Source of the DNA: Alphaproteobacteria bacterium
GTDB taxonomy: Bacteria > Pseudomonadota > Alphaproteobacteria > JBFXJJ01
Assembly (NCBI GenBank): GCA_050175015.1
Contig: JBFXJJ010000022.1
Span: forward strand, 1 to 22,410
DNA: 22,410 nucleotides
Reading direction: 5' to 3'
Part shown: piece after piece, positions 1 through 22,410 of the stretch
Layout: each line of letters begins with the position of its first letter
How positions within the stretch are numbered: position 1 is the first letter of the stretch
Notes under the pieces: generated by a model
Databases searched by the model: none
Seen by the model: the letters and a program-made list of their open reading frames with translations, nothing else
What the model was told of the DNA's origin: nothing
Program-made: the position numbers and the translations under genes

Positions 1-65
1 AATTAGGTACGAATTCTTTGTCATTGGCTTCACAGTCATCACAGAGCGTTCTCAGCTTATTCTAA
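1..65 (+). CDS. fliC: Flagellin, C-terminal end (partial; gene begins before the window)
   Basis: Not in the ORF track. The frame starting at nt 3 reads LGTNSLSLASQSSQSVLSLF-stop (TAA 63-65), matching the conserved flagellin C-terminal pattern (alphaproteobacterial type, LGxxxLSxAxQxxQSVLxLF). A strong terminator follows. Confidence 0.85.
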   Translation, partial: LGTNSLSLASQSSQSVLSLF

Positions 66-74
66 TCAAGCTAA

Positions 75-105
75 GATATTTAAAAGGCTTAAACCTTTTA
101 ATATC
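75..105. other. Stem-loop in the flagellin 3' UTR
   Basis: GATATTTAAAAGG (75-87) and CCTTTTAATATC (94-105) form a 12-bp inverted repeat with one bulged T and a 6-nt loop. Confidence 0.5.
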
Positions 106-112
106 AGTTATC

Positions 113-150
113 AAAAAGGGAGCAGAAGTAATTTTCTGCTCCTTTTTTTT
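113..150. terminator. Bidirectional intrinsic terminator between flagellin and rodA
   Basis: A5-GGGAGCAGAA-gtaatt-TTCTGCTCC-T8: a GC-containing stem flanked by A and T runs, between convergent genes. Confidence 0.9.
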
Positions 151-198
151 GTTCGATACTAAAATAGAAAGATTTATTGGCTATATTAAAGAAATTGA

Positions 199-1365
199 TT
201 AAAAGAAATCTTCAGACGAGCCTCTTTTGCCTATTTGGATATCTTTGTGGACGTGAACGCAAAGGACTAGTCCAAAGCCAGCCATTAAAGTCATCATAGC
301 TGTTCCGCCATAGGATATGAGTGGTAAAGGAACGCCAACAACAGGAACTAGGCCTATTACCATTGCTATGTTAATAAAAAAGTAAAGAAAAAAGTTGGTA
401 GTAATTCCTATGCCCAAAATTTTTCCAAAAAAGTTTTGGGATCTAAACGCAATAAGATAACCGTATGTTATAATAACGAGATAAAGAGCGATAAGGGTAA
501 TGCAGCCAATCATACCAAATTCTTCAGCCAGCATCGTGAAAATGAAGTCGGTTTGTTTTTCTGGAAGAAAGTCTAAGTGGCTTTGGGTTCCTTTAAGAAA
601 ACCTTTGCCAAAAACGCCACCAGAACCAATAGCTATTTGTGATTGGATAATGTGATAACCAGACCCTAAAGGGTCTCTTGTAGGGTCCAGAAAAGTTAAA
701 ACACGCTGTTTTTGATATTCTCTAAGAAATTGCCAAGCTATGGGAATTAAACTCAATCCAACTCCGCCCGCAACCAAAAACTTCCAACTTTGGACGCCAA
801 CCAAGAATAATATGCTGGAGCCTCCCATAAGAAGCAGCATTGCTGTACCTAAATCAGGTTGTTTCATAACCAAGGCAACAGGTAAAAGAATTAGAAAAAT
901 AGGATACATAAGATGACGTGTTTGTTCAATTTCTTGCAAAGTTGAACCGTGAAAATATTTTGCAAGATAAAGTATCAATGCAATTTTCATAATTTCCGAT
1001 GGCTGAATGTAGAAAAACCCAAAATTAATCCAGCGCTGTGCTCCCATACCGATTGAGCCTTCTATTTCTACCACCACAAGCAGTATCAACGACATTAGAT
1101 AAATAAAACCTGAATATTTCAGCCATTTTCTGATATCTATCATTGCAAACAATAGCATTATGATAAAGCCAATACCAAAACGAGCTATCTGCCTATCTGC
1201 CCAAGGATCTAAGTTTCCCTTTGCTGCAGAGTAGAGCATTATAAAACCTACGGAAGCTACAAGAGTTATACTCAAGACGAAAAGCCAGCTAATATGGAAC
1301 AGCTTTTCTTTTATTGTCATTTCTGGACCTTTTAGTCCTAGATCCCTAGAATAAACATAAGGCAT
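199..1365 (-). CDS. rodA: Rod shape-determining SEDS peptidoglycan glycosyltransferase RodA
   Basis: Multi-TM protein with GAQRWI, IQPSE, QPDLGT, FLPEKQTDFIF and LPLISYGG motifs; last gene of the mre/mrd operon. The start could alternatively be the Met at 1320. Confidence 0.97.
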   Translation of the reverse strand: MPYVYSRDLGLKGPEMTIKEKLFHISWLFVLSITLVASVGFIMLYSAAKGNLDPWADRQIARFGIGFIIMLLFAMIDIRKWLKYSGFIYLMSLILLVVVEIEGSIGMGAQRWINFGFFYIQPSEIMKIALILYLAKYFHGSTLQEIEQTRHLMYPIFLILLPVALVMKQPDLGTAMLLLMGGSSILFLVGVQSWKFLVAGGVGLSLIPIAWQFLREYQKQRVLTFLDPTRDPLGSGYHIIQSQIAIGSGGVFGKGFLKGTQSHLDFLPEKQTDFIFTMLAEEFGMIGCITLIALYLVIITYGYLIAFRSQNFFGKILGIGITTNFFLYFFINIAMVIGLVPVVGVPLPLISYGGTAMMTLMAGFGLVLCVHVHKDIQIGKRGSSEDFF

Positions 1366-1367
1366 TA

Positions 1368-3236
1368 TTAAATTTTCCCTAAAGCTTCATCATAAGTTAT
1401 ATCTTTATTTGCAACATTTAAGCGAATAGCTTCTTTTAATATCGCACTAGCAATTGGTGCCGCTGCGGCAGAGCCGCTCATTCCGTGTTCAATAATCACA
1501 GATACGGCATACTGAGGGTTATCAAAAGGGGCAAAACCAACGAAAAGAGCATGATTCCTTTCTTTCCATGGTAAATCTTCTTGTTTTAAAACGCCTGTTT
1601 CTCGCTCTCTCATTGAAATACGTCTGACTTGGGTTGTTCCTGTTTTGCCAGCCATTTTTGCACCGTTGAGATTAAACCTTGACCCCAAGGCCGTGCCATG
1701 AGGAGCATTTACAACATCATACATGCCCCATTTTATTAGCTCTAGATGTTCCCTAGAAACATTTATTTTTGCTGGGCTGTGTTCTTGATTTTTGCTTTTT
1801 CCAGAAAACCAATCATAAGTCATTCTTGGTTTAATGGCATATCCACCATTTACCATACGGGCAATCATAACAGCTAGTTGAATTGGGGTTGTTAGAATAT
1901 ATCCCTGTCCAATGCCAGCCACTAAACTTTCGCCTTGTTGCCAAGGTTCTCTGAAGTTGCTTTGTTTCCATGCTCTATCGGGAATTAATCCTGCAACTTC
2001 TCCTGTTAAATCAATCCCTGATACTTGCCCAAGTCCGAATTTCTTTGACATTTCTGCTATGCGGTCAATTCCTGTTCTTTTTGCAACCTCATAGAAATAA
2101 ATATCACAAGATTGTTTTAGGGCTTCTCTTAAAGTTACTAAACCATGACCTTCTTTTTTCCAGCAATGGAACCTATGGTTTCCAAGTTCCATATAACCTT
2201 TGCAGAAAACTGCAAATTCAGGGTTGATAACTCCAGCTTCTAATCCTGCCAAAGCAACAATCATTTTAAAAGTTGAACCAGGGGAATATTGCCCTGCAAT
2301 AGCTTTATTAACCAAAGGATTTTTAGGATCTCGAAGTAAGGCATTCCATTCTTTGTTAGCAATACCAAGATTTAGGATATTAGGATCAAAACTCGGAGTT
2401 GATGCCATTGCTAAGACATCGCCATTTTTTACATCAATCACAACGGCAGCTCCAGCTGCATCTTTAAGCGCATTGAATGCAAATTGTTGTAGCTGAGCAT
2501 CTATCGTCATAAATAAAGGTTCACCTGCTTCACCTTCTTTACGCTCGATTTCCTTAATTACTCTGCCTACAGCATTTACCTCTACGGTCAAGCTTCCTCT
2601 TTTTCCTCTGAGAGATAAATCATAAACTTTTTCAACACCAGATTTTCCAATTCTAAAGCCGGGAAGTTCTAAAAGAGGATCACTGCTTCTACCTAGTTCA
2701 GTTTCGTTTACTGCCGCTACATAGCCTACAGCATGAGCCATAGTCTGATTGTAGATATAATGGCGGCTTAATCCTTCATCAATAATAACGCCAGGTAAAT
2801 CAGGAGCATTTACTTGAATTTTGGCCATATCTTCCCAAGATAGATTTTCTCTTATAGAGACGGGAACAAAAGCTCGTTTCTTAGCTATTTCTCTTTTTAT
2901 TCTAGTGTAATCATAATCGGATAAATTAATAATATGACTAAGTTTATTAAGGGTAGCATTAACATTATCTGTTTGTTCAGAGATTATAAGAGCTCTAAAA
3001 TTTTGTTTGTTGGTAGCTATTGGATTTCCAAGTCTATCATAAATGATTCCCCTTTGAGGAGGCAGTATACGAGGCTGGATACGGTTAGCATCAGCCTGCA
3101 TTTTATATTCTTCCGATTTTATTACTTGTAGGTAATACATTCTTGCCGCTAATGTGCTACATAAGAAAAGTTTTCCGCCAGCTAAGATTGTAGCTCTTCT
3201 TGTTAAAACCTTGCCTCTGTCACCGTCTCGGTTCAT
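1368..3236 (-). CDS. mrdA: Penicillin-binding protein 2 (class B transpeptidase)
   Basis: N-terminal anchor, RGIIYDR, and catalytic PGSTFK (SxxK), SCD (SxD) and GKTGT (KTG) motifs; lies between mreD and rodA. Confidence 0.97.
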   Translation of the reverse strand: MNRDGDRGKVLTRRATILAGGKLFLCSTLAARMYYLQVIKSEEYKMQADANRIQPRILPPQRGIIYDRLGNPIATNKQNFRALIISEQTDNVNATLNKLSHIINLSDYDYTRIKREIAKKRAFVPVSIRENLSWEDMAKIQVNAPDLPGVIIDEGLSRHYIYNQTMAHAVGYVAAVNETELGRSSDPLLELPGFRIGKSGVEKVYDLSLRGKRGSLTVEVNAVGRVIKEIERKEGEAGEPLFMTIDAQLQQFAFNALKDAAGAAVVIDVKNGDVLAMASTPSFDPNILNLGIANKEWNALLRDPKNPLVNKAIAGQYSPGSTFKMIVALAGLEAGVINPEFAVFCKGYMELGNHRFHCWKKEGHGLVTLREALKQSCDIYFYEVAKRTGIDRIAEMSKKFGLGQVSGIDLTGEVAGLIPDRAWKQSNFREPWQQGESLVAGIGQGYILTTPIQLAVMIARMVNGGYAIKPRMTYDWFSGKSKNQEHSPAKINVSREHLELIKWGMYDVVNAPHGTALGSRFNLNGAKMAGKTGTTQVRRISMRERETGVLKQEDLPWKERNHALFVGFAPFDNPQYAVSVIIEHGMSGSAAAAPIASAILKEAIRLNVANKDITYDEALGKI

Positions 3237-3239
3237 CTC

Positions 3240-3749
3240 TTAATCCTTTAGTGATGCGTTATTAATTTTAGCACCTATTAATGCCACAATAGGATAAAAA
3301 GCTGCGGTTATAATATAAGATAGTAAGATAAAATTAATATTGATGAAATTGTTTTGATTAAGAGAAATAAAAAACCATTCCAAAACAAATGTTCCTAGGC
3401 TTATGATTAAAAGACCAGCTAAAGATATAATAAATGGTTTTCCAAAAATAAATCTTCTTAGTTTGTTAGCAATAACGTATGTGGTAAGCAGCATTAATAT
3501 ATTTATTCCCAGTAAATCGCCTTCTAAAATATCAACAAATATACCAAGTAAAAAAACTTTAACCATGCCCAAATCTTCGGGTTTATTTATTGACCAGAAA
3601 TAAACAGCGGCAATTAAAAGATTTGGTTTTATGCTGATAAAAGAAATCTGCAAAGGGATAAAAGGAAGAACAACGCAGATCAAACACATAATAAAAGCAT
3701 ACTTGCTTCTTATCCATAAGTCTATTTGCTGCAAAATTGGTGTTCTCAT
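3240..3749 (-). CDS. mreD: Rod shape-determining protein MreD
   Basis: 169-aa hydrophobic protein with the PNLLI..VYFW...P and GIFVDIL.G..LG pattern; lies between mreC and mrdA. Confidence 0.9.
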   Translation of the reverse strand: MRTPILQQIDLWIRSKYAFIMCLICVVLPFIPLQISFISIKPNLLIAAVYFWSINKPEDLGMVKVFLLGIFVDILEGDLLGINILMLLTTYVIANKLRRFIFGKPFIISLAGLLIISLGTFVLEWFFISLNQNNFININFILLSYIITAAFYPIVALIGAKINNASLKD

Positions 3750-3755
3750 TTTTTA

Positions 3756-4631
3756 CTATTTTGCCCTGCCTAAACAAGAAATATCTTCGGGAAGAATGCC
3801 TGTTAAATTAAAAACAACAATGCTTATATATTCTAATCTTGAGAAATCCACAAAAGGTTTGACTTTAAGTAAACCGTCATCGGTAGCCCCAACAACCACA
3901 CCAACAGGTATTCCTGCAGGAAAGGCGCCAGTTATATCTGATGTAACAACTCTCTCGCCAATTTTCACTTCAGAGTTTTCATAAATTGATGTTAATTGGG
4001 GGTAATTGGTGTTGTTGCCAGCTAATATAGCCTTAGTTCTAGTCTCTTCTGTAATGATTGGAATTCGTGAGTTAATATCCGTAATTAAAAGAACACGAAT
4101 ACTATTCTTTCCTTTTAAATCAACTCTTCCAACCAATCCTTTTTCTGTAACAACAGCTTGTCCCTTTGTTAATTCTTCTGGGGATTGAACATAAGCAATC
4201 AATGATTTTGCATAAGATCCGCTTTTTTCAGCAATTACTCTTGCAGCAACATAGCTGGCATTAGGAAGAGGTTTGTATTTCAATAATTTAGCCAAGCGCT
4301 CGTTTTCAAATTTTAAATAGTGAGCTGCGGATTGCCATTTGAGAAGATTTAGATTTTCCTTTCTCAAAACAGCGTTTTCTTTTCTTATTTTTGCAAGTTC
4401 TGCAATATTATCAAAAAAGTCGGCAACTTTCATTACAGGGATAGAGACAACCTTTATAACAGGAGTGAGGATTTCCATTGCTATAACTTTTGTCTGATCC
4501 ACAATAATGACATCAGCCTTGCCTAAAAGCATAAAAGCAAAGCAAATTAAAACTAAAAAAGTAACGGCAAAGCGTTTTACTCTAACGCCAAGTTTATTAA
4601 ATCCTGAATTGGAGCCCGCAAAATATTTCAA
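3756..4631 (-). CDS. mreC: Rod shape-determining protein MreC
   Basis: N-terminal TM, coiled coil (ENERLAKLL), and GLVGRV, VLLITD, VVTS..G.FPAGIPVG motifs. Confidence 0.95.
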   Translation of the reverse strand: MKYFAGSNSGFNKLGVRVKRFAVTFLVLICFAFMLLGKADVIIVDQTKVIAMEILTPVIKVVSIPVMKVADFFDNIAELAKIRKENAVLRKENLNLLKWQSAAHYLKFENERLAKLLKYKPLPNASYVAARVIAEKSGSYAKSLIAYVQSPEELTKGQAVVTEKGLVGRVDLKGKNSIRVLLITDINSRIPIITEETRTKAILAGNNTNYPQLTSIYENSEVKIGERVVTSDITGAFPAGIPVGVVVGATDDGLLKVKPFVDFSRLEYISIVVFNLTGILPEDISCLGRAK

Positions 4632-4673
4632 CCATTCCTCTATTTTTAACTAAAAGCGAAAGAAGCTTTATTA

Positions 4674-5723
<1,050 letters not shown>

Positions 5724-5836
5724 TCACCTTTTTAAAAAATTAATATTATTGCTTTTTGGTTCTTAGTAATAGTTATAAATTGTTAATATAATATAATCAA
5801 GTTTGGATAATTATATTATTAAAATTTTAGTTTTTC

Positions 5837-6754
5837 TTATATACATTTTCTTAACTTTAAGCTAGTAAAAAGTTGTGATATTTCAAAATAATTGTCGTTA
5901 GTGACCGCTGTCACATCGGAAATAAAACGATTTTTAAACCAAGTGATTTGTCTTTTGGCATATTGCCTTGTTTTGACTTTTGCTTTGTCTTTGGCTTCTT
6001 CTAAATTAATTTTGCCTTCAAGGTACAAAGCGAGTTCTTCGACGCCTAGAGCTTTCATTATCTGACAATTTTTAGGATAATTTTTTGCTATAAGTTCCTT
6101 AACTTCCTTTAAAGCGCCTTGATCTATCATTTCATCAAAACGATTGTTGCATTTTTGATAAAGTTGTTGCCGCTCAGGATTAACAAAAATCTTAATAAAA
6201 TCAGCTTCAACAGGACATTTTGGAGCTTCTTTCTGCCAAGATAGAATACTTTTCCCTGTTGACTCGAAAACCTCTAATGCTCTTGTTATCCTTTGTCTGT
6301 CATTTGCTTTTAATTTTGCTGCAGCATCGGCATCTTCTTCTTGCAAAAGCTTATAAAGTTCAGCTGTTTCAATTAAATCATCTCTAAATTTAGCTTTAAT
6401 AGAATCATCAACTTCAGGAATAGGAGATAGTCCATTAGTAAGAGCTTCAATATAAAGACCTGTTCCGCCAGCAATTATGGGTAGTGTGCAGTTTTTAATT
6501 TCCTTTGCTGCCATTTTTGCCCATATTCCAGCCGAGCAGCTTTCTAAACCGTTTAAGAAACCGTAGAGTTTGTGTGGAATGCTTGTTTTAGATGTATCTG
6601 GCCTTGCAGTTATAATCTGCAAATCGTTATACACCTGCATACTGTCGGCATTTATAATTGTGCCGCCATATTCTTCGGCAATTTTTAAAGCTAGGCTTGA
6701 TTTACCTGATGCCGTAGCTCCATAAATAACGATTACTTTTGGTTTTGTTGTCAT
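5837..6754 (-). CDS. miaA: tRNA (adenosine-37-N6) dimethylallyltransferase
   Basis: GATASGKS P-loop, INADSMQVY, GGTGLY, RALEV and TRQYAKRQITWF motifs. Confidence 0.98.
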   Translation of the reverse strand: MTTKPKVIVIYGATASGKSSLALKIAEEYGGTIINADSMQVYNDLQIITARPDTSKTSIPHKLYGFLNGLESCSAGIWAKMAAKEIKNCTLPIIAGGTGLYIEALTNGLSPIPEVDDSIKAKFRDDLIETAELYKLLQEEDADAAAKLKANDRQRITRALEVFESTGKSILSWQKEAPKCPVEADFIKIFVNPERQQLYQKCNNRFDEMIDQGALKEVKELIAKNYPKNCQIMKALGVEELALYLEGKINLEEAKDKAKVKTRQYAKRQITWFKNRFISDVTAVTNDNYFEISQLFTSLKLRKCI

Positions 6755-6848
6755 ATTTATCTAATATCAATCTTGCGCTAATTTTAAAATAATATAAACT
6801 TTAGACTTCATATAACATAAAATCAAAAAATTTTAAGGAGATTTAATC

Positions 6849-8105
6849 GTGTCATCAGTAAAAATACCTTTGTTTCGTCCTTTTTCAGCCATTCGTCCTA
6901 CTCCAGACAAAGCAGGAGAGATTATTGCCCCACCTTATGATGTGCTGAATACCGAAGAAGCAAAAGAAAAGGCTAAAGGAAAACCTTTGAGTTTCTTACA
7001 TGTTTCTAAACCTGAGATTGATTTGCCTGATGGAATCGATCACTATGCTCCTGAAGTTTATGCCAAAGCTGCAGAAAATTTTAAAAAGATGCTTGATAGC
7101 GGCGTTTTAAAACGTGACAGCAAAGCTTGCTATTATGTTTATCGTGCCACTATGGGATCTCACGTTCAAACAGGATTGGTTGTTGCGGCATCTTGTGCCG
7201 ATTATGACACTAACCGTATTAGAAAACACGAATTCACCCGCCCTGTTAAAGAAGATGACAGAGTTCGTCAGATTGAAGCTGTTGGCGCTCAAACTGGTCC
7301 TGCGCTTCTTGCTTACCGTCAAATTAAAGCCGTTGCTGATATTATTGCTGATACGGTAAACAAAGCGCCAGCTTACGATGTTTTGGGAGATAATGATGTT
7401 CGCCACGCTTTGTGGGTTATAGATAACGACAAGTATATTGCAACTATTACAGAAGAATTTTCCAAAGCTGAAGCCGTTTATATCGCTGATGGTCATCATA
7501 GATCTGCGGCAGGTTCAAGAGTTGCTAAAGCAATGGCTGCCAAAAATCCTAATCATAAGGGCGATGAAGCCTATAATTCTTTCTTAGCGGTAGCTTTTCC
7601 TGCTAATGAAATGAAAATTTATGATTACAACCGTGTGGTTAAAGACTTAAACGGTTTAACTGAAGCCGAGCTTTTGGAAAAAATCGGCAAAAACTATGAT
7701 GTTTCTAAAGAAACTTCTCAAGTAAAACCTGTTCGTCCTCAGGAAATGGGGCTTTACATTAATAAGTCTTGGTACCGCTTAACTTTAAAACCAGAAGTAA
7801 AACTTCCTTTTGACCCTGTTGAAAGACTTGATGTAAGTTTGCTTTCTGATTTAGTTCTTGCTCCTGTTCTTGGAATTGAGGACTTGCGTAAATCCGAACG
7901 CATTGATTTTGTTGGTGGCATTAGAGGTCTAGGCGAATTAGAAAAACGGGTTGATAGTGGTGAAATGGTTGCAGCTTTTGCAATGTATCCAACAAGTATG
8001 GAAGATTTGATGGCTGTTGCCGAAGCAGGAAAGGTTATGCCGCCAAAATCAACTTGGTTTGAACCTAAACTTGCCGACGGTATGGCTTCAAATCCACTTT
8101 GCTAG
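6849..8105 (+). CDS. DUF1015 family protein (ParB/Srx-like DGHHR motif)
   Basis: APPYDV, HEFT, YIADGHHR and MPPKSTWFEPKL motifs typical of DUF1015; GTG start with TAAGGAG RBS at 6834-6840. Confidence 0.88.
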   Translation: MSSVKIPLFRPFSAIRPTPDKAGEIIAPPYDVLNTEEAKEKAKGKPLSFLHVSKPEIDLPDGIDHYAPEVYAKAAENFKKMLDSGVLKRDSKACYYVYRATMGSHVQTGLVVAASCADYDTNRIRKHEFTRPVKEDDRVRQIEAVGAQTGPALLAYRQIKAVADIIADTVNKAPAYDVLGDNDVRHALWVIDNDKYIATITEEFSKAEAVYIADGHHRSAAGSRVAKAMAAKNPNHKGDEAYNSFLAVAFPANEMKIYDYNRVVKDLNGLTEAELLEKIGKNYDVSKETSQVKPVRPQEMGLYINKSWYRLTLKPEVKLPFDPVERLDVSLLSDLVLAPVLGIEDLRKSERIDFVGGIRGLGELEKRVDSGEMVAAFAMYPTSMEDLMAVAEAGKVMPPKSTWFEPKLADGMASNPLC

Positions 8106-8141
8106 AACTAAGCTAAATTAATTTAAACGGGACGTTTTTTT

Positions 8142-9353
8142 ATGAACACAAAAAAAACCATTGCTGTTATGTTTGGTGGAATGTCTGCTGAGCATGATGT
8201 TAGTATTTTGACTGGATTGCAGATAATAGATTCTTTTGATTCTACTAAATATGATGTCTTTCCGCTTTATATCGCTCAAGACGGTAATTGGTTTACAGGA
8301 AAAGCTCTTTTAAACCGCAAAAATTATCCTTTGGACAACAGCACAATAGCCTTACTTGATAAAGTACAGCTTAGGCTGGGAAATGGTTTTGAGAATAAAA
8401 AGACGTCTCGTTTTAGTTTTGTTTCAACCAAAAATCCTCTTTTTGGTTGTCCTAAAATTTATGAATTTGATGCGGTTATGCCTGCATTTCACGGTACTCT
8501 TGGTGAAGATGGATCTATCCAAGGTATGTTTGAATTAGCTGGCATTCCTTATGCTGGTTTTAGAGTTTTGGGCGCAGCGGTTTATATGGATAAAGCCTTT
8601 TCTAAAAAAGTTTTTAGTGAACAGGGTTTGCCGTATTTGAAAACGATTATAGTTAATAGACCTAAAAACGAGGGCTTTATTGATTTTAAAGCGTTGTTAA
8701 AAAATTATGATATTAAATATCCTGTATGCTGTAAGCCGTGTAATCTTGGAAGTTCTGTCGGAGTATCTAAAGCATCTAATGAAGAAGAACTTATTGCTGG
8801 GCTTGCGGCGGTATTCAAATTGGATAATACCGCTTTAGTCGAACCTTTTGTTACTAATCTTGTAGAGTATAATGTTTCTGTAACTTCCGTCTTTGGTGAA
8901 ACAACGACGTCAGCTATTGAAAAGCCTATGAAAAAAGAGGCTTTTCTTGATTTTAAAGACAAATATCTATCAAGTACAGAAATTGCCTCAAAATTGGATA
9001 TTCCGTCAGAAGGTATGGCAGGCGCAATTAGAGATTTAAACCCACAAGAGCTTTCAAAAGATGAAGAAAAACTGATTAGAGATTGTGCGGTTAAAGCCTT
9101 TGATGCCGTTGGTGGTAAAGGTGTTGTCAGGGTTGATTTTTTATGCGACGGTGATACTAGGGAAATTTACATCAATGAAGTTAATACTTTTCCTGGTTCC
9201 TTATCTTGTTATCTTTGGGAAGCCGCTTCTCCTAAAGTTATTTTTAGCGATATTCTTGATAAAATGATGATAGAGGCATTTGCGCTTTCTAAAGAACAAA
9301 CTAAAATAGTTGATCCAAGTTTAGCTAACTCATCAGTCTTTAAAAAGAAATAG
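8142..9353 (+). CDS. ddl: D-alanine--D-alanine ligase-like ATP-grasp protein (atypical subfamily)
   Basis: FGGMSAEHDVS, FHGTLGEDG, MDK, KPCNLGSSVGV, FLDFKDKY, RVDFL and INEVNTFPGSL motifs. Confidence 0.88.
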   Translation: MNTKKTIAVMFGGMSAEHDVSILTGLQIIDSFDSTKYDVFPLYIAQDGNWFTGKALLNRKNYPLDNSTIALLDKVQLRLGNGFENKKTSRFSFVSTKNPLFGCPKIYEFDAVMPAFHGTLGEDGSIQGMFELAGIPYAGFRVLGAAVYMDKAFSKKVFSEQGLPYLKTIIVNRPKNEGFIDFKALLKNYDIKYPVCCKPCNLGSSVGVSKASNEEELIAGLAAVFKLDNTALVEPFVTNLVEYNVSVTSVFGETTTSAIEKPMKKEAFLDFKDKYLSSTEIASKLDIPSEGMAGAIRDLNPQELSKDEEKLIRDCAVKAFDAVGGKGVVRVDFLCDGDTREIYINEVNTFPGSLSCYLWEAASPKVIFSDILDKMMIEAFALSKEQTKIVDPSLANSSVFKKK

Positions 9354-9355
9354 AT

Positions 9356-9943
9356 ATGCGTTTTAATTTAAAAAATACTTTATTCTGCTTTGCCTTAAAA
9401 GAAGAAGCTAAAGATCAGTTTGATGATTTAAATTGCCTTTTTACCGATATGGGCAAAATAAATGCGGCATTTGCTTTAACGAAGCATTTGGTTCTTAATC
9501 CAGAAGTTGAATTTGTTGTTAACCTTGGCACGTGCGGTTCTCAAAATTTAAAACCTGCCAGCATTGTTTGTGCGACAACATTTTATCAAAGAGATTGGTC
9601 GGTTCCTTTTCTAACAATGCCAACGGATCATTTTGAAAAAATAACATATGGTATCAAAATTGATAATATTCTTGAGGTTGCTTGTGGTACAGGAGATTCT
9701 TTTGTTTCAGAATGGCCCGAGAATGCACCTTATGAAATTGTCGATATGGAAGCTTTTGCCCTAGCTTCGGTGTGTCAGAAATTTCAAAAGAAGTTTATAT
9801 GCCTTAAGTCTGTTTCTGATGCGGCAGGTGAAAATGACGGCTTGTCGGCTATAGAGCAATGGAATCTCTATTTAGAAAAGGCGGCTCATAATCTTAGAAA
9901 CAATATAAACAATATTGAAAACTTTGCAGATATTGTGAAATAA
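9356..9943 (+). CDS. Short nucleosidase, MTA/SAH nucleosidase-like (PNP/UDP phosphorylase fold)
   Basis: MGKINAA, NLGTCGS, TGDSFV, VDMEAFALA and KSVSD motifs; starts 2 nt after the ddl stop. Confidence 0.82.
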   Translation: MRFNLKNTLFCFALKEEAKDQFDDLNCLFTDMGKINAAFALTKHLVLNPEVEFVVNLGTCGSQNLKPASIVCATTFYQRDWSVPFLTMPTDHFEKITYGIKIDNILEVACGTGDSFVSEWPENAPYEIVDMEAFALASVCQKFQKKFICLKSVSDAAGENDGLSAIEQWNLYLEKAAHNLRNNINNIENFADIVK

Positions 9944-10039
9944 ATCTAAACTTCTTAGAAAAATTAGACTATAATAGCGGCAATGTAATAATATGATGCT
10001 AAGTTAAAATTTATTTTAATATATAAAGGATTTATAGCA

Positions 10040-10831
10040 ATGAAATATATCAAATATCTTGCTTTGATTTTGGTTGCGGCTTTTATTGCGGCTGCGGTTT
10101 ACTTTAAATCATTTGATAATTTTAAAGCTTTTTTTAATAAAGCTGAAGAAAGTGTATCATCTGTAGAAACGCCTTCTGTAGAAACTAAAAAAGAAGAAAG
10201 CTCTGCCCCAGATAATAACGCAAAATTGCAAATATCACGTGATGAGTTGATAAAGCGTGGAGAAAGTGGTGATATTAAATCTCAAATTCTTCTTGGTGAT
10301 ATGTATCGTCTTGACGGAACAGAATATGGCTTTACCCAAGATGCAAAAGAAGCTTTTAAGTGGTATAAAAAAGCAGCAGACCAAGGCGATGCTTTTGCAC
10401 AGTATAATTTAGCTTTTCTTTATTATGATGGTGAAGGCGTTGAGCAAGATTACAAATCGGCATTTGAATGGTTTAAAAAATCTGCGGAACAAGGTTACAT
10501 TGAAGGACAATATAACTTGGCTTCTCTTTACCGTATGGGAAGAGGGGTTGAAGCAAATCCTGAAGAAGCTTTCAAATGGCTTGAAAGGGCTGCTAATCAA
10601 GGTTATGACCAAGCTCAACTTGCTATGGGAACTTTGTATGAAGCTGGGCAAATTGTTGATAAAGACCCTATGAAAGCTTTAATGTGGATGACTTTATTAT
10701 CGCAAAATGGCGAAGAACAAACAAAAGAATATCTCAAATATTTTCTTGAAAAAAACACTTATACTCCAGAGCAAATTGCTGAAGCTGAAAAACTTGCAAG
10801 AGAATGGAAACCTGTAAAAGAGCAAAAATAG
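10040..10831 (+). CDS. Exported or membrane-anchored Sel1-like repeat protein
   Basis: Hydrophobic N-terminus, low-complexity linker, four Sel1 repeats (AQYNL..LY..G.GV..D...AF.W.KK.A.QG) and a C-terminal QIAEAEKLAREW cap; AAGGA RBS. Confidence 0.93.
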   Translation: MKYIKYLALILVAAFIAAAVYFKSFDNFKAFFNKAEESVSSVETPSVETKKEESSAPDNNAKLQISRDELIKRGESGDIKSQILLGDMYRLDGTEYGFTQDAKEAFKWYKKAADQGDAFAQYNLAFLYYDGEGVEQDYKSAFEWFKKSAEQGYIEGQYNLASLYRMGRGVEANPEEAFKWLERAANQGYDQAQLAMGTLYEAGQIVDKDPMKALMWMTLLSQNGEEQTKEYLKYFLEKNTYTPEQIAEAEKLAREWKPVKEQK

Positions 10832-10861
10832 GTTTTATAAAACGAAAAGTCAGATATAAAT

Positions 10862-10894
10862 AAAGGCAGATTATAAAGATGTAGTCTGCCTTTT
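10862..10894 (+). terminator. Intrinsic terminator after the Sel1 gene
   Basis: AAAGGCAGATTATA-aaga-TGTAGTCTGCCTTTT: 14-bp stem with two U-G wobbles that pair only on the + strand, ending in a short T run. Confidence 0.75.
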
Positions 10895-11029
10895 GTTATG
10901 GTTAAACCAAGATAAGTATATTAGAGCATCTAAAAACGCTTTTTAAAAACAAAATATATAATTGATTTTTCTTAATTTTTATCCATAATCAAAATGTTTT
11001 AATCTTGATTATAAAGAAAGCGTTTTAGT

Positions 11030-11512
11030 ATGAGTGATTTTGAAATATGTTATCTTGCTGATAAAAAAGAGTTTGTTGAAGCTTGTGCCGCTTGGGCATA
11101 TGGGCGCTGGGGAGTACAAGTTTCAGATGGCAGTTTTGAGCGGGCATTTAAACGTTTTTCGGAATGCGCTCAAAAAAACAAGCTTCCTTTCACGTTAATA
11201 GCCCTTGATAAAAACAAGAGACCTGCGGCTATGGCTAGTCTTTGGGAGCAAGATGGCGAAATTTGGCAAGAGCAAACGCCTTGGATTGCGGCGGTTTATA
11301 CCTTATATCGTTATAGAGGCAATGGACTTGCTAAAAAGCTTATATCAAGGCTGGAAGAAGAGGCTGTCAAATTAGGCTTCAAAGAAATTTATCTGCATTC
11401 AGAATCCACGGCGGGATATTATCCGCAATTAGGATACCAGAAAATTGAGACGGTCAAAGATGAAAATGCTGATATTGGTGAAACAACCTTATTTAAGAAA
11501 ATTCTGGTTTAG
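11030..11512 (+). CDS. GNAT family N-acetyltransferase
   Basis: PWIAAVYT...YRGNGLAKKLI acetyl-CoA binding motif A and C-terminal YY..LGY motif. Confidence 0.92.
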   Translation: MSDFEICYLADKKEFVEACAAWAYGRWGVQVSDGSFERAFKRFSECAQKNKLPFTLIALDKNKRPAAMASLWEQDGEIWQEQTPWIAAVYTLYRYRGNGLAKKLISRLEEEAVKLGFKEIYLHSESTAGYYPQLGYQKIETVKDENADIGETTLFKKILV

Positions 11513-11540
11513 AGTAGCTTTTATTTAATCGTACTTTTGT

Positions 11541-11584
11541 TTTGCTTGACAGCAGCCTTAACAGGCAATTTTTTGCTTTTAGTA
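11541..11584 (+). repeat. 44-bp direct repeat, copy 1 (hairpin plus T tract)
   Basis: TTTGCTTGACAGCAGCCTTAACAGGCAATTTTTTGCTTTTAGTA; 41/44 identical to 11748-11791. Confidence 0.9.
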
Positions 11585-11650
11585 TCAAAAACGTTTTTAT
11601 ATAAAAGACTGCCCCAATACCACGATTTATACAAAAGGTTTTAAGGTTCT

Positions 11651-11681
11651 TTAAGGATTTTTTCCTTAAAAAAATCCTTAA
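11651..11681. repeat. Perfect 13-bp inverted repeat
   Basis: TTAAGGATTTTTT-cctta-AAAAAATCCTTAA. Confidence 0.8.
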
Positions 11682-11747
11682 TTTGCGAAGCAATATGAAT
11701 CTAATAAGTTTTAAAGCTTTTGGATTTTAGGACGTTTTTTACTATTT

Positions 11748-11791
11748 TTTGCCTGACGGCAGCCTTAACAGGCAAGTTTTTGCTTTTAGTA
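11748..11791 (+). repeat. 44-bp direct repeat, copy 2
   Basis: TTTGCCTGACGGCAGCCTTAACAGGCAAGTTTTTGCTTTTAGTA; its tail continues into the palindrome TTTTGCTTTTA-G-TAAAAGCAAAA ending at 11800. Confidence 0.9.
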
Positions 11792-11835
11792 AAAGCAAAA
11801 GTAAAACTTTTTTAAAAAGCCACAAGCTTTAATAT

Positions 11836-13431
11836 TTATAGTTTTATTCTTTCTTCATAAATGTCAGGCAAGTCATTTTCATAAAGAATAACATCGTTAG
11901 TTTTAGCGTTATCATCAATCCATTTTTTGGCATCGGCAAAGCTGTCAAATAATAAAGCTTTATCGCCTTTTGCATTTTCAAATCCCGAAATAAGAGACGG
12001 TATTCTTTTGGGATTTATTATGAGAGCGATGTCAGCGCAGTGAGCCGCCTTTTCACCTATTTTTTTGTGAGCGTCGTCGTGATAAGCCCCTAACTCAGTC
12101 ATTCCAGGTGTTACTAAAATCTTTCGACCAATACTGCCTAAAAGATGCAAAACATCAAGCGCAGAAGCAAATCCTGTAGGGTTAGAGTTGTAAGCATCAT
12201 CAATAATAGTAACGCCGCTATCACTTCGTTTTACCTCTAAGCGATGCTGGGTTTGGGGCGCTGTTTTCAAAATAGCAGCAATAGTTGAACCATCAATTCC
12301 CAAAGAATGGCATAAAGCAAAGGCTAAAGCTATATTTTCCGCCTGATGAACGCCATAAATTGGGGCTATAATATCCCAATGTTCATCTTTGTTTGTTATA
12401 ACGAGGCTGATACCATCTTTAGTTTGTTCAACATTAGTTAAAATATAATCACAAGATGCATCTTTTCCTACAGTTCTAAGGTTGTTATTGCAGATGCCTT
12501 CTGCCATTTTTATAAATTCTGGAGCGATTGCCATTGTGTTGACAATAACAAAGCCGCCTTTTTTTACCGTTGCTTCTGCTATTTCCAGTTTTGCTTTGGC
12601 AACGGTTTCAAGGCTTTTGAAGCGTTCATAATGAGCGTGTCCTATTGCCGTAATAACTGAAACATCGGGCGGCGTAAAATCACAAAGCCTTTTTATTGAA
12701 CCTATTCCATACGCTCCCATTTCGACGACAAAGTATTGGTGAGCTTTATCGAGCTTTTCTCTAATAATACGGCAAATTCCCATAAGAGTATTAATGCTGC
12801 CTGGAGTTGCCAGTGAAGGCGCCAGCGACGATATAATATGTTCAATTAATTTTTTGGTTGAGGTTTTGCCATAAGAACCTGTTATTCCGATAATTTTAGG
12901 ATTTATTGCGGCAAGTTTTAGAAGAGCCTCTTTTTTAAACTTATTTTGATTATGCTTTTCATAAGGCATCAAAAACATATTACCTAACATAAGAAAAAAC
13001 GGTGTTAGCTGTGCTGATGCAATTACTAAAATAAACTCATCGATATTAGTCTTTGTTACTAGAAACAAAAAGGGAGTTATAATTGCAGCCCCAGCCGTAA
13101 CCGATAAGAAAAGAATTCTTTTGGCTCTTGCGGTCATAACAAGCGCCTTTTTAGCTTGTTTTTCTCTGTTAGGCTCAAATAATCCAATTAAGATAAAAGC
13201 AAAACTATAAGCATAAGAAAGATAGTTATAATTAAACAAAGAGAACAGTAATGTTGTTATAATCAGGAGCAGAGAAAGCTTTTTATCAATTAAAGATGCA
13301 TTTTTATAATATTTAATAAATCTTGAGGCATCATATTCTTCCTGCTGAAAATAATGCAAGAGATGTTTAAGTCTTTTATATAAGAAAAAAACAATACTGA
13401 ATATTAAACATAAAGAAGGTAAGTAATTCAT
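11836..13431 (-). CDS. MurF-like Mur ligase with N-terminal multi-pass membrane domain
   Basis: About 155 hydrophobic N-terminal residues, then GITGSYGKTSTK P-loop, VVEMGA, IGHAHYERF, IIDDAYNSNP, VTPGMTELG and C-terminal YENDLPD. Confidence 0.88.
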   Translation of the reverse strand: MNYLPSLCLIFSIVFFLYKRLKHLLHYFQQEEYDASRFIKYYKNASLIDKKLSLLLIITTLLFSLFNYNYLSYAYSFAFILIGLFEPNREKQAKKALVMTARAKRILFLSVTAGAAIITPFLFLVTKTNIDEFILVIASAQLTPFFLMLGNMFLMPYEKHNQNKFKKEALLKLAAINPKIIGITGSYGKTSTKKLIEHIISSLAPSLATPGSINTLMGICRIIREKLDKAHQYFVVEMGAYGIGSIKRLCDFTPPDVSVITAIGHAHYERFKSLETVAKAKLEIAEATVKKGGFVIVNTMAIAPEFIKMAEGICNNNLRTVGKDASCDYILTNVEQTKDGISLVITNKDEHWDIIAPIYGVHQAENIALAFALCHSLGIDGSTIAAILKTAPQTQHRLEVKRSDSGVTIIDDAYNSNPTGFASALDVLHLLGSIGRKILVTPGMTELGAYHDDAHKKIGEKAAHCADIALIINPKRIPSLISGFENAKGDKALLFDSFADAKKWIDDNAKTNDVILYENDLPDIYEERIKL

Positions 13432-13435
13432 CTTT

Positions 13436-14194
13436 TTAAAGCCTTAAAAATTTTTTTATAGCGCTAATAACTTGAGAACGAGCGGTAGTCAGAACGGAGA
13501 AATGATCTTGATTTTTTAAAACCAGCAATTCTGAATTTTCAATCAGACTGTGATATTTTATTCCAAAATCAACAGGGGTCTGCTGGTCATTATCACCAAA
13601 GACAAGAAGTGTTTGAGCTTTTATGTGAGTGGCTTCTTCTGCAAGATTTTCACTAATAACTTTCACAAAAGTATTACGCAATTCTCCTGCATTTTTATAA
13701 TCAGAACTTCCTAGACGTGAGGACCATTTTGATTTTAAGTCCGTTTTTAAAACATTATCTATTAGTTTAATTGTTTTTATAAAAGTTTTTATTACAAAAG
13801 CTTTTGTTTTAAAAAATAAAGATCTTTTTCTTTTCAATCCTGCGGCAGAAATCAGAACTAAATTCTGAACCACGTCGGGATATTTGGCGGCAAGACGTAT
13901 TGCTACACGGCAGCCAAAAGAATGCCCAATTATAAAAGCTGGATAAAATTGATTTTTAATAATTTCTTGATACAGCGCGTCCATATAATCTTCTGATCCC
14001 CAATCTGCTGGCGGATTCTTAGATTCGCCAAAACCAGGAAAATCAACCAGCATACTATAAGCGCAATCATCAAAAAATTCTGCCATAGGCAAAAAGTTTT
14101 TATGAGAATGCCCCCAGCCATGAAGCCACAAAATTTTAGGTAAATCTTTGTTTTTACCAATAAAAAACGTTGCAAAATCTTGATTTTTATTCAT
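13436..14194 (-). CDS. Alpha/beta fold hydrolase
   Basis: LHGWG oxyanion motif, DFPGFGES, GHSFG nucleophile elbow, candidate Asp (GDNDQQTP) and His (DHF); ends 4 nt before the MurF-like gene. Confidence 0.93.
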   Translation of the reverse strand: MNKNQDFATFFIGKNKDLPKILWLHGWGHSHKNFLPMAEFFDDCAYSMLVDFPGFGESKNPPADWGSEDYMDALYQEIIKNQFYPAFIIGHSFGCRVAIRLAAKYPDVVQNLVLISAAGLKRKRSLFFKTKAFVIKTFIKTIKLIDNVLKTDLKSKWSSRLGSSDYKNAGELRNTFVKVISENLAEEATHIKAQTLLVFGDNDQQTPVDFGIKYHSLIENSELLVLKNQDHFSVLTTARSQVISAIKKFLRL

Positions 14195-14295
14195 TCTATT
14201 ATAAAGTCTTTATAAAATTAAACGATGCTTTGGATTTTAAAATAATCAATAAAATAAAAAAATGCTATTTATTTTATAAAAAAACGGTGGTTGGA

Positions 14296-15120
14296 ATGCT
14301 GAAATATTTAATTTCTTTTATCTTTATAACAAGCTTATCATGCCTAGGAAAAGGGATTGCATCTCCTTTGCTAGAGCAGATGAAATCTGCTGATAATACC
14401 AAAAATGTATCGGTTAATTACAATCTTTATGCCGGAGGCATCAAAGGCGTTGCCGTTAATATTAATATTCTTTGGAGCAATAACCATTACCAGCTAACGA
14501 CAACGACTAAAACCGAAGGGGTTATTGGCTTTTTATATCCTGTAGTTGCAACGTATTTTACCAAAGGTATTGTAAAAGATAATCAAGCCTATCCTGAAAA
14601 ATATGTTGCAACCAGTATTTCAAGGGGCAGTGAAAAAGTCAAAGAGCTTAAATATGACAAACAAGGCAGAGTTATAGAAAGAGTTAATATCAAAAAAGGC
14701 AAGGAAATCAGCCGAGAGGTTGACGATGATATGGGCAAAGGAAGCAGTTTGGATTATCAAAGTGTGCTTGCTATGATGTTAAAAAGAATAGATGATGGTT
14801 TGGATTGTAATCAAACATATACTGCATTTGATGGCAAAAGACGCTATACTATGATTTTTGAAGATTTAGGAATAGATAGTTTAGAAAAAACAAGATATTC
14901 TGATTTTGAAGGCAAGGCTAAGGAATGCTCTCTCCTAGTGGAGCCGTTTAATGGCGATTATCCAGATAACAGTTGGTTTTGGTATCGCAGTGGCAAAGAC
15001 ACCAAGCAAAAGCCAATGAAATTCTGGACAGCTAAAATCTCAGGACTGACTGTTCCCGTAAGAATAGAAATTGATAGTTTAGGTTTTGGAACAATCATTG
15101 CTCATATGCAGAAATCTTAA
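14296..15120 (+). CDS. DUF3108-like exported beta-rich protein
   Basis: Start moved from the track's 14170 (which overlaps the divergent gene) to the in-frame ATG at 14296, giving a signal peptide MLKYLISFIFITSLSCLG. Y.LYAGG, FDGKRRY and VPVRI.....FG patterns resemble DUF3108. Confidence 0.7.
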   Translation: MLKYLISFIFITSLSCLGKGIASPLLEQMKSADNTKNVSVNYNLYAGGIKGVAVNINILWSNNHYQLTTTTKTEGVIGFLYPVVATYFTKGIVKDNQAYPEKYVATSISRGSEKVKELKYDKQGRVIERVNIKKGKEISREVDDDMGKGSSLDYQSVLAMMLKRIDDGLDCNQTYTAFDGKRRYTMIFEDLGIDSLEKTRYSDFEGKAKECSLLVEPFNGDYPDNSWFWYRSGKDTKQKPMKFWTAKISGLTVPVRIEIDSLGFGTIIAHMQKS

Positions 15121-15143
15121 CGTTTAATATTGATGAGGTTAAA

Positions 15144-16274
15144 ATGAAATTTGGAAAAAGAAATTTATTCTTAGTTATTGCTGTTATCACTGCGGTTTCT
15201 GCGGTTGCTGGTATCAAGGTTTTCCAAAATCAGAAAGAGGCTGTATCTTCAGATAAAAAAATGTCTTCTTTAGATTTGGAGCTTTTTGACGCTATAAGAA
15301 ACGGGAAAGATGTATCTGCCATCGAAAAGATAATTAAAAAAGGCGCCAATGTTGATGTTCACTATGTTATAAGTGGCGAAGATGCTTTTAGTGAAAAAGA
15401 TGAAACCCCATTAATTGCGGCCATAAACAGTAAAAGAGATTTAGAGGTAATCAAACTTTTGCTAAAATATGGTGCTGACGTAGAAAATGCCTCTAATCCT
15501 AATGGTTATTTATGGTTAACTCCTTTGCATATTGCAATTTTAAATAATCCAGATCCTAAACTTGTAGCTTTGCTTTTAGAAGCTAAAGCTTCTGTTGACT
15601 ATGATTCTGGTGAAGGCGTTTCACCACTTATCGGAGCATCTTCTATCAATAATCCCGATATTATCTTTCCGATAGTGAAAGTCAGCGTTAATCCTCAAGC
15701 CTTAAATATAATGCTTAGTTTTGCATCAGAAAACAATTCGCCTCAAATTATTGGTATGTTGTTGGAGGCTGGAGCTGATATTAATTATCAAAACTGCCAT
15801 AGTTATTTAAGTGCAGGCGAAACGCCATTGGCAAAAGCCGTAGAAGGTGGAAACTTGGAAGTAATGAAACTTCTTATAGAAAAAGGAGCAGATGTTAATA
15901 AAGTAGAAAATTGTCCTCAAACAGATACTATGAGCCATAATCTTACACCGATAATGCACGCTGCCAAAAATATTGAAGCAATGGATATTTTAATAAAAGC
16001 AGGGGCAGACATTAAGGCGAAAGATCAAAAAGGCAATTCTTTGTTGATGTATGCTTCAAGGTACACGCAAGATGCCGAACCAGTAAAACAACTGCTTGAT
16101 TTAGGACTTGATGCAAACGAGACCAACCAAGATGGAGAATATGCAATCGACTGGGCAATTAATTCCAAAAGTGGAATTGATGTAATCTGTTCTTTAATTA
16201 GAGCTGGCGCTAATAAAAGCAAAAATAATGAAAAAGCCTTTTTATATTTTAAAGATGATTGCCTCAAAAAATAA
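15144..16274 (+). CDS. Exported or membrane-anchored ankyrin-repeat protein
   Basis: N-terminal hydrophobic segment; repeated TPL..A......++.LL..GADV/IN ankyrin units through the protein; GAGG RBS. Confidence 0.93.
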   Translation: MKFGKRNLFLVIAVITAVSAVAGIKVFQNQKEAVSSDKKMSSLDLELFDAIRNGKDVSAIEKIIKKGANVDVHYVISGEDAFSEKDETPLIAAINSKRDLEVIKLLLKYGADVENASNPNGYLWLTPLHIAILNNPDPKLVALLLEAKASVDYDSGEGVSPLIGASSINNPDIIFPIVKVSVNPQALNIMLSFASENNSPQIIGMLLEAGADINYQNCHSYLSAGETPLAKAVEGGNLEVMKLLIEKGADVNKVENCPQTDTMSHNLTPIMHAAKNIEAMDILIKAGADIKAKDQKGNSLLMYASRYTQDAEPVKQLLDLGLDANETNQDGEYAIDWAINSKSGIDVICSLIRAGANKSKNNEKAFLYFKDDCLKK

Positions 16275-16375
16275 AGCTTATTTTGGTTTTATTATATTTT
16301 TTAACGTATAAAAACAGTGCCTATTATCTAAAAGGATATGCCCAATTTTTTATAGTTTTATAAGCATAAAAAAAC

Positions 16376-16414
16376 AAAACCCTTGCTAATTATCGATATG
16401 TAGCAAGGGTTTTT
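16376..16414. terminator. Bidirectional intrinsic terminator between the ankyrin gene and nfeD
   Basis: AAAACCCTTGCTA-N12-TAGCAAGGGTTTT(T): perfect 13-bp stem between convergent genes. Confidence 0.85.
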
Positions 16415-16432
16415 AAAAATTTAAGCTTTAAG

Positions 16433-16879
16433 CTATTTTAAGTTTTCAGGCTTTACAATTAAAGTTGCACCATCTAGCCCTTCAACCACAACTTTTGTTC
16501 CTATCTCTAAGTCTTCCTGACACTCGATGCGCCATTCCGAATCTCCAACTTTTGCTTTTCCGATACCGTTTTCAACAGCTTTTGAAACCACAAAAATTTT
16601 ACCAATCATTTGTTCTTCTTTGCGGTTCAAGCTAGGGTGATTGGTGGGCTTTTCTCTTGATTTAACAAAACGTTTTCCGAGATATGCACACAAAACCGAT
16701 AAAATCGCAAAAAAGACGCCTAAAAATTCAAAAGATATTGCAGGAAAAGCAAAGCTTAAAATACCAGTTATGAAGGCACTTACGGCAATCCATACAAAAA
16801 AGGTTGTTGGTGTTATAATTTCAGCAATTAGTAAAAATACACCGACGACAAACCAATGCCAATAATCAAATTCTATCAT
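16433..16879 (-). CDS. NfeD-like (YbbJ-type) membrane protein with C-terminal OB fold
   Basis: W...G..LLIAEI..P N-terminal TMs, LNR....MIG and G..KVGDSEWR motifs; adjacent to an SPFH gene. Confidence 0.92.
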   Translation of the reverse strand: MIEFDYWHWFVVGVFLLIAEIITPTTFFVWIAVSAFITGILSFAFPAISFEFLGVFFAILSVLCAYLGKRFVKSREKPTNHPSLNRKEEQMIGKIFVVSKAVENGIGKAKVGDSEWRIECQEDLEIGTKVVVEGLDGATLIVKPENLK

Positions 16880-16902
16880 TGATATTCCTAAAATATGAAG
16901 GG

Positions 16903-17853
16903 TTATGGTTTAGATATTGGGATAAAAGGATTAGATTTTCCTGTGTTATCTTCGGATATAACTGCTTTTGCAAGTTCACCTATCCCTGCAACAGAACCAG
17001 CCATATTAGCCAAATCAAGAGGCAGTAAAACCAGTTTTTGATTTGGAGAATGAAGAATAGAATTTAAGGCTTCGATGTATTTCTGACCAAGAAAATAATT
17101 TAGAGAGTTTACATTGCCGCTGGCGATAGCATCAGAAACCATTTTGGTAGCTTTGGCTTCGGCTTCAGCCAAACGTTCTCTAGCCTCAGCTTCTCTAAAT
17201 TCGGCTTCTTTTTTACCTTCAGCTTTTAAAATAGCAGATTGTTTTTCACCTTCGGCACGGTTAATTGCAGCTTGACGATAACCTTCGGCTTCTAAAATTG
17301 AAGCACGTTTTTCTCTTTCTGCTTTCATTTGTCTAGCCATTGCTTCAACCAAGTCCGTTGGCGGTTGAATGTCTTTTATTTCAATACGGGTAACTTTTAT
17401 GCCCCAAGGATTAGTTGCTTCATCAACGACGCCTAATAATCTGGCATTAATGATGTCTCTTTGGGATAAAAGTTCATCAAGATCCATACTGCCCATAACG
17501 GTTCTGATGTTTGTCATTGTAATTTTCATAACGGCAAAATGAAGTTGTCTTACTTCATAAGCGGCTTTTACGGCATCTAATACCTGATAAAAAACCACTC
17601 CATCAACTCTAACCATAGCGTTATCTTTGGTAATAACTTCTTGAGAAGGTACGTCCAACACTTGTTCCATCATACTAAATTTGGCACCGATACGGTCAAC
17701 GATTGGAACAATTATATGCAGTCCAGGTTCTAAAGTTTGGGTATAACGTCCAAAGCGCTCAACGGTAAATTCCATACCTTGAGGAACAACCTTAACGCCC
17801 ATAGAAACGAAAAGAAAACCAAGGACTATTGCTAAAATGACGAAAGTTTCCAT
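16903..17853 (-). CDS. qmcA: SPFH/band 7 (stomatin-like, QmcA/YbbK-type) protein
   Basis: VERFGRY, PSQEVITKDNA, WGIKVTRIEIKDI, QMKAEREKRA and AEA-rich coiled coil; AAGGAG RBS (17861-17866). Confidence 0.93.
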   Translation of the reverse strand: METFVILAIVLGFLFVSMGVKVVPQGMEFTVERFGRYTQTLEPGLHIIVPIVDRIGAKFSMMEQVLDVPSQEVITKDNAMVRVDGVVFYQVLDAVKAAYEVRQLHFAVMKITMTNIRTVMGSMDLDELLSQRDIINARLLGVVDEATNPWGIKVTRIEIKDIQPPTDLVEAMARQMKAEREKRASILEAEGYRQAAINRAEGEKQSAILKAEGKKEAEFREAEARERLAEAEAKATKMVSDAIASGNVNSLNYFLGQKYIEALNSILHSPNQKLVLLPLDLANMAGSVAGIGELAKAVISEDNTGKSNPFIPISKP

Positions 17854-17983
17854 TAAAAAACTCCTTAAAAATTAAAAAATAAATATAAATTATTTGAATG
17901 TTATTATTACTTGATAACGATTTTTTAGCAATTAAAAATATGCTAAAAGCCAAAAGCGATAAGGATAAAAATAAAATTTCCAT
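17792..17983 (-). CDS. Possible small membrane or leader peptide (63 aa)
   Basis: ATG directly follows the tandem RNA element, with GAGAG 8 nt upstream. The N-terminus MEILFLSLSLLAFSIFLIAKK is TM-like. It overlaps the SPFH start out of frame and may be spurious in AT-rich DNA. Confidence 0.3.
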   Translation of the reverse strand: MEILFLSLSLLAFSIFLIAKKSLSSNNNIQIIYIYFLIFKEFFNGNFRHFSNSPWFSFRFYGR

Positions 17984-17989
17984 AAAAAA

Positions 17990-18077
17990 AGCTCTCAGTC
18001 TGGTAAGATAGGTTTCAAGCCCATCTTACCGATACTAACGGAAAGTCTTTCTTTTCGACATAACCGTAGTGAGAGCT
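17990..18077 (-). ncRNA. Candidate structured cis-regulatory RNA, three-way junction, 3' copy (88 nt)
   Basis: P1 AGCUCUCA/UGAGAGCU; P2 ACGG..GUC-GAAAAGAAA-GAC..CCGU; junction UAGUAUC; P3 GGUAAGAUGGG-CUUGAAA-CCUAUCUUACC; ends in a U7 run. Confidence 0.7.
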
Positions 18078-18082
18078 AAAAA

Positions 18083-18170
18083 AGCCACCAATCCAATAAA
18101 CGAGATTTTCAGATCCCTTTTATTGATACTAACGAGAAGTCTTTTCCTCAACATTCCCGCAGTGAGAGCT
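18083..18170 (-). ncRNA. Candidate structured cis-regulatory RNA, three-way junction, 5' copy (88 nt)
   Basis: P1 AGCUCUCA/UGGUGGCU; P2 GCGGGAA.GUU-GAGGAAAA-GAC.UUCUCGU; junction UAGUAU; P3 CAAUAAA.GGGAU-CUGAAA-AUCUC.UUUAUUG; ends in a U6 run. Confidence 0.7.
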
Positions 18171-18178
18171 TAATTTTT

Positions 18179-18207
18179 AATATATCACAACCCCGCTTTA
18201 TTTTTAA
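18179..18207 (-). promoter_or_regulatory. Putative sigma70-type promoter for the tandem RNA
   Basis: Minus strand reads TTAAAA-N17-TATATT with an extended -10 TGn. The predicted start near 18172 is within a few nt of the first base of the 5' RNA copy. The AT-rich context weakens the match. Confidence 0.45.
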
Positions 18208-18242
18208 ATGGTTTTAGTGATATTAACGCAAATTTTTTAAAA

Positions 18243-18581
18243 CTAGTGATCGCAAACGTTGCTGCCAGTTTCTAAATTTCCTTCAAGATATGCTTTGGTA
18301 AGTGTTTCTGGTTTATCATTAGCTGCCCCGACAATTACTTTTATGCCATTTTCAGCAAAAAGAGATAGCGCTCTTTGTCCCATACCGCCTGCGATAATTA
18401 AATCGACATTTCTTTCTTTGAGCCAGCGGGGAAGAAGTCCTGGTTCGTGAGGAGGGGGGACAACACTTTCTTGTTTTAAAACATTTTTTTCATTCTCATT
18501 AACGTCTAACAAAGCGAAAGTTTCACAATGTCCAAAGTGATTTGCAAGTTTTCCGCCTGCCATAGGTATAGCTATTTTCAT
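18243..18581 (-). CDS. NifB/NifX family (dinitrogenase FeMo-cofactor-like) small metal-binding protein
   Basis: MKIAIP, HFGHC, PPPHEPGLLP, IAGGMG and C-terminal CDH; AGGAG RBS. Confidence 0.9.
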   Translation of the reverse strand: MKIAIPMAGGKLANHFGHCETFALLDVNENEKNVLKQESVVPPPHEPGLLPRWLKERNVDLIIAGGMGQRALSLFAENGIKVIVGAANDKPETLTKAYLEGNLETGSNVCDH

Positions 18582-18597
18582 TTGTATTCTCCTAAAA

Positions 18598-19473
18598 TTA
18601 TTTTGTGATTTTTAAGTTATAAAGTTTTTCCCATATCAGAGTAATTTCTTCTGCGGCTTTAGGGCAGATTTCCATTATAGTCTGACGTTTTTTTTGGCTT
18701 AGATTAAAGTTTTTGTTATAACTAATCCTGCCAGCAATTATTGCTCCTTTTTTTTGAGCTTCTTCTTCAATGTTGGTTGTAATTTCTTCGTTAATATCCC
18801 ATTTGTTAACACAGATAAAACTTGGAATTTTAAAATGATTTGTTAGTTCAAGAACTCTTATAGCATCGTGAAGTCCCGATACCGTCGGTTCTGTTACTAT
18901 TAAGACCTTATCTGCTCCAGTTATAGAGGCAATAGCAGGGCAGCTGGTTCCAGGAGGGCCGTCAACTACAATAGTATCTAAATGTTTCTCTTGTGCAATG
19001 TTCTTGGCAAAGGTTCTTACTTGAGATACAAGTTTTCCAGAATTCTCAGCCCCTGTTTCCATTTCTGCATATATCATATCACCTAGTTCGGTATCCGAAA
19101 CAAGTATTTTGCCGCACAATTTAGGGTTAAAGTCTATAGCTTTTTCGGGGCATAGTATTACGCATAGTCCGCAGCCTTCACAAAGAAGAGGATCTATATA
19201 AAGCTTATTTTGAGCATCTTTTTTTATGGCATTGAACTTGCAATTATTATAGCAAGTGTTACAGCCTGAACATTTTTGTTGATTTATTGCCGCTTCTTTA
19301 CCGCAAAGAAAAGGAACGTCTTTTTTGGTTTTAGGATTTAAAATGATATGAAGATTAGCTGCATCGACATCACAGTCTGCAATGACAAGGTTCTGAGCTA
19401 GACTTGCAAATGCTGCGGTAATGCTGGTTTTTCCTGTTCCGCCTTTGCCGCTTATAACTACTAATTCCTGCAT
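18598..19473 (-). CDS. MinD-superfamily P-loop ATPase with inserted 2x[4Fe-4S] ferredoxin domain (COG1149 type), second paralog
   Basis: SGKGGTGKT, DCDVDAANLH, CSGCNTCYNNC, CEGCGLCVILCP, ENSGKLV, DGPPG.SCP and VTEPT motifs. The ATG at 19473 (MQELVV) with AAGGA RBS is preferred over the track start at 19482. Confidence 0.92.
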   Translation of the reverse strand: MQELVVISGKGGTGKTSITAAFASLAQNLVIADCDVDAANLHIILNPKTKKDVPFLCGKEAAINQQKCSGCNTCYNNCKFNAIKKDAQNKLYIDPLLCEGCGLCVILCPEKAIDFNPKLCGKILVSDTELGDMIYAEMETGAENSGKLVSQVRTFAKNIAQEKHLDTIVVDGPPGTSCPAIASITGADKVLIVTEPTVSGLHDAIRVLELTNHFKIPSFICVNKWDINEEITTNIEEEAQKKGAIIAGRISYNKNFNLSQKKRQTIMEICPKAAEEITLIWEKLYNLKITK

Positions 19474-20306
19474 AATAAACAATCCTTAATTTTTTCTTTT
19501 AAATCCAAGAATTTTTTTTGATATTGCGGCATTTCATCAATAATAATATTGCCTTTAGAATAATTTTTTGCAATTTGAATGTCTTCAGGAATATCAGCAA
19601 AAACATCAATTTTTTCAGCATTACAAAAATCGCTTATGAGATTTTTTTCAGAAGTTGTGCGATTAATTACAACCCCAAAAGGAATATTCATCTGTCTAAT
19701 TAGCCTTACGGCAAGTTTTAAATCGTTGAGGCCAAAAGGGGTCGCTTCGGTTACTAGTATTACAAAGTCAACATCAGTTAAAGTGCTTATTACAGGGCAA
19801 GAAACACCTGGCGGTGAGTCAATTATGGTTATTTCATTTTGTGTGGTTTTAGCTTTTAGTTTTTTAATTAATGGTGTTGCCATAGCTATCCCAATATCTA
19901 AGAAACCGCTTAAAAGTTTTATGTTATCAATTTGAAAGGTTTTAATAACGCCAACAGGCTTTTCAATTTCTGAGATGGCTTTCTGCGGGCAGATTTTTAT
20001 ACAGCCGCCGCAGCTATGACACATTTCTGGAAAAACAAGAATTTTTACTCCCAAAGAAGCTAAAGCATTAAACTCACAAAAAGAAGAACATTCTCCGCAA
20101 ACATTGCAGAGTTCATCGTTTATCTTTGGTATTTTAGTATAAACGGTTTCTTCGTTTTCTGGCTGGCTTTTAAGGAAAAGATGACAATTAGGCTCTTCTA
20201 CATCGCAGTCGATAAGAGTAACCTTTTCCTTAAAGGCTTTGGCCAAATTAACAGCTACGGTGGTTTTACCTGTGCCACCTTTTCCAGATGCAATCGCTAT
20301 TTTCAT
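19461..20306 (-). CDS. MinD-superfamily P-loop ATPase with inserted 2x[4Fe-4S] ferredoxin domain (COG1149 type), first paralog
   Basis: ASGKGGTGKTT, DCDVEEPN, CNVCGECSSFC, CHSCGGCIKICP, DSPPGVSCP and VTEATPFGLNDL motifs. Confidence 0.92.
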   Translation of the reverse strand: MKIAIASGKGGTGKTTVAVNLAKAFKEKVTLIDCDVEEPNCHLFLKSQPENEETVYTKIPKINDELCNVCGECSSFCEFNALASLGVKILVFPEMCHSCGGCIKICPQKAISEIEKPVGVIKTFQIDNIKLLSGFLDIGIAMATPLIKKLKAKTTQNEITIIDSPPGVSCPVISTLTDVDFVILVTEATPFGLNDLKLAVRLIRQMNIPFGVVINRTTSEKNLISDFCNAEKIDVFADIPEDIQIAKNYSKGNIIIDEMPQYQKKFLDLKEKIKDCLLCRN

Positions 20307-20324
20307 AATAAATCAGCTAAAAAA

Positions 20325-22022
20325 TTATTTCTCACGAGGGTAGGGCCAAGCCATAATCCCGCCTTCTAGAACTTTAACATTTTTAAAGCCGCTAGCTTCA
20401 AGAATTAAAGCTGCTTCATATCCTCTTAAAGATATTTTGCAATAACATATAATTTCTTGATTTCTATCTTGCGGCAACTCGTTTAATCTTTTGCGTAAGG
20501 CTCCTAAAGGAATTAATGTTTCGCCAACGCCAAGTCTCATCGCCTCATATTCATCAGGTCCTCTGACATCTAGCAAATAAGGTTTCTGATTGGCTTCCAG
20601 CTTAGCTTTAACGGTTACAGCACTAAGTCCTTTTAAACGGTCTTTTAGTTTGTTTTCCATTATATGTGCGGTTGCTATGCTGTGATCTAAAGCGAGAGAA
20701 AAAGGTGGAGCATAAGGCAAGTCATTATTTATCATATCTTCGAGTGTTAGCTTGCCTTTAATAGCTGTTGCCCAAATCGCAATTTGTTTAGAAACGTCTC
20801 CGATGCCAACGCATTGCGCTCCTAATATTTTGTTGTCTTTGCGATTTACAACCAATTTAGAGATTAAAAGCTTGCCATTCATAAATCCTGGTTTGTCTGG
20901 ACTGGCATTAACTACTGTTTCAATATCATCAAAACCGTTTTGCTTAGCGGCTTTTTCGCTTAATCCTGTTGAACCTGCCGCATATTCAAAGATTTTGCAG
21001 ATACCTGTTTGAATGGTTCCTGGAAATGACGCTTTGTCTCCGATAATGGCATTTTCGCCTGCAACTCTGCCTTCTAAATTTGCCAAGTCGCCATAGGGGG
21101 CGTGAACTTTATTGCCTGTGATAATGTTTTCAATTTCAACACAGTCTCCCGCAGCATAAATGTCGGGATCTGATGTTTTCATATGTTTATCAACAATAAT
21201 ACCGCCTGTCTTGCCGATTTCAATACCGGCTTCTTTTGCTAATTTTGAGTTAGGCTTAACTCCAATGGCAAGAACGGCAAGCTGGCATTCAATTTCTGTT
21301 CCGTTGCTTAATTTTATGCCTGTTAATCGCCCATCTTTGCCAATGAATGATTTTAACCCATTTTCAAGGTAAATATTTACATCTTTACTGCGGATATAAT
21401 TTTCAACTATTTTTGCCATATCCCAGTCAAGAAAAGTTAGAACTTGAGACTGCATTTCGATGATTGAAACTTCAATGCCTGCCAGTCTTAGAGCTTCACA
21501 AGTTTCAATTCCAATTAAACCCCCGCCGATAACAACGGCTTTTTTTATTTTCTTTTCATCTCTTATTTTTCTTAAGTAATCCGCATCTTGCATACTTTGA
21601 AGGGTTGTTATGCCATCTAAATCTATTCCTTCGATAGGAGGACGATTAGCTGTAGCTCCAGTTGTAATAATCAATTTGTCATAAGATAGTTCTTCTTTTT
21701 CACCTGTTTTTAAGTTTTGGCATAAAACGGTTTTAGCTTTACGGTTAATTGATAAAACTTCGGTTTCTGTTTTGGCGTTTATTTTTTTTACATTCATATA
21801 AAAATTTGGGTCTCTAACGACACCTGTTGGTGTGCATAACAGCATATTACGGTTGTCGAAACAGCCGCCGACATAATAAGGGTAGCCGCAGGAAGCCATA
21901 GATAGTTCAGCTCCCTTTTGGATTATTGTGATTTCGGCATTTTCATCAATTCTTCTAGCTTTTGCAGCTGCCTTAGGACCTGCTGCAGATCCTCCGATAA
22001 TAATAATTTTTTTGTTTTCCAT
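20325..22022 (-). CDS. CoA-disulfide reductase / NADH oxidase family flavoprotein fused to a rhodanese domain (persulfide reductase-like)
   Basis: FAD GGSAAG, redox Cys SMASCGYPYY, NAD-binding GGGLIGIE, YAAGD, YAPPFS; rhodanese LLDVR, YCKISLRG and LEGG..AW. Confidence 0.93.
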   Translation of the reverse strand: MENKKIIIIGGSAAGPKAAAKARRIDENAEITIIQKGAELSMASCGYPYYVGGCFDNRNMLLCTPTGVVRDPNFYMNVKKINAKTETEVLSINRKAKTVLCQNLKTGEKEELSYDKLIITTGATANRPPIEGIDLDGITTLQSMQDADYLRKIRDEKKIKKAVVIGGGLIGIETCEALRLAGIEVSIIEMQSQVLTFLDWDMAKIVENYIRSKDVNIYLENGLKSFIGKDGRLTGIKLSNGTEIECQLAVLAIGVKPNSKLAKEAGIEIGKTGGIIVDKHMKTSDPDIYAAGDCVEIENIITGNKVHAPYGDLANLEGRVAGENAIIGDKASFPGTIQTGICKIFEYAAGSTGLSEKAAKQNGFDDIETVVNASPDKPGFMNGKLLISKLVVNRKDNKILGAQCVGIGDVSKQIAIWATAIKGKLTLEDMINNDLPYAPPFSLALDHSIATAHIMENKLKDRLKGLSAVTVKAKLEANQKPYLLDVRGPDEYEAMRLGVGETLIPLGALRKRLNELPQDRNQEIICYCKISLRGYEAALILEASGFKNVKVLEGGIMAWPYPREK

Positions 22023-22060
22023 TGTGTAGGTTTCTCCTTAGCATTTTTAGATGGTGTTTT

Positions 22061-22410
22061 TTATTTTTTATAATTACGTCTTCCTTTTATTTGGGCATCA
22101 TCATCATTAATATTATCTTGCCAGCCGTTTTTAGCCGGATTAAAAACATCAAACTTTGCAGAATAAGGCTTAATATCAATTAAAGGCGTTTGATTTAAAA
22201 TATCGGCACCTTCAAAGTATAAAATATTATTTTCACGCTTCAAAAGTTTTACGATACTTAAGCCTATTGGGTTGGGACGACGAGGAGCCCTTGTTGCAAA
22301 AACGCCTCTTAAGGCATCTTCTAAGAAAGGCTTTAAGGTTAACTTAGGTTCTTCTGCTTGATGGAAGTGATATATTAAATAAATATATGAAAAGCCTTCA
22401 ATATCCTTTA
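22061..22410 (-). CDS. trmO: TrmO/TsaA-like SAM-binding protein (tRNA m6t6A37 methyltransferase family), partial, short single-domain form
   Basis: The frame stays open to the window edge: KDIEGFSYIYLIYHFH...RGVFATRAPRRPNPIGLSIVKL...DILNQTPLIDIKPY. The track's 60-aa ORF is only its tail. Confidence 0.92.
   Translation of the reverse strand, partial: KDIEGFSYIYLIYHFHQAEEPKLTLKPFLEDALRGVFATRAPRRPNPIGLSIVKLLKRENNILYFEGADILNQTPLIDIKPYSAKFDVFNPAKNGWQDNINDDDAQIKGRRNYKK

What the first reader, a model, noticed from the sequence alone, without database searches (positions are those of the whole stretch)
17984..18207. Tandem pair of 88-nt three-way-junction RNAs: candidate undescribed riboswitch or regulatory RNA upstream of SPFH-NfeD
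Seen on the minus strand: two units of identical length (18170-18083 and 18077-17990, period 93 nt), each ending in a U6-7 run. Both begin AGCUCUCACU and share AUGUYGA, AAGACUU and CGUUAGUAUC. Several P2 differences keep pairing (A-U to G-U, G-C to G-U, C-G to U-G). P3 is completely different in sequence (GGUAAGAUGGG/CCUAUCUUACC versus CAAUAAA.GGGAU/AUCUC.UUUAUUG), yet both form 11-12 bp stems capped by C(U)UGAAA. P1 closes in both despite a diverged 3' strand (UGAGAGCU versus UGGUGGCU). The many G-U pairs work only on the minus strand, and a plausible promoter starts transcription at about the first base. Structure kept while stem sequence turns over points to selection on an RNA fold, not a neutral duplication. 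I could not match it from memory to TPP, FMN, SAM, cobalamin, glycine, c-di-GMP, NiCo, yybP-ykoY, M-box or fluoride consensus. Inference: a tandem aptamer or attenuator controlling the small ORF and the stomatin-like operon, or an array of processed small RNAs.
Basis: partly seen in the sequence, partly recalled or inferred. Interest (0 to 1): 0.9.

Follow-up and report, generated by a model that had tools for sequence, protein, structure and literature searches.

The report
Orphan three-way-junction small RNA pair
Two back-to-back copies of a small folded RNA of about 88 bases, in no known RNA family, sit in front of a membrane-protein operon; a third copy beside unrelated genes in a distant bacterium suggests a stand-alone small RNA gene, not a switch for that operon.

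Summary
On the minus strand, unit A (18170-18078) and unit B (18077-17984) each fold into the same three-way junction (P1, P2, P3), and each ends in a run of 6-7 U.

Between the two copies, 10 of 28 base pairs changed and none broke.

Rfam 15 has no match.

A covariance model built only from these two copies found one further copy. It lies in G055, a genome of another order (38.7 bits). That copy has the same fold, the same invariant 5' AGCUCUCACU, AGUAUC junction and CUUGAA loop, and a U-run.

With three sequences, 12 pairs show compensatory changes.

In G055 the RNA lies upstream of hipBA, not SPFH. SPFH orthologues in three relatives lack it. A switch dedicated to SPFH-NfeD is therefore not supported.

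My best reading, at about 0.5, is a stand-alone small structured RNA gene. Its closing helix plus U-run would act as the terminator, and it is tandemly duplicated here.

The family is rare: 3 copies in 2 genomes, and nothing in the roughly 380 other genomes, metagenome contigs, viral contigs, plasmids or phages searched. No expression data exist and the function is unknown.

The parts
18179..18208 (-). Promoter-like site (TTTAAA, 18 nt, TATATT, with TG before the second hexamer). It ends 8 nt before the first base of unit A.
   Evidence: This is a consensus scan only: 6 sites in the region against 3.1 +/- 2.1 in shuffles. The 11-mer TGTGATATATT at 18189-18179 occurs only 3 times in the 2.53-Mb genome.
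18078..18170 (-). Unit A: an 88-nt three-way-junction RNA (18170-18083) with a U6 run (18083-18078). P1 is 18170-18164 with 18089-18083. P2 is 18163-18157 with 18135-18128. P3 is 18125-18114 with 18105-18094.
   Evidence: R1 scores 103.8 bits and R2 92.2 bits. Helix coordinates were converted by me from the alignment columns.
17984..18077 (-). Unit B: an 88-nt three-way-junction RNA (18077-17990) with a U7 run (17990-17984). P1 is 18077-18071 with 17996-17990. P2 is 18070-18064 with 18041-18034. P3 is 18031-18020 with 18012-18001.
   Evidence: (-34.3 kcal/mol, z -4.87). R1 scores 113.1 bits and R2 106.1 bits. Helix coordinates were converted by me from the alignment columns.
17889..17931 (-). 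Two overlapping promoter-like sites between unit B and the SPFH start codon (TTGCTA-17-AATAAT and TTATCA-17-AATAAT). They could give SPFH-NfeD its own promoter.
   Evidence: This is a weak consensus match in AT-rich DNA.
16433..17853 (-). Downstream neighbours, not shown to be controlled by the RNA: the SPFH/Band 7 gene (16903-17853) and NfeD (16433-16879).
   Evidence: PF01145 at 6.9e-37; PF01957 at 2.6e-14. Searches show no RNA at the SPFH orthologues of 3 relatives.
18243..18581 (-). Upstream neighbour: a NifX/NifB-like (Nitro_FeMo-Co) gene. It ends 73 nt before unit A and is the last gene of a cluster with two MinD/Fer4 ATPases and a CoA-disulfide-reductase-like/rhodanese gene.

Best explanation
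Each unit is a stand-alone gene for a small structured non-coding RNA of about 88 nt.

Inferred mechanism:
- Transcription starts at or within a few bases of the invariant 5' AGCUCUCACU, from a sigma-70-type extended -10 promoter directly upstream.
- The RNA folds into a three-way junction. The junction (ACU/AGU base of P2, AUC, GAY) and the P3 loop (CUUGAA) are conserved, and P2 and P3 are free to covary.
- The closing helix P1, followed at once by a U-run, serves as the 3' end, either as an intrinsic terminator or as a protective stem.

In this genome the gene has been duplicated head to tail. Unit B has no room for a promoter of its own. It is most likely made by read-through of unit A, whose P1 is weakened to G-U pairs and one mismatch. 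That would give a ~190-nt dimer or two monomers.

The conserved junction and loops most likely bind a protein, a small ligand or another RNA in trans. Neighbouring genes are not the conserved target.

Shown: the fold, the covariation, the conservation across two orders, the single locus per genome and the unrelated neighbours. Inferred: the transcription start, termination at the U-run, action in trans, and any partner.
For: 1. The fold is conserved through sequence change. Between units A and B, 5 one-sided and 5 two-sided changes occur in 28 pairs and none breaks a pair.

2. There is an independent homologue. Model R1 was built from the two window copies only. It found G055:C78:855-943(-) at 38.7 bits, E 2e-6 per genome, among 150 other genomes of the class.
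- That sequence alone folds into the same P1/P2/P3 architecture (-26.8 kcal/mol, z -2.78, 1 of 200 shuffles as good).
- It ends CCUUUUAUUU.

3. With three sequences, 95% of cells pair and 12 of 28 pairs have changes on both sides (P2 3, inner P2 3, P3 6). 0 of 500 shuffles reach this, and slid controls give 0-3. A structure-blind MAFFT alignment gives the same junction, with 12 of 31 pairs compensatory.

4. The neighbours are unrelated.
- In G000 the order is a NifX-like gene, the RNAs, then SPFH-NfeD.
- In G055 the order is a PNPOx-like gene, a terminator hairpin, the RNA, then a HipB-like HTH gene and HipA.

5. In G055 a 40-nt direct repeat (90% identical) flanks the RNA. Each copy carries the same promoter-like TTTACC-16-GATAAT, so the RNA and hipB each have a promoter copy.

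6. All 3 of 3 copies have P1 followed by a U-run. All lie in intergenic DNA.

7. There is one locus per genome.
Against: - No transcript evidence exists. No RNA run holds the stretch, and the DNA runs add no variants.
- Promoter calls are consensus matches in AT-rich DNA and are not enriched over shuffles.
- The terminator scan called no terminator. P1 encloses about 70 nt, so this is not a canonical hairpin terminator.
- Only three sequences from two genomes support the family, so covariation cannot be tested statistically in the R-scape sense. The structure was derived from the same sequences on which the pairs were counted.
- P1 itself shows no two-sided covariation. Its 5' strand is identical in all three copies, which fits sequence-level rather than purely structural constraint.
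- Unit A alone does not fold better than shuffles (z -1.43).
- Both copies lie 85-130 nt upstream of a gene on the same strand, so a cis role is not excluded.
- No partner or target is identified.
Confidence: 0.5

Rival explanations
1. Cis-acting attenuator or riboswitch-like sensor. A ligand or protein would bind the conserved junction and stabilise P1. With the U-run, P1 then terminates transcription before the downstream gene (SPFH-NfeD here, hipBA in G055). The tandem arrangement would sharpen the response.
For: - All three copies are on the same strand as, and 85-130 nt upstream of, the next gene.
- A conserved junction and loops with covarying helices are what aptamers look like.
- P1 directly abuts a U-run.
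- Tandem complete switches are known for other classes. This point is recalled and was not tested here.
Against: - The downstream genes are functionally unrelated (SPFH against HipB/HipA).
- 0 of 3 SPFH orthologue loci in relatives carry the RNA, with model filters off.
- G000's own two HipA-domain loci are elsewhere and gave no model hit.
- In G055 a second copy of the promoter-like repeat lies between the RNA and hipB. In G000 promoter-like sites lie between unit B and SPFH.
- I saw no alternative anti-terminator pairing. The 331-nt fold keeps the junctions.
- There is no match to any of the 4227 Rfam families.
Confidence: 0.2
2. 3'-end element of the upstream operon. The units would be unusual branched terminators or RNA-stabilising structures that end the CoADR-MinD-MinD-NifX transcript. 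They would have no function as separate RNAs.
For: - No canonical terminator is called between the NifX-like stop (18243) and unit A.
- Each unit ends in a U-run.
- The promoter evidence before unit A is weak.
Against: - In G055 the upstream gene ends about 660 nt before the RNA, and a separate hairpin with a U8 run lies at about L119 1232-1182, before the RNA.
- A plain terminator does not need a conserved junction, a conserved P3 loop or an invariant 10-nt 5' end across two orders.
- Two terminators in tandem, each with compensatory changes, are hard to explain by termination alone.
Confidence: 0.1
3. Relic or selfish structured repeat without present function. It would be a short palindromic element, P1 being its terminal inverted repeat. 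It was duplicated locally, and its hairpins are kept by DNA-level processes such as template switching, not by selection on RNA.
For: - The two P1 strands form 8-9-nt inverted termini.
- Unit B folds equally well on both strands.
- The G055 copy is flanked by a 40-nt direct repeat.
- Only two genomes hold it.
Against: - There is one locus per genome, not dispersed copies.
- All 5 one-sided changes between A and B keep pairing only through G-U, which works on the minus-strand RNA and not in DNA or on the other strand.
- By my own arithmetic, chance would keep each such pair 1 time in 6 to 1 time in 2, giving 0.0001 to 0.03 for 5 of 5.
- Junction and loop sequences are conserved between two orders whose MiaA proteins are only 46% identical.
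Confidence: 0.1

Closest known systems
Tandemly duplicated bacterial small RNA genes (for example PrrF1/PrrF2 of Pseudomonas or OmrA/OmrB of E. coli; recalled, not tested here)
   Same: - Short non-coding genes sit side by side in an intergenic region.
- Each ends in a stem plus U-run.
- The copies have diverged, and read-through dimers are possible.
   Different: - Those RNAs have single-stranded seed regions, and each copy has its own promoter.
- Here the two ends of each RNA are paired to each other in a closed three-way junction.
- Unit B has no room for a promoter (6 nt between units).
- There is no sequence similarity to any Rfam sRNA family.
Three-way-junction riboswitch aptamers (the purine riboswitch type; recalled architecture)
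   Same: - About 70-90 nt with a P1-P2-P3 junction.
- Conserved junction nucleotides and covarying helices, with conserved hairpin loops.
   Different: - No Rfam riboswitch model matches, even at E up to 10 on 451 nt.
- The downstream genes are unrelated in the two genomes.
- No separate expression platform is present. The U-run follows P1 directly.
Bacterial Y RNAs (Ro/Rsr-associated; recalled)
   Same: A small RNA whose 5' and 3' ends pair in a conserved stem that closes a multi-branched body.
   Different: - No TROVE/Ro gene was found in 0 of 5 genomes tested, G000 and G055 included. The control genomes did match.
- No Rfam Y-RNA match.
- No tRNA-like module by ARAGORN.
Miniature inverted-repeat elements and REP-like intergenic repeats (recalled)
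   Same: About 90 nt, with inverted termini, an intergenic position and strong hairpin potential.
   Different: There is a single locus per genome instead of tens of dispersed copies. The G-U pairs are strand-specific.

Membership tests
Any Rfam 15 family | Score at or above the family's gathering threshold | tested here: not met
   0 matches in the whole window at gathering. At E up to 10 on 17850-18300 the best matches are far below threshold: MIR169_2 15.8 against 50 bits, rli52 18 against 70, and dfrA-dnaX 21.9 against 48.6.
Riboswitch (cis-regulatory aptamer) | A conserved structured domain supported by covariation | tested here: met
   12 of 28 pairs have two-sided changes in 3 sequences, and 0 of 500 shuffles reach this. 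The same junction comes from a structure-blind alignment. With only 3 sequences there is no R-scape-type statistic.
Riboswitch (cis-regulatory aptamer) | Recurrent position in the 5' UTR of functionally related genes | tested here: not met
   SPFH-NfeD lies downstream in G000 and HipB/HipA in G055. 0 of 3 SPFH orthologue loci of relatives hold it. There are only two contexts, so the test is weak.
Riboswitch (cis-regulatory aptamer) | An expression platform with mutually exclusive structures | tested here: inconclusive
   The U-run follows P1 directly. The 331-nt fold shows no anti-terminator, only an alternative outer pairing of A's 5' strand with B's 3' strand.
Riboswitch (cis-regulatory aptamer) | Specific ligand binding | not testable with these tools
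   This needs in-line probing or ITC.
Independent small RNA gene | Own promoter directly upstream | tested here: inconclusive
   Promoter-like sites end 8 nt (G000) and 14 nt (G055) before the first base. I also read a TG-preceded AATATT nearer the G055 start directly. The site counts do not exceed shuffles.
Independent small RNA gene | A stem followed by a U-run at the 3' end | tested here: met
   3 of 3 copies: U6, U7 and U4AU3 right after P1. The simple terminator scan does not call them because the 'loop' is a branched 70 nt.
Independent small RNA gene | A discrete transcript detected | not testable with these tools
   No RNA run is listed for this stretch.
Mobile or dispersed intergenic repeat (MITE/REP) | Many dispersed copies in one genome | tested here: not met
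   G000 has only the one locus by blastn and by the model. G055 has one copy.
Type III toxin-antitoxin RNA repeats | A tandem repeat array directly followed by its endoribonuclease toxin gene | tested here: not met
   The downstream genes are SPFH and NfeD. The G055 copy is single.
Y RNA | A Ro/TROVE protein encoded in the genome | tested here: not met
   PF05731 matched in 0 of 5 genomes, including G000 and G055. It matched in 2 of 14 control genomes.
tRNA / tmRNA | Cloverleaf or tmRNA recognised by ARAGORN | tested here: not met
   0 genes in 17800-18400.

The most novel reading that the evidence does not exclude
A new class of compact sensor RNA. In this reading the closing helix P1 of the conserved three-way junction is itself the intrinsic terminator. 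Binding of an unknown ligand or protein to the invariant junction and the CUUGAA loop would then directly decide termination. The RNA would be used singly before hipBA in one lineage and as a tandem, more switch-like pair before SPFH-NfeD here. It may be tied to hipBA-type promoters in both genomes.
Probability: 0.15. Interest if true: 0.75.

Novelty: new member of a known kind. Interest (0 to 1): 0.45.

Why it matters
If real, this is a previously undescribed structured RNA family from two poorly sampled bacterial orders. Each order is represented by a single species genome in the collection.

The conserved junction and loops with freely covarying helices are the signature of an RNA that binds something specific, so it is a candidate for a new RNA-protein or RNA-ligand pair.

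The tandem copy gives a natural experiment in how duplicated structured RNAs diverge while keeping their fold.

Its value is limited by rarity (3 copies in 2 genomes), by uncultured hosts and by the lack of any functional hook. It does not by itself open a long-standing question.

Tried and rejected
**A wider family**
- blastn of both units against 60 class genomes gave 0 of 60.
- A strict pattern in genome contigs gave 0.
- R1 on the 80 SPFH loci from genome contigs gave a best hit of 12.8 bits, E 4.2.
- A 17-base pattern in viral contigs gave 28 loci, none confirmed by R1 (best 12.8 bits).
- The improved pattern AGCTCTCACT..AGTATC..GAYTGRKRGC gave:
  - 2 of 401 class genomes, namely G000 and G055, with 0 in the reversed control;
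  - 0 in metagenome contigs;
  - 0 in viral contigs.
- blastn 'distant' against plasmids and phages gave no match.
- R2 on 150 class genomes gave only weak extra hits, E 0.16-0.84 per genome. I inspected them and rejected them. The G014 hit lies antisense inside a 362-aa ORF with z +0.54, and the others lack the conserved motifs.
- R2 on 80 further class genomes gave 0 at E <= 0.05.
- R2 on 150 genomes of the phylum gave two 27-bit hits in G440. Both lie antisense inside long ORFs (723 aa and 569 aa), so I rejected them.

**Anchoring on a neighbour**
- NfeD in metagenome contigs matched 299 pattern stretches, but none encodes a relative.

**Expression and strain variation**
- No RNA holder is listed.
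- X1 is the probable source sample. X2, from the same study, holds an identical 251-nt contig over 17961-18211. No variant falls in the RNA.

**A third, decayed copy** upstream was rejected at 2.7 bits.

**A link to hipBA in G000**
- The 11-mer TGTGATATATT of the RNA's -10 region occurs 3 times in the genome: at the RNA, 21 nt upstream of the hipB-like ORF's TTG start codon on contig C20, and inside a coding sequence.
- The RNA promoter has only a half-site of the palindromes seen before that hipB.
- The HipB-like proteins of G000 and G055 are not close (E 49 and 1e-4).
- I keep this as an unproven lead.

**Y RNA** was rejected because no TROVE gene was found. **tRNA-like** was rejected because ARAGORN found none.

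**Self-cleaving ribozymes.** There is no Rfam match. By eye there is no CUGANGA/GAAA hammerhead core; that consensus is recalled.

**Literature**
- A full-text search for the invariant 10-mer returned 116 papers. The 10 listed are unrelated by title, so these are primer coincidences (listing only).
- 'NfeD' plus 'riboswitch' returned 4 papers. The 3 listed are unrelated by title and abstract start (listing only).
- I read no paper. Supplements were not consulted.
- Any statement that the RNA is not in print rests on these two searches and on Rfam only.

**Relatedness of G000 and G055**
- MreB is 88% identical, against 85-90% for four other genomes. MiaA is 46%.
- PBP2 was uninformative for G055 (E 2.9e-62, probably a partial gene).
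- I could not decide between vertical descent and transfer.

Genome G040 is flagged as unpublished. It enters only as one of the counted genomes (no RNA match; a PBP2 match).
Full report
**What is there**

Read on the minus strand, the 260-nt gap between a NifX-like gene (18243-18581) and an SPFH/Band 7 gene (16903-17853) holds two head-to-tail units.
- Unit A runs 18170-18083 and is followed by six U.
- Unit B runs 18077-17990 and is followed by seven U.
- The period is 93 nt.
- The copies are identical at 66 of 96 aligned columns. Shared blocks include AGCUCUCACU at the 5' end, AUGUYGA, AAGACUU and CGUUAGUAUC.
- No ORF of 40 aa or more covers the units.
- A 63-aa ORF starts at the ATG right after unit B (17983) and runs into the SPFH gene in another frame. 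I see no Shine-Dalgarno sequence before it, and it has no counterpart at the homologous locus described below. I did not test it by homology search.

**The fold**

Each unit alone folds into a three-way junction. P1 joins the two ends, P2 carries an inner stem-loop, and P3 is a long hairpin.
- Unit B is far more stable than shuffles (-34.3 kcal/mol, z -4.87).
- Unit A is not (-21.9 kcal/mol, z -1.43). Its P1 has two G-U pairs and one C-U mismatch.
- RNAalifold gives 28 shared pairs.
- Counted on the two copies, 18 pairs are unchanged. Five changed on one side and stay paired through G-U. Five changed on both sides, all in P3, and stay paired. None is broken.
- Slid controls pair 34-48% of cells, against 100% for the structure itself.

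The structure was derived from these same sequences, so the 100% figure is partly circular. Two features are harder to explain that way. First, all five one-sided changes are the single substitution that keeps an RNA pair; by my own arithmetic chance would give 0.0001 to 0.03 for 5 of 5. Second, the opposite strand of unit A loses the fold (-9.3 kcal/mol, z -0.01). Both point to selection on the minus-strand RNA. Unit B folds equally well on both strands.

**Not a known family**

Rfam 15 gives no match at gathering thresholds in the whole window. It gives only sub-threshold noise at E up to 10 on the locus. ARAGORN finds no tRNA or tmRNA.

**Copy number and relatives**
- In the window's own 2.53-Mb assembly (99.4% complete) the element occurs only here, by blastn and by model R1 built from the two copies.
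- The genome is the only species genome of its order in the collection.
- The best matches of its SPFH protein are metagenome-assembled genomes labelled Gammaproteobacteria, at up to 76% identity. The class is probably that one, by inference.
- Sequencing runs holding the stretch come from one landfill-metagenome study. One is the likely source, and a second holds an identical fragment. No RNA run is listed, and no variant falls in the RNA.

**One independent homologue**

R1 was run over 150 other genomes of the class and found one clear match, G055:C78:855-943 on the minus strand (38.7 bits, E 2e-6 per genome). G055 is also alone in its order.
- It is about as close to G000 as the other nearest genomes. 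MreB is 88% identical against 85-90% for four others, and MiaA is 46%.
- The G055 RNA is a single copy.
- It starts with the same AGCUCUCACU. It keeps GAGUAUC at the P2/P3 junction, CUUGAAC in the P3 loop and GGAUUGAGAGC at the 3' side of P1. It ends CCUUUUAUUU.
- On its own it folds into the same P1/P2/P3 junction (-26.8 kcal/mol, z -2.78). Its opposite strand does not (z -1.26).
- P2 and P3 differ in sequence from both window copies. The AUGUYGA and AAGACUU blocks shared by A and B are not conserved in G055, so they are not core features.

With three sequences, 95% of cells pair and 12 of 28 pairs have changes on both sides, in P2, inner P2 and P3. 0 of 500 shuffles reach this. RNAalifold on the model-fitted alignment gives 13 such pairs. 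RNAalifold on a structure-blind MAFFT alignment gives 12 of 31 pairs.

P1 shows no two-sided change. Its 5' strand is invariant in all three copies.

**The context argues against a switch for SPFH-NfeD**
- In G055 the RNA lies between a PNPOx-like gene and a HipB-like HTH gene, which is followed by a HipA gene. The PNPOx-like gene is followed by four ~50-nt tandem repeats and a hairpin with a U8 run.
- A 40-nt direct repeat, 90% identical, flanks the RNA. Each copy carries the same promoter-like TTTACC-16-GATAAT. The RNA and hipB therefore each have a copy of that promoter-like sequence, which fits two transcription units.
- G055 has an SPFH-NfeD pair elsewhere (73% identity). Another ORF lies 18 nt upstream of it, and the model finds nothing there.
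- The SPFH loci of G002 and G018 also lack the RNA.
- G000 has two HipA-domain loci on other contigs, and the model finds nothing there.

Neither neighbour is conserved.

In the window, promoter-like sites also lie between unit B and SPFH (17931-17889). A TG-extended promoter-like site ends 8 nt before unit A. These are weak consensus matches in AT-rich DNA.

**How widespread**

Beyond these three copies I found nothing convincing.
- Model searches of 150 and 80 genomes of the class and 150 of the phylum gave only weak hits. These lie antisense inside long ORFs or lack the motifs.
- An exact pattern matching all three copies hit only G000 and G055 among 401 class genomes.
- The same pattern hit nothing in the metagenome contigs or the viral contigs.
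- Plasmid and phage collections gave no blastn match.

These are samples, so the RNA is 'not found in those searched', not absent.

**Most likely mechanism**

I read each unit as a small stand-alone RNA gene.
- A promoter sits directly upstream.
- Transcription starts at about the invariant A1.
- The junction and P3 loop are conserved for binding a partner.
- P1 plus the U-run forms the 3' end.

In this genome the gene is duplicated head to tail. Only 6 nt (the U-run) separate the units, so unit B probably depends on read-through of unit A. Unit A's weakened P1 would make a leaky terminator.

The 331-nt fold also allows the 5' strand of A to pair with the stronger 3' strand of B, enclosing both bodies. 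A ~190-nt dimer is therefore plausible.

Shown: fold, covariation, conservation across two orders, single locus per genome, unrelated neighbours. Inferred: start site, termination, action in trans, and the partner.

Confidence is about 0.5. The rivals are:
- a riboswitch-like attenuator in which P1 is the terminator (0.2);
- a 3'-end element of the upstream operon (0.1);
- a functionless structured repeat (0.1).

**A lead not resolved**

The 11-mer TGTGATATATT, which covers the RNA's -10 region, occurs only three times in G000: here, 21 nt upstream of the hipB-like ORF's TTG start codon on contig C20, and once inside a coding sequence. Together with the promoter duplication at hipB in G055, this hints that the RNA is driven by hipBA-type promoters.

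Against this, the G000 RNA promoter has only half of the palindrome seen before that hipB. The HipB-like proteins of the two genomes are not close. A shared extended -10 box could also explain the match.

**Novelty and verdict**

The RNA belongs to no described family.

The proposed role as a tandem riboswitch for the stomatin-like operon is not supported. The alternative of small RNAs fits better.

It is a new, rare member of the broad kind 'small structured bacterial RNAs'. Its function is unknown and there is no expression evidence. Interest is moderate.

Noticed in passing
L119 (G055:C78) 1234-1438, and 1182-1232: Four tandem repeats of about 50 nt, each with a short GC hairpin (repeat finder D1 and D3). 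On the minus strand they are followed by a hairpin with a U8 run. They lie between a PNPOx-like gene and the RNA homologue. The arrangement recalls a repeat-RNA array, but no toxin gene follows.
   Followed up: no
L119 (G055:C78) 808-847 and 951-990; also 760-778: A 40-nt direct repeat (90% identical) flanks the RNA homologue. Each copy carries a promoter-like TTTACC-16-GATAAT. An inverted repeat (760-778 with 808-826, 89% complementary) with an ATAATATATTAT core lies before hipB and looks like an operator.
   Followed up: partly
window 18179-18189 (-); G000:C20:11913-11923 (L138 1141-1151): The 11-mer TGTGATATATT occurs 3 times in the whole genome: at the RNA's -10 region, just upstream of a HipB-like gene next to two GATATATT-NN-AATATAT palindromes, and once inside a coding sequence on C26. 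This may be a shared promoter or operator type, or a coincidence.
   Followed up: partly
window 11540-11584 and 11747-11791: A 45-nt direct repeat (93% identical, 207 nt apart) lies in the gap between a GNAT gene and a Mur-ligase gene. Each copy holds a TTGCCTG...CAGGCAA hairpin followed by a T-run on the plus strand, and another hairpin (AAGGATTTTTTCCTT...) lies between them. These may be paired terminators or another small RNA locus.
   Followed up: no
window 10040-10831 and 15144-16274: A Sel1-repeat protein (three 108-nt DNA repeats at 10347-10607) and an ankyrin-repeat protein lie in a low-GC 2.5-Mb genome. Such eukaryote-like repeat proteins are common in host-associated bacteria (recalled), which hints at the lifestyle.
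   Followed up: no
window 18243-22022 (-): A cluster typical of anaerobes: a CoA-disulfide-reductase-like gene with a rhodanese domain, two MinD/ParA-type ATPases with 4Fe-4S ferredoxin inserts, and a NifX/NifB-like small protein. It sits directly upstream of the RNAs in an otherwise housekeeping region (mreBCD, pbp2, rodA, miaA, ddl).
   Followed up: no
window 17792-17983 (-): A 63-aa ORF starts at the ATG right after unit B's U-run. It has a hydrophobic N-terminus and overlaps the SPFH start in another frame. I see no Shine-Dalgarno sequence, and there is no counterpart after the G055 RNA. It is probably spurious.
   Followed up: partly
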